A DNA stretch of 64,000 bases from a virus (IMGVR_UViG_3300021425_000008:64001-128000); one strand, 5' to 3'. Shown: positions 1-64,000, numbered from the stretch's first letter. Numbers and translations: made by a program. The notes: generated by a model from the sequence alone, not told the origin.

Positions 1-12
1 ACGGAGGTTGAT

Positions 13-171
13 ATGGCTTACCCTCTCGGCATTGATAACCCTATTCTGATCAAAGGTGTGATTGGTTCACACAAATGGGCATTGTATTGGCGTGAAGACA
101 TGACCAAGATTGCCACATTTAATTCGCAGTTCCAAGCATACGAAGCCCGTCGTTTTCTTCTCTCCAAATAA
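13..171 (+). CDS. small hypothetical protein (52 aa, MAYPLGIDNPILIKGVIG...)
   Basis: Read manually; below the ORF-track cutoff. GGAGG at 3-7, ATG at 13, TAA overlaps the next ATG (TAATG). Confidence 0.7.
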   Translation: MAYPLGIDNPILIKGVIGSHKWALYWREDMTKIATFNSQFQAYEARRFLLSK

Positions 172-329
172 TGAACCAACTCGAAATGTTGTCTGCCCGT
201 GAACAACTCATGGAAGACATTGATTGTATCATCACTGATTACTTTGCACAGTTTGATGTCAATTATGACGAAGAACTTGTGAAGATTTTGTGTGATGCCG
301 TCTGTAACAACTTTCCTACACAAAAATGA
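171..329 (+). CDS. small acidic hypothetical protein (52 aa, MNQLEMLSAREQLMEDIDCI...)
   Basis: Manual translation; coupled to both neighbours by TAATG and ATGA overlaps. Confidence 0.7.
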   Translation: MNQLEMLSAREQLMEDIDCIITDYFAQFDVNYDEELVKILCDAVCNNFPTQK

Positions 330-499
330 AACTATCTAAAGCACAAGTTATTCGTGTGGTCAGAGATACTGCGTTGAATGTTGATAAGAACCTCACACGA
401 GAAGAGAAACAACAAGTCTTCAATAATGTGGTCGATGGTCTACATCGTGACGGAAGAATCACGAAGAAACAACAAATGGCATGGACACATCCGTTCTGA
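326..499 (+). CDS. small hypothetical protein (57 aa, MKLSKAQVIRVVRD...WTHPF)
   Basis: Manual translation; ATGA overlap with the upstream ORF; stops 5 nt before repeat copy 1. Confidence 0.7.
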   Translation: MKLSKAQVIRVVRDTALNVDKNLTREEKQQVFNNVVDGLHRDGRITKKQQMAWTHPF

Positions 500-504
500 T
501 TATT

Positions 505-533
505 GTTAGTAACCTCGAAATGTCCCCTATAGT
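505..533 (+). repeat. 29-bp intergenic element, copy 1 (putative early promoter/cassette boundary)
   Basis: GTTAGTAACCTCGAAATGTCCCCTATAGT. Confidence 0.9.
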
Positions 534-552
534 GTAGGAACCACTCAACCAC

Positions 553-876
553 ATGCGTAAGATCGAAACCCTGATGAACGAAGCAGTTGCCAACAACAAA
601 GATTGGCAATCTTCCAACACCAGTGTTACCTACAACGAAGAGAATGATGTCTCTATTGTTCGTCTTCACGGTAACAAGATCGCAGAGATTGGTGATGACT
701 ACCTTCAGATCTTTGATGGCGGTTGGCAATCCAACACCACCAAATCACGTCTGAATGCACTCATCAACCGTTTCTGCAATGCAGTCACTGATGGTGTATT
801 TCAGAAGGATTATGTTTGGTACGTTCGTGACAACAACGTGACCAAAGAATTTACTTCTGGTTACATCTTTGCCTAA
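553..876 (+). CDS. hypothetical phage protein (107 aa)
   Basis: ORF directly downstream of repeat copy 1; protein-like composition (LHGNKIA, DGGWQSNTTKSRLNA). Confidence 0.85.
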   Translation: MRKIETLMNEAVANNKDWQSSNTSVTYNEENDVSIVRLHGNKIAEIGDDYLQIFDGGWQSNTTKSRLNALINRFCNAVTDGVFQKDYVWYVRDNNVTKEFTSGYIFA

Positions 877-942
877 GATGACTCACGGAGAGACCAACAC
901 TCTCTCCCTATAGTTTTCCCTTCATTCTTTACATTCTTTCTA

Positions 943-1137
943 ATGAAAACCACCACAAAAAGTACTAATCACAAAGTTGAATTTGATTCGTCCGAATATA
1001 TTCTTTTGATGGATATGCTCTCAGATGTTATTAACAATGATGGTAAATTAGATGATGATTTGATGGATTATATTAACACTGATAGTGATAACAATGCCTT
1101 TAATTCTCTCCATTATAAACTCATGCAAGCGATGTAA
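943..1137 (+). CDS. hypothetical protein (64 aa)
   Basis: ORF track; AT-rich and acidic. Confidence 0.65.
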   Translation: MKTTTKSTNHKVEFDSSEYILLMDMLSDVINNDGKLDDDLMDYINTDSDNNAFNSLHYKLMQAM

Positions 1138-1185
1138 TCTTGTTCCCTCTTTTTTATGTCTTTCATCGCACATTACACTGATCCA

Positions 1186-1398
1186 ATGACTCTCACTCCT
1201 CAACAACTTGAAAATCTAAAGAGTGACTATGCCTGGCAAATTGTCGATGGTATGGATCTCAAAACACTTTGCCAGTGGGCAGCAGAACAAATTGAAGCAA
1301 ATATGAAGGATTACGATGAGACTGACCTGCAAGAAGAGATTAGTGATATGATGGGCGAAGATGTATGGGAGGACATGAAGAAAGATGCAATCGGGTGA
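1186..1398 (+). CDS. acidic hypothetical protein (start 1156 or 1186)
   Basis: ORF track 1156..1398; internal ATG (MTLTPQQ) is a plausible start. Confidence 0.7.
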   Translation: MTLTPQQLENLKSDYAWQIVDGMDLKTLCQWAAEQIEANMKDYDETDLQEEISDMMGEDVWEDMKKDAIG

Positions 1399-1585
1399 TA
1401 TAGTAGAATTCAAGGGAGCATCACGATGGCAAGTGTTATGGGCATCGACTGATTATCCATCACATCTTATCATTGGTAAACGCTATGTTGTGGAGAGTGT
1501 ACACACTTATCCATGGTTCACAAAGATCACATTAGAACACAAGTCTGGTCAGTTCAATTCAGTTCATTTCACAAAAGTATCATGA
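1385..1585 (+). CDS. hypothetical protein (66 aa)
   Basis: ORF track; GGAGG upstream; overlaps both neighbours. Confidence 0.65.
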   Translation: MQSGDIVEFKGASRWQVLWASTDYPSHLIIGKRYVVESVHTYPWFTKITLEHKSGQFNSVHFTKVS

Positions 1586-1716
1586 ACAAGTTCACTGTCA
1601 CACTCGAAATTGAGACCTATTCTGATGATCCAGAAGATTGGATTATTGACAGCATCTCCGAGAATCTTGAGGATGATGAACAAATTACGAGCATAAACGT
1701 TCAGTTACAAAGTTAG
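1582..1716 (+). CDS. small acidic hypothetical protein (MNKFTVTLEIETY...)
   Basis: ATGA overlap with the previous ORF; its TAG stop lies inside the GTTAGT of repeat copy 2. Confidence 0.65.
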   Translation: MNKFTVTLEIETYSDDPEDWIIDSISENLEDDEQITSINVQLQS

Positions 1717-1740
1717 TAACCTCGAAAGGTCCACAGTAGT
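1712..1740 (+). repeat. 29-bp intergenic element, copy 2
   Basis: GTTAGTAACCTCGAAAGGTCCACAGTAGT. Confidence 0.85.
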
Positions 1741-1749
1741 ATAAGAGTC

Positions 1750-1807
1750 GGACTTCTCTCACCTGATTGCTTCTCCGAATAGGACTTCTCTCAGGTGATT
1801 GTTTCTC
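1750..1807. repeat. imperfect 26-bp tandem direct repeat with self-complementary cores
   Basis: GGACTTCTCTCACCTGATTGCTTCTC (1750-1775) vs GGACTTCTCTCAGGTGATTGTTTCTC (1782-1807), 23/26 identical. Confidence 0.85.
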
Positions 1808-1836
1808 TGGCTCACAAGCTTTTCTTTTTTTCCATC

Positions 1837-1980
1837 ATGAAAATCGCACTTCTGATTGTTGTTGGTATTCTGTTCTGGACGAGTGATGATGCACGAAACT
1901 TCACCGCAGATCAACTCAACAATGCAAGTGAAATTGTGCGGCCTGATGTTGAGAAGAAAGTCTTCAGCATTAGTTTCTAA
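1837..1980 (+). CDS. small membrane-anchored hypothetical protein (MKIALLIVVGILFW...)
   Basis: In-frame ATG within the track ORF; N-terminal hydrophobic helix. Confidence 0.7.
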   Translation: MKIALLIVVGILFWTSDDARNFTADQLNNASEIVRPDVEKKVFSISF

Positions 1981-1984
1981 TCTT

Positions 1985-2013
1985 GTTAGTTACCTCCAAA
2001 CGTCCCCTATAGT
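1985..2013 (+). repeat. 29-bp intergenic element, copy 3
   Basis: GTTAGTTACCTCCAAACGTCCCCTATAGT. Confidence 0.9.
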
Positions 2014-2268
2014 ATGAACATGACTCAAACCACGATGACCAACGAAACTTACAACGGTTGGGCAAATTACGAGACCTGGAATGTGGCTCTCTGGCTTGGC
2101 AATGACGAGGGTATGTATCGAATGGCTCGTATGTATCGCCATCATGGTTATAAGTCTCTGAGCCATATGTTGGAAGAATCTTATGGCTCAGTCACGCCTG
2201 ATGGTGTATATTGGAAACACGCAGATCTTGATATTGACGAACTGAACGAAATGCTGGAGGATCTTTGA
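2014..2268 (+). CDS. hypothetical phage protein (YNGWANYETWNVALW motif); true start may be 2020 or 2035
   Basis: ORF follows repeat copy 3; I recognise the motif as common in small phage proteins of unknown function. Confidence 0.85.
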   Translation: MNMTQTTMTNETYNGWANYETWNVALWLGNDEGMYRMARMYRHHGYKSLSHMLEESYGSVTPDGVYWKHADLDIDELNEMLEDL

Positions 2269-2270
2269 TC

Positions 2271-2549
2271 ATGAATGCACCTGAGTTCGCCACATCTAAT
2301 CTGTCAAAGATCCGTCCTAAACTTCGTACTCAAGGCAATGTGACTGGTAACTTTGGAAGACCAAAAGTCAAAGCCGCAAACAATCAACAACTCGGATATA
2401 CCAAGAAAGATCACATTAACATGATCACCTGTAAGGAAGATTATATTGCCAAAATGTATCAGATCCTGGATACTACTGATGATCAAAAGATTCGTAACTT
2501 TGCCTATTCAGAAATCAAGAAGTATTTGATACAAACTGGCCAATGGTAA
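2271..2549 (+). CDS. hypothetical basic protein
   Basis: ORF track 2265..2549; GGAGG upstream of ATG 2271. Confidence 0.8.
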   Translation: MNAPEFATSNLSKIRPKLRTQGNVTGNFGRPKVKAANNQQLGYTKKDHINMITCKEDYIAKMYQILDTTDDQKIRNFAYSEIKKYLIQTGQW

Positions 2550-2553
2550 TAAA

Positions 2554-2582
2554 GTTAGTAACCTCCAAATGTCTTCTATAGT
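2554..2582 (+). repeat. 29-bp intergenic element, copy 4
   Basis: GTTAGTAACCTCCAAATGTCTTCTATAGT. Confidence 0.9.
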
Positions 2583-2807
2583 ATGAATACAACTCAAGCT
2601 CTCTCAATTCTCTCTGAACAGTTCAACGCTACTTACACAGGTTCTAAAACAGTTCGTGAAATGTGTTCTAATCTGATCGATGCATGTTATTGGGATAAGG
2701 AAGATCCCAACACTGTATATCATCAGTTTAAGACTCAAGATGGTATGCCAAATCGTATTGTTGAAGATAGTCAAATCATCTCTCTTGCTCTTTCCTATTC
2801 CAACTAA
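2583..2807 (+). CDS. hypothetical protein (74 aa)
   Basis: ORF begins immediately after repeat copy 4. Confidence 0.7.
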   Translation: MNTTQALSILSEQFNATYTGSKTVREMCSNLIDACYWDKEDPNTVYHQFKTQDGMPNRIVEDSQIISLALSYSN

Positions 2808-2809
2808 TT

Positions 2810-2968
2810 ATGCTCTTTAATTGTGACATTGCCTGGTATGATAGCAAAGGTAGGAGACACACTACAACGATTGAATCTGATCGAACAGATAGAGACTTTA
2901 TCCGTCAATTAGTCGAAGCTCGTTATCCTACATCTAAGGTCATTATCAACCGAGTCTATCAAAAATGA
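2810..2968 (+). CDS. small hypothetical protein (52 aa, MLFNCDIAWYDSKGRR...)
   Basis: Manual translation; starts 2 nt after the previous stop. Confidence 0.7.
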   Translation: MLFNCDIAWYDSKGRRHTTTIESDRTDRDFIRQLVEARYPTSKVIINRVYQK

Positions 2969-3012
2969 ACCGTTAATTTATCCCCTTCGGGTATCCATTC
3001 ATTTCATTCATT

Positions 3013-3180
3013 ATGAATCATCACATTTACCATCTAAGGAACACTGAGCTAGATCAGGATTTAGCTCTTATGTTATCACCTATTATAGCTGCCTATCGTC
3101 CCCATGATGACATCCCCAGTAAGGAACAATTAGGTGATCCCATACAACGAGCTACCTGTAATCCTTTCACTAATGTATAA
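3013..3180 (+). CDS. small hypothetical protein (55 aa, MNHHIYHLRN...)
   Basis: Manual translation; followed by a long hairpin. Confidence 0.5.
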   Translation: MNHHIYHLRNTELDQDLALMLSPIIAAYRPHDDIPSKEQLGDPIQRATCNPFTNV

Positions 3181-3186
3181 CGAGTG

Positions 3187-3240
3187 ATAGCTAGATTTAA
3201 CCCCTAAAATAAGGTCTAAATACTAGCTATTGCCTTTTTT
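3187..3240 (+). terminator. long stem-loop followed by a T run; possible terminator
   Basis: ATAGCTAG(ATTTA)...(TAAAT)ACTAGCTAT at 3187-3230, then TGCCTTTTTT. Confidence 0.5.
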
Positions 3241-3369
3241 ATGCCAAATAAATGGCTAATTAAATATAAGCTAATGTTTGCGCTAAGTTACTACAAAGGG
3301 GCTACAGAGTGACTCGCTAGGTACTCATGGGTGCTTAAAATGGCTGATCTTATAGTCATCTAAGATCGT

Positions 3370-3398
3370 ATTCTATCAGACCTTCTGCATAATGTCAA
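3370..3398 (-). promoter_or_regulatory. sigma70-type promoter, antisense/leftward
   Basis: On the - strand: TTGACA-N17-TAGAAT. Confidence 0.65.
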
Positions 3399-3490
3399 CC
3401 CCCAAATCCTGTCAAATCACTAATCCTTATCTGTCATAAATCTCCGAGTCCTCAGAGACACATAAGAGGGTCTTATTTTCCGCCATTATT

Positions 3491-3519
3491 GTTAGTAACC
3501 TCGAAAGGTCTTCTACAGT
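3491..3519 (+). repeat. 29-bp intergenic element, copy 5
   Basis: GTTAGTAACCTCGAAAGGTCTTCTACAGT. Confidence 0.9.
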
Positions 3520-3729
3520 ATGAACACAACTCAAATGCATAAGTTCAACATCTACGGTGAGTTTATCCGCCCTAATGGTCATCAACAGTATGACATTCTG
3601 AGCTACATTGCCGAGACAAGAGAAGAGGCAATTGCTACATGTAGGAAGAACAATCCTCACTTCAACATTATCACAATTCAGGTAGATGATACAGCACCTG
3701 AGGTAGTGAGAATGCAACCCCTTATATAA
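3520..3729 (+). CDS. hypothetical protein (start 3520 or 3535)
   Basis: ORF follows repeat copy 5. Confidence 0.75.
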   Translation: MNTTQMHKFNIYGEFIRPNGHQQYDILSYIAETREEAIATCRKNNPHFNIITIQVDDTAPEVVRMQPLI

Positions 3730-3799
3730 CACTTACTACATGACCTGATGATGTCATTAAACCCATCACACATACACACACTATTTCACACAAACTCTC

Positions 3800-3940
3800 A
3801 TGTCCCGTTCTGTTCTCATTGGTCTGCTGCGTAAGGGAAAGACTGGTGAAGAAGTCCTTGCTATCTTGGACGCCATTTGTAACAACGAAGAACCACAGAT
3901 TGAGAAGAGCTATGGTACACTCGAACCCCTGACATTCTGA
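3800..3940 (+). CDS. small hypothetical protein (46 aa, MSRSVLIGLLRKGKTGEEVLAILDAI...)
   Basis: Manual translation; CA-rich leader; ends 10 nt before repeat copy 6. Confidence 0.7.
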   Translation: MSRSVLIGLLRKGKTGEEVLAILDAICNNEEPQIEKSYGTLEPLTF

Positions 3941-3950
3941 GGGTATTATT

Positions 3951-3979
3951 GTTAGTTACCTCGAAATGTCCCCTATAGT
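3951..3979 (+). repeat. 29-bp intergenic element, copy 6
   Basis: GTTAGTTACCTCGAAATGTCCCCTATAGT. Confidence 0.9.
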
Positions 3980-4228
3980 ATGAACATGACTCAAACCACA
4001 ATGGTTAACACTTTCACTGAGAACTTTGACATCATGGGTGATATGACCATCGATGAACTTATCTCGTTCGTTGATATCAACCCCGTGTCAGTTGTTCACT
4101 CTCCCTCTCCAAATTGTTCGGAGTCTTATGACATCACCTTCAAAACATTTGAAGACATGATGACATTTACCAGAGGATACTTTGGAGACTACAGTGATAC
4201 CGAGATCCGTGAAGTTATGGGTTGGTAA
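3980..4228 (+). CDS. acidic hypothetical protein (start 3980, 3986 or 4001)
   Basis: ORF follows repeat copy 6. Confidence 0.75.
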   Translation: MNMTQTTMVNTFTENFDIMGDMTIDELISFVDINPVSVVHSPSPNCSESYDITFKTFEDMMTFTRGYFGDYSDTEIREVMGW

Positions 4229-4278
4229 GTAACACTCACTGGGGTCACAGTTGTTATCAATTAGTGACCCTACAGTTC

Positions 4279-4308
4279 TTGACACTTAGAGGGGTTATAT
4301 GGTAGACT
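4279..4308 (+). promoter_or_regulatory. sigma70-type promoter
   Basis: TTGACA-N18-TAGACT with a TGn extension; preceded by hairpin GGGTCAC...GTGACCC (4242-4270). Confidence 0.55.
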
Positions 4309-4314
4309 GACAGT

Positions 4315-4475
4315 GTATCGATTCGACAGTGTTTTTGGCGGGTCGTTGATACCGCGGGGACCGCAAAGAGCCCCCCCTTAAAAGAAATTGCGGCAACTCT
4401 AACCTACAAAGGTCCCCAAACGGCCTTAAGAAAAGCCGCCGATAAAAAAAATTTCTATATAAAAAATTCCCCCAT
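4315..4475 (+). ncRNA. candidate structured non-coding RNA or origin element
   Basis: GC-rich non-coding stretch with nested complementary segments (see findings). Confidence 0.4.
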
Positions 4476-4488
4476 AAAGATTTTCCAT

Positions 4489-4710
4489 ATGGCCCCTTCA
4501 GAAGACACGAAGTTATATCACATCTACTTAAAGAACGAGTGTGTACTTCATAGTTTGTCAGAGGAGAATTTTAAGAGTAGTTGGGAGACCTTACAGAATC
4601 TGGTGGGGCTTGTGAAGACTGACTATCATTCTGAGGATCTCTCATATGAAGTAGTGGATGTACTACAGGATAGAGAGGATATCAGTAATCTGTCAGATAG
4701 TTCACACTGA
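4489..4710 (+). CDS. hypothetical protein (73 aa)
   Basis: ORF track. Confidence 0.75.
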   Translation: MAPSEDTKLYHIYLKNECVLHSLSEENFKSSWETLQNLVGLVKTDYHSEDLSYEVVDVLQDREDISNLSDSSH

Positions 4711-4739
4711 CAGTGAGGAATACCGAAGGTATTTCGAGA

Positions 4740-4768
4740 TTGACAGAGTACTACATAATTGGTATAAT
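4740..4768 (+). promoter_or_regulatory. consensus sigma70 promoter
   Basis: TTGACA-N17-TATAAT, perfect consensus, 28 nt upstream of ATG 4797. Confidence 0.85.
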
Positions 4769-4796
4769 AATGATTGAAATGGAGTGATTCTAATTC

Positions 4797-5573
4797 ATGG
4801 CAAAAGGTTTTACAGTAAAGGCTTCAACACCAAAAAAAGATAAAGGTCCAGAGTGGGACTACGAAGCCATTAAAGAGAGAATGAGGGGCAAAGCGATTGT
4901 CTTCTGTCTACCTGGAAGGGGATGTTCATATGCATTCATGAAGAACTTTGTACAATTGTGTTTTGACTTGGTTCAGAACCAGATGAGTATTCAGATCAGT
5001 CAGGACTACTCGTCGATGGTGAACTTCGCACGTTGTAAGTGTCTCGGCGCCAATGTATTGAGAGGGCCTGACCAGATTCCTTGGGACGGTAAGCTTCAGT
5101 ATGATTATCAGTTGTGGATTGACTCTGATATTATTTTTAACACCGAGAAGTTCTGGCAGCTGTGCGACCTAGCGTTAAACTCTGAGGGAGAAGAGAAGGA
5201 GATTGTTGCTGGTTGGTATTCGACTGAGGACGGGCGAACAACCTCTGTTGCACATTGGCTGGAAGAAGATGACTTCAGGAATAATGGTGGTGTGATGAAT
5301 CATGAGATGGTTGATGGTATTCAGAAACGTAAGAAACCCTTTACTGTTGACTACACTGGTTTTGGATGGGTGATGATTCAGAATGGTGTCTTTGAGAATA
5401 AGGCAATGAAGTATCCTTGGTTTGCACCAAAGATGCAAGTGTTTGAATCTGGTGCAGTTCAAGATATGTGTGGTGAAGACGTTTCGTTCTGTCTGGATGC
5501 AATTGACGCAGGATATAATATTTGGTGTGATCCACGGATTCGAGTTGGTCACGAGAAGACAAGAGTCATTTGA
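4797..5573 (+). CDS. glycosyltransferase-like protein (GT-A fold)
   Basis: YDYQLWIDSD (DxD motif), TGFGWVMI, GEDVSFC and C-terminal VGHEK, typical of GT2-like proteins. Confidence 0.7.
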   Translation: MAKGFTVKASTPKKDKGPEWDYEAIKERMRGKAIVFCLPGRGCSYAFMKNFVQLCFDLVQNQMSIQISQDYSSMVNFARCKCLGANVLRGPDQIPWDGKLQYDYQLWIDSDIIFNTEKFWQLCDLALNSEGEEKEIVAGWYSTEDGRTTSVAHWLEEDDFRNNGGVMNHEMVDGIQKRKKPFTVDYTGFGWVMIQNGVFENKAMKYPWFAPKMQVFESGAVQDMCGEDVSFCLDAIDAGYNIWCDPRIRVGHEKTRVI

Positions 5574-5578
5574 TTCTG

Positions 5579-5610
5579 AGGTGGGTTCCTTGACAGGACC
5601 CACCTTTTTT
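5579..5610 (+). terminator. rho-independent terminator
   Basis: AGGTGGGT(T)CCT-TGAC-AGGACCCACCT followed by a T run. Confidence 0.75.
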
Positions 5611-5618
5611 AGTATGAT
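5590..5618 (+). promoter_or_regulatory. sigma70 promoter embedded in the terminator
   Basis: TTGACA(5590-5595)-N17-TATGAT(5613-5618). Confidence 0.7.
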
Positions 5619-5641
5619 ATGGGGGTACAAATGAGACAGGC

Positions 5642-5929
5642 ATGACCTATCGACCAAAGAACGAGTGTGACGATTGTGGTTACACTTGGTATCCAAGAGG
5701 AAAGAATCGTTCACTGAGATGTCCACATTGTGGAAGTCGTGATATCATTCAATATGAAACTCGATACACCACTAATTGGTGGCCTCTTAAATTCTTAGTG
5801 ATTTTATTTGTGTCTTTCATTATTGGTATGAAGGCTCAAGAAGCTAAGAATGATGTTCTGACTAATGTGGCTATGATTGGTTGTCTAGGTGGTGCAGTTG
5901 GTTTCACTATTTCTTACGCAAGAGATTAA
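5642..5929 (+). CDS. zinc-ribbon membrane protein
   Basis: CDDC...CPHC followed by two hydrophobic segments. Confidence 0.8.
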   Translation: MTYRPKNECDDCGYTWYPRGKNRSLRCPHCGSRDIIQYETRYTTNWWPLKFLVILFVSFIIGMKAQEAKNDVLTNVAMIGCLGGAVGFTISYARD

Positions 5930-6075
5930 TGGCAAAACTCAAAAAATCTTTGACTGGTCAGACGATGATCGACTCGACTCCGAAGAAGACTCGTCAGGGC
6001 ATGGGTAAACACACGAAACTTGCAGCAACTTCTGCTAATAAGAAGAAGAAGCGTTATCGTGGTCAAGGACGTTGA
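5929..6075 (+). CDS. small, very basic protein (48 aa)
   Basis: ATG at the TAATG overlap; 11 Lys + 4 Arg, one Asp; ends KKKKRYRGQGR. Confidence 0.8.
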   Translation: MAKLKKSLTGQTMIDSTPKKTRQGMGKHTKLAATSANKKKKRYRGQGR

Positions 6076-6446
6076 TCGAAGGTTATAACCTAACTGTATA
6101 CACTTATCTCGCTCCCAGTAAAGTCTGTGACGGGGTAGGTGTTTTTTCTTTGGTTGATATTCCAAGAGATACTATTATCTTCAAACCAAAGAGGTGTATT
6201 CAGATTACTGATGTGTCTCCTGAGATACAGACCTATCTCAAGAAGATGACTTATTATGATGGTAATGGGTATTGGATTGATGATGATCTACAACGATTAG
6301 GTCAACAGTATTATATCAATCATTCACATCATCCGAATGTAGCTTACGAACGTAGTACAGGACAACTGTATGCGATTCGTGATATAATTAAGGACGAAGA
6401 ACTCACTGATTATTATTTTCCAGGAGAAAGGGATTGGCTTACTTAA
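6072..6446 (+). CDS. SET-domain protein (putative lysine methyltransferase)
   Basis: SET hallmarks: S..DGVGVF...DIP, YINHSHHPN, AIRDIIKDEELTDYY. TTG start overlaps the upstream stop. Confidence 0.8.
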   Translation: MIEGYNLTVYTYLAPSKVCDGVGVFSLVDIPRDTIIFKPKRCIQITDVSPEIQTYLKKMTYYDGNGYWIDDDLQRLGQQYYINHSHHPNVAYERSTGQLYAIRDIIKDEELTDYYFPGERDWLT

Positions 6447-7135
6447 ATCACAGTTTACCTGATTGGTCTTGTTACATTCGTAATGAGTTCCTGTATAACC
6501 ATAAGAAGGGACATGGAGAAGTTACTAAGGCTGATGTCCATAGTGTCGCGAGTATGGAGAAACGTGTCCCTTTGTTTGAGGCGTTTTTGGAGAATGGTGT
6601 CAATTGGACACGGAGACCACTACATGCCTTCTGTTGGGACCCACAGGCCGAGATAGAACCCTTAGAGGACATCATGTACTGGGATTGCTTTAGTCCTTAT
6701 ATTGACGTACAGAGACGACATCGACTTGCTGGTCTTCAGGCACAATTGATTCGACCTGATGATAAGAAAGTATTGGGTGATTATATGTTCACCTTAGATT
6801 GGTCCTGGGAGAATAAAGGTGTACCAGACCTAAACTATTCAGAAACTCCTGAACATAAGTGTGCACACCTGTTTAAGGTTGAAACTGGTAATTATTACGC
6901 CTATCCTAATAATCGGATCATTTGGTACGATAATGCATGGACATTCAAACGTATTGATAAGAATCCTGGTTTTGAGATTGATACCACTGTCTATAGTGTA
7001 GAGAACAAGAGAAAGATGGAAACATCTGATCACTACATGTATGAGGTGACTGATCTAGAAGAACCACAAGATGATTATGATGGTTTGATTGATACTTGGA
7101 AATCACAAGAGTTTAGATACGCTGATCCGCAATAA
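6434..7135 (+). CDS. conserved hypothetical phage protein (233 aa)
   Basis: Long ORF; AGGAG upstream of a TTG start; GNYYAYPNNRIIW motif. Confidence 0.85.
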   Translation: MAYLNHSLPDWSCYIRNEFLYNHKKGHGEVTKADVHSVASMEKRVPLFEAFLENGVNWTRRPLHAFCWDPQAEIEPLEDIMYWDCFSPYIDVQRRHRLAGLQAQLIRPDDKKVLGDYMFTLDWSWENKGVPDLNYSETPEHKCAHLFKVETGNYYAYPNNRIIWYDNAWTFKRIDKNPGFEIDTTVYSVENKRKMETSDHYMYEVTDLEEPQDDYDGLIDTWKSQEFRYADPQ

Positions 7136-7151
7136 ATAATCAAAAAGTGTT

Positions 7152-7307
7152 ATGGACGATAAGAACTTTTTGAGAGAGATTAATCACGATCAGAAAACAC
7201 CAAAGAATCAGAAGAAAGTCCGTCAAGATGGTTTCTATGAAGCGTCTGAAGCGGACTGGAAAGACTTCTGGGAGAATGAAGATAAAACTGAAATTTTAAC
7301 TGAGTAA
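7152..7307 (+). CDS. small hypothetical protein (51 aa, MDDKNFLREINHD...)
   Basis: Manual translation; ATAAATA late-type box at about 7132. Confidence 0.65.
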   Translation: MDDKNFLREINHDQKTPKNQKKVRQDGFYEASEADWKDFWENEDKTEILTE

Positions 7308-7323
7308 TTTGTCGGGATACCCC

Positions 7324-7331
7324 TATAAATA
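7324..7331 (+). promoter_or_regulatory. T4-type late promoter
   Basis: TATAAATA upstream of gp25. Confidence 0.75.
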
Positions 7332-7357
7332 ACCCTAGATTGTTGTAACATAGTTAA

Positions 7358-7759
7358 GTGCCAGTCCAAAGGGTAAGTAAAGGGTTCAAGGACGTTAGTG
7401 CAACGTTCAAGATCAACCCTATGAATTTCGACCTGATTTCAATATCAAATGAGACTGCGATTGCACGTGCAATTCGTAATCTTGTATTTACGGTACCTGG
7501 CGAAAAACCATTTGAACCTAATATCGGTTCTAGGGTCACTGCTCTGTTATTTGAAAATCTGGACGTTCTAACTGCTAGTACAATTCAAAGTGAGATTGAA
7601 TCTACAATCATCAACTATGAACCTAGAGTAGAATTAGTACAGGTTAGAGTAACACCTGATTATGATAACGGAGCATTTGATTGTTACATCAAATATAATA
7701 TTGTTGGAATCGATGTTCCACAACAACAATTATCATTTGTATTACAACCGACTAGGTAA
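7358..7759 (+). CDS. gp25: baseplate wedge subunit gp25
   Basis: AIRNLVFTVPGEKPFEPNIGS and INYEPRV motifs; sits before gp6. Confidence 0.93.
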   Translation: MPVQRVSKGFKDVSATFKINPMNFDLISISNETAIARAIRNLVFTVPGEKPFEPNIGSRVTALLFENLDVLTASTIQSEIESTIINYEPRVELVQVRVTPDYDNGAFDCYIKYNIVGIDVPQQQLSFVLQPTR

Positions 7760-9805
7760 ATGCCTCTAGTTAATTTCGCAAACTTAGATTTTGATCAGAT
7801 CAAGGAATCCATTAAGGATTACCTTCGTACAAACTCAAACTTCACTGACTACGATTTTGAGGGATCGAATCTAAGCACAATTATCGATACGTTAGCATAT
7901 AATACGTACATTACCTCATATAATGCCAATATGGTATCTAATGAGGTATTCATTGATAGCGCCACTCTCAGGGAGAATGTGGTGTCTCTCGCGAGGAATA
8001 TAGGATATGTACCAAGGTCTAGAAAGAGTTCAGTAGCAAATGTATCTTTCGTTGTAAATGCATCTGGTACAACAGCAGTTGCGCTGACACTAAAAGCTGG
8101 TGCTGTATTGACTTCAAGATCAACACAGTCTGATAGAAATAAAAATTATATCTTCTCAATTCCAAATGATATCACCGTTCCTGTAGAATCGGACGGTTTT
8201 GCACGTTTTAATATTGATGTATACGAAGGAACATTCTTAACTCAGACGTTTACTGTCGATACTGGTAACCCTCAACAGAAATTTATCCTTCCAAACTCTG
8301 GTATTGACACCGACACCTTGTCAGTAATCGTCAAAGATACTGAACTTTCGACAGTTTCAAGAAAATTTGAACTTTTTGACAGTCTTTTTAACGTTACTAA
8401 GGATACTAGGTGTTATTTCGTACATGAAATTTCGCAGGAGAGGTATGAATTACTGTTCGGAGATGGAATTTTTGGCGTCAAACTTGATAATAATAACTTT
8501 GTTCAGGCAACATACATTGTTTCCAACGGTTCAGCCGCCAACAATATCAATAATTTCACTTATATCGGCAATATCGTAGATAATAACGGTGCAAGTGTAA
8601 GTCAAGGAGTCTCAGTTGTCTCTACAAACGTTCCTTCTTACGGCGGAAAAGAGATCGAAAGTGTCGAATCGGTCAAAAAATACGCTCCGCAGATCTACGC
8701 ATCACAAAATAGGGCAGTCACAGCAGCAGATTATGAGGCTTTAGTCCCTCAAATCTACCCAGAAGCCGAATCTGTGTCTGCTTTTGGTGGCGAAGACTTG
8801 AATCCACCTGAATTTGGTAAGGTTTTCATCAGTATTAAGCCTTATAACGGCGTATTTTTGTCAACTGCCATCAAACAAAACCTCCAACAACACATTAAAA
8901 AGTACACTGTTGCAGGAATTAGACCCGAAATCATCGATCTTAAGTATCTTTACGTCGAAGCAGACGTTGAAGCGTATTATAATCCAAATAAAGCACCATC
9001 TGGATCGTTTGTTCAGAATGTGGTAACTCAAAATATTGCAAAATATGCAGATTCTTCAGAATTAAACCAATTTGGTGCTCGATTTAAGTATTCAAAGTTC
9101 CAAAAAGTCGTAGATAGCAGTAATGAATCGATGACATCGAACATTACGACCATCAAAATGAGAAGAGATATGCAAGCAAGGCTAAATACCTTTGCTGAAT
9201 ACGAACTTTGCTTCGGAAATCGCTTCCATGTCAAGAATCATGGCCACACTCCAGTCTATGATGGTACTTTACTTGGTTATAATATTAGATCAACTGGATT
9301 TACAGTAAGTGGAATTAGTGGAACTGTATATCTTGGTGATAGACCGACTGGAAACCTTCAAAAAGGAACAGTTTTCCTATTCAAATTAAATTCACCAACT
9401 GAACCAATTATCGTTAAGCAGAATGTTGGTACGATTGATTATATAAAGGGAGAAATAAGATTGAATCCTATTAATATTATTAGTACACAAGTAAATAAGA
9501 ACTCTCCTATTGTCGAAGTATCTGCAAATCCATTCTCAAATGACGTTATTGGTCTCCAAGATCTCTTCCTACAATTGGATGTAAATAATACAACAGTGAG
9601 TGCTGTATCTGACAACATTTCTTCTGGAAATGATGTTTCTGGTACAAATTACATCGTATCATCAAGTTACAGTGTGAATACATTGGTAAGAGGAAATCCA
9701 ATTGTCACCATTGATGTGAATTCAGAGACTGCGTCCGCAACTTCTGCTTCACAAACGGTGACACCTTCAACAACATCTTCTAACACGTTCGGCAGATCCT
9801 ACTAA
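7760..9805 (+). CDS. gp6: baseplate wedge subunit gp6
   Basis: LDFDQIK...FTDYDFEGS, DSATLRENVVSLARNIGY, QNRAVTAADY. Confidence 0.95.
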   Translation: MPLVNFANLDFDQIKESIKDYLRTNSNFTDYDFEGSNLSTIIDTLAYNTYITSYNANMVSNEVFIDSATLRENVVSLARNIGYVPRSRKSSVANVSFVVNASGTTAVALTLKAGAVLTSRSTQSDRNKNYIFSIPNDITVPVESDGFARFNIDVYEGTFLTQTFTVDTGNPQQKFILPNSGIDTDTLSVIVKDTELSTVSRKFELFDSLFNVTKDTRCYFVHEISQERYELLFGDGIFGVKLDNNNFVQATYIVSNGSAANNINNFTYIGNIVDNNGASVSQGVSVVSTNVPSYGGKEIESVESVKKYAPQIYASQNRAVTAADYEALVPQIYPEAESVSAFGGEDLNPPEFGKVFISIKPYNGVFLSTAIKQNLQQHIKKYTVAGIRPEIIDLKYLYVEADVEAYYNPNKAPSGSFVQNVVTQNIAKYADSSELNQFGARFKYSKFQKVVDSSNESMTSNITTIKMRRDMQARLNTFAEYELCFGNRFHVKNHGHTPVYDGTLLGYNIRSTGFTVSGISGTVYLGDRPTGNLQKGTVFLFKLNSPTEPIIVKQNVGTIDYIKGEIRLNPINIISTQVNKNSPIVEVSANPFSNDVIGLQDLFLQLDVNNTTVSAVSDNISSGNDVSGTNYIVSSSYSVNTLVRGNPIVTIDVNSETASATSASQTVTPSTTSSNTFGRSY

Positions 9806-9815
9806 TTAATAAAAA

Positions 9816-12800
9816 ATGGCAGTAGATAGAGTAAAATTCCAGGAAATTGTCACCAGTCAACTTCCAAGATATATTAGAGAAGATTTTCCTCTTCTTTCGG
9901 ATTTTTTAGAGCAATATTATATTTCCCAAGAGTCTCAAAGTGGACCTGCTGATATTATTCAAAACATTGATCAATATGTTAAGGTAGAAGAGTTATTTGA
10001 TATTGTAGATAATACGACTTTATCGTCGAATCTCAGTCTGACGGCGAAAACCATCCCTGTATCGTCAACTATTGGTTTTCCTGAAAATAATGGTATCGTT
10101 CAAATTGATAATGAGGTCATATTTTACTCTGGTGTCACTCCAACCTCATTAACTGGATGTAAAAGGGGATTTAGTGGTATCACAACCTATATCACTACAG
10201 GAAATCCTGATGAATTGACTTTTAGTCAAACTGATTCCGAAACACATAGTTCAGGTGCAGAGGTAAAGAACCTTAATGTGCTGTTTTTGAAGGAATTCTT
10301 CAAAAAACTCAAAAAACAGGTCACACCAGGCTATGACGATAGAAATTTTTACGGAGATTTAAATAAAAAGAATTTTATCTACAATGCTAAGAGTTTTTAC
10401 TCTTCAAAGGGTACCGATCAATCATTTGAAATTTTATTCAGAGCATTGTATGGTGAGGATGTCGAAATCCTGAAGCCATCAGAATTTCTTTTCACACCAT
10501 CTAATGCAAACTATAAAGTTACTAAGGATTATGTTGTTGAAAAACTTCAAGGCGATCCCTTAGACTTAAAAAATCTCACTATCTTCCAAAAGAGGACAGG
10601 GGCAAGGGGTGCAGTCACGAATGTTCAGAGAATTCCCTATGCAGACTACCAATTTTATCAAATCAGCATTGATCAAGGTTTTGATTACACCAGTGACACT
10701 GCTTCAATCTATGGTGAATTCAAACCAAATCCATTAACGAAAATTCTTGAGAGTGTCAGTATTGGTGCATCTATCATCAGTGTTGATTCTACCATAGATT
10801 TCCCTGAGTTTGGAAATTTGGCTATCAAGAACGTTGATGGTCAGGAAATGTCCATTGGATACTCTGGAAAGACTTCAAACCAGTTTTTCAATTGTGATGG
10901 GATCGGTAGAAACATCGATAAGACAGAAGATGTCAAACTTGATGACTATTCTTATGCATATGTTGGAATTAATACCGATACAGAGATTCAGGTACGTTTT
11001 ACATCGACTCTGAAAGACTTTGTTCAAAATGAGAGAACAAATTACTTCAGACCTCTTGATACTATTCAGATTAAATCTCTTGGTTATGAGGCTACAACCA
11101 AAAAGAGTAATAATTGGTTCCTCAACATCAAACCAAAGTATAGAGTTGCTGAAACCACAGTCATTGATCCTCTTGCTTTTATATACCAGTTTAAATTCTA
11201 TGATACTCACTTCTTTAGTGAAGGATATGAGTTAAGGTATGAAAATCCCGATCAAAATATCTCTTTGTTGGGAACAGTCATTAGGGTTATTTCAAAAGAT
11301 ACAGTCAATGTAAGATTTTCCGTACAAGTTCCTCTTACAGGTGAATTTTACGTTGAAAATCAACTTTTGAAGGGATCTTCAACAAGATATCCTTATATCG
11401 AAGAATTTGTTGCAAACGTTCAGAATACGTATGCCAAGTTTGATGGTGAGGTGATGGTTTCATCGAACTCAATTCCAAAATTTGATAATATTTTAACGAA
11501 TACCTACAATTGTAGTGTAACCTTTTCAACATCCCTTCAAAGCACACAGGTTATAACTCTTCCGACCAACCCAACGACTTTACCTGATCATGGGTTCCAT
11601 ACAGGTGACTCTGTTTACTTCCAGTCAGCTGGTCAAGGTTTTGAGGGTGTGTCATCAGGATCTTATTTCGTAAGAAGAATCAATGAGAGTCAGATTAGTC
11701 TCTCAAGAAGTAAGGCAGACTTATTCAAAGGAACATACCTCACTTTCAATGGTAATGTCACAAATGCATCTCTGACATTACTTGAATTCTATAAGAAAAA
11801 TATCGAACCTCAGGGTATTTACAGAGAAATACTTGAACCTACTAATAATAGAATTGATAATCAATTTACAAAATCTGGTACTACTGGTATTTGGAATAAT
11901 GGTGTTGAACTGTTAAATTATAAGTCTACGAATAGTGTCTACTATGGTGACATCATTAGCTTTAATGTTACGAGAGGTGGAGAAAATTATGACATCATTA
12001 CTCCTCCTGTTGTAAAAATAACTGATGAAACAGGTGTTGGTGCAACAGCTATTGCCAACGTAATTGGAAGTCTGGAAAGACTTGACGTTACTGACCCTGG
12101 TTTGGGTTATTATGCACCACCGACCATTACGATTAAGGGTGGTAATGGTGTAGGTGCGGCTGCAAAACCAAGAATGGTTTCTATTGTTCATGAAAATCCA
12201 TTCAATGCAAATTCAAATGAAGTAAATCTTGCCACTGACGAATTATCCTTTAAAACAGATCACAAATTACTAGATGGTGAAAGTGTCATCTATCAACCAA
12301 GAGGTACAAAAGGAATCGCTGGTCTCACAACTGATTCCGAATATTTCGTATTTGTAACTGGTCAAAAAACTCTTAAACTTCATAGAAACAGAGCTGATGC
12401 TATTGTTGGTATCAATACTGTGATTCTAACTCAGTTTGGTGATGGTGTTCAATACATTACCGCATCTAAACTGAAATCCGTTGTCTCCAGTGTCGTAATC
12501 ACTAATCCTGGAACAGGTTATGAAAATAAGAAGAGAACAATCCCATCTGTTGGTGTCAATACCGTTTCAAACAGAGTTGAGATTGTAAATCATGGTTATA
12601 AAGATAGAGAAATTGTAAGATATACAAGAGATGACTCTTTACCAAGAGTTGAGGGACTATCCGAAAATAAAGATTATTATGTCTTGAAAATTAATGATGA
12701 CGAATTTGCTCTCACTGAAGTTGGTACTGATGGTAAACCAGCATCATATTACTTTGACAGAAGAATAACAATTGATTTTACTAATGCAGGTAAAGGTTCT

Positions 12801-15800
12801 TTCAACTATCCACCTATCACCGTTGATGTTGAAGGGGCAGCAGCATCATTTGATAAAACCTTTGTTGAGGATTTCCAAGAACTTTACGTAATTGAATCTC
12901 CAATTACTGAAAATATTATCACACCAGTATCAGTTCTTGCTTGGACAGATACAGAAGCAGAGATTCATAATCCATATTATGTTCTCGTCAGTGAAGGTGC
13001 AAACTGGCTTATCAGTGATGACCCCTTCATTGGTAATATTTTTCTGTATGAAGCAAAATTACAACCAATATTCAGAGGTTCTATTCAAACCATCGATACG
13101 GTAAACGGTGGTGTTGGATACGGTGCATCAACAATTATTGACTTTAACAGACAACCAGAAGTCACTTTCCAATCAGGCGAAGGAGCACTATTGACTCCTA
13201 TCATCAACAACGGTCAGATATCAGAAGTTGTTGTTCTCTCTCCTGGTAATGGATATAATTCTCCACCAGATTTAGTTGTCAGAAGTTTAGATGGTAAGGG
13301 TGATTTTGCAATTCTTGTTCCAGTAATCTCAAATGGCCAAATTGATAGTGTAATCGTTCAAAAAGGTGGAGCTGGATATACAGCAGGTAAAACATCTGTT
13401 GATGTAATTGCAGCAGGTCAGGGTGCAAGAGTTCAAACCATGATCAGGGGTTGGAACATTAACCTGTTTGAGAAGAACTTTAACAATATCTTGGACGATG
13501 ATTGTGTATTGACGGAGAATATCGCTAATACATCTTTACAATTTGCATCCTTCTTTGCCCAGAGACCCCTTAGAGCAGCTTCTAATTCAATTAATGGATT
13601 TGAAGAGGATAATATCAAGTATGGTCTTTTTGATCTTCAATTGACCACAGGTGGTGAGGAAACATCCAGTGGATTCCACTCTCCTATTTTTGGATGGGCA
13701 TATGATGGAAATCCAATTTATGGTCCATATGCATACGATAAGATTAATGGATCTGGTAGCATTCGTCGAATGCAGAGTGGATATAAGTTGAAGAATACAC
13801 CAGTCAACAGACCATCATACACAGCATTCCGTAATGGATTCTTCGTTGATGACTACGAATTTGTTGGAGATGGTGATCTTGATGAATACAACGGTAGATT
13901 CTGTGTCACACCTGATTATCCAAATGGTGTGTATGCTTACTTCTGTACTATCAGTAATGATATTGAATCTTCTGGTCCTTTCAATAAATATAGACTTCCA
14001 CAGTTCCCATATGTTATTGGTGACAAGTTCAAGTCTTTACCGAATGCATTCAACTTCAGATCATCGTCCAATCAAACTGAATATGACATCACCAAAAATA
14101 ACTGGTTGAGAAATACCAGATACTATTTTACTAATGGTGGAAATAATGGATACGATTATATCTTTAATTCGGATCTGATAAGAAATTCATCTGTAGATAT
14201 CACTGCAACCACTAGTGGTGGTATTGATATTGTTGATATCAAAGATCCAGGTGAAAATTATAAAGTAAATGATAAAGTCATCTTTGATTCATCTCAAACT
14301 GATGGAAGAGGTGTAAATTGGAGAGTTGCTGAAATTAAGGGTAAAGATGTCACTCAGGTAAGTCTTGCAAAAACAGTATTTGAAGATTCTGAATTTGTAG
14401 GTGATGCATCTAGAAATGCTTTCACTGGAATCACTTCAGTACCTCATGATTTCTTGACGAATGATATTGTCTTTGTTGATGGTCTGTCAGAATTCTATAG
14501 GGGATTTACTGGACCATTCAGAGCGGGTGTTTCAAGTGAAAGATGGTATACATCAGTTGGTATTAAGACTGGAACAGTCACTGGTATCGTAACGTTTGTT
14601 TATCTCAGCGGTATTATTGATGAAGCTATTATTAGACCGAATGACATTCTAAGAATTGATCGTGAACAATTCAAAGTATTAAATCTTGATGTTGCATCAG
14701 GAAGAGTGAGAGTTGAGAGAGGTTATAACAGCTCACCACAAACTACTCACACAGCTGGTACTCTTGTGAGAGATGATCCCAGAAAGATTAGATTTAGTGC
14801 TCCAGGTATCTCTACATTCAAACCTTTAAATTTAAACAAGACTCATTACTTCATGCCTAATGAGTCTGTTGGTCTTGGAACTGCTACTGCAGGTACTGCA
14901 ACGACAATTACATTCTCAAATCCTGGTGTTGGTATCACACAGTTGAGACTTCAACAACAACAATTCTATTATCCAGATCACGGACTTGAATTAAATACTC
15001 CACTCAAATATTATAAGGGTGGTGGTACTTCCTTAGCAGTTTGGAGTGGTATTCAATCTTCCTCGATATTCAATCTTGATGAGACAAGAGATTTGTTTGC
15101 TGTACCTATTACTCAAGATATTATTGGTCTGGCATCGGATAGAGTTGCCTTGAGTACGGTAACCAATCAATATGTTGGTGTCGATAGTACTAAAGGTGGA
15201 TTATTATACTATACCAATTCTACCAATCTTGGACAGACACATAGTCTTGTTACTGTTCTTCCAACAGTTCTCACGGGTAGAATCTCTCAAAATGTAGTGA
15301 CAGTTTCTACTGGTGAAACTCATGGTATGAAGAGGGGTGATAGGATTTTGGTTGATGTAAATCCAACGACAACCACAACAGTTAAGGTTCTTTATGATGA
15401 TTACAATAGAAGAATAGTATTTGATAGAGATACCATTGAACCATCTGGTATCAACACAAGTAATAATTCGTTTACTGTTCCAATTAACAAGTATAGAACT
15501 GGTGATAAAGTCATTTACACTTCTGGAGATCCATCAGAGGGTCTGAATGCAAATGAAATGTATTATGTTTATGTCTACAAGGATGACGTAATCAAACTTA
15601 CAGATGAAGTTTATCAATTGTTCTCAGAAAACCCAACTTTTGTCAATGTTGGTTCTGCAACAACTGGAAGTATTGCAAGAATTAATCCAAGAATCGAAGT
15701 TCAGAAGAATCAGGATTTGAAGTTTGATTTATCCGATCCCTCATTGTCATTTGTTGATAAGACAATCACATATTCTGCATTTGAGATGCATCTTTATAGT

Positions 15801-18800
15801 GACTCTCAGAAGATTAATGAATTCTTCACAACAAAAACAAATTCAAAATTTGAAGTTACAACTTCAGGACAAATTGGTATCGATAGTACGGCAAACCTCA
15901 CTTTAAGTATAAGTAACGAACTTCCTGAGAGTCTGTATTATGGTTTTGAACCAGATAACCTAGACATCATACCACCAGTCAAGTTGAGAATATTTGAAGA
16001 TGACCAAGTATTCAAACATAACACTATTGGTGTCGTACCAAATAAGTTTGATGGTGTTTATAGTGTTGTGGGGGTAACTTCAGATACCTTTGATTATAAT
16101 ATCCCTTATGATAGTGATACTGTTACTTCTTATGGTTCAACCAATTCAACGGTTAAGTATAACACCACTTCACCAACTGCATTTGGACCTATTAATAGAG
16201 TAACTGCAGTCAATGAAGGAATTGGTTACAAAACTCTGCCTGGATTTACATCTGTAAGAAGTGCAAAAGGAACTGGTGCATTATTAGAGCCAAGAAGTAC
16301 AACAATTGGTTCGGTTCTCAAACAGAAGATAAACTATATTGGATTTGGTTTCCCATCCGACAATACTCTGAACATTGTTGCAAATCTTCCACAGGTTCTC
16401 AGAGTAGAACCACTTGGTAAATTCGAACAGATCGGTATTTCTTCGGGTGGTGTTAATTATAGTCAACCTCCACAATTGGTTGTTCTTGACGGTTTAACAG
16501 GATTACAAATTACTGACCTTGATCTGAGATTTGACTTTGATCAGACCTTTGTAGATATTGTTCAGAATACACAATCTCTGAATGATGTTATACCAGAGAT
16601 TATTCCCGTTCAAAACACTAATGGTTTCAGTATTAGTTCAATCACTTACAACAATACCTCAAAAGTTGTACGTTTGACTTTCTCTCATCAATTCAGTGAT
16701 CCTGAAGATTGGCCATTTAAGGTTGGTGAAGAATTCCTCGTAGAAAACGTTGCAATTGGTTTTGGAACTGTAGGTAAAGGTTACAACTCTGAAGATTATG
16801 GATATAAACTCTTCAAGGTGACTTCATTAGATAGTCAACTCGGAGGAAGTGGTGCATTTATTGAATATAGTCTTTCAGACGTTCTTGGTACAGGCGAAGT
16901 TCCTGGAGCAGTTGTAAGTACTGTATCTGGTACTGTAACTCCTAGAGTATACTTCCCGATCTTTGATCCTGTCATTAAAACTTCACCTCTGTTGACTGGA
17001 GAAAGGGTCACAAATGAAGGAAGAACTGGTATTGTTGAAAGATTTGATGAGGTAAGTAGATATCTCTTCGTTTCTGCTGAAGATGACTTTGTGGTTGGAA
17101 CAGATGTGGTCTCTGAAACATCTGGTGTAAGAGCAACAATTTTAGACACAACTGTGTTTGATTCAACGATCAAACTTGGTGTTGGTGCAACATTTATTGA
17201 TGGTTGGCAAACAAACTCTGGTTTCTTGAACGATAATCTTCAGGTGATTCCTAATAATGAATATTATCAAAACTTCTCATACTCTCTTAAATCGAGAGTT
17301 GCTTTAGACACATGGGATGATGCTGTAAGTTCTCTGAACCACACTGCAGGTTTTGAAAAATTTGCTGACTTGGTTATTGATAATAATGCACCTGGTATCG
17401 TAACAGCAGCAGACATTGAGATTTCAACTGTTGTCGATCTCATTGGTGAGGGAATGCTCAACTGTTTCCCTGACTTTGATGGTGCAACTGAAAGAACTTT
17501 GGATATTTCGAATGGAAGAACTATCTCCAATGAGATTGTATTTGAAACAAAAGTTCTTGTTGACTACTTCGAGTCAAGAGGAAATAGAGTTCTTAAAATC
17601 GATGACTTTAGTGATGAGTTTGATAGTGATCCAAGAGATACACCTTTCTCAATCATCAGTTTCTTTGATAACAAGTATGCATGGAATAAGTTCTTTACTC
17701 TTATTCAAGATACTGAAATTAGAAATAGAAAACAGTTTGGTATTGTCACCCTCCTTCAAAATGGTTCAGATGGTTTCTTGAATCAATACGGTACAGTTGA
17801 TACAGGTAAAGCACTTGGTTCATTTGAACATATCAGTATTGGTACAAGTCAGTTTGGTCTCGCATGGTACCCAAATCTCTTCGAATACAACAACTATGAA
17901 GTATCTTACTTCAACTTTGCTGGTGTAGAAAGTCTGACAGGAATTGGATCAACTGCAATCGGTAGTATGGTTTCAATAGCTTCATCTTCTGTCGCTGTTG
18001 GTGTTGGTACTACAACCACATTATTAGAACTTCCAACTGCAACTAGATCTGCAAAAGTTCACATTCAAATGGAAGATGGTAATGACAACTACTTCTATAA
18101 TGAACTGAACGTCCTTCATGATGGTACAAATGTACAACTCCTTCAATATGGCGATATTGATACTACCACCGATCCATCTTCAGGGTTTGGAACTTACACT
18201 GCAAACATAAGTGGTAGTAATATCGAGATTGACATTCATCCTACCGTAGGAACTGCTGTAACGGCAAACATCTTGTCAGTCGAGGTACATGGTACAAACA
18301 CTGGTGTTGACACCACTGGAATGATCGTGACTAACCTTTCATCATACCATACAAGTATCTCTTCATCTGGTACACCTACTGCCAATGAGATTGCATCTTT
18401 CAATAATCCATTTGCTGCAGAGTACTTCATGGTAACTGTCCATGATACTACGAATGATGAGTATGAAATGTTTGAGTGTCATGTCTTGGACTCCACTAGT
18501 AATCAAAATATTACTAAGTACGGTAGAATTGACACTATCTCTGGTGTAGGACTTGGTACCGTTGGTATGACCAAGACTGGAAGTTCGATTAGTTTGAACT
18601 TCACTCCAAATGCAAACATCGCTGTTGATGTGAAGACATTTGGTATTGGTCTAAAGAACTATAACAATATTACGGGTATCACTTCAATCAGTGACCTTCA
18701 AAATAATATTCTCTTCTCTAACCATGGTACTTACACAGGTACCCAGTTCGATACAAGAAGAGCATTTAACCTGAAGCACAATGATCTTCCAATCTTCCAG

Positions 18801-21800
18801 AGAGCATTCCTTGGAAATAATTCAAGTATTGTAGATCTTACAAATAATTTGATCACCGTTCCTGATCACTTCTTTGTCACTGGCGAAAAACTCATTTACA
18901 GCTATGAGAATTCATTATATGAGTCCACTAATGCAATAGGAATTGTCACACAATCAATCGCAGGTGTTTCCACTGACAAACTTCCAACAGAAGTCTATGC
19001 AGTTAAAGTAAGTGAAACTCAGGTCGGTCTTGCTACTAATGCAGCTGCAGCACTTAAAGGCACTCCTGACACCATTGATCTTTTGACTCTTGGTATTGGA
19101 ACATTCCACAAGTTGACATCAACCAATCAAAATGCAAGAGCATTGTTGGCTATCGATAATATGATTCAGGCTCCAGTCACTGAGGTTGTAGTCTCAACAA
19201 CTCTGAATGAGGAAATTATATTCGATGTTGACTTTGAAGTCACTGGAATCACATCATTCAAAGCAAATGATCTGATTAAGATTGACGATGAGATCATGTT
19301 GATTCAGAACGTTGGTGTGACTGCAGCAAATAGTTTCAAGGTTCTGAGAGCACAGATGGGTACTGGTGTTGGTACTCATGCAAACGGTACCACGGTTCAG
19401 AAACTTGGCGGTAACTACAATATTATTGATAACACTGTTCACTTTGCTTCTGCACCTTACGGAAATATTCCAATCGGAACAGATACTGCAGGTCCTGATA
19501 ATGTAGATTGGTCAGGTATCACCACTCATTCTACATTCCAAGGTAGAACATTCATGAGAAGTGGTATTGAAGATGAAACTACAAGTACTTATAGTACCAA
19601 CTTCACTTTTGATAACATTCAAAAGGATTTCAATGGTCAGAAGAAGGTATTCTCACTTCGTCAGAATGGAAGTAATATTACTGGATTTGCAACTAACCAA
19701 GCAATCATTCTGAACTCTAACATTCTTCAAGAACCACAGGGTGCTCAGGCAACTACTGGTGACTTTACTCTAAGTGAAACTGCTGGTGTTACGAGTATTA
19801 CTTATCTTGGTGAAAGTAGTTCTTCTGAGGATGATCCTAACAGAGCAACTCTTCCAAGAGGTGGCACTATTATCTCGGTTGCATCAACACCAGGTTTTGG
19901 TTTCCAACCTCTGATCTCTGCTGGTGCTTCATGTTTCGTCTCTGGTGGTGGTACAATCACTTCAATCGAAATTGGTAATCCTGGATCTGGATACAGAGTT
20001 GGTGTTCAGACAGTTCAGGTTGGTATCATTACAACTAACGTTGGTTTTGCAACTGTTGTCAACATTGGTACTGCAACCGTTCAAAACGGTGAGGTCGTAG
20101 CAATTACGACATCTTTCTTCGGATCAAATCTTGATCAGAATAATCCACCACAAGTTGTAATTGATGCACCTCTTCCGTATCAAGGTATTCCACTTGTATA
20201 TGCAGATGGAACGACTGGTATAGGTACTGGTGCTAGGGTTGATGTCAAGGTTGGTCAAGGTTCAAGTGTAATTAATTTTGAACTTGTAAGTGGTGGTCTT
20301 GGTTATGGTGAGAGTGAAGTACTCAGACTTGCCATTGGTGGTACTACAGGTATTCAAACAACCTCAAGTGCATCATTTGAACACTTTGAACTTACCGTAT
20401 CTGATGTTTATCGTGATACCTTCAACGGATTCACAATTGGCGAACTCGACGTATTTGATAGACTTGATCCTCTGTTTGATGGGGTCAGAAAGACATTCCC
20501 ACTTGAAATTGCAGGAAACTTATATGCAATTGAAACTGCTAAAGGTTCAAACATTGACATTGCACAGTGTCTGATTATCACCATCAATGACATTCTTCAG
20601 GTTCCTAATGTAGCATATAAGTTCAATGGTGGTAGTATTATTGAATTTACAGAACCACCTAAGAAAGGTGATGTATCTAAGATTATCTTCTACAAAGGCA
20701 CTCCAGATATTGACGTTGTTCTGGTTGATATTCTCGAAACCATCAAGATTGGTGATACCTTACAACTGAAGAATGATTCTGGAAAGGGTCAGACATTGGC
20801 ATTGTTCCAGGAGGAAAGAATTGTCACAGGTATCACAACCCTGGATACTGTCACAACTTTTGCTTATGATGGTCCTGGTATTACGACAAATCAGTCTCTG
20901 GTAAGACCAGTAACATGGTGTAAGCAGATTGACGACATTGTTATTAATGGTTCCTTTGTTACAAAGGATAGGGTTGAGTTTGAGCCATCGATCTATCCTT
21001 ACGGATACATCACTCAATATATTGGTGTGAATACTACTGACGCATATGTCGATAGTGTAAGACCATTCTTCAATTCAACAAATGAAACGGCACTTCTTGA
21101 TTATAACGATAGAGTAACGATCATCGACCAGACACCTATCGTTGGTGCATTAGCAACAGTTTCTGTCAGTACCGCTGGAACTGTCACTGGTTTTACAATC
21201 AGCAATGTTGGTTCTGGTTATTCTGGTTCAGCTGCTGTTTCTATCTCACAACCATTTGACATTGTGGGTGGTACAAGAGCAACTGCAACAGCCAACATCT
21301 CTGGTGGTGGTGTGACATCATTCACAATCACTAATGCTGGTGCTGGTTATTCAGCTGCTTATCCTCCACAAGTTCTAGTTGAAGTCCCTGAAGCAAGAAA
21401 AGAAACTGTTGGTGTCAATTCTTACTTCGGAGATCAAGGTATCATTGTTGGTTATGCTCAATCTGCTGGTGCTTTGGGAATCCTTGAACTGTATCTTCCA
21501 TATGATTCGTTCATGAGAGATACCACCATTGTAGGAACAGCTCTTACAGTCAGTACACTCAGAACTGGTGATCTGTTTGTTGTCAATCTTTCCAACTTCG
21601 GATTATCGACGAATACTAGTGATGGTATCTATCGTGCACATTATGTTTATGACCATACGGTTGATTTGACATCTGTTGGTATCGGAACAACCGTAGTCAA
21701 GAGAGTTGAAATTGAAAATGTTGGATTTGGTGTTACTGCAGTTGGAACATTTACAAGAGGTAAGGATCTGGGTGAATACACCTGGGGTAGAGTTCAATTT

Positions 21801-21917
21801 AAGAATAGAGTTGCTGCTAAAGCTCTCACATTTACACCAAATGGATATGCTGGATTGACCACATCTCCAATCATACAGAGGACCAGACCTCTGAAGTTCA
21901 ACAACTATCTAGTTTAA
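9816..21917 (+). CDS. gp7: giant baseplate wedge / structural protein (gp7-like, 4033 aa)
   Basis: Lies between gp6 and gp8; FYSSKGT...FRALYGE N-terminal motif; many G-x-GY beta-rich repeats. Confidence 0.8.
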   Translation: MAVDRVKFQEIVTSQLPRYIREDFPLLSDFLEQYYISQESQSGPADIIQNIDQYVKVEELFDIVDNTTLSSNLSLTAKTIPVSSTIGFPENNGIVQIDNEVIFYSGVTPTSLTGCKRGFSGITTYITTGNPDELTFSQTDSETHSSGAEVKNLNVLFLKEFFKKLKKQVTPGYDDRNFYGDLNKKNFIYNAKSFYSSKGTDQSFEILFRALYGEDVEILKPSEFLFTPSNANYKVTKDYVVEKLQGDPLDLKNLTIFQKRTGARGAVTNVQRIPYADYQFYQISIDQGFDYTSDTASIYGEFKPNPLTKILESVSIGASIISVDSTIDFPEFGNLAIKNVDGQEMSIGYSGKTSNQFFNCDGIGRNIDKTEDVKLDDYSYAYVGINTDTEIQVRFTSTLKDFVQNERTNYFRPLDTIQIKSLGYEATTKKSNNWFLNIKPKYRVAETTVIDPLAFIYQFKFYDTHFFSEGYELRYENPDQNISLLGTVIRVISKDTVNVRFSVQVPLTGEFYVENQLLKGSSTRYPYIEEFVANVQNTYAKFDGEVMVSSNSIPKFDNILTNTYNCSVTFSTSLQSTQVITLPTNPTTLPDHGFHTGDSVYFQSAGQGFEGVSSGSYFVRRINESQISLSRSKADLFKGTYLTFNGNVTNASLTLLEFYKKNIEPQGIYREILEPTNNRIDNQFTKSGTTGIWNNGVELLNYKSTNSVYYGDIISFNVTRGGENYDIITPPVVKITDETGVGATAIANVIGSLERLDVTDPGLGYYAPPTITIKGGNGVGAAAKPRMVSIVHENPFNANSNEVNLATDELSFKTDHKLLDGESVIYQPRGTKGIAGLTTDSEYFVFVTGQKTLKLHRNRADAIVGINTVILTQFGDGVQYITASKLKSVVSSVVITNPGTGYENKKRTIPSVGVNTVSNRVEIVNHGYKDREIVRYTRDDSLPRVEGLSENKDYYVLKINDDEFALTEVGTDGKPASYYFDRRITIDFTNAGKGSFNYPPITVDVEGAAASFDKTFVEDFQELYVIESPITENIITPVSVLAWTDTEAEIHNPYYVLVSEGANWLISDDPFIGNIFLYEAKLQPIFRGSIQTIDTVNGGVGYGASTIIDFNRQPEVTFQSGEGALLTPIINNGQISEVVVLSPGNGYNSPPDLVVRSLDGKGDFAILVPVISNGQIDSVIVQKGGAGYTAGKTSVDVIAAGQGARVQTMIRGWNINLFEKNFNNILDDDCVLTENIANTSLQFASFFAQRPLRAASNSINGFEEDNIKYGLFDLQLTTGGEETSSGFHSPIFGWAYDGNPIYGPYAYDKINGSGSIRRMQSGYKLKNTPVNRPSYTAFRNGFFVDDYEFVGDGDLDEYNGRFCVTPDYPNGVYAYFCTISNDIESSGPFNKYRLPQFPYVIGDKFKSLPNAFNFRSSSNQTEYDITKNNWLRNTRYYFTNGGNNGYDYIFNSDLIRNSSVDITATTSGGIDIVDIKDPGENYKVNDKVIFDSSQTDGRGVNWRVAEIKGKDVTQVSLAKTVFEDSEFVGDASRNAFTGITSVPHDFLTNDIVFVDGLSEFYRGFTGPFRAGVSSERWYTSVGIKTGTVTGIVTFVYLSGIIDEAIIRPNDILRIDREQFKVLNLDVASGRVRVERGYNSSPQTTHTAGTLVRDDPRKIRFSAPGISTFKPLNLNKTHYFMPNESVGLGTATAGTATTITFSNPGVGITQLRLQQQQFYYPDHGLELNTPLKYYKGGGTSLAVWSGIQSSSIFNLDETRDLFAVPITQDIIGLASDRVALSTVTNQYVGVDSTKGGLLYYTNSTNLGQTHSLVTVLPTVLTGRISQNVVTVSTGETHGMKRGDRILVDVNPTTTTTVKVLYDDYNRRIVFDRDTIEPSGINTSNNSFTVPINKYRTGDKVIYTSGDPSEGLNANEMYYVYVYKDDVIKLTDEVYQLFSENPTFVNVGSATTGSIARINPRIEVQKNQDLKFDLSDPSLSFVDKTITYSAFEMHLYSDSQKINEFFTTKTNSKFEVTTSGQIGIDSTANLTLSISNELPESLYYGFEPDNLDIIPPVKLRIFEDDQVFKHNTIGVVPNKFDGVYSVVGVTSDTFDYNIPYDSDTVTSYGSTNSTVKYNTTSPTAFGPINRVTAVNEGIGYKTLPGFTSVRSAKGTGALLEPRSTTIGSVLKQKINYIGFGFPSDNTLNIVANLPQVLRVEPLGKFEQIGISSGGVNYSQPPQLVVLDGLTGLQITDLDLRFDFDQTFVDIVQNTQSLNDVIPEIIPVQNTNGFSISSITYNNTSKVVRLTFSHQFSDPEDWPFKVGEEFLVENVAIGFGTVGKGYNSEDYGYKLFKVTSLDSQLGGSGAFIEYSLSDVLGTGEVPGAVVSTVSGTVTPRVYFPIFDPVIKTSPLLTGERVTNEGRTGIVERFDEVSRYLFVSAEDDFVVGTDVVSETSGVRATILDTTVFDSTIKLGVGATFIDGWQTNSGFLNDNLQVIPNNEYYQNFSYSLKSRVALDTWDDAVSSLNHTAGFEKFADLVIDNNAPGIVTAADIEISTVVDLIGEGMLNCFPDFDGATERTLDISNGRTISNEIVFETKVLVDYFESRGNRVLKIDDFSDEFDSDPRDTPFSIISFFDNKYAWNKFFTLIQDTEIRNRKQFGIVTLLQNGSDGFLNQYGTVDTGKALGSFEHISIGTSQFGLAWYPNLFEYNNYEVSYFNFAGVESLTGIGSTAIGSMVSIASSSVAVGVGTTTTLLELPTATRSAKVHIQMEDGNDNYFYNELNVLHDGTNVQLLQYGDIDTTTDPSSGFGTYTANISGSNIEIDIHPTVGTAVTANILSVEVHGTNTGVDTTGMIVTNLSSYHTSISSSGTPTANEIASFNNPFAAEYFMVTVHDTTNDEYEMFECHVLDSTSNQNITKYGRIDTISGVGLGTVGMTKTGSSISLNFTPNANIAVDVKTFGIGLKNYNNITGITSISDLQNNILFSNHGTYTGTQFDTRRAFNLKHNDLPIFQRAFLGNNSSIVDLTNNLITVPDHFFVTGEKLIYSYENSLYESTNAIGIVTQSIAGVSTDKLPTEVYAVKVSETQVGLATNAAAALKGTPDTIDLLTLGIGTFHKLTSTNQNARALLAIDNMIQAPVTEVVVSTTLNEEIIFDVDFEVTGITSFKANDLIKIDDEIMLIQNVGVTAANSFKVLRAQMGTGVGTHANGTTVQKLGGNYNIIDNTVHFASAPYGNIPIGTDTAGPDNVDWSGITTHSTFQGRTFMRSGIEDETTSTYSTNFTFDNIQKDFNGQKKVFSLRQNGSNITGFATNQAIILNSNILQEPQGAQATTGDFTLSETAGVTSITYLGESSSSEDDPNRATLPRGGTIISVASTPGFGFQPLISAGASCFVSGGGTITSIEIGNPGSGYRVGVQTVQVGIITTNVGFATVVNIGTATVQNGEVVAITTSFFGSNLDQNNPPQVVIDAPLPYQGIPLVYADGTTGIGTGARVDVKVGQGSSVINFELVSGGLGYGESEVLRLAIGGTTGIQTTSSASFEHFELTVSDVYRDTFNGFTIGELDVFDRLDPLFDGVRKTFPLEIAGNLYAIETAKGSNIDIAQCLIITINDILQVPNVAYKFNGGSIIEFTEPPKKGDVSKIIFYKGTPDIDVVLVDILETIKIGDTLQLKNDSGKGQTLALFQEERIVTGITTLDTVTTFAYDGPGITTNQSLVRPVTWCKQIDDIVINGSFVTKDRVEFEPSIYPYGYITQYIGVNTTDAYVDSVRPFFNSTNETALLDYNDRVTIIDQTPIVGALATVSVSTAGTVTGFTISNVGSGYSGSAAVSISQPFDIVGGTRATATANISGGGVTSFTITNAGAGYSAAYPPQVLVEVPEARKETVGVNSYFGDQGIIVGYAQSAGALGILELYLPYDSFMRDTTIVGTALTVSTLRTGDLFVVNLSNFGLSTNTSDGIYRAHYVYDHTVDLTSVGIGTTVVKRVEIENVGFGVTAVGTFTRGKDLGEYTWGRVQFKNRVAAKALTFTPNGYAGLTTSPIIQRTRPLKFNNYLV

Positions 21918-21951
21918 AATAAATAAAACATAGAAAAGGATCCTACAGTAG

Positions 21952-22617
21952 ATGGCATACCAAGGTATTAATACTGGCACAACGCCAAATGATGGTACTG
22001 GTGACACTCTAGTTGCTGGTGGTGTAAAAATCAACAGCAACTTCACTGAGATTTATAATCTCCTTGGTAATGGAACCACTTTATCTGTTGGAGTTGTATC
22101 TGCAATAACCGCAGGAACAAATGTTTCGTTAAACACAACAACTGGTAATGTAACGGTATCTGTACCAACTCCAGTTTCTATTGCAACCACAGACGTTGAC
22201 ATTTCGAGAAACCTCAAGGTTGCTGGGATTACGACCTTAGGAGTTGTCACTGGAGCTACATATTATGGTAATGCATCTTATATCACACATTCTAAGTGGG
22301 ATCTTGGTGCAGATGGATCCACACACTATCTCTTTACGGGTCCGGCTGGATTAAGTTCTACAGCAGATCCAGTCATCTACTTGGCAAGAGGTCAGAATTA
22401 CGAATTTGTCAATAATATGGGTGCCCATCCATTTGAAATTCGTTCATCAAATGGTGGATCCGCATTCTCAACAGGTGTTACAAATAATGCAGTGTCTAAC
22501 GGAACTCTGAGATTTGAAGTTCCATTCAGTGCACCAAACTCGCTGTACTATCAATGTACAACTCACGCTGGTATGGGTGGAACGATTGTTATCTATCCGA
22601 ACTTGTTCACGGTCTAA
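21952..22617 (+). CDS. virion structural protein with gp9/gp10-like N-terminus and cupredoxin-like C-terminus
   Basis: N-terminal G..PNDGTGDTL..G..KINSNF.EIY; C-terminal HPF...LYYQCTTHAGMGG. Confidence 0.75.
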   Translation: MAYQGINTGTTPNDGTGDTLVAGGVKINSNFTEIYNLLGNGTTLSVGVVSAITAGTNVSLNTTTGNVTVSVPTPVSIATTDVDISRNLKVAGITTLGVVTGATYYGNASYITHSKWDLGADGSTHYLFTGPAGLSSTADPVIYLARGQNYEFVNNMGAHPFEIRSSNGGSAFSTGVTNNAVSNGTLRFEVPFSAPNSLYYQCTTHAGMGGTIVIYPNLFTV

Positions 22618-22652
22618 ATTAACGTCTAAATAAGAAAAAAGTCCTCTAACAA

Positions 22653-24212
22653 ATGGCTGCGATAATTACTGATCAACTGCGTATCTTGAATGCGAAAAAT
22701 TTTGTAGATTCTGTACAAGATTCTTCTAATTCGTATTATGCATGGATTGGTCTTCCAGATGCTCCTGAGTTTCAGAGTGATTGGAATACTGCTCCTCCTG
22801 CACCAAAGGATAGTTTAGATGATTCCAATTATTATTGGGATACTATGTTGGCCCTTAAAAAGATCAACAGTGGTGATGTAAGTCAGGTTGTAAGAAAGAT
22901 TTCTTGGCAGTCAGGTACCACATACGACATGTGGAGAAATGATATTGACAGAGATAATCCTTCTCAACCATCTGGAGCATTTGATATCTATGACTCCAAC
23001 TTCTATGTAATGAATAGTGAGTATAAAGTTTATATTTGTCTCTTCAATAACGCAAATCCAGAGAATAGTTTTAGAGGTGGTCCTTCTCTCGATGAACCTA
23101 ATTTCACTGACTTAGAACCAAGACAAGCTGGAAGTAGTGGTGATGGTTATATTTGGAAATATCTTTATACTATCAAACCAAATCAAATTATTAAGTTTGA
23201 TTCTACGAATTATATTGCCGTTCCAACTGACTGGGACACTAATGCATCTTACCAATCAGTTAGAGAAAATGCAGGTACAAGTGGTCAGTTAAAAATCGTC
23301 ACGATCAGAAATCGTGGTGTTGGTATTGGAACAGCTAATGTAACTTACACAAGAGTTCCTATTCTTGGTGATGGTAGAGGTGCTGAAGCAACTGTTGTTA
23401 TCAACAATGACTCCAAAGTACAGTCTGTCACTGTATCAAGAGGTGGTGAAGGATATTCATTCGGTACACTAGATCTTGAAAGGGGTGGTGTTCCTACAGG
23501 AACAATTACTCCAGTATTTGATGTAATCATTCCTCCTAGTGGTGGTCATGGTGCTGACATTTATCGTGAGTTGGGTGCATATAATGTTCTCTCTTATGCA
23601 AGATTTGAAAATGATACTCAGAACCCAGATTTCATCACTGGTAACCAGTTTGCACAAGTTGGTATTGTTAAGAATCCAAAGGCTTACAATTCAACCACTA
23701 ATTTGACACTTGACAAAGCCAGTGCAGTATATGCACTGAAATTGGTTGGTACTGGATATAGTCAAGCAAAATTCACAGCAGATACTTTTGTTACTCAGAC
23801 TGTTGGTCTTGGTTCAACTGCTGTTGGTAGAGTTGTTTCATACGATCAACAAACTGGCATCTTAAAGTATTGGCAGGACAGAAGAACTGCTGGTTTCAAT
23901 ACTGATGGTACAAAACTTACCACACCTCAGTATGGATTCGGACAATTAAAGTTCACCGCCGATCCTGTAAGTGGTGGTAGCGTAGACATTATTCCTACAT
24001 CTGGAAATACTCTTCAAATTGACGGTGCTTTTACGGGTGTCTCAACGGTAATAAATAATCGTACCTACTACTTGGGTCAGGACTTCACTAAAGGAGTCTC
24101 TAATCCAGAGTCTGATAAGTACTCTGGTGACATCATTTATGTTGACAACAGACCTTCAGTTACTAGATCAGCTTCACAGAAAGAAGACGTTAAAGTTATC
24201 TTGCAATTTTAA
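22653..24212 (+). CDS. gp8: baseplate wedge subunit gp8
   Basis: MAAIITDQLRILNA, YKVYICL, DGYIWKYLYTI, C-terminal SGDIIYVDNR...QKEDVKVILQF. Confidence 0.93.
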   Translation: MAAIITDQLRILNAKNFVDSVQDSSNSYYAWIGLPDAPEFQSDWNTAPPAPKDSLDDSNYYWDTMLALKKINSGDVSQVVRKISWQSGTTYDMWRNDIDRDNPSQPSGAFDIYDSNFYVMNSEYKVYICLFNNANPENSFRGGPSLDEPNFTDLEPRQAGSSGDGYIWKYLYTIKPNQIIKFDSTNYIAVPTDWDTNASYQSVRENAGTSGQLKIVTIRNRGVGIGTANVTYTRVPILGDGRGAEATVVINNDSKVQSVTVSRGGEGYSFGTLDLERGGVPTGTITPVFDVIIPPSGGHGADIYRELGAYNVLSYARFENDTQNPDFITGNQFAQVGIVKNPKAYNSTTNLTLDKASAVYALKLVGTGYSQAKFTADTFVTQTVGLGSTAVGRVVSYDQQTGILKYWQDRRTAGFNTDGTKLTTPQYGFGQLKFTADPVSGGSVDIIPTSGNTLQIDGAFTGVSTVINNRTYYLGQDFTKGVSNPESDKYSGDIIYVDNRPSVTRSASQKEDVKVILQF

Positions 24213-24217
24213 GAGAT

Positions 24218-27200
24218 ATGCCACAGGAAACTAATCTCAATGTCGCTCCGTATTTTGACGACTTTGATCCGCAGTCGAATTATTACAAGGTTTTATTTAA
24301 GCCTGGTTTCCCAGTTCAAGCAAGAGAACTGACTGGTCTGCAGTCTATTCTGCAAAATCAAGTTGAACAAATGGGCAACCATTTCTTCAAAGAAGGTGCG
24401 AAGGTAATTCCTGGTGATCTGACTTACATTAAAGATTATTATGGTATTCAAATTGAACCAGAATTCTTAGGTATTCCTGTTGGTATCTACCTGGATCAAA
24501 TTCTTAATACAACAATTACTGGTGCTACTTCTGGTGTCACCGCAAAAGTCGTAAAATATATTACAAACGAAGAATCGGAAAGAGGTGTATATACTCTTTA
24601 TTTGAACTATGAAAACTCCGCAACTTCTGACGAAGAGGTTAGCACTTTCTTAAGTGGAGAAATTTTATTAACAAGTAAGATTATTACATATGCATCAACC
24701 TTTATCTCAGCAGGTGAAGGTTTTGCAACTTCTATCCCATCAAATGCACCTATCATTGGTTCGTCATTCAACATTTCTGATGGTGTATATTTCTTAAGAG
24801 GGCATTTTGTCAATGTAAGTGCTGAGACTCTTATTCTTGATCAGTATAGTAATACTCCTTCCTACAGGGTTGGTTTGGATGTTATTGAAGAAATCGTATC
24901 TTCAGATATTGATCCAAATCTTGCAGATAATGCTCAAGGTTTCAATAATTTCACTGCTCCTGGTGCAGATAGATTAAAAATTGGTACATATCTCGCCAAG
25001 AAAGCACTAGACAATTTTGAAGATGCGAATTTTGTCCAATTGTCCGAAGTTAAGGACGGTATACTTAGACTTGTAAATACAAATACTGACTACAATTTTA
25101 TTGGTGATGAGTTTGCAAGAAGAACTTTCGATGAGTCAGGACATTATTATGTAAGGGCATTCAGAACAACTGTTAGAAATAGTCTAAACGATAACGAAGG
25201 AAACAGAGGTATATTTGAAGAGGGCCAAACCACTGATTATGGTCAAACACCAAATGACAACCTAGGTATCTATAAGGTAAGTCCTGGTAAAGCATATGTT
25301 AAAGGATATGAGGTAGAGACAATTGCCCCTACACTGATTGACTTCTTCAAACCAAGAACAAAGAAGACTAATAAAAATCAGGCTGTAAACTTTGGTTTTG
25401 GACCAACTCTGACATTGAATAGAGTTTATGGTTCTGCGACTATTGGTATTAATACAGACGGATCATTAAGTTTAAGAAGCGAAAGAGTAGGTTCTGATCA
25501 ACTGGTAGCAGCAGGAAAAGAAATTGGTGTTGCTAGAGTATATGACTTTGCTCTTGAGTCTGGTTCTTATGACTCAAGTATTCCCAACATCAATCAATGG
25601 GACCTCTCATTGTTTGACATTCAAACATATTCTGATATTTCAGTAAATGAACCTGTCACACTTACAACATCGACTCACATCAAAGGTGAGTCGAGTGGTG
25701 CTACAGGATTCCTGAAGTACAATGTATCTGCAGGAACGGCACTAACTGCTTATGGTGTCAATGGAAACTTCCACAGAGGTGAGAGACTTCTGTTCAATGG
25801 AGTTTTGGATGATGCAAGATTCGTAACAGATGATACTAATTATTCATTATCGGATGTAAAATCGGTCCATGGTATTGTAGGTACTGCAAATACATTTACT
25901 GGAGACCTTGTTCAAGATTCTGTTCGTAATTTTGGTTCTGCAAATGTTGCTGCAGCAAGTGGTTCTCAGTCAAAAGTCTCTATCCCTGCCGATGCTGGAT
26001 TTACTTTTGTTGGAATTGTTACCGTAGGCAATCTTGTCAGTTATTCAAGAGATTCACTCGACATCCAAAGTTTTGGTAGAGTTGTTAGTGTTGCAACAAC
26101 TAATTTTGACATTGAGGCTGTTCAAACCGTAAATGGCGTATGTAATGGTGCTCTTCCAACATCATCCGAAACTGTTCAGAACTTGAAATTAATTTCAACT
26201 AAAGTTTCTGGTGGACCTGGGTCTGGTAATATTGCTAGTAATGAAGCATTATACAGTACATTACCTAAACTCAATATCAGTGATGTAAGTCTTGTAGGTT
26301 CTGATATTACAATCAGAAGACAATATACTACTAATATTTCAAATAATTCTACTGCCGCAATCAATGCAGGAGATAATGAAGTATTCTTACCATTTGACGA
26401 AGAAAGATATACTCTTATCAGATCGGACGGTACGACTGAAATTTTAACAGAGGATAAGATCTCTCTGACAAATGGATCAACAACTTTGACTATCAATGGT
26501 CTAGGTACAAATGATAGTGGTTCACGATTGATTACTACTCTCAGAAAGACTAACCTTAAATCAAAAGTTAAAACAAGAAGTATCGCTAAAGATCTTGTTA
26601 TTAGTAAGTCTAAAGATTCTGCATCTGGTATTGGCTCTACAACCTTAAATGATGGTCTTGTATATGGAGACTATCCATATGGAACTAGAGTTCAGGATGA
26701 AGTAATTTCACTAAACATACCAGATGTATATAAGATCTATGGTATTTTTGAATCTGAAGATAACAGTGATCCAGTTGCTCCTAATATGACTTTAGGACAA
26801 CTTGATGGTGAAACTTCGACCACTAATGATCTGATTATAGGCGAAACTTTAATCGGTCAGACAAGTGGTGCAAAAGGTATATTATTATCGAAAATTGATG
26901 ATACACAGGTTGTTTTTACATACTTAAACAGCACAAGCTTTTCTAACAATGAAGTTATTAAATTCAAAACTTCAAATGTAAATGGTGTTTCGTCTGGTGT
27001 TAAGGCTGGTTCTAAGGAAATAACTGCCGACTTTAAATTTGATAATGGTCAAAGACAATCAATCTATGATTACTCTCGTATATTGAGAAAGTCTGAGGTA
27101 CCAGTACCTGCAAGAAAAATCAGAGTTTATTTTGCATCTGCAGGATATCAAGACTCTGATGATGGTGACATCACCACAATCAATTCTTACGAAGGATTCG

Positions 27201-30200
27201 ATTATACTAAGGATATTGGTGTGATCGGAAATTCTAGAGTCTCTGATATTATTGATGCAAGACCAAGAGTCACCGAATATTCAATCTCCGAAGGGGCAAA
27301 CTCTCCATTCGAATTCAGTGGTAGAACTTTTGAAGATGGTCAAAATGGTAGAACACACAGTTCATCCCACATCTTGGCATCTGATGAATCTATGACTCTT
27401 GATTATTCCTATTTCTTAGGAAGAATCGATAGATTATACGTAGATACCACTGGTCGAATTGGTGTAGCTCAAGGTGCACCTGACGATAATCCAAAGGCAC
27501 CTGATCCAATTAGCAATTGTATGAATATTGCTACGGTGTATCTCCCAGCATATCTTTATAATACTTCTGACGCTCAAGTATCATTTATTGATCATAAGAG
27601 ATATCAGATGAGTGATATCGCTAAACTTGAGCAAAGAATTGCAAGTCTTGAATATTATACATCACTGAGTTTAATGGAGACTCAGACTCTCAACCTGTTT
27701 GTCAGTGATGCTAATGGACTTAATAGATTTAAGTCTGGAATATTTGTAGATAACTTCTCTACCCTTGCACCTCAAGATACAACAATTGGTATCAGAAATG
27801 CCATTGATAGAAAAAATGGTATCTTGAGACCAGCTCACTATACCACTGCACTAAATCTTCAACTTGCTACTAATGCAATCAGTGGTGTTGGAACAACCTC
27901 CAATACAAGTCAAGATGCTGAATTTGCAGATCCTGTAGGTGTTAACGTAAGAAGAACTGGTCAAATGGTAACACTTGACTATTCTGATGTTGAGTGGTTG
28001 AATCAACCATTTGCAACAAGAGTTGAGAACGTCACACCATACCTGGTTCAATTCTGGCAAGGAAACATTGAATTGATCCCAGATGTTGATGTCTGGATTG
28101 ACACCACTCTGTTGGAAGTCAATAGTGTCATGATGGAAGGTTCTTTCCAAGGTATTGTAGAAGCACTTGGTGCAGAAATCACTACAAATGCAGATGGTCA
28201 GAGTGTAGGTGTTACTCCAATTATTTGGAACTCCTGGGAAACGACTGGTGTCAACTTGGATATATCCTTGGATAACCAAGTCAATCAGAGTACATCAACA
28301 TCCCAGAACACAGTTTCTTCAAACGCTTCTACCAACTTTGGTGATGGTGGTAGTGCCAGTGTTGGTATTGATATTGCCCAAACAACCACAACGACAACTA
28401 CAACAAATAATATTACTGCAACATCATCAATCTCCCTTAATCAACAACAAACTGGTGTTCAACATACAATTACTGAGAATATTGATACTGAATCACTTGG
28501 TACTAACGTGATTAATACTGAGATCATCAACTTTATGAGATCTCGTAATATTAATTTTGATGGAAGATCATTCAAACCATTTACTAGACTATATTCATTC
28601 TTTGATTCTGTCGATGTTACAAAATTCTGTACTCCAAAACTAATTGAAATTGAAATGCAGCATGGTACGTTTACCATCGGAGAGACTGTAGTTGGTACAA
28701 TGAACAATGGTGGTTCAGTGGCAAATAATACTGATTCCATTCCAGAAATTACATTTAGAGTTGCCAATTCAAATCATAAGTTTGGTCCCTTCTCTGCACC
28801 TGAAGACATTTACATCACTAACCCATACAATCGTGACCTTACTATTCCTGCAAATTATTCGGAATCATCAACAATCCTCAATGTAGACCTCTTTAGTCTA
28901 CAGTCTCAGGATACACCAGAATTCTATGGCTGGATTGAAACTGACATGATCTTAACGGGTCAAACCAGTGGTGCTCAGGCAAGGGTTACAAATAGAAGAA
29001 TTACATCTGATAGAGTTGGTACTATTCAGGGTTCGTTCTGTGTTCCACCTACTGGCAATTCTGCAAATCCAACATTTGAAGCTGGAACATCTTCATTCAG
29101 ACTTACAAACAGTAGCACGAATAGCTCAATCGAAGGTGTAACAACCACCGCTGGTGACGCACTTTTCTATTCACAAGGTACTCTTCAAACTACTCAAGAG
29201 ACCACGTTGTCTCTTAAGAATGCATCAGTCGTCACACAAGACTTTGTTCAGTTCCAGACTATTAGAGACACTGCAACATCTAATACTATTCAAGTTATCT
29301 CTACAGATACGAATACTCAAATTACAGATGTTGACCTTGATATTGACGTTGAGGCTCCTGATCCCCCAGAACCAATCGTTATTGTTGAACCAGCACCAGC
29401 TCCACCTGCTGGTGGTGGAAATGGTGGTGGTGACCCACTGGCTCAAACATTCACAGTTGATGATAAGACAGGTATCTTTGTCACGAAGGTTGACTTCTAC
29501 TTTAGAACAAAGGGCGAAAGTGCTCCTGTAATATTCCACATCAGAGAAACAACACTTGGTACACCAAATGCTAGAGTTCTTCCTTTCTCTGAAGTATCAC
29601 TTGATCCAGACAAGATCAACCTCAGTGAAGACGGTACAGTAGCAACGACTTTCCAATTCCCATCACCAGTCTATCTTGAGGGAGAGACTGAATATGCGAT
29701 GGTCTTGATGTCTCACTCAACAGACTATACCGTCTATATTAGTAGACTTGGTGAAGCAGACATCACTACATTAGGTGGTGGTGAGTCTGATCAGGTTATT
29801 GTATCAGAACAGCCTCTCCTTGGTTCGTTGTTCAAGTCACAAAACGCTTCTGTTTGGACACCAAGTCAATATGAAGACCTTAAGTTCAAACTCTATAGAG
29901 CTAATTTCAAACAATCTGGTAGTGTTTCTTTCTTCAACCCAAGATTGCCAGATTCTCTTGGTGTAGTCGATACAAATGGACTTTCACTTGAGCCAAGACA
30001 AATTAGAGTCGGACTTGGTACAACTGTCAATGATGCCAGTGTACCTGAAAGACTAACACTTGGTAATACCGTCAAACAGTTAAGTATTGGAGCACAAGGT
30101 ACTCTTGTTGCTTTAGCTGGTTCTGCAACAGGTGATCTTTCACTTACAAACGTTGGTGCTGGATATACACCTTCATCTGGTGGATTTACTTACACTGGTG

Positions 30201-31921
30201 TTGCACTTACGGCAATTACGGGTAAGGGTATAAACGGTACTGCAGATATCACCATCCAAAATGGTGTTGCAATTGGTGCAACAATTAGAGCAGGAGGTAG
30301 TGGTTATGTTGTTGGTGATGTATTGACTCCAGTTAGTGTTGGTTCTCTTGATCTTGGATCTAATATTCAACTTTCAGTACAAGAAATTCTTGGAAACAAC
30401 ACTCTTGTTCTCGAAAATGTTCAGGGTAACTTCTCTACCAGTTCTGCATATCCATTGTATTATGAAAACAATGTTGGTTTCACTACAGAACTCAACGGTG
30501 TTGGTGGAAATGTCGTTCCTACATCACCAATTGCTATTACTCATCAGGGTGATTACATTAGAGTATTCAAGAGAAATCATGGTTTGTACTCTAATGTCAA
30601 CAGGGTCACTATTTCAGACACAAGAAGTGATGTAACTCCAAGTACTCTTGCACAGCAATATACGTTCGATACAACATCCTTCATTACTCTCGAAGGTGTA
30701 GCAACTAATTATGAAACATTTGAAAATCTTGGAGTTGGTGGCACCAATCCTGGATACGTGAAGATTGGTAATGAAATCATTAGTTACACAGGTACTTCTG
30801 GAAGAACACTCACTGGTATCACCAGAGGTGTTGATAATACTACGATCGCAACCCATGCAGCTGATGAATTGGTATACAAGTATGAGTTGAATGGTGTATC
30901 ACTTAGAAGAATTAATAGAGAACATCAACTGATTCAGGTAAATGCATCTGACCTTGAAGAAGCACCAATTGGACTTGATTACTACTATGTGAAAATTCAA
31001 ATGAATGCCAATGGTACCAACAGAGCACCATCAAACTCTGAAGGATTCCCCCCACTTTACTTCAACGAGAGAAAGGTTGCTGGTGGTCCTGATGTGAAGT
31101 CTACTTATAACTTACCGTTCCATTTGATTACCCCAAGAGTCACAAACATCACACCTCTTGGAACAACTTTGATCTCTCAGGCTAGAACAGTCAGTGCATC
31201 AAGTGTTTCTGGCAATCAAGAGAATATGATTGATCAGGGATATCAGAGAGTTAATCTGTTTAACGAGAATTATTTTGATTCTCTTAGAATGGTTTCATCT
31301 GCAAGAAATGAGGAACTCTTATTAGATTCTGATCTCTTCCCTGGAGACAGATCATTCTCTATGTTATTCAATCTTGTAACAACAGATACAAGATTAAGTC
31401 CAGCAATTGACCTTGATAATGCATCTGTCGTATTCACATCTAACAGAGTTAATCAACCTATCACCAACTACGCTGATGACTTTAGGGTGGCTACAACAAC
31501 AGATGATCCAAATAGATTCTTCTATGTTTCTAAGAACATTGTTTTAGAAAATCCTGCAACATCTCTTGAAGTCTTGTTGGATGGATACTGTACAACTAGA
31601 AATGACATTAGAGTCTTCTATTCTGTTGATCAAGATGCACCTGTTGATGAAACAGTCTTTATTCCTTTCCCTGGATATGCAAATCTTGGTTCGAATGGTC
31701 AAGTTCTTGATCGTGGTAATAGTAATGGAACTCCTGATGAGTTTGTTCCTAAGAGAGACTCTTACGAGACCAATCCGTCACCAAACCTCTTCAGAGAATA
31801 CCAGTACACTGTTGACGATTTAGTATCCTTTAGATCTTTCAGAATCAAGGTTATTGGTACTTCTACCGATCAGGCAGTTGCACCAATGATTAGAAACCTC
31901 AGAGCAATAGCATTAGCATAA
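24218..31921 (+). CDS. large virion structural protein, VrlC/DUF4815-like (2567 aa)
   Basis: NLNVAPYFDDFD, PVQARELTGLQSILQ, APGADRLKI, NRFKSGIFVDNF, DPLAQTF motifs. Confidence 0.85.
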   Translation: MPQETNLNVAPYFDDFDPQSNYYKVLFKPGFPVQARELTGLQSILQNQVEQMGNHFFKEGAKVIPGDLTYIKDYYGIQIEPEFLGIPVGIYLDQILNTTITGATSGVTAKVVKYITNEESERGVYTLYLNYENSATSDEEVSTFLSGEILLTSKIITYASTFISAGEGFATSIPSNAPIIGSSFNISDGVYFLRGHFVNVSAETLILDQYSNTPSYRVGLDVIEEIVSSDIDPNLADNAQGFNNFTAPGADRLKIGTYLAKKALDNFEDANFVQLSEVKDGILRLVNTNTDYNFIGDEFARRTFDESGHYYVRAFRTTVRNSLNDNEGNRGIFEEGQTTDYGQTPNDNLGIYKVSPGKAYVKGYEVETIAPTLIDFFKPRTKKTNKNQAVNFGFGPTLTLNRVYGSATIGINTDGSLSLRSERVGSDQLVAAGKEIGVARVYDFALESGSYDSSIPNINQWDLSLFDIQTYSDISVNEPVTLTTSTHIKGESSGATGFLKYNVSAGTALTAYGVNGNFHRGERLLFNGVLDDARFVTDDTNYSLSDVKSVHGIVGTANTFTGDLVQDSVRNFGSANVAAASGSQSKVSIPADAGFTFVGIVTVGNLVSYSRDSLDIQSFGRVVSVATTNFDIEAVQTVNGVCNGALPTSSETVQNLKLISTKVSGGPGSGNIASNEALYSTLPKLNISDVSLVGSDITIRRQYTTNISNNSTAAINAGDNEVFLPFDEERYTLIRSDGTTEILTEDKISLTNGSTTLTINGLGTNDSGSRLITTLRKTNLKSKVKTRSIAKDLVISKSKDSASGIGSTTLNDGLVYGDYPYGTRVQDEVISLNIPDVYKIYGIFESEDNSDPVAPNMTLGQLDGETSTTNDLIIGETLIGQTSGAKGILLSKIDDTQVVFTYLNSTSFSNNEVIKFKTSNVNGVSSGVKAGSKEITADFKFDNGQRQSIYDYSRILRKSEVPVPARKIRVYFASAGYQDSDDGDITTINSYEGFDYTKDIGVIGNSRVSDIIDARPRVTEYSISEGANSPFEFSGRTFEDGQNGRTHSSSHILASDESMTLDYSYFLGRIDRLYVDTTGRIGVAQGAPDDNPKAPDPISNCMNIATVYLPAYLYNTSDAQVSFIDHKRYQMSDIAKLEQRIASLEYYTSLSLMETQTLNLFVSDANGLNRFKSGIFVDNFSTLAPQDTTIGIRNAIDRKNGILRPAHYTTALNLQLATNAISGVGTTSNTSQDAEFADPVGVNVRRTGQMVTLDYSDVEWLNQPFATRVENVTPYLVQFWQGNIELIPDVDVWIDTTLLEVNSVMMEGSFQGIVEALGAEITTNADGQSVGVTPIIWNSWETTGVNLDISLDNQVNQSTSTSQNTVSSNASTNFGDGGSASVGIDIAQTTTTTTTTNNITATSSISLNQQQTGVQHTITENIDTESLGTNVINTEIINFMRSRNINFDGRSFKPFTRLYSFFDSVDVTKFCTPKLIEIEMQHGTFTIGETVVGTMNNGGSVANNTDSIPEITFRVANSNHKFGPFSAPEDIYITNPYNRDLTIPANYSESSTILNVDLFSLQSQDTPEFYGWIETDMILTGQTSGAQARVTNRRITSDRVGTIQGSFCVPPTGNSANPTFEAGTSSFRLTNSSTNSSIEGVTTTAGDALFYSQGTLQTTQETTLSLKNASVVTQDFVQFQTIRDTATSNTIQVISTDTNTQITDVDLDIDVEAPDPPEPIVIVEPAPAPPAGGGNGGGDPLAQTFTVDDKTGIFVTKVDFYFRTKGESAPVIFHIRETTLGTPNARVLPFSEVSLDPDKINLSEDGTVATTFQFPSPVYLEGETEYAMVLMSHSTDYTVYISRLGEADITTLGGGESDQVIVSEQPLLGSLFKSQNASVWTPSQYEDLKFKLYRANFKQSGSVSFFNPRLPDSLGVVDTNGLSLEPRQIRVGLGTTVNDASVPERLTLGNTVKQLSIGAQGTLVALAGSATGDLSLTNVGAGYTPSSGGFTYTGVALTAITGKGINGTADITIQNGVAIGATIRAGGSGYVVGDVLTPVSVGSLDLGSNIQLSVQEILGNNTLVLENVQGNFSTSSAYPLYYENNVGFTTELNGVGGNVVPTSPIAITHQGDYIRVFKRNHGLYSNVNRVTISDTRSDVTPSTLAQQYTFDTTSFITLEGVATNYETFENLGVGGTNPGYVKIGNEIISYTGTSGRTLTGITRGVDNTTIATHAADELVYKYELNGVSLRRINREHQLIQVNASDLEEAPIGLDYYYVKIQMNANGTNRAPSNSEGFPPLYFNERKVAGGPDVKSTYNLPFHLITPRVTNITPLGTTLISQARTVSASSVSGNQENMIDQGYQRVNLFNENYFDSLRMVSSARNEELLLDSDLFPGDRSFSMLFNLVTTDTRLSPAIDLDNASVVFTSNRVNQPITNYADDFRVATTTDDPNRFFYVSKNIVLENPATSLEVLLDGYCTTRNDIRVFYSVDQDAPVDETVFIPFPGYANLGSNGQVLDRGNSNGTPDEFVPKRDSYETNPSPNLFREYQYTVDDLVSFRSFRIKVIGTSTDQAVAPMIRNLRAIALA

Positions 31922-32154
31922 TGACAAATTTGATTCCAGTTGAAGGTATGGACGGGTATTATAGGGATGCCCGTTCTGGTGCCGTTGTCAATAAAAATAA
32001 AAATGACTTTGAGTCGTATGTGAAACGTCGTGAAGCATTAACCAATCAACAACAAAGTTTCTTTGATTTACAAGACGAAGTTGAAAACTTGAAAACTGAT
32101 GTGAATGATATCAAGAATATGCTTCATACTATCACGGATTTATTAAATAAATAG
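31921..32154 (+). CDS. small coiled-coil hypothetical protein
   Basis: ORF track; coupled to the upstream stop. Confidence 0.8.
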   Translation: MTNLIPVEGMDGYYRDARSGAVVNKNKNDFESYVKRREALTNQQQSFFDLQDEVENLKTDVNDIKNMLHTITDLLNK

Positions 32155-32178
32155 ACATATAGATAGGTCTAATTATAG

Positions 32179-33042
32179 ATGGCACAGCCAAGTACTAGAC
32201 AAGAACTTATTGATTATTGTTTGAGACAGTTGGGTGCTCCTGTATTGGAGATCAACGTTGCAGATGAACAAATCGAAGATCTTGTAGATGATGCCATCCA
32301 GTATTTCCAAGAGAGACACTTTGATGGTGTAGGACAAACATATCTCAAGTATCAAATCACTCAGGCTGATGTTGATAGAGGAAAGGCAAGACCTCCAGGT
32401 GCACCTTCTGCAGGTTCATCGGTTGGTATTGCTTCGACATCAGCAAGTACTAATATCGTAGGAACTGCAACAACATACACATACTACGAAAATAGTAACT
32501 TTCTTCAGATCCCACCTAACGTTATCGGGATCAACAAAGTATTTCAATACGATGATGCTCAATCAATTAGCTCATCGAACATGTTCAGTTTCAAGTATCA
32601 ACTGTTCCTGAACGATATCTACTACTGGGGTAACACAGATTTGTTAAGTTACTCAATGGCTATGTCGTATTTGGAAACGATGAACTTCCTTCTGAATACA
32701 CATAAACAGATCAGATTCAATCAAAGAAAAGATAGGATGTATCTTGATGTTGATTGGAGTAACCTGAGAGTCGGTGAGTTTATTATTATCGATTGTTGGA
32801 GAACTGCTGATCCTAATGACTATCCAAGAGTTTACAATGATTCTTTCTTGAAACCATATCTAACATCACTTATCAAGAGACAGTGGGGTCAGAACCTGAT
32901 TAAATTCCAAGGAGTCAAATTGCCTGGTGGTATTGAGTTCAATGGAAGACAATTATATGACGATGCACAAGCAGAACTCGATCGTATTCAGGAGAGAATG
33001 TTGAGCACATATGAGTTACCACCTCTTGACATGATAGGGTGA
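32179..33042 (+). CDS. gp13: neck protein gp13
   Basis: ELIDYCLRQLGAPVLEINV, KRQWGQNLIKF, LPGG. Confidence 0.95.
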   Translation: MAQPSTRQELIDYCLRQLGAPVLEINVADEQIEDLVDDAIQYFQERHFDGVGQTYLKYQITQADVDRGKARPPGAPSAGSSVGIASTSASTNIVGTATTYTYYENSNFLQIPPNVIGINKVFQYDDAQSISSSNMFSFKYQLFLNDIYYWGNTDLLSYSMAMSYLETMNFLLNTHKQIRFNQRKDRMYLDVDWSNLRVGEFIIIDCWRTADPNDYPRVYNDSFLKPYLTSLIKRQWGQNLIKFQGVKLPGGIEFNGRQLYDDAQAELDRIQERMLSTYELPPLDMIG

Positions 33043-33048
33043 TGACAT

Positions 33049-34521
33049 ATGTTAAATCCCTTTTTTCTAAACGGTACTAGATCCGAACAAAACCTAATCC
33101 AGAGTCTTGTCAACGAACAGTTGCAGATGTATGGTGTGGAAGTATATTATCTTCCAAGAACTTATGCTACAACCAATTCAATTATAAAGGAAGTAATTGA
33201 ATCTGAGTTTAAGAATGCATATCCATTAGAAGCATATATCGATAATTACGAAGGATATACTGGACAAGGAACAATCTTATCAAAATTTGGTATTGAAAAT
33301 AGAGATGATCTTCAGTTGATCATTTCGAAAGAAAGATTTGAAAACTATATTGCACCACTGACTGAAGGTCTTTCCAACATGGAACTGACTGACAGACCTA
33401 AAGAGGGTGACCTTATTTACTTCCCACTAGGAGATAGACTTTTTGAGATTAAGTTTGTTGAACACGAACAACCATTCTATCAACTTAAGAAGACATATAT
33501 CTATGAGTTGAGATGTGAACTCTTTAGATATGAAGACGAAGTTATCGATACTGGTGTTGATACAATCGACGACGAGATTGCACAAATTGGTTATATTCAA
33601 ACTTTGAATTTGATTGGTGTTGGATCTACTGCAATAGCAGAAGTGGACTGGTGTGCTACAGGTGCAGTCAATGAAATCACAATTCAAAACATGGGTAAGG
33701 GATTTACTGCCCAACCCGTAGTCGGTTTCTCTTCAGCACCTCCAGGTGGAGTTACTGCAACAGGTATTGCCTCCGTCTCTTATGCATATCCTGCGTGTGA
33801 TGGTAAGTCTGGAAGAGTATCTGCAATTCACATCACAAATGCTGGTTGTGGATATACTGTCCCACCAGCAATCACGGTGAATGGTGGTGGTGGATCTGGA
33901 TTTGCTGCAACCACTGGTATCTCTACTGCTGGTTCTATTCAGGCTATCAGAGTTACAAATGGTGGTTCTGGTTACTACAAAGCTCCAACTGTTTCTATTG
34001 GTAATAGTTCTGGTACGTATCCTATCTTCGATTCTTCGATAGTCTATAGCTTTGATGCTAACACGTTTACGTTCGACTCAGCATTCCCACGTCCAACAAG
34101 AGATGCAGTCGGTCTTGCAACTATTTCTGCTTCTGGTATTGTTACTGCGGTATATGTTATCGAAGGTGGTGAAGGATATGACCATCCACCACAAGTCACA
34201 CTTTCTGGTCCTGCAGTCAATAATGTTGTTTCTGTTGGTGGGACGTTTATATTCAATGAGGTTGTCACTGGATCTATTTCAAGCACCACTGCAAGAGTCA
34301 AGGAATGGGATGGTGTCAACGATATCATGGAGGTAAGTATTGTAGATGGTTACTTCCAGGTTGGTGAGGTATTGACTGGTCAAGATTCTGGTGCTAAGTA
34401 CGTCATTGGTGGAACAAATGATGATGATCTTGTCGATCCATATGCAGACAATGACAATATTGAAATCGAGGCTGACACTATCATTGACTTCTCACAAAGT
34501 AATCCATTTGGAATGCCTTGA
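33049..34521 (+). CDS. gp14: neck protein gp14 with a beta-rich insertion
   Basis: MYGVEVYYLPR, RPKEGDLIYFP, LFEIKFVEHE, C-terminal DFSQSNPFG. Confidence 0.92.
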   Translation: MLNPFFLNGTRSEQNLIQSLVNEQLQMYGVEVYYLPRTYATTNSIIKEVIESEFKNAYPLEAYIDNYEGYTGQGTILSKFGIENRDDLQLIISKERFENYIAPLTEGLSNMELTDRPKEGDLIYFPLGDRLFEIKFVEHEQPFYQLKKTYIYELRCELFRYEDEVIDTGVDTIDDEIAQIGYIQTLNLIGVGSTAIAEVDWCATGAVNEITIQNMGKGFTAQPVVGFSSAPPGGVTATGIASVSYAYPACDGKSGRVSAIHITNAGCGYTVPPAITVNGGGGSGFAATTGISTAGSIQAIRVTNGGSGYYKAPTVSIGNSSGTYPIFDSSIVYSFDANTFTFDSAFPRPTRDAVGLATISASGIVTAVYVIEGGEGYDHPPQVTLSGPAVNNVVSVGGTFIFNEVVTGSISSTTARVKEWDGVNDIMEVSIVDGYFQVGEVLTGQDSGAKYVIGGTNDDDLVDPYADNDNIEIEADTIIDFSQSNPFGMP

Positions 34522-34559
34522 TACAAATCTGTTAAATAGAGGTATATACCTGTAAAATA

Positions 34560-35561
34560 ATGTTTGAGTATTTTTACAACGAGATCTTTAGATCTGTTAT
34601 CATTGGTTTTGGATCAATGTTTAACGGTATACAGATCAAACACAAAGATGACTCTGATGATACCACAAGTATTATAAAGGTTCCTCTTGCATATGGTCCT
34701 ACTCAGAAGTTTCTTGCAAGGTTGAATCAGAACCCTGATCTGAATCATCCGACACAGATGACACTTCCAAGAATGTCATTTGAGTTTACCAATCTTGCTT
34801 ACGATCCTTCACGTAAGACTACTCAAACACAACAGATGGTTGTCAAATCCTTGGATGGAACTGAGGAAAGAAAGACCTATCTACCTGTTCCATATAATAT
34901 GACGATTGTCCTTTCAGTTTACACAAAACTGAATGATGACATGTTGCAGATCGTAGAACAAATCGTTCCATATTTTCAACCAGGTTACACTCTCCCGATT
35001 AAATTCCTTGGTAATTTTAATGAGGTAAGAAATGTCCCTGTTGTCTTAGACAACATTGATATGTCAGATGAATATGAGGGGAACTTCGATACAAGAAGAG
35101 CTCTTCTGTATACATTCACATTCACCGTCAAGACCATGGTCTTCGGTCCTCTCAGAGACGTTTCCAGCGATATCATCAAAAAGGTTTCTATCGGATACGT
35201 TACTGGCAATAAGGGTGGTAATCAGTACGAGAGAGATATTACATATCAGGTCACACCAAGAGCGCTCAAAGAATATGATGGTGTAGTTGCAACACTTCTC
35301 GCAGAAAACGTTGATATGAGTGAGACTGTGATTGATGTTGAGAATGGTTCAGCAATCTCTGAAGGATCTTACATCTATGTGGATCAGGAGGAGATGTATG
35401 TAGAGACGGTTTCAGACAATAAGATTCTCGTCAGGAGAGCTCAAGATAGGACACCTCTTCAGAATCATGTCAGTGGAACAAAGGTCTTTAATATTAACGC
35501 TGCCGATAATGCCATGATTGAACTCGGAGATGACTTCGGGTTTGATGGTACTATTTTGTGA
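34560..35561 (+). CDS. gp15: tail sheath stabilizer / terminator gp15
   Basis: VPLAYGPTQKFLARL, LPRMSFE, QIVEQIVPYFQP. Confidence 0.93.
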   Translation: MFEYFYNEIFRSVIIGFGSMFNGIQIKHKDDSDDTTSIIKVPLAYGPTQKFLARLNQNPDLNHPTQMTLPRMSFEFTNLAYDPSRKTTQTQQMVVKSLDGTEERKTYLPVPYNMTIVLSVYTKLNDDMLQIVEQIVPYFQPGYTLPIKFLGNFNEVRNVPVVLDNIDMSDEYEGNFDTRRALLYTFTFTVKTMVFGPLRDVSSDIIKKVSIGYVTGNKGGNQYERDITYQVTPRALKEYDGVVATLLAENVDMSETVIDVENGSAISEGSYIYVDQEEMYVETVSDNKILVRRAQDRTPLQNHVSGTKVFNINAADNAMIELGDDFGFDGTIL

Positions 35562-35568
35562 GGTGAGT

Positions 35569-35994
35569 ATGGATAAGTATGAAAAGCTTAATGAAACTTT
35601 TGATGTTGAACCCATCGAAGTAAAGAAGGAAGTTAAAAGTGTCGAAAAACAAATCCAAAAATTTGAAAACTCCAACGAAGATATCCGTAAAGACTACGAA
35701 TATACCAGGGGTAATTTATATTCGATCATTGAAAAAGGTCAAGAAGCAATCAATGGCATCTTAGAACTTGCTCAAGAGAGTGAGATGCCTCGTGCATATG
35801 AAGTTGCTGGACAGTTAATTAAAAACGTATCAGACGCAACTGATAAATTGATGGATTTGCAGAAAAAACTTAAAGATGTAAATGAGGAAAAGGATAAAGG
35901 ACCTACCTCGGTAACTAATAATGCACTTTTTGTAGGCAGTACCGCAGATTTGCAAAAAATGTTGAAAAACGTCAACAAAGATCTAAATAGTTAA
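35569..35994 (+). CDS. gp16: terminase small subunit gp16
   Basis: DYEYTRGNLY, PRAYEVAGQLIK, NNALFVGSTADLQKML; GAGGTGA upstream of ATG 35569. Confidence 0.92.
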   Translation: MDKYEKLNETFDVEPIEVKKEVKSVEKQIQKFENSNEDIRKDYEYTRGNLYSIIEKGQEAINGILELAQESEMPRAYEVAGQLIKNVSDATDKLMDLQKKLKDVNEEKDKGPTSVTNNALFVGSTADLQKMLKNVNKDLNS

Positions 35995-36005
35995 AAAGAT
36001 AGGAG

Positions 36006-36203
36006 ATGGCCGCTACTCCTGTTGTCAACATAGTTATTGCTCAAGGTACAGACTTCAGTGAAAGTTTTACTTCTACTGAATCTGATGGAAGTGCTTCTAA
36101 ATTGATCTTTAACACAACCGAGAACAAAGTACAGATGTATCTTGGTTCTGAGTGGAAATCATTGGCATTCGAACTGGATACATACACAGCAGTCGGTCTC
36201 TGA
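36006..36203 (+). CDS. small hypothetical protein, possibly a deletion-fusion remnant
   Basis: AGGAG SD; CTAAATA late-type box upstream. Confidence 0.7.
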   Translation: MAATPVVNIVIAQGTDFSESFTSTESDGSASKLIFNTTENKVQMYLGSEWKSLAFELDTYTAVGL

Positions 36204-36231
36204 TAAATAATATTAAATACTCCTCAGTTGA

Positions 36232-37527
36232 ATGGCTAAGAACGGCAAGTGTGATGCTGGACAGTATTACTGTTACACCGATAAAAAATGTAAGGATATT
36301 CCAAAGGGTTTCGATGTAGATCCTAAGGGAATGCTCCGTAAGGAGAATGGTCATACCGTTTCTGAGGAGGGTCTTCGTGATTGGTTTGGTAAGTCCAAAT
36401 CTAAAGATGGTAAGAAAGGTTGGGTCAATGTTGTAACAGGTGATTCTTGTGCGAGTGACAAACCTGGTGAAGGTATCCCTAAGTGTGTATCTTCATCCAA
36501 AAGGGCAAGTATGTCCAAGAAAGAAAGAGTTGCAGCACAGGCTGCTAAGAGAAGAGAAGATCCAGGACAACAGAAAAAGTCTGGAGCTTCAAAACCAACA
36601 AATGTTAAAACTGACCGTAAGGTAAAAGAGGACATGGACATCAACGAAGCAAAAGACAAGAAGGGTAAGGGTTCTGGTTCTAAGGATGCTTGTTACCATA
36701 AGGTCAAGTCACGTTATTCCGTATGGCCTTCTGCATATGCCTCTGGTGCATTGGTGAAGTGTCGTAAAGTTGGTGCTGCTAATTGGGGTAACTCAACTAA
36801 GAAAGAAGAGTACATGGCTCTTCCTGAGTTTACCGATCTGCAGATCAAAGCAATGAGAGCTGCTGGTATTGAGGTTGAGGTAATAGACGAGAAGTGCTGG
36901 AAGGGATATGAGAAGAAAGGTATGAAGACCATGTTTGGTAAGAGATATCCAAACTGCGTCAAGAAAGAAGAAGCTACATGTATGGGGAGCAAGAAAGGTG
37001 AAGAGTGTCCTATTCACGGGAAGAAAGAGTGTCCTACACTCGAAGAGGCAACAAGAATTCCTCCTAAAACTGGAAACATCTTTCTGATTTCTTTCTCTTG
37101 GAGAGGGAAATATATGAATATGAAACTCTTTTTCCCTGAGGTAAGAAATCCTACAAGATCTGAAATTCAAGATGCACTTGATAAGTTCTATCCTGGTTGT
37201 AATCTTTTGAGATTTGACAAGACAACATTCCAACCCTCGGACTCTGTTCTGAATGTTGGTGTTAGTGAAGAGGTTGAGGAACTTGAAGAGAAGTCTGCAG
37301 CATGGCAGAGAAAGGAAGGAAAAAATCCTGAGGGTGGTCTGAACGAAAAGGGTCGTAAGTCATACGAAAGAGAAAATCCTGGTTCTGATCTCAAGGCACC
37401 TCAACCAGAAGGTGGTCCAAGAAAGAGATCATTCTGTGCTCGTATGGGTGGAATGAAGGGGCCTATGAAGGATGAGAAGGGTAGACCAACCCGTAAGGCT
37501 TTGGCGTTAAGAAAGTGGAAGTGCTGA
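36232..37527 (+). CDS. modular basic/Cys-rich hypothetical protein (431 aa), candidate internal head protein
   Basis: Several short basic modules separated by (V/I/L)-x-E linkers. Confidence 0.85.
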   Translation: MAKNGKCDAGQYYCYTDKKCKDIPKGFDVDPKGMLRKENGHTVSEEGLRDWFGKSKSKDGKKGWVNVVTGDSCASDKPGEGIPKCVSSSKRASMSKKERVAAQAAKRREDPGQQKKSGASKPTNVKTDRKVKEDMDINEAKDKKGKGSGSKDACYHKVKSRYSVWPSAYASGALVKCRKVGAANWGNSTKKEEYMALPEFTDLQIKAMRAAGIEVEVIDEKCWKGYEKKGMKTMFGKRYPNCVKKEEATCMGSKKGEECPIHGKKECPTLEEATRIPPKTGNIFLISFSWRGKYMNMKLFFPEVRNPTRSEIQDALDKFYPGCNLLRFDKTTFQPSDSVLNVGVSEEVEELEEKSAAWQRKEGKNPEGGLNEKGRKSYERENPGSDLKAPQPEGGPRKRSFCARMGGMKGPMKDEKGRPTRKALALRKWKC

Positions 37528-37528
37528 T

Positions 37529-37846
37529 ATGAAAAGTTTTAAAGATTTTCTTCAAGAAAGTGTCAATATTCAACATGTTGATACACTCATTGTAAATGGC
37601 TCTGATTCAAACACTCAAAGTGTAGGTGAAGAGTTTTCAGCAGATGTAATGTACCAAGGTAGTATTCATAGAATTTCTATGGTTACTGAAAATGGTATTC
37701 CATCAAAGAATCAACTTGCAGAGTATCTACAAGATGATTACCCTGGTGCTATTGTTCAACAGATTTATGTAAAAGAGACATCTGATAAATCTATAAAAAT
37801 CAAAGATGATAAAAGATATCATCCAGCAAAATTAGATTGGGTATAA
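37529..37846 (+). CDS. hypothetical protein with capsid-targeting-like N-terminus
   Basis: Begins MKSFKDFLQE, resembling T4 IPIII MKTYQEFIAE. Confidence 0.8.
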   Translation: MKSFKDFLQESVNIQHVDTLIVNGSDSNTQSVGEEFSADVMYQGSIHRISMVTENGIPSKNQLAEYLQDDYPGAIVQQIYVKETSDKSIKIKDDKRYHPAKLDWV

Positions 37847-37849
37847 ATT

Positions 37850-39412
37850 ATGGCACAGTGGAATAAGACTACACAAGATTATCTAAACCAAGAAAGAAGT
37901 TTATTTGAAGTTTATATTTGTGCAGATAGGTACGGTAATATTGATGGATGTAATGGAACTGCAAGTGGTAGTGGTGCGTTTGGAGAACAAATAGTATCTC
38001 AAATCACACCAGTATTTCAACTTGATGCTCTCTACGGATTAGACTCTAATAAGTTTGAAAGATATTCTTTTGGAACTGGCATAACAACTTCCAATACTTT
38101 GATGACTGCATCAACAGGAACTGGTGCATATGGTTATGGTGTTGTTCGTTCAAAACGAGCAGTAAGATATAGACCAGGACAAGGTGCTCTTGGAAGATTC
38201 ACAGCACAGTTTTCTGGTGGTGTAGAAGGATATACACAAAGAGCAGGATTTTTTGCACAAGAACAAGCACTTCAAGTTGGTTATAGTACTGAAGGAAAAT
38301 TTGGTATTCTGCGAGAGAATGGTGGTAAAGCACACATTCATAGATTTGAAGTTACAACACCTACTAGTGGATCAGAAGACATAACAGTCACTCTTGCTGG
38401 AACTGCAACTACTGTAACTATTCCATCAGGAACTGCTACTCAAAATGCAACAGGTATTGGAACAAATACTTTTTCTGGTTGGATTACTGATTATCAAAAT
38501 GGATATATTGAATTCTTATCTACAAGTGTAGGACCAAAAACAGGAACATTCTCTATAGTAAGTTCTGGAACACTTGTAGCAACATCGACAACAGCACAAG
38601 CGGGTGTTGCAAATTCAACCAACTGGATATATCAAGATGATTGGAATTTTGATACTCTAACAGGTGTTGGTGGAACTACAAACCCATCAGGAGTTACATT
38701 AGATCCAACAAAATTGAATGTATATCAAATCAACTTCCGTTGGTTGGGTGCAGGTGAAATGAGGTTTGCTATTGAAAACCCAACTACTGGTGATATGATG
38801 CCCATTCATCACATTCATTATACCAATAGACATAATGATGTTCACCTTGACAACCCATCACTTAAACTTGGTTATGTCGCAGCTGAACTAAACGGAAATA
38901 CTGGTGTTGGTGTAACAGTATCTGGTGCATCTATGTTGGGTGCTATCGAAGGTGTTATTAACACAACAACATATCCAATTGGTGCTAGAAGGGCAAAGAC
39001 GGGTGGTATGAATACTACCGATACAAAATATCATCTACTCACCATTAAAAGTAATTTAATTGAAAACAATAAAATCAATACCAGAGAACTTTTAATAAAA
39101 AGGTTGACTGCTGGAACCACAGCATCTGCATCAGTCCCTTGTACTCTTTATCTTTATATTGATCCAACATATTCTACAAATAATTTAGACTTTACCCCTA
39201 TTGGAAACGCAGCATCATATTCCACAACTGACGCAACAATTACTGGTGGAACTCCAATTGCTATTTTCAATATTACATCTGGAGCACCTGACCATTTTGA
39301 CCTAGATAACTTAAGAATTGCACTCCCACCACAAACAAAACTTGCTGTTGCAATCGAAGCAACAGGTGTTATGCAATCTGCAAGTTGTGGAGTAACATTT
39401 ATTGAGGATTAA
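37850..39412 (+). CDS. hypothetical, probably structural, protein (520 aa)
   Basis: Long Thr/Gly-rich ORF between gp16 and gp17. Confidence 0.85.
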   Translation: MAQWNKTTQDYLNQERSLFEVYICADRYGNIDGCNGTASGSGAFGEQIVSQITPVFQLDALYGLDSNKFERYSFGTGITTSNTLMTASTGTGAYGYGVVRSKRAVRYRPGQGALGRFTAQFSGGVEGYTQRAGFFAQEQALQVGYSTEGKFGILRENGGKAHIHRFEVTTPTSGSEDITVTLAGTATTVTIPSGTATQNATGIGTNTFSGWITDYQNGYIEFLSTSVGPKTGTFSIVSSGTLVATSTTAQAGVANSTNWIYQDDWNFDTLTGVGGTTNPSGVTLDPTKLNVYQINFRWLGAGEMRFAIENPTTGDMMPIHHIHYTNRHNDVHLDNPSLKLGYVAAELNGNTGVGVTVSGASMLGAIEGVINTTTYPIGARRAKTGGMNTTDTKYHLLTIKSNLIENNKINTRELLIKRLTAGTTASASVPCTLYLYIDPTYSTNNLDFTPIGNAASYSTTDATITGGTPIAIFNITSGAPDHFDLDNLRIALPPQTKLAVAIEATGVMQSASCGVTFIED

Positions 39413-39418
39413 TTTTTC

Positions 39419-41083
39419 ATGGCAAGTGACGTATATCTTGGTAATCCCCTTCTTAAGAAGGCGAATACACCGATTGAATTTACTAAAGAACAAATTGAAG
39501 AGTATATTAAGTGTAAGGACGACCCAGTTTACTTTGCACAAAATTACGTCCAGATTGTAACCCTGGACCATGGTCTTCAACCATTCAAGACCTATGACTT
39601 TCAGGAAAAGTTAATTAAAAACTTCCACGAGAACAGATTTAATATCTGTAAGATGCCTCGACAGACTGGTAAGTCTACAACGTGTGTGTCTTATCTTTTA
39701 CACTACGCAATTTTCAATGATAGTGTTAATATAGGTATCCTGGCAAACAAGGCAACGACTGCTAGAGAACTTCTTTCAAGACTTGCCACAGCATATGAAA
39801 ACCTCCCGACATGGATGCAACAAGGAATCTTGGTCTGGAATAAAGGAAACATCGAATTAGAAAATGGCAGTAAGATATTGGCAGCTTCTACGTCTGCAAG
39901 TGCTGTCCGAGGCATGTCGTTTAACATTCTCTTCCTCGACGAATTTGCCTTCGTTCCAAATCATATTGCAGATGCGTTCTTTGCCTCTGTTTATCCTACT
40001 ATTACTTCTGGTAAATCAACGAAGGTAATCATCGTCTCTACCCCACACGGTATGAATCACTTCTACCGTATGTGGCATGATGCGGAGAAGGGTGCAAACG
40101 AATATGTACCGACAGACGTTCATTGGTCAGAAGTTCCTGGTAGGGATGAAGTCTGGAAAGAACAGACTATCAAGAACACATCTGAACAACAGTTCAAGAT
40201 TGAGTTTGAGTGTGAGTTCCTAGGATCTGTTGATACTCTGATTGCACCTAGTAAATTAAAAGCACTTGTTTACGATAATCCTCTGACACAAAATGCTGGA
40301 CTTGATGTCCACGAACAACCTAAGAAGGAAAATGACTATGTAATTACCGTTGACGTTGCAAGGGGTGTTGGAGAGGATTACTCTGCATTCATCGTTGCCG
40401 ACATTACAACATTCCCACATAAAGTAGTTGCCAAGTATCGTAATAATACGATCAAACCAATGTTGTTCCCCAATATCATCTGGGAAGTTGCCAAGTCATA
40501 TAACAATGCATTCATTCTCTGTGAGGTCAATGACATCGGAGATCAGATTGCTTCAATTCTTCAATACGATCTTGAGTATCAAAACCTTCTCATGTGTGCC
40601 ATGAGAGGTAGAGCAGGTCAAGTTGTTGGACAAGGGTTTTCTGGAACTAAAACACAACTTGGCGTCAAGATGTCTAAGACTGTCAAGAAGGTGGGATCAC
40701 TCAACCTGAAGACTATGATTGAAGAGAATAAGTTGTTGTTGAATGATTACGAGATTATATCAGAATTAACTACATTTATTTCGAAAGGAAACTCTTTTGA
40801 AGCGGAAGAAGGATGTAATGATGACCTTGCTATGTGTTTGGTCATCTATGCATGGTTGGTAGCTCAAGATTACTTTAAAGAACTGACTGATCAGGATGTC
40901 AGAAAGAGATTATATGAAGAACAAAAGAATCAAATCGAACAGGACATGGCTCCATTTGGTTTCTTGAATGACGGTCTTGATGATGGGGTATTTGTTGACA
41001 ATGAGGGAGATAGATGGACCTCTGCTCCAACATATGATGAATATGGAAACACTGCTGGTGGTTGGACTCTTTGGGATTACTAA
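39419..41083 (+). CDS. gp17: terminase large subunit gp17
   Basis: PRQTGKST Walker A, ILFLDEFAF Walker B, VSTPHG, DVARG and DDLAM nuclease motifs. Confidence 0.97.
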   Translation: MASDVYLGNPLLKKANTPIEFTKEQIEEYIKCKDDPVYFAQNYVQIVTLDHGLQPFKTYDFQEKLIKNFHENRFNICKMPRQTGKSTTCVSYLLHYAIFNDSVNIGILANKATTARELLSRLATAYENLPTWMQQGILVWNKGNIELENGSKILAASTSASAVRGMSFNILFLDEFAFVPNHIADAFFASVYPTITSGKSTKVIIVSTPHGMNHFYRMWHDAEKGANEYVPTDVHWSEVPGRDEVWKEQTIKNTSEQQFKIEFECEFLGSVDTLIAPSKLKALVYDNPLTQNAGLDVHEQPKKENDYVITVDVARGVGEDYSAFIVADITTFPHKVVAKYRNNTIKPMLFPNIIWEVAKSYNNAFILCEVNDIGDQIASILQYDLEYQNLLMCAMRGRAGQVVGQGFSGTKTQLGVKMSKTVKKVGSLNLKTMIEENKLLLNDYEIISELTTFISKGNSFEAEEGCNDDLAMCLVIYAWLVAQDYFKELTDQDVRKRLYEEQKNQIEQDMAPFGFLNDGLDDGVFVDNEGDRWTSAPTYDEYGNTAGGWTLWDY

Positions 41084-41313
41084 TGGATTTAGATGAACAA
41101 CTAGAAATCAATCACCTATTTCTAACAGACAGAAAGTGTAAGAGTTGTAGAGAGGTCAAGAATTTAGTCGATGGGTTTTATAGAACAAGAAAGGATAGAG
41201 GGGCGGTTCCTTCCTCATATTCTTATGTGTGTAAGGAGTGTTTTATAGAAGGTGTCAAGGAACGAAAGAAGGATAAGTGCCCAAAATCTCGGTGGGAATA
41301 CCCAGATTGGTGA
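41083..41313 (+). CDS. Zn-finger hypothetical protein
   Basis: CKSC...CKEC; ATG at the TAATG overlap. Confidence 0.8.
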   Translation: MDLDEQLEINHLFLTDRKCKSCREVKNLVDGFYRTRKDRGAVPSSYSYVCKECFIEGVKERKKDKCPKSRWEYPDW

Positions 41314-41394
41314 TTTACGTCGTGTTTACCCTCTCAAAACAGTCAAATTTCTAAATATTAGTAGTTAAACTGAGACCCACAGGAGAGATAGAAA

Positions 41395-43842
41395 ATGCCT
41401 ACTCCTCAATTATCTCCAGGAGTATTAGTCAGGGAAGTTGACTTAACTGTTGGAAGAGCTGAGAACGTTCTTGACAACATTGGTGCTATTGCTGGTCCTT
41501 TCTCGATCGGACCTGTAAACGAGCCAATTACCATTGAGACTCAACAACAATTCCTCGATACTTTTGGACAACCAATCGGCACTGACAGACAGTATGAGTA
41601 CTGGATGACAGGTAGTTCATTCCTCTCTTACGGTGGAATCCTCAAAGTTGTTAGAGTCGGTGGTGGTAGCCTGAACAACGCTAATGCTGGTGTTGGAACT
41701 GCAGGTGCAACAGTTCTGATTGAGAACCAAGACGATTACGAACTTAATCATCAAGACGACGCTACTTACTACTACGCAACCAAAAACCCTGGTCAATGGG
41801 GTAATGGTCTCAAGGTTTGTACGATTGACAACAAAGCTGACCAAATTATCAGTATTGCATCCACCAACCCTGGTGCAGAAAATCTGGTAGTTGGATACGG
41901 TGTTTCTGTTGCAAGAAACAGTATCAACATCCCTGGTAACGGTGCTGTCAATACATTCACTGGTCACCTTAAGGGTATCATCACTGGTGTTAACACCGAT
42001 GCTCAGAACTCAAACAGTTCAATTGAAGTCAGAGTTCTTGAAAGAGTATTCCCAAGAGTTGATGATTATCAGACAACTGGTGTCACAACTATTACTACAC
42101 AGATTAATAGAAACGACACTACCATCTTCATCAACAGTTCTGCAGGACTTACGACAGCAGCTGTTAATGCAGGTACTCAGTTCCTGACAATTCCAGGTGC
42201 AAATAGTAATTTTAATGTTACTGGTTTCGGTGCAACTTTTGTTAGTGTTGGTTCATCAATCGGTGTTTCAACTGTCACAGTTGGTCAAGGAGTTACATTC
42301 CAGAATCGGGTTTCAACTGCAGGTACAGTCACTCCTGTTACCTATCAACAGTCCTTTGACGGTGCATCATTCAAAGCTAATGATGATTTAACAATCACAC
42401 CTTCGACTGGAGTCGCATATACAACTACAATTTCTGGTGGTTCTGTAACCGACTGGTATGATGCACAGACACTTGGTCTGACAAACTCAACACTGTACTG
42501 GAAGAACATTGCTCCTAGACCTGTTGATACTCAGTACGTTACCCAGAGAAAGGGTAGTAACGACGCACTTCACATCGTTGTCGTAGATGATACGGGTGAC
42601 GTAACAGGTGTCCAGGGTAACATCCTTGAGAGATTCCTCTCACTGTCTAAAGCTTCTGATGCTGAGGCAGATGCAGATGCACCTACCAAGACATTCTATA
42701 AGGATTACCTGTCACTTAATTCTAAGTATATCTTCGCTGGTTACAACCCATCAATCAAAGAAGATACAATCCGCAACGTAATTCCAAGAGCTTCAGGTTT
42801 CTCAACCAGCTTCACACCCTACACAACCACTGAGGGTCTCTGGGGACAAACCGCAGCAAATAGTAACTTTGCTGCACTTGGTGCTGTTTCTTACTCACTC
42901 GTTAATGGTAGTGATTATCAGTCTGGTGGTGGTATGGAAGCCACACTTGGTGACCTGATCACTGGTTACAACTACTTCTCTAACAGAGATGAGATCGCAG
43001 TTGATTATCTGATCATGGGTCCTGGTCTGGCTCTTGAGAGTCAGTCACAAGCTAAGGCTAACTATCTGGTCTCCATCGCAAGTCAAAGAAAAGACTGTGT
43101 TGCAACAATTTCTCCACATAGAGATAACGTTGTAAACGTCACTAACTCCAACACTGCAACGAATAATCTCCTTCAGTACTACGCTCCAATCTCTTCATCG
43201 TCTTACGCTGTTCTCGATTCGGGTTACAAGTACACCTTCGATAGATTCAACAACCAGTTCCGTTACATCCCAACTAACGGTGACATTGCTGGTCTGATGG
43301 TCAGAACTTCAATCCAATCATATCCTTGGTTCTCACCTGCTGGTCTCCAGAGAGGTATTCTGAACAACGCAGTCAAACTGGCATACAACCCAACGAAGAA
43401 CCAGAGAGATCAACTCTATGGTTCTCGAATCAACTCGATTATCACACAAAGAGGAGCTGGTACTGTTCTGTTCGGTGATAAGACAGCTCTGGGTTACGCT
43501 TCTGCGTTTGATAGAATCAACGTTAGAAGACTGTTCCTGACTGTTGAACAAGCACTTGAAGGAGCTGCACACACTCAACTCTTCGAACTTAACGATTCAA
43601 ACACGAGAGCTAATTTCGTGAACATCGTTGAACCTTACCTCCGTGACGTTCAAGCGAAGAGAGGTCTCTATGACTTCCTGGTAGTTTGTGACGAGACAAA
43701 CAACACACCTGATGTCATTGATAACAATGAGTTCAGAGCAGACATCTTCCTGAAACCAACCAAGTCTATCAACTACGTCACCCTGACGTTCGTTGCAACC
43801 AGAACTGGTGTTGACTTCCAGGAAGTCGTTGGTACTGTTTGA
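41395..43842 (+). CDS. gp18: tail sheath protein gp18
   Basis: LSPGVLVREVDLT, PWFSPAG, FDRINVRRLF, CDETNNTP. Confidence 0.97.
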   Translation: MPTPQLSPGVLVREVDLTVGRAENVLDNIGAIAGPFSIGPVNEPITIETQQQFLDTFGQPIGTDRQYEYWMTGSSFLSYGGILKVVRVGGGSLNNANAGVGTAGATVLIENQDDYELNHQDDATYYYATKNPGQWGNGLKVCTIDNKADQIISIASTNPGAENLVVGYGVSVARNSINIPGNGAVNTFTGHLKGIITGVNTDAQNSNSSIEVRVLERVFPRVDDYQTTGVTTITTQINRNDTTIFINSSAGLTTAAVNAGTQFLTIPGANSNFNVTGFGATFVSVGSSIGVSTVTVGQGVTFQNRVSTAGTVTPVTYQQSFDGASFKANDDLTITPSTGVAYTTTISGGSVTDWYDAQTLGLTNSTLYWKNIAPRPVDTQYVTQRKGSNDALHIVVVDDTGDVTGVQGNILERFLSLSKASDAEADADAPTKTFYKDYLSLNSKYIFAGYNPSIKEDTIRNVIPRASGFSTSFTPYTTTEGLWGQTAANSNFAALGAVSYSLVNGSDYQSGGGMEATLGDLITGYNYFSNRDEIAVDYLIMGPGLALESQSQAKANYLVSIASQRKDCVATISPHRDNVVNVTNSNTATNNLLQYYAPISSSSYAVLDSGYKYTFDRFNNQFRYIPTNGDIAGLMVRTSIQSYPWFSPAGLQRGILNNAVKLAYNPTKNQRDQLYGSRINSIITQRGAGTVLFGDKTALGYASAFDRINVRRLFLTVEQALEGAAHTQLFELNDSNTRANFVNIVEPYLRDVQAKRGLYDFLVVCDETNNTPDVIDNNEFRADIFLKPTKSINYVTLTFVATRTGVDFQEVVGTV

Positions 43843-43874
43843 TTTTTTATTAAATAACTACGGAGGATTAACCA

Positions 43875-44507
43875 ATGGCTGAAACAAAAACACTTTCACA
43901 ATTTAAGACCAGACTTCAAGGCGGGGGTGCCCGCCCTAACCTATTTGAAGTCTCTATCCCATCCTTCCCCTCGGCAATCACTGAGGCCTGGGGAAGTGGC
44001 GATACTGCAGAGAACGGCACTTTCAAGTTCCTTTGTAAAGCTGCTCAGCTCCCTGCTTCTAACACCAATTCATTTGAAGTTCCTTTCAGAGGAAGACAAC
44101 TGAAAATTGCTGGTGATAGAACGTTCGATGCATGGACAGTTAGAGTCATCAATGATGAGGACTTCCAACTCAGAACAGCATTCGAAAGATGGGCAAACGT
44201 CATCAGTAAACTTGATGATGCAACTGGTGTTACCAACCCATCGTCTTACATGACCGATGCATTCGTAACTCAACTCGGTAGAAGTGCTGAGAGATTCTCT
44301 ACTACCAATGCTGGTGGTGAATCTTCAGTATTGAGAACTTACAAGTTCTTCGATATCTTCCCAACACAGATCGGTGCAATCGAACTGAGTTATGATAATG
44401 GTGATCAGCTCGAAGAGTTTGATATCACCTTTGACGTTCAGTACTTCACCATCGGTAACTCACAAGAGTCTACCGCAGGTAATGCTGGAGAGGTTCTGAT
44501 TGAATGA
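43875..44507 (+). CDS. gp19: tail tube protein gp19
   Basis: GGARPNLFEV, FRGRQLKIAGDRTFDAW. Confidence 0.96.
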   Translation: MAETKTLSQFKTRLQGGGARPNLFEVSIPSFPSAITEAWGSGDTAENGTFKFLCKAAQLPASNTNSFEVPFRGRQLKIAGDRTFDAWTVRVINDEDFQLRTAFERWANVISKLDDATGVTNPSSYMTDAFVTQLGRSAERFSTTNAGGESSVLRTYKFFDIFPTQIGAIELSYDNGDQLEEFDITFDVQYFTIGNSQESTAGNAGEVLIE

Positions 44508-44543
44508 TAAATAACTAGACAAGAAGTCTAGTATTTAAATATA

Positions 44544-46223
44544 ATGGCCAGATTATTTGGTTTTTCAATTGAAGATAACGACAAGAATCCACCTGGCGTA
44601 GTTTCTCCAATCCCTCCTTCTAATCAGGATGGGTCTGAGGCCTTCGCCAGTAGTGGATTTTTTGGTAGCTATAATTTAGACATCGAAGGTCTCTACAGAA
44701 ATGAGACTGATTTAATTCGTAGATATAGGACAATGGCACTCTATCCAGAGTGTGATAGTGCAATTGAAGATATTGTAAACGAAGCAATCGTATCTGATAC
44801 AAACGATTCACCTGTACAGATTGAATTGTCGAATCTGAATGCAAGTGATAAGATTAAAAAAATTGTAAGAGAAGAGTTTAGATATATTTGTGAACTTCTT
44901 GATTTTGATAAGAAGGCACATGAGATTTTCCGTAACTGGTATATTGACGGGAGACTCTATTATAACAAAGTCATTGATCAAAAGAATCCTCAGGATGGTA
45001 TTCAGGAACTGAGATATATTGACGCTTCGAAGATTAGATACGTCCGTAAACTTAAAAAACAAGATAAAACTGTTGGTAATGTAAAAGACGACTTCGGTCA
45101 GTCTGCAAATCCAACTGCATATAATTTCCCTGAAATCGAAGAGTATTTCCTTTATACTCCAGATATGGGAACCTCTAGAGGTGGTTACGGTGGTAATCCA
45201 CAGAAAGGAATCAAGTTGACTCGTGATTCTGTCGTGTATTGTACCTCGGGTTTGGTAGATAGAAACAAGGGTTTGACTCTTTCATGGATGCATAAAGCAA
45301 TCAAACCTCTCAATCAGTTGATGATGATTGAGGATTCACTCGTTATCTACAGACTTTCAAGAGCACCAGAACGTAGAATTTTCTACATTGACGTTGGCAA
45401 TCTTCCTAAGGTAAAGGCAGAACAATACCTTCGTGATGTCATGATGCGTTATAGAAATAAGATGGTCTATGACGCAAACACTGGTGAGATGCGTGATGAC
45501 AAGAAGTTCATGTCCATGATGGAAGACTTCTGGTTACCACGTAGAGAAGGTGGTCGTGGTACTGAAATTACTACACTTCCTGGTGGTCAAAACCTTGGTG
45601 AAATTACTGATATCAATTATTTCCAGAGAAAACTCTACAGAGCTCTGAATGTACCTGAGACCAGAATCGAAGGTGAAGGTGGTTTCTCACTGGGTCGTTC
45701 CTCTGAAATCTTGAGAGATGAAATCAAGTTCTCCAAGTTTGTTGGAAGAATGAGAAAGAGATTCTCAGCGATGTTTAACGACATGTTGAAGACTCAACTT
45801 ATTCTCAAGAATGTTGTCACTCCCGAAGACTGGGAGTACATGGCAGATCATATTCAATATGACTTCCTGTATGACAACCACTTTGCTGAACTAAAGGAAG
45901 CAGAACTTACTACTGAGAGACTGAATCTTGCACAAATTGCAGAACCATATATTGGTAAGTATTACTCTCAGGATTATGTAAGAAGAAATATCCTCAGACA
46001 GACTGACGAAGAGATTCTGGAACAGGATGAATTGATTGAAAAAGAGATTGAGAATGGTATAATTCCTGATCCTAATTCAATGGTTGATCCTATGACTGGT
46101 GCACCAGCAGATCCAGGAATGACACCAGCACCTGTTGCCACACCAGACTCAATGCAGGCACCTACATCACCTAAAGATCCTGAAGCACCAGGAACTCAGA
46201 ATCCTCCAGGTGGTGTCATCTAA
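44544..46223 (+). CDS. gp20: portal protein gp20
   Basis: IYRLSRAPERRIFYIDVGNLPK, EDFWLPRREGGRGTEI. Confidence 0.98.
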   Translation: MARLFGFSIEDNDKNPPGVVSPIPPSNQDGSEAFASSGFFGSYNLDIEGLYRNETDLIRRYRTMALYPECDSAIEDIVNEAIVSDTNDSPVQIELSNLNASDKIKKIVREEFRYICELLDFDKKAHEIFRNWYIDGRLYYNKVIDQKNPQDGIQELRYIDASKIRYVRKLKKQDKTVGNVKDDFGQSANPTAYNFPEIEEYFLYTPDMGTSRGGYGGNPQKGIKLTRDSVVYCTSGLVDRNKGLTLSWMHKAIKPLNQLMMIEDSLVIYRLSRAPERRIFYIDVGNLPKVKAEQYLRDVMMRYRNKMVYDANTGEMRDDKKFMSMMEDFWLPRREGGRGTEITTLPGGQNLGEITDINYFQRKLYRALNVPETRIEGEGGFSLGRSSEILRDEIKFSKFVGRMRKRFSAMFNDMLKTQLILKNVVTPEDWEYMADHIQYDFLYDNHFAELKEAELTTERLNLAQIAEPYIGKYYSQDYVRRNILRQTDEEILEQDELIEKEIENGIIPDPNSMVDPMTGAPADPGMTPAPVATPDSMQAPTSPKDPEAPGTQNPPGGVI

Positions 46224-46250
46224 ATATTTCTTGTAGTAACATTTTTTGAA

Positions 46251-46451
46251 ATGGACGAACTTATGGATATGCTCGTCAGTCCCGACGAGTCTTCATCACA
46301 AATTAGTGATAAAATTAAGGATATTCTTTTTGCCAAGAGTGCAGAAAAAATTGAAGCAAGTAGACCTAATGTCGCCGCTTCAATCTTCGATGGTCCTCAG
46401 TCTGAGGTAGAAGGTTCTATTGAAGAACCTGAAGAAGAGACCGAAGAATAA
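46251..46451 (+). CDS. small acidic protein (prohead core region)
   Basis: ORF track; lies between gp20 and gp21. Confidence 0.8.
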   Translation: MDELMDMLVSPDESSSQISDKIKDILFAKSAEKIEASRPNVAASIFDGPQSEVEGSIEEPEEETEE

Positions 46452-46482
46452 TAAATAGATATTATAAAACTATAATAAGAAG

Positions 46483-47031
46483 ATGAGTGCGTTAAAACCA
46501 GTAGGTGTTAATACAACATTTGCGACTAGTACCACCTCTGCGAGATCAGTAGCAATCTCACAACAATCAGATTCAATTCGAGTTGTTGCTGAGAGTGCAG
46601 GAGTTTATGTTGCTATTGGAACTCTTCCTACGGCAACACATGATAATTTTTACGTGACCTCCACTGACCCCGAAGAGATCTCTCTTGGCCCAGTTATGGC
46701 TCAAAGAGTTGTGGGTATCACCACTGGTACGACGACAACTATTGATTTTCCTGAAGGAACTGGTAGTCCTTTTGTTGTTGGAGATGCTGTTTCTCTGACT
46801 GTAAGTGGTCAATCTAACTTCGACTTTAGTCACAAGATTGTATCTAGTGTCAACAATTCTTCAGGAGTAGGTGGTTATTTCAGTACCAGGATCGTTGTTG
46901 ATCACGATTCAAGTTCAGTCACCGATGTCTTTGGTTCACCTGATGCTACTTTGAGAAAGTCAATCATGGTTGCAGCTAAGACACAATCTGGAACTGGAAG
47001 AGTCTATATCCAACAAGTACAAGTATCCTGA
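46483..47031 (+). CDS. hypothetical structural protein (182 aa)
   Basis: ORF track; ATAAATA late-type box upstream. Confidence 0.85.
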   Translation: MSALKPVGVNTTFATSTTSARSVAISQQSDSIRVVAESAGVYVAIGTLPTATHDNFYVTSTDPEEISLGPVMAQRVVGITTGTTTTIDFPEGTGSPFVVGDAVSLTVSGQSNFDFSHKIVSSVNNSSGVGGYFSTRIVVDHDSSSVTDVFGSPDATLRKSIMVAAKTQSGTGRVYIQQVQVS

Positions 47032-47039
47032 GGAAACCA

Positions 47040-47690
47040 ATGAAACTTATCAGAGAAGAAATCGAATCAGTAGATTTTATCGTTGAAGAAAGAAACGGTA
47101 AAAAACAGATGTACATTGAAGGTATCTTCCTCCAAGGAAATATCTGTAATCGTAATGGTAGAATGTATCAAATGGAGGGACTGAGAAAGGAAGTCCAGAG
47201 ATACACAGAAAACCACATCAATTCTGGTAGAGCTCTTGGAGAACTCGGACACCCCGATGGTCCAACTGTTAATCTGGACCGCGTTAGTCACAAGATTATT
47301 AGTCTCAAAGAAGACGGAAACAACTTCATTGGTAAAGCGAAAATCTTATCGACTCCGATGGGTAATATTGCGAAGTCGCTTATCGGGGAGGGAGTTAAAC
47401 TTGGCGTTTCTAGTAGAGGCATCGGCTCACTTAAACAGACCAGAGAAGGAGTAAACATTGTAGGTGACGACTTCATGTTAGCAACTGCTGCTGACATCGT
47501 TGCCGACCCATCAGCACCAGATGCTTTCGTTGAAGGTATCATGGAAGGTAAAGATTGGGTTTGGGACGGTGGTATCCTGAGAGAACAGACCGCAAAGAAA
47601 ACTTACAAGACAATCAACACTCTTGTAACTCAAGGTCAGCTTGATGAGAAGAAGCTTGATTTATTCAACAACTTCTTAAATAATCTTTGA
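47040..47690 (+). CDS. gp21: prohead protease gp21
   Basis: NRNGRMY, ALGELGHP, LGVSSRGIGS, DIVADPSAPDAFV. Confidence 0.97.
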   Translation: MKLIREEIESVDFIVEERNGKKQMYIEGIFLQGNICNRNGRMYQMEGLRKEVQRYTENHINSGRALGELGHPDGPTVNLDRVSHKIISLKEDGNNFIGKAKILSTPMGNIAKSLIGEGVKLGVSSRGIGSLKQTREGVNIVGDDFMLATAADIVADPSAPDAFVEGIMEGKDWVWDGGILREQTAKKTYKTINTLVTQGQLDEKKLDLFNNFLNNL

Positions 47691-47710
47691 TTATATTGAA
47701 TTATACAATT

Positions 47711-47718
47711 TATAAATA
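47711..47718 (+). promoter_or_regulatory. T4-type late promoter
   Basis: TATAAATA upstream of gp22. Confidence 0.75.
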
Positions 47719-47755
47719 AATATAGATTAAAAAAGGTTAATCGGAGTAACTTCAA

Positions 47756-48802
47756 ATGTCTCGTGGAGATTTACAAGAAATGGAGCAATCAAAAACTGCT
47801 GTGAACGCGAACGCTAAACCTGCTGAAGGTATGGGTAAGCTTTCCAGCCCAGGCGAAGGCCTGTCAACTTCTTACGAAGATCTCGGTGGTCCAACACCTG
47901 AGAACTATAAGCCTGACAACGATTCTGCAAAGCTCAAAGAGCCTAAGATCGCAACTGTCAGTGATGTAGTCAACAAAGGTGCAAAGGCTGCTGATCCTAT
48001 GAAGAAAATGGCTAAGGAAGAGATCGAAACCGAAGAGGAAGAGATTGTATCCGAATCTGACGAAGTTACCGAAGAGTCTGTTGACATCGAAGAAGACGTG
48101 AATGCACTTCTCGGTGGCGAAGAGCTCTCCGAAGAATTCAAAGAAAAGGCACGTGTCATCTTTGAAGCTGCATTAACCTCTAAAATCAAAGAAATCCAGG
48201 AAACCCTGGAGGTTCAGTACGCTGAGCGTCTGGACGAGGAGAGACAATCCCTGAAGGGAGAACTCACCGAGAGAGTTGACGCATATCTTGAGTATGTCTG
48301 CGAAGAGTGGATGACCGAGAATGAGTTAGCTATCGAACATGGTCTCAAGACCGAAATGACTGAATCCTTCCTGTCTGGCATGAAGGGTCTTTTTGAAGAA
48401 CATTATGTAACTATCCCTGAAGATAAATATGATGTACTTGAGAACATGGTAGAAAAACTTGATGATATGGAGACTAAACTCAATGAGCAGATTGAGAAGA
48501 ACATTGGTCTGAACAAGAGACTCGCTGAGTCCACTGCAGACACCATCTTCTCGACCGTCTCTGAAGGTCTTGCTGAGACCCAAAAAGAGAAGCTCGCTTC
48601 ACTTGCTGAAAGTGTAGAGTTTGAAAGTGAAGACGAATATCGTGAAAAGCTGGAGACCCTGAAGGAGTCATACTTCTCCAAGGCACCTACGGCGAAATCA
48701 GAAGCACCTCAGACAATCTCTGAAAGTGTTGATTCAACCCCTGCTCCTACCTCTACAGGTATGGAACAGTACATGAGAGCACTTGGTGCATTCAAAAAGT
48801 GA
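47756..48802 (+). CDS. gp22: prohead scaffold / core protein gp22
   Basis: Acidic coiled coil; FKEKARVIFEAAL, VDAYLEYV, KLETLKESYF. Confidence 0.95.
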   Translation: MSRGDLQEMEQSKTAVNANAKPAEGMGKLSSPGEGLSTSYEDLGGPTPENYKPDNDSAKLKEPKIATVSDVVNKGAKAADPMKKMAKEEIETEEEEIVSESDEVTEESVDIEEDVNALLGGEELSEEFKEKARVIFEAALTSKIKEIQETLEVQYAERLDEERQSLKGELTERVDAYLEYVCEEWMTENELAIEHGLKTEMTESFLSGMKGLFEEHYVTIPEDKYDVLENMVEKLDDMETKLNEQIEKNIGLNKRLAESTADTIFSTVSEGLAETQKEKLASLAESVEFESEDEYREKLETLKESYFSKAPTAKSEAPQTISESVDSTPAPTSTGMEQYMRALGAFKK

Positions 48803-48843
48803 ATTTAACATTCATTCAAACAACAACTATTAAGTAAAGGCAA

Positions 48844-50268
48844 ATGTTTCAATCCGAACATCTGCAGGAAAAGTGGAGCCCACTTCTCGACTATGAAGGT
48901 CTTGATCCAATCAAAGATTCTCATCGTCGTTCAGTAACCGCAGTCCTGCTCGAGAACCAAGAAAAATTCCTCAAGGAAGAGCATGCATTCCAGTCAGGTA
49001 TCAACCTGATGGAAACCCCAACCAACTCAGGTAATGCCGCTGGTGCATCTGGTGCGTTTGGTGCTGACTCTCCTGCTGCTGGTCCTACCGCTGGTTTCGA
49101 CCCTGTTCTGATCTCCTTGATCAGACGCGCAATGCCTAACCTGGTCGCATATGACCTGGCTGGCGTTCAGCCAATGAACGGTCCTACTGGACTGATCTTT
49201 GCAATGCGCTCCCGCTACGAGAACCAGTCTGGTAACGAGACCTTCTTCAACGAAGTCGATACCGCATTCTCTGGTCAGGATGATGGCTTCAACCTGACTG
49301 CTGGTTTCGCAGACGGTAACGCTGGTCTGGGTACAACTGCTCAGTCTGGTGACAACCCTTCAGTACTCAACCCTGTTGGTTCTGCATCCTCCACTGGCTA
49401 CAATGTCGGTGAAGGTATGGTAACTGGTGACTCTGAGAACCTGGGTTCAGGTACTGGTGATCACTTCAACCAGATGGCATTCTCGATCGAGAAAGTCACT
49501 GTAACCGCTAAGTCCAGAGCACTCAAAGCTGAGTACTCCTTAGAACTCGCACAGGATCTGAAGGCAATCCACGGTCTCAATGCTGAGGCAGAACTCGCAA
49601 ACATTCTCTCCACTGAGATTCTTGCTGAGATCAACCGTGAAGTCATCAGAACCATCTACAAGGTTGCTGAACAGGGTGCTGTTTCTAACACCGCAACTGC
49701 TGGTGTATTTGACCTTGACATCGACTCCAACGGTCGTTGGTCTGTTGAGAAGTTCAAAGGTCTTCTTTTCCAAATCGAGAGAGATGCGAACGCAATCGCA
49801 CAAAGAACTCGTAGAGGGAAGGGCAACATGATCATGTGCTCTGCAGACGTTGCATCCGCACTGACCATGGCAGGTATCCTCGACTATACCCCAGCCCTGA
49901 ACGCAAACCTGAACGTTGACGACACTGGCAATACCTTCGCTGGTACCATCAACGGTAAGTTCCGTGTCTACATCGACCCATATTCTGCAAACCTGACTTC
50001 TGCAAACGCAGCTAACGGTAACCAGTACTATGTCGTCGGTTATAAGGGTACTTCACCTTATGACGCTGGTCTGTTCTATTGTCCTTATGTTCCTCTCCAG
50101 ATGGTTCGTGCCGTCGGTGAGAACACCTTCCAGCCAAAAATTGGCTTCAAGACTCGTTACGGTCTCGTTGCTAACCCATTCGCTGAAGGCACCACACAAG
50201 GCCTCGGTAGACTCCGTGTTAACTCCAACCGCTACTACAGAAGAGTTGCAGTTAAGAACCTCATGTGA
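48844..50268 (+). CDS. gp23: major capsid protein gp23
   Basis: LISLIRRAMPNL, VQPMNGPTGLIFAMR, KSRALKAEY, FYCPYVPL, PKIGFKTRYG. Confidence 0.99.
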   Translation: MFQSEHLQEKWSPLLDYEGLDPIKDSHRRSVTAVLLENQEKFLKEEHAFQSGINLMETPTNSGNAAGASGAFGADSPAAGPTAGFDPVLISLIRRAMPNLVAYDLAGVQPMNGPTGLIFAMRSRYENQSGNETFFNEVDTAFSGQDDGFNLTAGFADGNAGLGTTAQSGDNPSVLNPVGSASSTGYNVGEGMVTGDSENLGSGTGDHFNQMAFSIEKVTVTAKSRALKAEYSLELAQDLKAIHGLNAEAELANILSTEILAEINREVIRTIYKVAEQGAVSNTATAGVFDLDIDSNGRWSVEKFKGLLFQIERDANAIAQRTRRGKGNMIMCSADVASALTMAGILDYTPALNANLNVDDTGNTFAGTINGKFRVYIDPYSANLTSANAANGNQYYVVGYKGTSPYDAGLFYCPYVPLQMVRAVGENTFQPKIGFKTRYGLVANPFAEGTTQGLGRLRVNSNRYYRRVAVKNLM

Positions 50269-50290
50269 TTCGTCACTAGAGATCGTAATC

Positions 50291-50317
50291 AAGACCTCCT
50301 TCGGGGGGTCTTTTTTT
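50291..50317 (+). terminator. rho-independent terminator after gp23
   Basis: AAGACCTCC-TTCG-GGGGGTC followed by TTTTTTT. Confidence 0.9.
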
Positions 50318-50341
50318 ATGCCCTTATATTAGAAAAGTCTC

Positions 50342-50349
50342 TATAAATA
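50342..50349 (+). promoter_or_regulatory. T4-type late promoter
   Basis: TATAAATA. Confidence 0.7.
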
Positions 50350-50371
50350 ATACATAAAACGCCACGGGGTC

Positions 50372-50530
50372 ATGGCATCATATATTCGAAAAATTATTTG
50401 TAATAAGGAAGTTTATTTTAAAGGAAATGGTCAGTGGACGGAAAATTTTTCCGAAAGGAAAAAGTATAATACTGAAGCAGACGCCAAAGAAGTCCATTAC
50501 GAATACTCAGGTGTTGTAGTCAACGAATAG
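50372..50530 (+). CDS. small hypothetical protein (52 aa, MASYIRKIICNKEVYFKG...)
   Basis: Manual translation; lies between the late promoter and gp3. Confidence 0.65.
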   Translation: MASYIRKIICNKEVYFKGNGQWTENFSERKKYNTEADAKEVHYEYSGVVVNE

Positions 50531-50531
50531 T

Positions 50532-51080
50532 ATGTCTGAATCAATTGCATTCCAGAATCAAATAACTGATAGGAATTTTCTTCAGGCAACTGGATTTAGT
50601 TTCACTGTCAGTAGAGCTCGTCACTTAGGATTTTATGGGAACTCCATTAATGTTCCTGGATTAGTTCTAGGTACATTGGAACAACCTTCTTATACAAGGA
50701 TGATTCCTAGACCAGGCGAATTACTGGAGTTCAATGACCTGAGGATTAGATTTCTAATTGACCAAGGTCTTGAAAACTATACTGAAATCCAGAATTGGAT
50801 GAGAGGTATTGGTTTCCCTGAAAGTCTTCAGGAAATCTATGACTTCCAGAAAGATGGACCACTAGATGATGGTCGAACTGAGAACCTTTATTCTGATGGT
50901 ACACTGACTATTCTGAATGGTATCAACAGACCAATGTTCAGTGTAAAATTTAAGGACATGTTCCCATACTCATTGTCTGATATCACATTCGACTCTACTG
51001 GGACAGATGTTGAATTCTTGACAGCAGAGGTCCTCTTCAAGTATTCTGTGTATAATATCACTGACGTACTCTGCTGCTAA
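50532..51080 (+). CDS. gp3: tail completion / tube terminator gp3
   Basis: RNFLQATGFSF, ENYTEIQNWMRG, YSDGTLTIL, FKDMFPYSLS; synteny. Confidence 0.88.
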   Translation: MSESIAFQNQITDRNFLQATGFSFTVSRARHLGFYGNSINVPGLVLGTLEQPSYTRMIPRPGELLEFNDLRIRFLIDQGLENYTEIQNWMRGIGFPESLQEIYDFQKDGPLDDGRTENLYSDGTLTILNGINRPMFSVKFKDMFPYSLSDITFDSTGTDVEFLTAEVLFKYSVYNITDVLCC

Positions 51081-51514
51081 TGATCGACTTACCTACACTT
51101 CAACAGATGTGGGAAAAGGATTCTAAGATTGACATTGACAATCTTCATACCGAATCGTTGAACATTCCAGTTCTGCATTCAAAATATTATGACATTTATA
51201 ATAACCTCATGTTGTTGAGGACAAAAGCAGAACAACAAAAAAAGAATGTAAGACACGAAAGGTATGAATACTATTCGGGTAAAGCTGACCCCGATGTGTA
51301 TATCCAAAATCCTTTCCCGAAAAAGATTAGAGATAAAGATACGATGACAAAGTATCTCGACGCTGACGAGAGATTGTCGAATGTTTCAATGAAAATTGAA
51401 TACTATAATGTAATGCTTAGATACATAGAAGAGATTCTAAAACAAATTACGAATCGAACTTATCAAATCAAAAACAGTATTGAATTCATGCGTTTCAGTT
51501 CAGGACTAGGCTAA
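51080..51514 (+). CDS. uvsY: recombination mediator UvsY
   Basis: IPVLHSKYY, YYSGKA, RTYQIKNSIEF; upstream of uvsW. Confidence 0.9.
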   Translation: MIDLPTLQQMWEKDSKIDIDNLHTESLNIPVLHSKYYDIYNNLMLLRTKAEQQKKNVRHERYEYYSGKADPDVYIQNPFPKKIRDKDTMTKYLDADERLSNVSMKIEYYNVMLRYIEEILKQITNRTYQIKNSIEFMRFSSGLG

Positions 51515-51699
51515 TGGAACAAGAAGATCAGTATTACCATTTAGAGTTGCCGATTGAAGCGGTTCGTATCATCCATAAAGGACTGTCACAGGCCTGTGAG
51601 AAATGGTCTGGTGGAGATCCAGTCGAACAAGAAGATCTTCAGACAATGAGAGATCATTTTTACAGAATTGTTTTAGAACATAGGTTTGACACTATGTAA
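51514..51699 (+). CDS. hypothetical protein (61 aa)
   Basis: ORF track; coupled to the uvsY stop. Confidence 0.75.
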   Translation: MEQEDQYYHLELPIEAVRIIHKGLSQACEKWSGGDPVEQEDLQTMRDHFYRIVLEHRFDTM

Positions 51700-51728
51700 T
51701 AAATACTTGTAGGTGAGAACCTACATGA

Positions 51729-53195
51729 ATGGCTGATTTGACTATAGAAAAGGTAAACGAAGTTTACTTGAAGATTACAACGGAACCTCATATTGAGTAC
51801 GAACTGAGAGATAAGTTCACCTTTGAAGTTCCTAATAAAAAATTCATGCCTCAGTATCGTAGTAAGTACTGGGATGGATTTGTTCATCTCTTCAACATGA
51901 AGACCAAGAGAATCTATGTGGGTCTTCTTGATAAGATTATTGCGTTCTGTGAGAGTGCAGGATACACATATAAGTTTTTAAATAATAAATTCTACGGTCC
52001 ACCGTTTGAGGTGAATGACTTAGTAAGTCATGGTGGAACAAAAGATTATATGGAAAGTATATCACCTAGTATTAGTCCTCGTGACTATCAGGTAGATGGT
52101 GTATATGAAGCGTTAAGGTATAACAGAAAACTACTCATCTCTCCTACGGGTTCTGGTAAGTCTTTTATGATTTACTCCGTGGTGAGATATCACGTTGCAC
52201 GTGGTAATAAAATTCTATTGGTTGTTCCGACCACATCTCTTGTAGAACAGATGTTCAAAGACTTCCAACAATATGGATGGGATGCAGAGAATCATTGTCA
52301 CAGAATCTATGCTGGACGTGAGAGAGTCAATACGAATGAGGTAACGATTACAACTTGGCAGTCTGTCTATCAATTGGATCGTAAGTTCTTTGAAGACTAT
52401 GACGTTGTGATTGGTGACGAGGCCCACCTTTTTAAGAGTAAGTCTCTTATTGGTATCATGGATAAGTTACATCATGCTAAGTATAGATACGGGTTTACGG
52501 GGACACTAGACGGCTCTCAGACCCATAAGTGGGTGTTAGAAGGACTCTTTGGTCCATCATATAAAGTAACTCAAACAAAGAAACTTCAGGATGAAGGACA
52601 CTTAGCTTCACTTGATATTCAGTGTCTTGTCTTGAAGTACAAACCAAAGAAGTTTGAAACCTACGAAGATGAGATACAGTTTCTCATTGGTCATGAGAAA
52701 AGAAATAACTTTATTACAAATCTAGTCAGAGATCTGGATGGTAATAGTCTTGTATTATATTCCAGAGTGGAGGCTCATGGTGCCATCCTTTTTGACTTAA
52801 TAAATAAAAAGGTAAGTGAAGACCGTAAAGTATTCTTTATTCATGGTGGTGTGGATGCCGAAGATAGAGAACAAGTAAGGGAGATTACTGAAAAAGAAAA
52901 AGACGCTATCATCGTTGCATCTTACGGAACATTTAGTACTGGTATCAATATTAAAAATCTACACAATGTAATATTTGCCTCTCCATCCAAATCTAGAGTA
53001 AGAAACTTACAAAGTATTGGTAGAGTCCTACGTAAAGGCAAAGATAAAGTCAGTGCAAAACTTTATGATATTGCAGATGACTTAACAATTGGATCAAGAA
53101 AGAATTACACACTGAATCATTTTATTGAACGGGTCAAAATTTATGTTTCAGAACAGTTCAACTATGATATTTTTACTATCGACATAAAAGAATAA
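51729..53195 (+). CDS. uvsW: SF2 helicase UvsW
   Basis: SPTGSGKS, GDEAH, GFTGT, QSIGRVLR. Confidence 0.97.
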   Translation: MADLTIEKVNEVYLKITTEPHIEYELRDKFTFEVPNKKFMPQYRSKYWDGFVHLFNMKTKRIYVGLLDKIIAFCESAGYTYKFLNNKFYGPPFEVNDLVSHGGTKDYMESISPSISPRDYQVDGVYEALRYNRKLLISPTGSGKSFMIYSVVRYHVARGNKILLVVPTTSLVEQMFKDFQQYGWDAENHCHRIYAGRERVNTNEVTITTWQSVYQLDRKFFEDYDVVIGDEAHLFKSKSLIGIMDKLHHAKYRYGFTGTLDGSQTHKWVLEGLFGPSYKVTQTKKLQDEGHLASLDIQCLVLKYKPKKFETYEDEIQFLIGHEKRNNFITNLVRDLDGNSLVLYSRVEAHGAILFDLINKKVSEDRKVFFIHGGVDAEDREQVREITEKEKDAIIVASYGTFSTGINIKNLHNVIFASPSKSRVRNLQSIGRVLRKGKDKVSAKLYDIADDLTIGSRKNYTLNHFIERVKIYVSEQFNYDIFTIDIKE

Positions 53196-53204
53196 GGAGA
53201 ACGT

Positions 53205-53591
53205 ATGATTGAAGACGATTTTTACGCAACAATCAAACTTAAATGTGGAGATGAGATATTTTGTAAGGTGGCAGCATCTGAAGAAGATGATCGAACAATG
53301 TTACTTGTGTCTTATCCTATCTGTGTTCAACCTATTAAGACAAGAGGATCAGTTACTGGATACAAGTTTGAACCATGGTTAAAGACTTCTAATGAAGATC
53401 TTTTCCTGATCAACTTAGATGAAGTTCTCACGATGTCTGAATCAGAGAACATTGAAATGATTATGAACTATCAGGACTACATCAGAAAGAGTAACCAAGG
53501 TAACTTTGCAAAGTTAGATCGAAGAATGGGTTACTTAGGAAATGTAAGAGATACGAAAGAGGTCTTGGAGAAGTTATACAAGTCTTCTTAA
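53205..53591 (+). CDS. conserved hypothetical protein between uvsW and gp55
   Basis: ORF track; TAAGGAG SD. Confidence 0.85.
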   Translation: MIEDDFYATIKLKCGDEIFCKVAASEEDDRTMLLVSYPICVQPIKTRGSVTGYKFEPWLKTSNEDLFLINLDEVLTMSESENIEMIMNYQDYIRKSNQGNFAKLDRRMGYLGNVRDTKEVLEKLYKSS

Positions 53592-53627
53592 AGAACCTAT
53601 AGCTATCCTATCATCCTGGACAAGCCT

Positions 53628-53656
53628 AGTCTATACGACTTTCGTTACCTTGTCAA
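53628..53656 (-). promoter_or_regulatory. antisense sigma70-type promoter
   Basis: On the - strand: TTGACA-N17-TAGACT. Confidence 0.55.
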
Positions 53657-53678
53657 CACCTGATATCTCTGGTATAAT
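53650..53678 (+). promoter_or_regulatory. sigma70-type promoter for gp55
   Basis: TTGTCA-N17-TATAAT with a TGn extension. Confidence 0.75.
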
Positions 53679-53700
53679 TAAAACAACAAAAAGAACTTTT

Positions 53701-54180
53701 ATGCCTAAACCCAGAAATGCAGAACACTATGTAAATAACAAAGAGTTTCTGAACGCCCTTGAGAACTACTTCGCCAGAGTTGAGAAAGCAAAACTCAATG
53801 ATGAACCGAAACCAGAAATTCCTCGTTACATTGGTGAGTGCTTTCTGAAGATTGCAAATCATTTGTCATACAAACCAAACTTTGTGAACTACATGTTCAA
53901 AGATGACATGATCTGTGATGGTATCGAGAACTGTGTAAGATATATCCATAACTTTAATCCTGAGAAGTCCAAGAACCCCTTCGCTTATTTTACTCAGATC
54001 ATTTATTACGCATTCCTGAGAAGGATCTCTCAAGAGAAGAAACAGTTAGAGATCAAGAACAAGATTCTTGAGAAGACTGACTTCGATGAAGTCTTTGATG
54101 CCAATGATCTTGACATGGGTAACTATTCTGATTATAATAGTATTAAGGATACAGTTCATCAAAAACTGAGAAATTCATGA
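53701..54180 (+). CDS. gp55: late transcription sigma factor gp55
   Basis: HYVNNKEFL, YIGECFLKIA, NPFAYFTQI; ATG 53701 lies downstream of the promoter. Confidence 0.96.
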   Translation: MPKPRNAEHYVNNKEFLNALENYFARVEKAKLNDEPKPEIPRYIGECFLKIANHLSYKPNFVNYMFKDDMICDGIENCVRYIHNFNPEKSKNPFAYFTQIIYYAFLRRISQEKKQLEIKNKILEKTDFDEVFDANDLDMGNYSDYNSIKDTVHQKLRNS

Positions 54181-54485
54181 TTGGAAAACTTGACCCCGAG
54201 GAACATGTTATGGACGAGTCCGTGATTTATCCTGGGAAGATGCTTGGACAACTTGCCATCGCATTGGAAAAACTGGGATGGGAGTATGGTGATGAGGTTG
54301 ATGTAGAGATTGGTGGCACTCAAGTCTCTGGTATTGATGTCGGTGAGGAGTACAATAAGAAGTGGCAGTCACCTCTTGGTACTCGTAAGTACAATAAAGA
54401 TGCCTTTATCATTATCAAAAATCAGTCACGTAGAGACTTGACTAAATCACAACCTATGGAAGAATTTAAGCCAGAACACGGTTAG
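54177..54485 (+). CDS. conserved hypothetical protein
   Basis: ORF track; ATGA overlap with gp55. Confidence 0.8.
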   Translation: MIGKLDPEEHVMDESVIYPGKMLGQLAIALEKLGWEYGDEVDVEIGGTQVSGIDVGEEYNKKWQSPLGTRKYNKDAFIIIKNQSRRDLTKSQPMEEFKPEHG

Positions 54486-54487
54486 AG

Positions 54488-55528
54488 ATGAAAGTTGCAA
54501 TAATTTCAGACACGCACTACGGCGCCCGTAAAGGATCTAAACTCTTTCACGATTACTTTGAAAAATTCTACAACGATGTGTTCTTTCCTACGATAGATAA
54601 AGAAGGTATCACCACTGTCATTCACATGGGTGATGCCTTTGATAGTCGAAAGGGTATTGAATTCAAGTCATTGAAGTGGTCGAAGAGAGTTGTGTTCAAT
54701 CCTCTCAAAGAACGTGGTATCAAGATGCATCTCATGGTTGGTAATCATGATGCATATTACAAGAATACGAATGAAATCAATGCTGTTGATCTTCTCCTAA
54801 AAGAATATGATAATGTTGAGGTTTATTCTTCTCCTACAGAAGTATCTGTGGGTGATCTCCCCGTTCTATTCATTCCTTGGATCAATGAGCAGAACGAAAA
54901 AGAAACCAACAGTATTATCAAAAAGACAAAGTGTTCAGTCGCAATGGGACACCTCGAACTCAACGGATTCGTCGCGACCCCTGGTCACATCATGGAGCAC
55001 GGTCATGACGCAAGAGCCTTTAATAAGTTCGAGAAAGTCTTTTCGGGACATTATCACGCTCGATCCGACAATGGGACCGTGTTCTATCTTGGTAATCCCT
55101 ATGAAATGTTCTGGAATGATGTCGAAAGTCCCAGAGGTTTCACTATTTTTGATACTGAGTCCCTGGAACATCGACCCGTAAACAATCCATACAGATTGTT
55201 CTACAAGATCTTCTACGAAGACACTGACCATCAGACATTCAACACCTCTGAGTATGAGAACAAGATCGTCAAGGTCATTGTAAGAAAGAAGACAGACACA
55301 AAGAAGTTTGAAAAGTTCATCGACAAACTCTATACGTCTGGTGTTGCTGATCTGAAGATTGTAGAGAACTTCCAACTCGATGAGTCCGAAGAGTTTGAAG
55401 CAGATGAGTCAGAAGACACGATGTCTATCCTCAGTCGTTATATTGACGAATCTGAAACTGAGTTAAATAAAACAGTAATTCAGTCTCTGATTAAAGAAAT
55501 ATACCAAGAGGCATGTGAGGTCGTATAA
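54488..55528 (+). CDS. gp47: recombination endonuclease subunit gp47 (Mre11-like)
   Basis: DTHYG, GDAFD, GNHD, SGHYH phosphoesterase motifs. Confidence 0.96.
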   Translation: MKVAIISDTHYGARKGSKLFHDYFEKFYNDVFFPTIDKEGITTVIHMGDAFDSRKGIEFKSLKWSKRVVFNPLKERGIKMHLMVGNHDAYYKNTNEINAVDLLLKEYDNVEVYSSPTEVSVGDLPVLFIPWINEQNEKETNSIIKKTKCSVAMGHLELNGFVATPGHIMEHGHDARAFNKFEKVFSGHYHARSDNGTVFYLGNPYEMFWNDVESPRGFTIFDTESLEHRPVNNPYRLFYKIFYEDTDHQTFNTSEYENKIVKVIVRKKTDTKKFEKFIDKLYTSGVADLKIVENFQLDESEEFEADESEDTMSILSRYIDESETELNKTVIQSLIKEIYQEACEVV

Positions 55529-55809
55529 TGTTTATCATTACAGTTGCTGGTAAAGAAAAGGACGGTGCATACTCTGTGGTTGATGAGTCTGGGGAACAAG
55601 TCCTTTATATCTTCTGTGACGAAGACGACGCAGAAAGATATGCCTTACAACTGGAAGAACTTGACTACCCCGAGATGAATGTGTTAGAAGTAGAAGATGA
55701 GATAATGATCAAGACCTGTGAGATGCATGATCACAGGTACACTATTATAACCACTGACGATATTGTGATCCCTCCTGATTCTGAATATGATAGTTTTCAA
55801 AAAAATTAA
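55528..55809 (+). CDS. conserved hypothetical protein
   Basis: ORF between gp47 and gp46. Confidence 0.85.
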   Translation: MFIITVAGKEKDGAYSVVDESGEQVLYIFCDEDDAERYALQLEELDYPEMNVLEVEDEIMIKTCEMHDHRYTIITTDDIVIPPDSEYDSFQKN

Positions 55810-57496
55810 GTGGCAGAATTTTTTATCAACCGGCAATCATCCCACAGAAGTTAATTTAAACGAGGGGAACACCACTCTGATCATCGGTTCGAATGGTGCT
55901 GGTAAGTCCACCATTCTTGATGCACTGACTTTTGTTTTGTATGGTAAGTCTTTTCGTAAGATCAACAAGGGACAGTTGATCAACTCTACGAATGAGAAGG
56001 CTTGTCTCGTCGAGATTGAGTTTGATGTGAACTCTGTAAACTGGAAGATTCAACGTGGGATCAAACCAAACATCTTCAAGATCTATCGTAACGATGAGGA
56101 GTTGGATCAGTCCGCATCAGCAATTGATCAACAGAAGTGGTTGGAACAGAATGTTCTGAAGATGAACTACAAGTCATTCACACAGATTGTGATTCTTGGT
56201 TCTTCGACCTTTGTTCCGTTTATGCAACTTCCTGTCTCCTCACGTAGAGAAGTTGTAGAAGATCTATTGGACATTAAGATCTTCTCCTCGATGAATGATG
56301 TGATCAAGGGAAAGATTCGTAATATTCGTGAACAGGTCAAGACTCTGGAACTGAAGAAAGAGAACTTGAAAGATAAGGTTGATATGCAAAAAGACTTTAT
56401 CGATAAGATCGAGAGTCAGAGTAAGGATGACATCAAGACACGGATGGATAAGATCGAAACTCTGAATCAAGAAATTGAAAGATGTTTCAAACAGAGTTTT
56501 GAACAAGAAGAAGTATTGGAATACTTACAGAAAGAATTAAAATCTGTTGACAATGCTCAAGAGAGACTGAGAGAGTTTGGTAGTATCAAAGGTAAACTGT
56601 CTCAACGTATACAAAGTATTGTCAAGGAACATAAATTCTTCACAGAAAATACGGTATGTCCTACCTGTGACCAAGATATTGAGGAGTCGTTTCGAGTAAA
56701 TAGAATTAGTGACTCCCAATCTAAAGCAGAAGAGCTCCGAGAGGGTTATGAAAAACTTCAATCGGCTATTAAAGACGAAGAATTGAGGGAGTCACATTTC
56801 AAAACTCTATCCTCTAAAATTTCAGAAACACTTAATGACATTTCTTCTTTCAATGTACAGATCTCTGGTTTTCAACGACAGATCAGCGGACTGGAATCAG
56901 AAATTCAAACTGTTACCAGTCAGCTCGAGAACAGAAATACTGAGCATGAGAAGTTAGAATCCTTACACAGTAGTCTTGATAAGACATACGATGAACTGGT
57001 AGAGCACAAAGACAATATTTCCTACCACGATTTCATCTATAGTCTTCTTAAAGACGGTGGTGTAAAAGCAAAGATCATCAAAAAGTATCTACCCCTTATT
57101 AACCAACAAGTTAATAAGTATCTACAGATGATGGACTTTTACATCAACTTCAAACTTGACGAAGAATTCAACGAAACCGTAGAGTCTCCCATTCACGAAG
57201 ATTTTTCTTACGCATCTTTTAGTGAAGGGGAGAAGATGAGAATTGACCTGTCACTTCTATTCACCTGGAGGGAAATTGCAAGGGTCAAGAACTCAGTCAA
57301 TACAAATCTCCTGATTATGGATGAAGTCTTTGATAGTTCACTAGATGGTTTTGGAACCGATGAGTTCCTTAAAATTATTCGATACATCATCAAGGACGCA
57401 AACATATTCGTTATCAGTCACAAGACTGGTATGGATGATAAGTTTGATTCAGTCGTCAAGTTCGAAAAACATAAAGGTTTCTCAAGAAAAATTTAA
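55787..57496 (+). CDS. gp46: recombination endonuclease subunit gp46 (Rad50-like)
   Basis: GSNGAGKS, CPTC zinc hook, FSEGEK signature, IMDEVFD. Confidence 0.97.
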   Translation: MIVFKKIKWQNFLSTGNHPTEVNLNEGNTTLIIGSNGAGKSTILDALTFVLYGKSFRKINKGQLINSTNEKACLVEIEFDVNSVNWKIQRGIKPNIFKIYRNDEELDQSASAIDQQKWLEQNVLKMNYKSFTQIVILGSSTFVPFMQLPVSSRREVVEDLLDIKIFSSMNDVIKGKIRNIREQVKTLELKKENLKDKVDMQKDFIDKIESQSKDDIKTRMDKIETLNQEIERCFKQSFEQEEVLEYLQKELKSVDNAQERLREFGSIKGKLSQRIQSIVKEHKFFTENTVCPTCDQDIEESFRVNRISDSQSKAEELREGYEKLQSAIKDEELRESHFKTLSSKISETLNDISSFNVQISGFQRQISGLESEIQTVTSQLENRNTEHEKLESLHSSLDKTYDELVEHKDNISYHDFIYSLLKDGGVKAKIIKKYLPLINQQVNKYLQMMDFYINFKLDEEFNETVESPIHEDFSYASFSEGEKMRIDLSLLFTWREIARVKNSVNTNLLIMDEVFDSSLDGFGTDEFLKIIRYIIKDANIFVISHKTGMDDKFDSVVKFEKHKGFSRKI

Positions 57497-57570
57497 TATT
57501 GTTACGTTTTCACAAATGTTAGTGAAGTAACACAAACACAACTATATAATGTGTGAATTGGAGATTGGTA

Positions 57571-57741
57571 ATGCACAATCTGATTTCGCACAATGAACTT
57601 GCATCTTGGAAGTGGGATGAAAAGTCTAACTCTGATGAGAAATACGACCAAGTATCCGAATACTTCCAATGCATTTCAGAATGTGGTATCATAGATAGCG
57701 ACGCAAGGAGGTTCTGCAGACACGTCCTGACCGAAGACTAA
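57571..57741 (+). CDS. small Cys-containing hypothetical protein (56 aa)
   Basis: GGAG upstream of ATG 57571; YFQCISEC...FC. Confidence 0.75.
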   Translation: MHNLISHNELASWKWDEKSNSDEKYDQVSEYFQCISECGIIDSDARRFCRHVLTED

Positions 57742-57763
57742 TCTTGTAAAAGGAGCAATCATC

Positions 57764-57803
57764 ACCAAAGACCCCTCTTGGAGAAATTCAAGAGGGGTTT
57801 GGT
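57764..57803 (+). terminator. strong stem-loop, probable terminator
   Basis: ACCCCTCTTG...CAAGAGGGGT with a GAAA-containing loop; weak U tail. Confidence 0.55.
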
Positions 57804-57809
57804 CTATGT

Positions 57810-57880
57810 GCCAATATATAAACTGTCCGACCCAGTACAGACCATGATGGGTTTCGATGTATTATAGCTATATCGAGACA
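57810..57880 (+). promoter_or_regulatory. phage promoter module A (GCCA-AACTGTCC-TATTATAGCT-GAGACA)
   Basis: Same boxes and spacing as the module at 60021-60091. Confidence 0.7.
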
Positions 57881-57887
57881 GACAACC

Positions 57888-60020
57888 ATGATCAACTACG
57901 AAATCAAGTCACAACTCGCTAAACTCCTTGCCACTGAGAACATGGTGGTGGAGAACGCCAATGTGGAGACTGCACAGTTTGATGTGGAACGTCGAGTTCT
58001 GACTCTCCCGATGTGGAAGAGGGCATCCAACACTGTATACGATATGCTCGTGGGTCACGAGGTTGGTCATGCATTGTATACACCTAATGACTGGTCATGG
58101 GAAGATCGTATTCCTAAACAGTTTGTCAACGTGACTGAAGATGCACGTATTGAGAAACTGATGAAACGTCGATATCCAGGACTGTCTAAGAGTTTCTATC
58201 AAGGATACAAAGAACTTGCTGAAGATGATTTCTTTGATCTTGAGAACAATGATCTTGATTCTTTCAATTTGGCTGACCGTGCCAACCTTTACTACAAGAT
58301 TGGTAACTTCGTAGATATTCCCTTCACTGAAGAAGAGAAGAAGTATGTTGAGATGATGGGTGAGACAGAAACCTTTGCTGATGCAGTGATGGTTGCTGAA
58401 GAGATCTATAAGTTCTGTAAGGTTCAGAGTCAAAAGGAAGAGAGTGTTGATGTTCCTCTGTCGGGTAATGGATCTGGTGAAGGAATGACTCACGAAGAGA
58501 TGCTTGATGAAGCACAACGTCGTGAAGTTGAAAACGGAGAGGGTGAAGAAGACTTTGGTGAACTGGAAGATCTTTCTGAAGGTCGCTCAAAACCACAATC
58601 AACGACTGCTCCAGAACCCGAAGTTCAAACTGACGACATCTTTGAATCTGGTAAAGAAGAATTCAACGGTGGTGTACAACGTGGTGGTCGTGACTTCAAC
58701 TATCTTGAGGTACCAAAGGTCGATGTTGATAAGATTGTAATCTCTAACAAGCAGATTCATCAGGAATTGAATGATCATTGGATCGATCAATTGACACCTA
58801 AAGAGTATTACTGTGCATATACAGAGACAACAAAGATGACACATCCACGAGACTTTGGTCCTGTTGATGCTGAGTACGATCAATACAAGAAGTCTTCTCA
58901 GAAAGAAGTCAACTATCTCGTGAAAGAGTTTGAGTGTAAGAAGTCTGCAGATGCATACTCTCGGTCATTCTCTTCTAAGACTGGTACTCTGGATTGTTCT
59001 AAACTTCATACCTACAAGTATAACGAAGATCTTTTCAGAAAAGTGAATGTCATTCCTGATGGTAAGAATCATGGTCTGATCTTTATTCTTGATTGGTCAG
59101 GATCTATGGGTGACTGTCTGATGGAAACTATGAAGCAACTGTTCAATTTGATTCAGTTCTGCAGTAAGGTCAACATTCCTTTTGATGTGTATGCATTCAC
59201 AAACAACTATCAGAAGAGTGAGGATTATTTTTCTTATACTGAAAGTCCTATTCAGGAAGTCAAAGAGTATGACATGATCATCAGCCCAGACTTCAGTCTT
59301 CTTCACTTCTTCACCAGTGATGTGAACAAGAAACAGCTTGATCAACAAATGAGGAATCTGTATCGTATTGCATATTCCATTGTACGTTGGTCTAACTACT
59401 CTATTCCTGTCGGTTACAATCTCTCAGGTACTCCTCTGAATGAGGCTATCGTATGTCTTTATCAACTTATCCCTCAGTTCAAGACGAAACATAAAGTCCA
59501 GAAGATCAATACCGTGATTCTGACTGATGGTGAAGCAAATGTTCTCCCCTTCTATAAAGTCAACAATTACTACGATGATGGACGTATGGGTTCAGGACGT
59601 GTGTACATGGGCGACTTCATTCGCAATCGTAAGACTGGACACACTTACAAGGTTGAGGGTTCTTTTCACAAGTTCACTGAAGTTCTTCTCGAAGACCTTA
59701 AGACGATGAATCCTGGTGTGAATATTATTGGTTTCCGTCTCGCCAGTAATAGTGACTTCAAAGGATTTGTTCGACGGTATGATGACACCATGACCGAAGA
59801 GTCCTACAGGAAGATCAAAAAGAACAAGTCTGTTGCAATCAAGACCAGTGGATATACTTCTTACTTTGGTATTCTTTCATCTTCTCTTGACAACGACATT
59901 GAGTTTGATGTTGAGGATGGTGCAAGTAAAGCAAAAATCCGATCTGCTTTTGTTAAAAATCTTAATGCAAAGTCTCTAAATAGAAAGGTATTAAGTCAGT
60001 TTGTAGATATCATCAGTTGA
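57888..60020 (+). CDS. metallopeptidase-vWA protein (CobT-like partner of the AAA ATPase)
   Basis: HEVGH zincin motif; DWSGS, GTPL and LTDGE MIDAS motifs. Confidence 0.88.
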   Translation: MINYEIKSQLAKLLATENMVVENANVETAQFDVERRVLTLPMWKRASNTVYDMLVGHEVGHALYTPNDWSWEDRIPKQFVNVTEDARIEKLMKRRYPGLSKSFYQGYKELAEDDFFDLENNDLDSFNLADRANLYYKIGNFVDIPFTEEEKKYVEMMGETETFADAVMVAEEIYKFCKVQSQKEESVDVPLSGNGSGEGMTHEEMLDEAQRREVENGEGEEDFGELEDLSEGRSKPQSTTAPEPEVQTDDIFESGKEEFNGGVQRGGRDFNYLEVPKVDVDKIVISNKQIHQELNDHWIDQLTPKEYYCAYTETTKMTHPRDFGPVDAEYDQYKKSSQKEVNYLVKEFECKKSADAYSRSFSSKTGTLDCSKLHTYKYNEDLFRKVNVIPDGKNHGLIFILDWSGSMGDCLMETMKQLFNLIQFCSKVNIPFDVYAFTNNYQKSEDYFSYTESPIQEVKEYDMIISPDFSLLHFFTSDVNKKQLDQQMRNLYRIAYSIVRWSNYSIPVGYNLSGTPLNEAIVCLYQLIPQFKTKHKVQKINTVILTDGEANVLPFYKVNNYYDDGRMGSGRVYMGDFIRNRKTGHTYKVEGSFHKFTEVLLEDLKTMNPGVNIIGFRLASNSDFKGFVRRYDDTMTEESYRKIKKNKSVAIKTSGYTSYFGILSSSLDNDIEFDVEDGASKAKIRSAFVKNLNAKSLNRKVLSQFVDIIS

Positions 60021-60091
60021 GCCAGTCGGACAACTGTCCCATCCGCCACCCCACAAGGGTGGTTTTCGTATATTATAGCTTTGTTGAGACA
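60021..60091 (+). promoter_or_regulatory. phage promoter module B
   Basis: Same boxes and spacing as module A; includes the palindrome GGACA-AC-TGTCC. Confidence 0.7.
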
Positions 60092-60098
60092 AATCATC

Positions 60099-61160
60099 AT
60101 GGCACTATCCACTTCTTCTATCGTCGCTTCCCTTCAAGATACTTTCGGACCTGAGGTTACTACTGGTGACATTCGTGGATGGTGTGCCATGAATGACATG
60201 AGCTATCAGACCGTCACCAAGAAACTCAATGAGTACAAGGTTGGTCGTGGTAAATGGAACCTCACCGTTCAAGAAAAACTCGAACAGAACTATCAAGCTC
60301 CTGCAGCTCTTCCCACAATCGAACAAGACCTTATCCCTCAAAAAGATGATTCCTTCGTCAAGTTTGGTAACTTCTCTGATATTAAAAAAATTATTCAGTC
60401 CCGTCTTTTCTACCCTACGTTTATCACGGGTCTCTCGGGCAATGGTAAAACGTTCCTTGTCGAACAGGCGTGTGCCCAACTCAAAAGGGAACTGATTCGT
60501 GTCAACATTACTATCGAGACTGACGAAGATGACCTTATTGGTGGCTTCCGTCTGGTTAATGGTGAAACTGTTTGGCATAACGGTCCAGTCATCGAGGCTC
60601 TGGAACGTGGAGCAGTACTTCTTCTAGACGAGGTTGACCTGGCTTCTAACAAGATCCTGTGTCTTCAGTCTATTCTCGAAGGTAAGGGTGTCTTTCTGAA
60701 GAAGATCGGTCGATTCGTCAAACCTGCTAACGGTTTCCAAGTCATCGCCACTGCCAACACCAAGGGTAAGGGTTCTGACGATGGTCGGTTCATCGGTACT
60801 AACGTTCTGAACGAAGCATTCCTTGAACGTTTCTGTGTGACCTTCGAACAGTCCTATCCGACTCCTTCTACAGAACAGAAGATTCTTGAGTCTGATTGTG
60901 ATGACAAGGAATTCTGTAAGCACTTGGTTGACTGGGCAGACATCATCCGCAAGACCTTCTATGATGGTGGTATTGATGAGATCATCTCCACCCGTCGTCT
61001 GGTTCACATCGTCCGTGCATACTCTATCTTTGGTGACAAAGCCAAAGCACTTCAGGTTTGTATCAATCGTTTCGATGATGAAACTAAAGCTGCATTCTTG
61101 GAACTCTATGACAAAGTTGATGTAGATTTCCAAATGATTGACACTACGGAGGAATCTTGA
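60099..61160 (+). CDS. cobS: CobS-like MoxR-family AAA+ ATPase
   Basis: GLSGNGKT, LLLDEVD, ATANTKGKGS, NEAFLERF, ISTRRL. Confidence 0.9.
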   Translation: MALSTSSIVASLQDTFGPEVTTGDIRGWCAMNDMSYQTVTKKLNEYKVGRGKWNLTVQEKLEQNYQAPAALPTIEQDLIPQKDDSFVKFGNFSDIKKIIQSRLFYPTFITGLSGNGKTFLVEQACAQLKRELIRVNITIETDEDDLIGGFRLVNGETVWHNGPVIEALERGAVLLLDEVDLASNKILCLQSILEGKGVFLKKIGRFVKPANGFQVIATANTKGKGSDDGRFIGTNVLNEAFLERFCVTFEQSYPTPSTEQKILESDCDDKEFCKHLVDWADIIRKTFYDGGIDEIISTRRLVHIVRAYSIFGDKAKALQVCINRFDDETKAAFLELYDKVDVDFQMIDTTEES

Positions 61161-61166
61161 TAGAAT
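61138..61166 (+). promoter_or_regulatory. sigma70-type promoter within the 3' end of cobS
   Basis: TTGACA-N17-TAGAAT. Confidence 0.65.
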
Positions 61167-61617
61167 GAACTCATGGTCCCTATTGTATGATGAACTCATG
61201 AGTGATGATGAATGGGTGAAAGAAAACGGGGGGTATGAATATACTCCTCTCACCGAATCTTCTACGGGTAACGTAGATATCCACACAAATTATGAAATGA
61301 CATTGAACATTGATAACGCTAATGGTTTCTGGAAATATCAGGAAGATGTAATCCTCAAGGAGATCCGTGACTATCTTGGTGGTACGTATAAAGCACATTA
61401 TGCTAACGACAACAAGACTCAGACACTGGATCTGATTGATAGTATTGGTGACTCAGAAGCATTCTGTCGATCCAACGCAATCAAATATCTCTCACGGTTT
61501 GGTAAGAAGGACGGCAAGTCTAAACTTGACATCCTCAAAGCAATCCACTACTGTATTCTCCTCTATCATTTCTCTGGCATCAATAAGCAACCAAAAGGTA
61601 ATTATGAAACTTTCTGA
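61165..61617 (+). CDS. conserved hypothetical protein, DUF3310-like (start uncertain: 61165 or 61198)
   Basis: HY...FCRSNAIKYLSRFGKKDG...DILKAIHY. Confidence 0.8.
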   Translation: MNSWSLLYDELMSDDEWVKENGGYEYTPLTESSTGNVDIHTNYEMTLNIDNANGFWKYQEDVILKEIRDYLGGTYKAHYANDNKTQTLDLIDSIGDSEAFCRSNAIKYLSRFGKKDGKSKLDILKAIHYCILLYHFSGINKQPKGNYETF

Positions 61618-62269
61618 ATCTACTGTATCTCTCCTGAAGAACTTCTCTTCGATCAATCAGTCTATCCTGTTCAAGGAAGGACAGAAGTTGCGTTCAATTT
61701 CAGTGATGAAGAACATCCTGGTTGAAGCCAATGTGTCTGAAGAGTTCCCTAAAGACTTCGGTATCTACGATCTGAACCAGTTCCTCAATGGACTGTCTCT
61801 TCACTCCTCTCCTGATCTTGACTTTGACAATGATCAGTATGTTGTAATCAAGGAAGGTCGTTCTCGTTCTAAGTATTTCTTTGCAGATCCTTCTGTGATT
61901 GTTGCACCTCCTGAGAAAGAGATCACTCTTCCGACTGAGGATGTTTGTTTCCAACTGACCAGTCAACAACTGGAGAAACTGAAGAAAGCTGCATCTGTCT
62001 ATCAACTTCCCGATATCTCTGTGATTGGTGAAGCTGGTGTCATCAAGTTGGTTACTCGTGATAAGAAGAATGATACTTCTAATGACTTCTCTATCATCGT
62101 TGGTGAGACAGAGACTGAGTTTGTCTTTAACTTCAAAGAAGAGAACCTGAAGATCGTCCCTGGTAACTATGATGTGGTTGTGTCAGAAAAACTTCTGTCC
62201 CGTTTCCAGAATCAGAACATCGATGTGACCTATTATATCGCTCTGGAACCTGATTCTACCTTTGGCTGA
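61604..62269 (+). CDS. gp45: sliding clamp gp45
   Basis: MKLSESTVSLLKNFSSINQSI, FGIYDLNQFL, YYIALE. Confidence 0.96.
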   Translation: MKLSESTVSLLKNFSSINQSILFKEGQKLRSISVMKNILVEANVSEEFPKDFGIYDLNQFLNGLSLHSSPDLDFDNDQYVVIKEGRSRSKYFFADPSVIVAPPEKEITLPTEDVCFQLTSQQLEKLKKAASVYQLPDISVIGEAGVIKLVTRDKKNDTSNDFSIIVGETETEFVFNFKEENLKIVPGNYDVVVSEKLLSRFQNQNIDVTYYIALEPDSTFG

Positions 62270-62604
62270 TGAGACACATTCTCTTCACTTTGAAGGGTTG
62301 TCCTTTTGGATTGTTGGATGATGAGGCACACATTCGTAACGTTCTTGCGAATGCTGCCACGCTGTCTGAGAGTACACTACTTGGCATTCAATCTCATAAG
62401 TTTCAACCCCAAGGAGTCACTGCTGTTGCTCTTCTTGCAGAGTCCCATATCTCTATCCACACATGGCCTGAGAATGGAATGGCAGTATGTGATGTGTTCA
62501 CATGTGGTGAACAAACAAATCCAAGGTCTGGTGCAACATATATGTACGAGGCAATGGGTGCAACTGATCTTGTTTCTGAAATCTTCAACAGACCTTTGCA
62601 ATGA
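62269..62604 (+). CDS. speD: S-adenosylmethionine decarboxylase proenzyme
   Basis: HKFQPQGVT, LAESHISIHTWPE (E-S autocleavage site), DVFTCG. Confidence 0.93.
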   Translation: MRHILFTLKGCPFGLLDDEAHIRNVLANAATLSESTLLGIQSHKFQPQGVTAVALLAESHISIHTWPENGMAVCDVFTCGEQTNPRSGATYMYEAMGATDLVSEIFNRPLQ

Positions 62605-63128
62605 ATATCTTTGTTACTGATCCTGATCCCGTCAAGTCTGCTCGTGTCCTACCAGACAAGCACATCGTCAAGATGCCCCTAGAGACATGTCAGATGCTCT
62701 CTATCGTCTGTTCCGAGAAGTGGGGACATGGGTTCGGAACCATCCCTAAGGCAGATGGTCAACCGTACAAGACCACCACAGGTGCCTTCCGTAATCATCC
62801 CTGTACCATCTGGGCAAACTCCTTTGTAAACAACTGGAGATGGTTACTTGCTCACGGATTTGCAATGTGTGATGAGTATGCACTGAGATATGGTAAACCC
62901 CATACCTGTTTCAATACTCTTCAGGCAGCAAATGAAATCCTTCCATGTGCAGATCCTCAGGGTAGGTCAGGTAAAGGTCCAACACCTTTTGTATTTGCTG
63001 GACCTGATGAATTCAAATACGATGAAAGTATTGACATCTATACTAAGTACAAAAGATACATTGCATCAAAACCATGGGTGAAGGACAACTACCTGAGAAT
63101 GCCCGAGAGAAAGCCGGACTGGGTTTGA
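62601..63128 (+). CDS. pyrimidine-dimer DNA glycosylase (DenV)-family protein
   Basis: MNIF...DKHIVKMPLE..QML, NHPCTIW, EY..RYGK.H. Confidence 0.75.
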   Translation: MNIFVTDPDPVKSARVLPDKHIVKMPLETCQMLSIVCSEKWGHGFGTIPKADGQPYKTTTGAFRNHPCTIWANSFVNNWRWLLAHGFAMCDEYALRYGKPHTCFNTLQAANEILPCADPQGRSGKGPTPFVFAGPDEFKYDESIDIYTKYKRYIASKPWVKDNYLRMPERKPDWV

Positions 63129-63240
63129 TACCTTTCAGTCTCTGTTTACTTGGTACACTTTGTGTTATAGTAGCAGGGTATTTCCACGGTCACATGAATA
63201 TTGGTACCGTGTACCACAACTTGCATAACTTTAATTGATT

Positions 63241-64000
63241 ATGAGTCGTAATGATTTCGTCTGGTGTGAGTCTTATCGACCCCAGACTATTGATGATTGT
63301 ATTCTTCCTGACGGAATCAAGAATACTTTCAAACAGTTTATAGAGAAGGGGGAAGTGCCTAATCTTCTTCTCTCTGGACCTCCTGGATGTGGAAAGACCA
63401 CTGTCGCCAAGGCACTTTGTCATGAACTTGGAGTAGACTATTATGTCATCAACGGATCCGATGAGGGACGATTCCTCGATACTGTCAGAAACAATGCGAA
63501 GAATTTCGCTTCGACCGTCTCGCTTTCGTCAACTGCAAAACACAAAGTCATCATCATTGATGAGGCAGATAACACAACCCCAGATGTACAACTCTGTCTA
63601 CGGGCGTTTACTGAGGAGTTTATTGGGAACTGTAGATTCATCTTCACCTGTAACTACAAAAACAAAATCATCCAACCCCTCCACTCTCGATGTGCAGTCG
63701 TTGACTTCTCCATCAAAGGAAAAGAACGACAAGCCCTCGCAGGAAAGTTCTTCCAACGCCTCCAACAAATCCTCGATACAGAAAGTGTTGAATATGATAA
63801 CAAGGTCCTGGTAGAACTCATTCAAAAACACTTCCCTGACTGGAGACGTGTACTCAACGAACTACAACGATACTCCGTCAGTGGAAAGATTGATACTGGT
63901 ATCCTTGCCGCATTCACTAATGTAAAGACAGATGATCTCTTTAAACACCTTAAAGACAAAGATTTCCCCAAGGTCCGTAAATGGGTCGTGGATAATCTTG
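63241..64000 (+). CDS. gp44: clamp loader subunit gp44 (partial; runs off the window)
   Basis: Manual translation: MSRNDFVWCESYRPQTIDDCIL, GPPGCGKT, IIDEAD, PLHSRC, FPDWRR. Confidence 0.95.
   Translation, partial: MSRNDFVWCESYRPQTIDDCILPDGIKNTFKQFIEKGEVPNLLLSGPPGCGKTTVAKALCHELGVDYYVINGSDEGRFLDTVRNNAKNFASTVSLSSTAKHKVIIIDEADNTTPDVQLCLRAFTEEFIGNCRFIFTCNYKNKIIQPLHSRCAVVDFSIKGKERQALAGKFFQRLQQILDTESVEYDNKVLVELIQKHFPDWRRVLNELQRYSVSGKIDTGILAAFTNVKTDDLFKHLKDKDFPKVRKWVVDNL

Follow-up and report, generated by a model that had tools for sequence, protein, structure and literature searches.

A repeated, lineage-typed element heads small-gene cassettes in a cyanomyovirus and is a candidate virus-specific promoter and homology patch

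We describe a repeated, co-oriented sequence element that heads cassettes of small, non-structural genes in a Kyanoviridae-like cyanomyovirus and that occurs in discrete types distinguished by their first nine base pairs. From its anatomy and distribution we consider it probable that the element is a virus-specific promoter class of the small-gene region, with a factor-read box, and that it serves at the same time as a homology patch for the cassettes. The DNA analysed, here called the window, is a stretch of 64,000 nucleotides (C1:64001-128000) of a viral contig of 141,061 bp, whose proteins have a median identity of ~86% to those of Synechococcus phage S-B05.

Six copies begin at positions 505, 1712, 1985, 2554, 3491 and 3951 of the window, all on the + strand, as the initial annotation had it; all match a degenerate 29-mer with 0 mismatches, and this 29-mer was found 0 times in 100 dinucleotide shuffles (chance expectation 0). 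A scan of the full contig recovers 13 copies, all on the + strand, in 9.6 kb (C1:58423-67951), and none on the - strand or outside this array across the whole 141-kb contig; the array thus extends upstream of the window. The copies are intergenic, co-directional with the genes and placed about 0-12 nt past the upstream stop codon: as previously described, five of the six window copies begin 4-10 nt past the preceding stop or overlap it; a 310-nt non-coding gap precedes the remaining one, at 3491. Each copy heads 1-5 co-directional ORFs. The description of these ORFs as tiny and unrelated does not hold for all of them, since the array also encodes proteins of 298, 196 and 392 aa (the last a helicase) and includes the conserved Kyanoviridae families Kyano_Gp96, DUF7249, DUF7326 and DUF7717. 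The array occupies a small-gene cluster with a helicase, upstream of the purM and gp25 baseplate genes, as in Syn9-type phages. Strong TTGACA promoters flank the 9.6-kb array and are nearly missing inside it, with TTGACA-N17/18 at 4279, 4740 (12/12 match) and 5590. This bears out the earlier view that ordinary TTGACA promoters occur elsewhere and that the elements, being spatially clustered and distinct from these, form a separate promoter-like class. The downstream boundary of the array (4279..4768, +) is marked by sigma70-type promoters that are not family members: TTGACA-18-TAGACT (4279-4308, +) and TTGACA-17-TATAAT (4740-4768, +).

The window opens (1..499, +) on the tail of a cassette whose head element, at C1:63740, lies 260 nt outside it on the upstream side; the tail comprises the end of gene 12 and genes 13, 14 and 15. 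The first window copy (505..533, +; C1:64505; GTTAGTAACCTCGAAATGTCCCCTATAGT) heads genes 16-20 (553-1716) and is orthologous to the site that precedes the Kyano_Gp96 gene in S-B05: leader and 3' half are near-identical between the two, and the 5' 9-mer is switched. The copy at 1712..1740 (+; CACAGTAGT) has a degenerate hexamer and runs over the stop codon (1714-1716) of the ORF before it; between it and the next gene, which encodes a 47-aa membrane peptide (1837-1980), lies a leader of ~95 nt that recurs after the S-B05 copy and after the lone foreign-type copy in the related contigs L107, L120 and L099. The remaining copies have an abutting ATG. That at 1985..2013 (+), a GTTAGTTAC variant, heads a DUF7249 gene and one more (2014-2549); that at 2554..2582 (+) heads three small ORFs (2583-3180); that at 3491..3519 (+) heads ORFs 3520-3729 and 3800-3940; and the last of the array (3951..3979, +), again a GTTAGTTAC variant, heads ORF 3980-4228.

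The conserved unit is longer than the 29 bp originally proposed, taking in the AT-rich ATTAWW upstream and RTRANCAC downstream. The element has a 6+17+6 geometry, ending in TATAGT, RTRANC and then A. The ATTAWW at -6..-1 is kept across this contig's copies, with (G)ACAGA in its place in TTACTC-type phages. Among 314 distinct copies TATAGT is present in 85%, and the bases after it are R (purine in 100%), T (92%), R (96%) and A (83%), followed by N, C (65%) and A (79%); this C-A constitutes a Y(-1)R(+1) start dinucleotide 7 nt past the hexamer. The -35 position reads GTTAGT or TTAGTA, which agrees with the earlier statement that TTGACA is missing beside a -10 of TATAGT, and no TGn extension is found in the element. 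The near-palindrome GTTA-G-TAAC, to which attention had been drawn, is not conserved: related phages have the non-palindromic ATTACTCAC. Host RNA polymerase most likely takes TATAGT as its -10 and most likely begins transcription at the conserved C-A pair; the conserved 22-bp block would stand in for the usual -35 contact, and its first 9 bp would be a lineage-specific recognition box for a putative, probably phage-encoded, factor.

The element family is found in ~100 IMG/VR stretches and in S-B05 and SynMITS9220M01, both of which have the same array layout of small co-directional genes. The motif strings were found in no paper of the phage literature. Among the genomes of ~185,000 species, the core plus -10 pattern was matched exactly only twice, neither time in a cyanobacterium; mimicry of a host promoter was rejected in its strict form, no cyanobacterial genome carrying the pattern. 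Each contig is near-homogeneous for one type of the 9-bp box. It is GTTAGTWAC in this contig versus ATTACTCAC in S-B05, the same three changes separating the two phages at 8 of 8 orthologous sites; each 3' half, in contrast, is inherited with its site, the quirks particular to that site being common to both phages. Such switching of one half of the element in lockstep between lineages points to a putative reading factor. Because there is no -35 consensus and no TGn, because the pattern is absent from cellular genomes and because the box is switched at all these sites, dependence on some factor may reasonably be inferred.

Alternatively, the element could be an ordinary, factor-independent early promoter used by the host SigA holoenzyme alone, box and spacer being kept uniform via gene conversion only and holding no specific information. 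The good -10 and the correctly placed start dinucleotide are compatible with this, as are the facts that T4-type early promoters are conserved well past the hexamers and are not plain sigma70-like (PMC2839356), and that the type-specific portion of the site ahead of gene 6 differs as a whole block with a 10-nt indel, in a conversion-like manner. However, there is neither a -35 match nor a TGn extension that would compensate for it, and conversion of whole elements should wipe out the 3'-half quirks, which are kept between this contig and S-B05. Further, phages with a protein identity of only ~57% still have the ACCTC.AAA.GTC block in common, and foreign-type copies are seldom seen (4 of ~65 contigs) despite the presence of 90-95%-identical genes in arrays of different types. 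We regard this explanation as unlikely, if by no means negligible.

As to the nature of the reader, we tentatively raise the possibility that a sizeable group of T4-like cyanophages encodes, and perhaps delivers with the DNA, a promoter-specificity factor for the early class. This putative factor would read the 9-bp box at ~-35 to -27, redirect host RNA polymerase to the first genes and co-evolve with the box in discrete types (TTAGTW, TTACTC, TGCCTC and others); since the genes lie in an early-type region, it would have to come with the DNA or be made very early. The terms ‘early’ and ‘host-takeover’ are suggested here by synteny with the Syn9 small-gene region. The DUF7717 protein (array gene 11), with 47% identity between this contig and S-B05 against the median of 86%, was considered as the reader and rejected: the element types are intermingled in both deep clades of its tree, which requires at least 7 label changes. 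In a screen of all array gene families none combined low cross-type with high within-type identity. A 288-aa virion-cluster protein (C1:20101-20967, phrog_17490) has a discordant identity pattern like that of DUF7717; a search of five long partial contigs did not recover it.

Start codons follow the element at a bimodal distance, either 0 nt (84 of the 314 copies, 27%, in which an ATG directly follows TATAGT) or 15-25 nt. The abutting ATG is an in-frame start in 50 of 51 cases with a clear frame, and 19 of these 50 are without a nearby alternative ATG. If transcription starts 7 nt 3' of TATAGT, this ATG would be off the unit's own transcript; being in frame so regularly, it must nevertheless lie on an mRNA. 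There are no terminators or hairpins between the units and no terminator-like site before any copy; upstream promoters would consequently also read through the array, and this read-through would get the abutting start codons translated. These observations also bear on the possibility that the element acts at the RNA level, as an intercistronic translation-initiation region or operator (e.g. of RegA) or as a processing site, and is no promoter. Its location immediately or shortly ahead of start codons, the in-frame abutting ATGs in an array without terminators and the strand-specific conservation are all in keeping with such a role. Against this, the exact -35/-10 spacing and the C-A at +7 would be pointless in an RNA signal, and the bimodal distance would be odd for a ribosome-binding signal. 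Moreover, there is no stable structure (when the 45-nt stretches ahead of the 13 copies are folded, z-scores run from -3.1 to +0.9, with one below -2), no Rfam match in positions 1-8000 of the window, and the syntenic units of Syn9-type phages show clear -35/-10 promoters. We give an RNA-level role little credence.

The bases abutting TATAGT also invite comparison with T7/SP6-like promoters (CACTATA followed by the initiating G): a non-host polymerase could start at the invariant purine right after TATAGT, in which case the ATG-abutting copies would give leaderless or near-leaderless mRNAs. The purine is present in 100% of the 314 copies and the abutting ATG is a genuine start; in addition, the leader GTAAGGGTTCAG, which in S-RIM2 starts where transcription from a canonical promoter would be expected to initiate, abuts TATAGT in S-B05 and in this contig. 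Yet the single-subunit RNA polymerase domain PF00940 was found in neither the contig nor the complete S-B05 and SynMITS9220M01 genomes, the positive control P-SSP7 being detected at E=2.7e-69, and the lone sigma-like match in the contig is weak (16.5 bits, under the Pfam cut-off) and presumably of the gp55 type. We hold a non-host polymerase to be very improbable.

The factor-read promoter proposed here has parallels in several known systems. At the matching syntenic slots, Syn9, S-RIM2 and S-H35 possess promoter-like units with a different upstream module, some copies of which share with the element the -10 plus a ATAAGAGTC-type start region. The motif, as rebuilt from the sequences of these three phages, is a two-armed GTGNCAG...GTGKCCAC box whose distance to a CATACT/TATTCT -10 is ~28-30 nt; a weak -35 is often present as well. 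No two-armed GTGNCA...TGTCCAC box is present in this contig's units, the core pattern is not found in Syn9 and ACCTCNAAANGTC is not enriched there. Syn9 early genes reportedly use a non-host-like element, an observation attributed to Doron et al. 2016 (ISME J 10:1437), and the motif is not reproduced in papers citing that study. The unit described here is like the Syn9-type early element in its genomic slot, its non-host-like upstream module and the host-like TTGACA promoters outside the cluster, but differs in consisting of TTAsTnACCTC.AAA.GTC abutting TATAGT. Like T4 middle promoters, which depend on sigma appropriation by MotA/AsiA, it combines a good -10 with a phage-specific box replacing the -35, which would imply a comparable dependence on a phage factor; unlike them, it lacks a TGCTT MotA box and its genes lie in an early-type region. 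T4-like cyanophages are reported to be without motA/asiA (PMC5780444). If it exists, the putative factor would be an early-class counterpart of the T4 MotA/AsiA appropriation. This contig presents, in the same slots, a second element family by which T4-like cyanophages may switch on their first genes. A box switched at every orthologous site between phages 86% identical in protein offers a concrete handle for finding the putative reader, and S-B05 and SynMITS9220M01 are cultured systems carrying the element.

The element had also been compared to the PeSLs, the promoter-early stem-loops of the T4-type phages RB49/phi1, T4/PST and KVP40/nt-1 (PMC2839356; PMC4122927). Like them, it is a promoter-like unit, repeated in a single orientation and flanked upstream by an AT-rich tract, that heads cassettes of small non-essential genes in a hyperplastic region; some of the indels and replacements between relatives, and one relocation, have junctions in or at the unit, other events falling at element-free junctions. 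Having neither a sigma70-consensus -35 nor a stem-loop or terminator, it does not belong to the PeSLs, and its cassettes are, as a result, not transcriptionally insulated; it further differs in its conserved ‘spacer’ with a lineage-specific 9-bp box and in its often built-in start codon. In cyanophage S-PM2, a PeSL-like density has been judged absent (PMC4503421).

The presence of the same ~45-bp unit at every cassette head would make it a short homology patch, at which the phage's own recombination system may relocate, insert and replace cassettes, as one shuffling route among others. The gene-2 cassette has been relocated with both junctions inside elements: its homology tracts to two S-B05 places overlap only within elements, and the arrangement here is confirmed by three independent contigs. 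Of 18 distinct indel or replacement events, some 13 are bounded on at least one side by an element edge, most of the relatives compared being metagenomic contigs that are possibly chimeric at repeats, and a foreign-type element arrives together with its own cassette. In the window, homology of the copy at 2554 to the close relatives L034 and L059 stops at +32 from the copy start, and the genes just 3' of the copies at 3491 and 3951 are replaced in L039 and L057, with left breakpoints at +35 and +49, respectively. The proposal that the element acts as a homology block is partly supported by these junctions; however, gene 14 is deleted precisely in L028, L025 and L031 at element-free junctions, and adjacency, kept at 33 of 88 element junctions versus 69 of 120 others, is not lost significantly more often at elements (Mann-Whitney p=0.18). 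Selection for intact transcription units would yield the same breakpoint pattern.

That cassettes are bounded by one repeated element and that gene content varies among relatives might equally recall a site-specific gene-capture array in which the element is the recombination site, and the array had been termed integron-like. The label is not apt, and we consider such a mechanism extremely improbable. A PF00589 tyrosine recombinase was not found in the contig (68% complete; control 14/14 genomes), in line with the original remark that no integrase is in view. The element lies 5' of its cassette and is promoter-like, giving every cassette a candidate promoter; the cassettes of integrons, by contrast, mostly lack one and have a 3' attC. 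It has no imperfect inverted repeat, hairpin or attC-like structure, and indels also occur at element-free junctions. Movement of cassettes with junctions at the element, one route by which accessory genes change place in abundant marine viruses, is here documented at nucleotide resolution.

In L059 and L065, insertions of 659 nt and 1.1 kb, respectively, lie directly against the 5' edge of an element, yet neither has elements on both sides; the one in L065 has an 8-nt direct repeat, GTGTTTGA, at its ends and includes an ORF of 361 aa that matches no Pfam family. At C1:61617, two regions that lie 118 kb from each other in S-B05 appear to be fused; this was set aside as a possible record artefact, since on the S-B05 side it falls at a 102-bp annotated repeat ending an earlier partial record. 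A stem-loop GGAGAGA...TCTCTCC fused to a half-element CCCTATAGT (887..917, +) constitutes the left edge of a 266-nt insertion with gene 17 (943-1137), which is missing from L034, L028, L059, L031 and S-B05, and looks like a degraded element at the insertion joint. The copies at 1985 and 3951 have 24 more nt in common, ATGAACATGACTCAAACCAC, the proteins encoded downstream being otherwise unrelated.

The 29-bp element occurs in 13 copies on C1, the 141,061-bp IMG/VR viral contig to which the window belongs (positions prefixed C1 refer to it, bare ones to the window). The copies span C1:58423-67951, all on the + strand, and no further copies were found on the rest of the contig; the window corresponds to C1:64001-128000. 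The last six are those of the window: they are exact at 505, 1712, 1985, 2554, 3491 and 3951, as the initial annotation placed them, with none expected by chance. Each copy heads one to five co-directional ORFs and, broadly as annotated for the six, starts 0-12 nt past the preceding stop codon or overlaps it, the exception being the copy at 3491, which is preceded by a 310-nt gap. The conserved unit exceeds 29 bp, with ATTAWW on the upstream side and RTRANCAC on the downstream side. The description of the genes as unrelated tiny ORFs does not hold for all of them: the array encodes a 392-aa helicase, proteins of 298 and 196 aa and several conserved families (Kyano_Gp96, DUF7249, DUF7326 and DUF7717). 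Given these families, and homologues on related contigs for 30 of the 31 ORFs, this is not a set of unrelated ORFans.

The estimated completeness of C1 is 68%, and the cultured phages closest to it are Synechococcus myoviruses of the Kyanoviridae: S-B43, S-B05, RB11-B and RN05-S. By reciprocal best hits, its median protein identity is 86% to S-B05 and 58% to SynMITS9220M01, the latter two sharing 57%. S-B05 has about 15 copies of an element of the form (ACAGA)ATTACTCACCTCSAAAKGTCCACTATAGTGTAACCAC and SynMITS9220M01 about 14 of similar form; the part common to all three phages is ACCTC-N-AAA-N-GTC-NNC-TATAGT. The exact 5' pattern was found on 69 IMG/VR stretches, and on 99 when the 5' half was left free, usually in several copies per contig and always on one strand. 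The core plus -10 pattern yielded only two matches in the genomes of about 185,000 species, none of them in cyanobacteria. The “near-palindrome” GTTAGTAAC, with which the element was thought to open, is just one version of a 9-bp box that varies.

The 29 bp divide into 6+17+6, with TATAGT as the terminal hexamer in 85% of copies. At the positions directly after the hexamer, 314 distinct copies show R (100% purine), T (92%), R (96%), A (83%), N, C (65%) and A (79%); the conserved C-A thus provides a pyrimidine-purine start dinucleotide 7 nt past the -10, as expected for a bacterial RNA polymerase. Both TTGACA and TGn are absent from the element. Strong TTGACA-N17 promoters flank the array upstream (C1:53699, 54335 and 57173) and downstream (C1:68279, 68740 and 69590) and are nearly absent within it, which bears out the earlier separation of the element from this class. 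A single-subunit RNA polymerase was found neither in C1 nor in two complete related genomes by a search whose positive control worked. Judged from sequence, the element is most likely a distinct class of predicted promoter read by the host polymerase, with something else substituting for the -35 contact.

The main weakness of this promoter model is an ATG abutting TATAGT, seen in 74 copies out of 195 and, in a wider set, in 84 out of 314. This ATG lies in the open downstream frame in 50 of the 51 cases where that frame is unambiguous; 53 of the 56 further ATGs up to 30 nt away are in the same frame, and in 19 of the 50 cases there is no second in-frame ATG within 39 nt. With a start site at +7, the abutting ATG would be missing from the unit's own transcript. 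Such ATGs would then have to be translated from transcripts that run on from units further upstream, a plausible route because no terminators or hairpins were found between array units. Alternatively, transcription may start at the invariant purine after TATAGT instead of at +7. Copies lacking the abutting ATG mostly have their first in-frame ATG 15-25 nt downstream.

Contigs are nearly uniform for a single type of the 5' box: TTAGTW, TTACTC or rarer forms such as TGCCTC. At eight of eight orthologous sites the 9-mer is GTTAGTAAC in C1 and ATTACTCAC in S-B05, while the 3' halves and leaders at these sites share site-specific quirks, such as unusual hexamers ahead of genes 3 and 9 of the array and a leader that is almost the same ahead of the Kyano_Gp96 gene. 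Hence, the 3' half is inherited by descent and the box shows concerted evolution. Arrays of differing type can hold genes that are 90-95% identical, and a foreign-type copy is a rarity, seen on 4 of about 65 contigs. The simplest account would be selection for a match to a putative type-specific reader of the box; a screen of the array gene families, DUF7717 included, found no candidate for it. Two other loci show unusual divergence. DUF7717 is represented at one and the same array position by two alleles that diverged deeply (C1:63371-63727, 629-273 nt ahead of the window, and, on two related contigs, L078:8119-8445 and L079:12031-12414); their distribution is independent of phage relatedness and of element type and looks like allelic replacement. 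Outside the window, C1:20101-20967 encodes a 288-aa protein (phrog_17490) in a virion/baseplate gene cluster. It is 47% identical to its S-B05 orthologue against the genome median of 86%, with the S-B05-SynMITS9220M01 pair at an expected 56%, which is how a host-range protein, or else a type-linked factor, would be expected to behave.

The proposed role of the element as a homology block stands in part. Relatives differ widely in gene order, and most moved blocks are flanked by elements. The best single case concerns gene 2 (91% identical), which on C1 is placed between genes 1 and 3 but in S-B05 follows gene 11; the stretches of C1 homologous to one or the other S-B05 location (C1:58424-59396, 59407-60028 and 60003 onward) overlap solely inside elements. 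The C1 arrangement is independently borne out by three related contigs (L059, L065 and L028). Of 18 distinct events separating C1 from close relatives, about 13 have a boundary no more than a few nt from an element edge (for example at +0, -4 or +32); since elements occupy about 42% of the junctions, randomly chosen junctions would already give about 66%. Adjacency is kept at 33 of 88 element junctions versus 69 of 120 others, in the predicted direction but not significant per junction (p=0.18). Element-free junctions are also used, as in precise deletions of genes 4 and 14 and the insertion of a 149-nt segment. A lone TTAGTA-type unit within the TTACTC-type arrays of three relatives (L107, L120 and L099) differs along its whole length and heads the same leader as copy 1712; thus, element and cassette moved together. 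At 887-917, a half-element is joined to a stem-loop at the left edge of the gene-17 insertion. Elements appear from these comparisons to serve as exchange points, though not exclusively, with the caveat that uncultured metagenomic contigs may be chimeric at repeats.

Two further differences are seen in relatives. L065 carries a 1.1-kb insertion directly 5' of an element (5083-6222, - strand), bounded by the 8-nt direct repeat GTGTTTGA; its 361-aa ORF has no Pfam match, and it may be a mobile gene targeting intergenic junctions. The S-B05 record (MK799832.1) places the array halves 118 kb apart in opposite orientation, unlike C1, SynMITS9220M01 and Syn9. Its annotated 102-bp 'repeat_region' (40399-40500 and 158813-158914) is a duplicate of the gene-5 homologue's 3' end and lies where an earlier 40,500-bp partial record ends; the split could reflect a true inversion or a join made in assembly.

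Like the promoter-early stem-loop (PeSL) of T4-type phages, the element would be a promoter-bearing seam in a hyperplastic region. The suggested analogy fails, however, in that the element lacks the sigma70 consensus and the stem-loop, both of which define PeSLs. Nor is the array integron-like: C1 showed no integrase, and the element has no attC-like structure. Doron et al. in 2016 reportedly described a novel early-gene element in Syn9, with host-like promoters for middle genes. At syntenic slots, Syn9, S-RIM2 and S-H35 have a different unit, in which a two-armed box, GTGNCAG...GTGKCCAC, precedes a CATACT/TATTCT -10 by about 28-30 nt, a motif reconstructed here from phage sequences rather than taken from that publication. 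Some of these units share the start region ATAAGAGTC with copies on C1; the element is not the Syn9-type one.

Three neighboring non-coding sites were also noted. A conserved site upstream of gene 30 (4380-4488, core 4399-4417; ...CCCCCTTAAA...CTAACCTACAAAGGTNCCC...TATATAAAAAATTYCCC...) is also found, as a single copy in the syntenic position, in each of S-B05, SynMITS9220M01, Syn9, S-RIM2 and S-H35. Its center resembles, post hoc, the element core (TAACCT-NN-AAAGGTCC), which could reflect a shared binding factor or common origin. The 310-nt gap at 3181-3490, from 3217 onward within a match of about 84% identity to S-B43, has no Rfam match and holds a strong - strand promoter, TTGACA-17-TAGAAT with a TG extension (3398-3370), directed away from the array; it may produce a predicted antisense or small RNA. 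The leader of about 95 nt after element 1712 (1741-1836), conserved in S-B05 and L107/L120, precedes a 47-aa membrane peptide and contains a repeated GGACTTCTCTCA, the 8-bp inverted repeat TCACCTGA/TCAGGTGA and a T-run; a related leader in S-RIM2 comes after a canonical TTGACA-17-TACAAT promoter.
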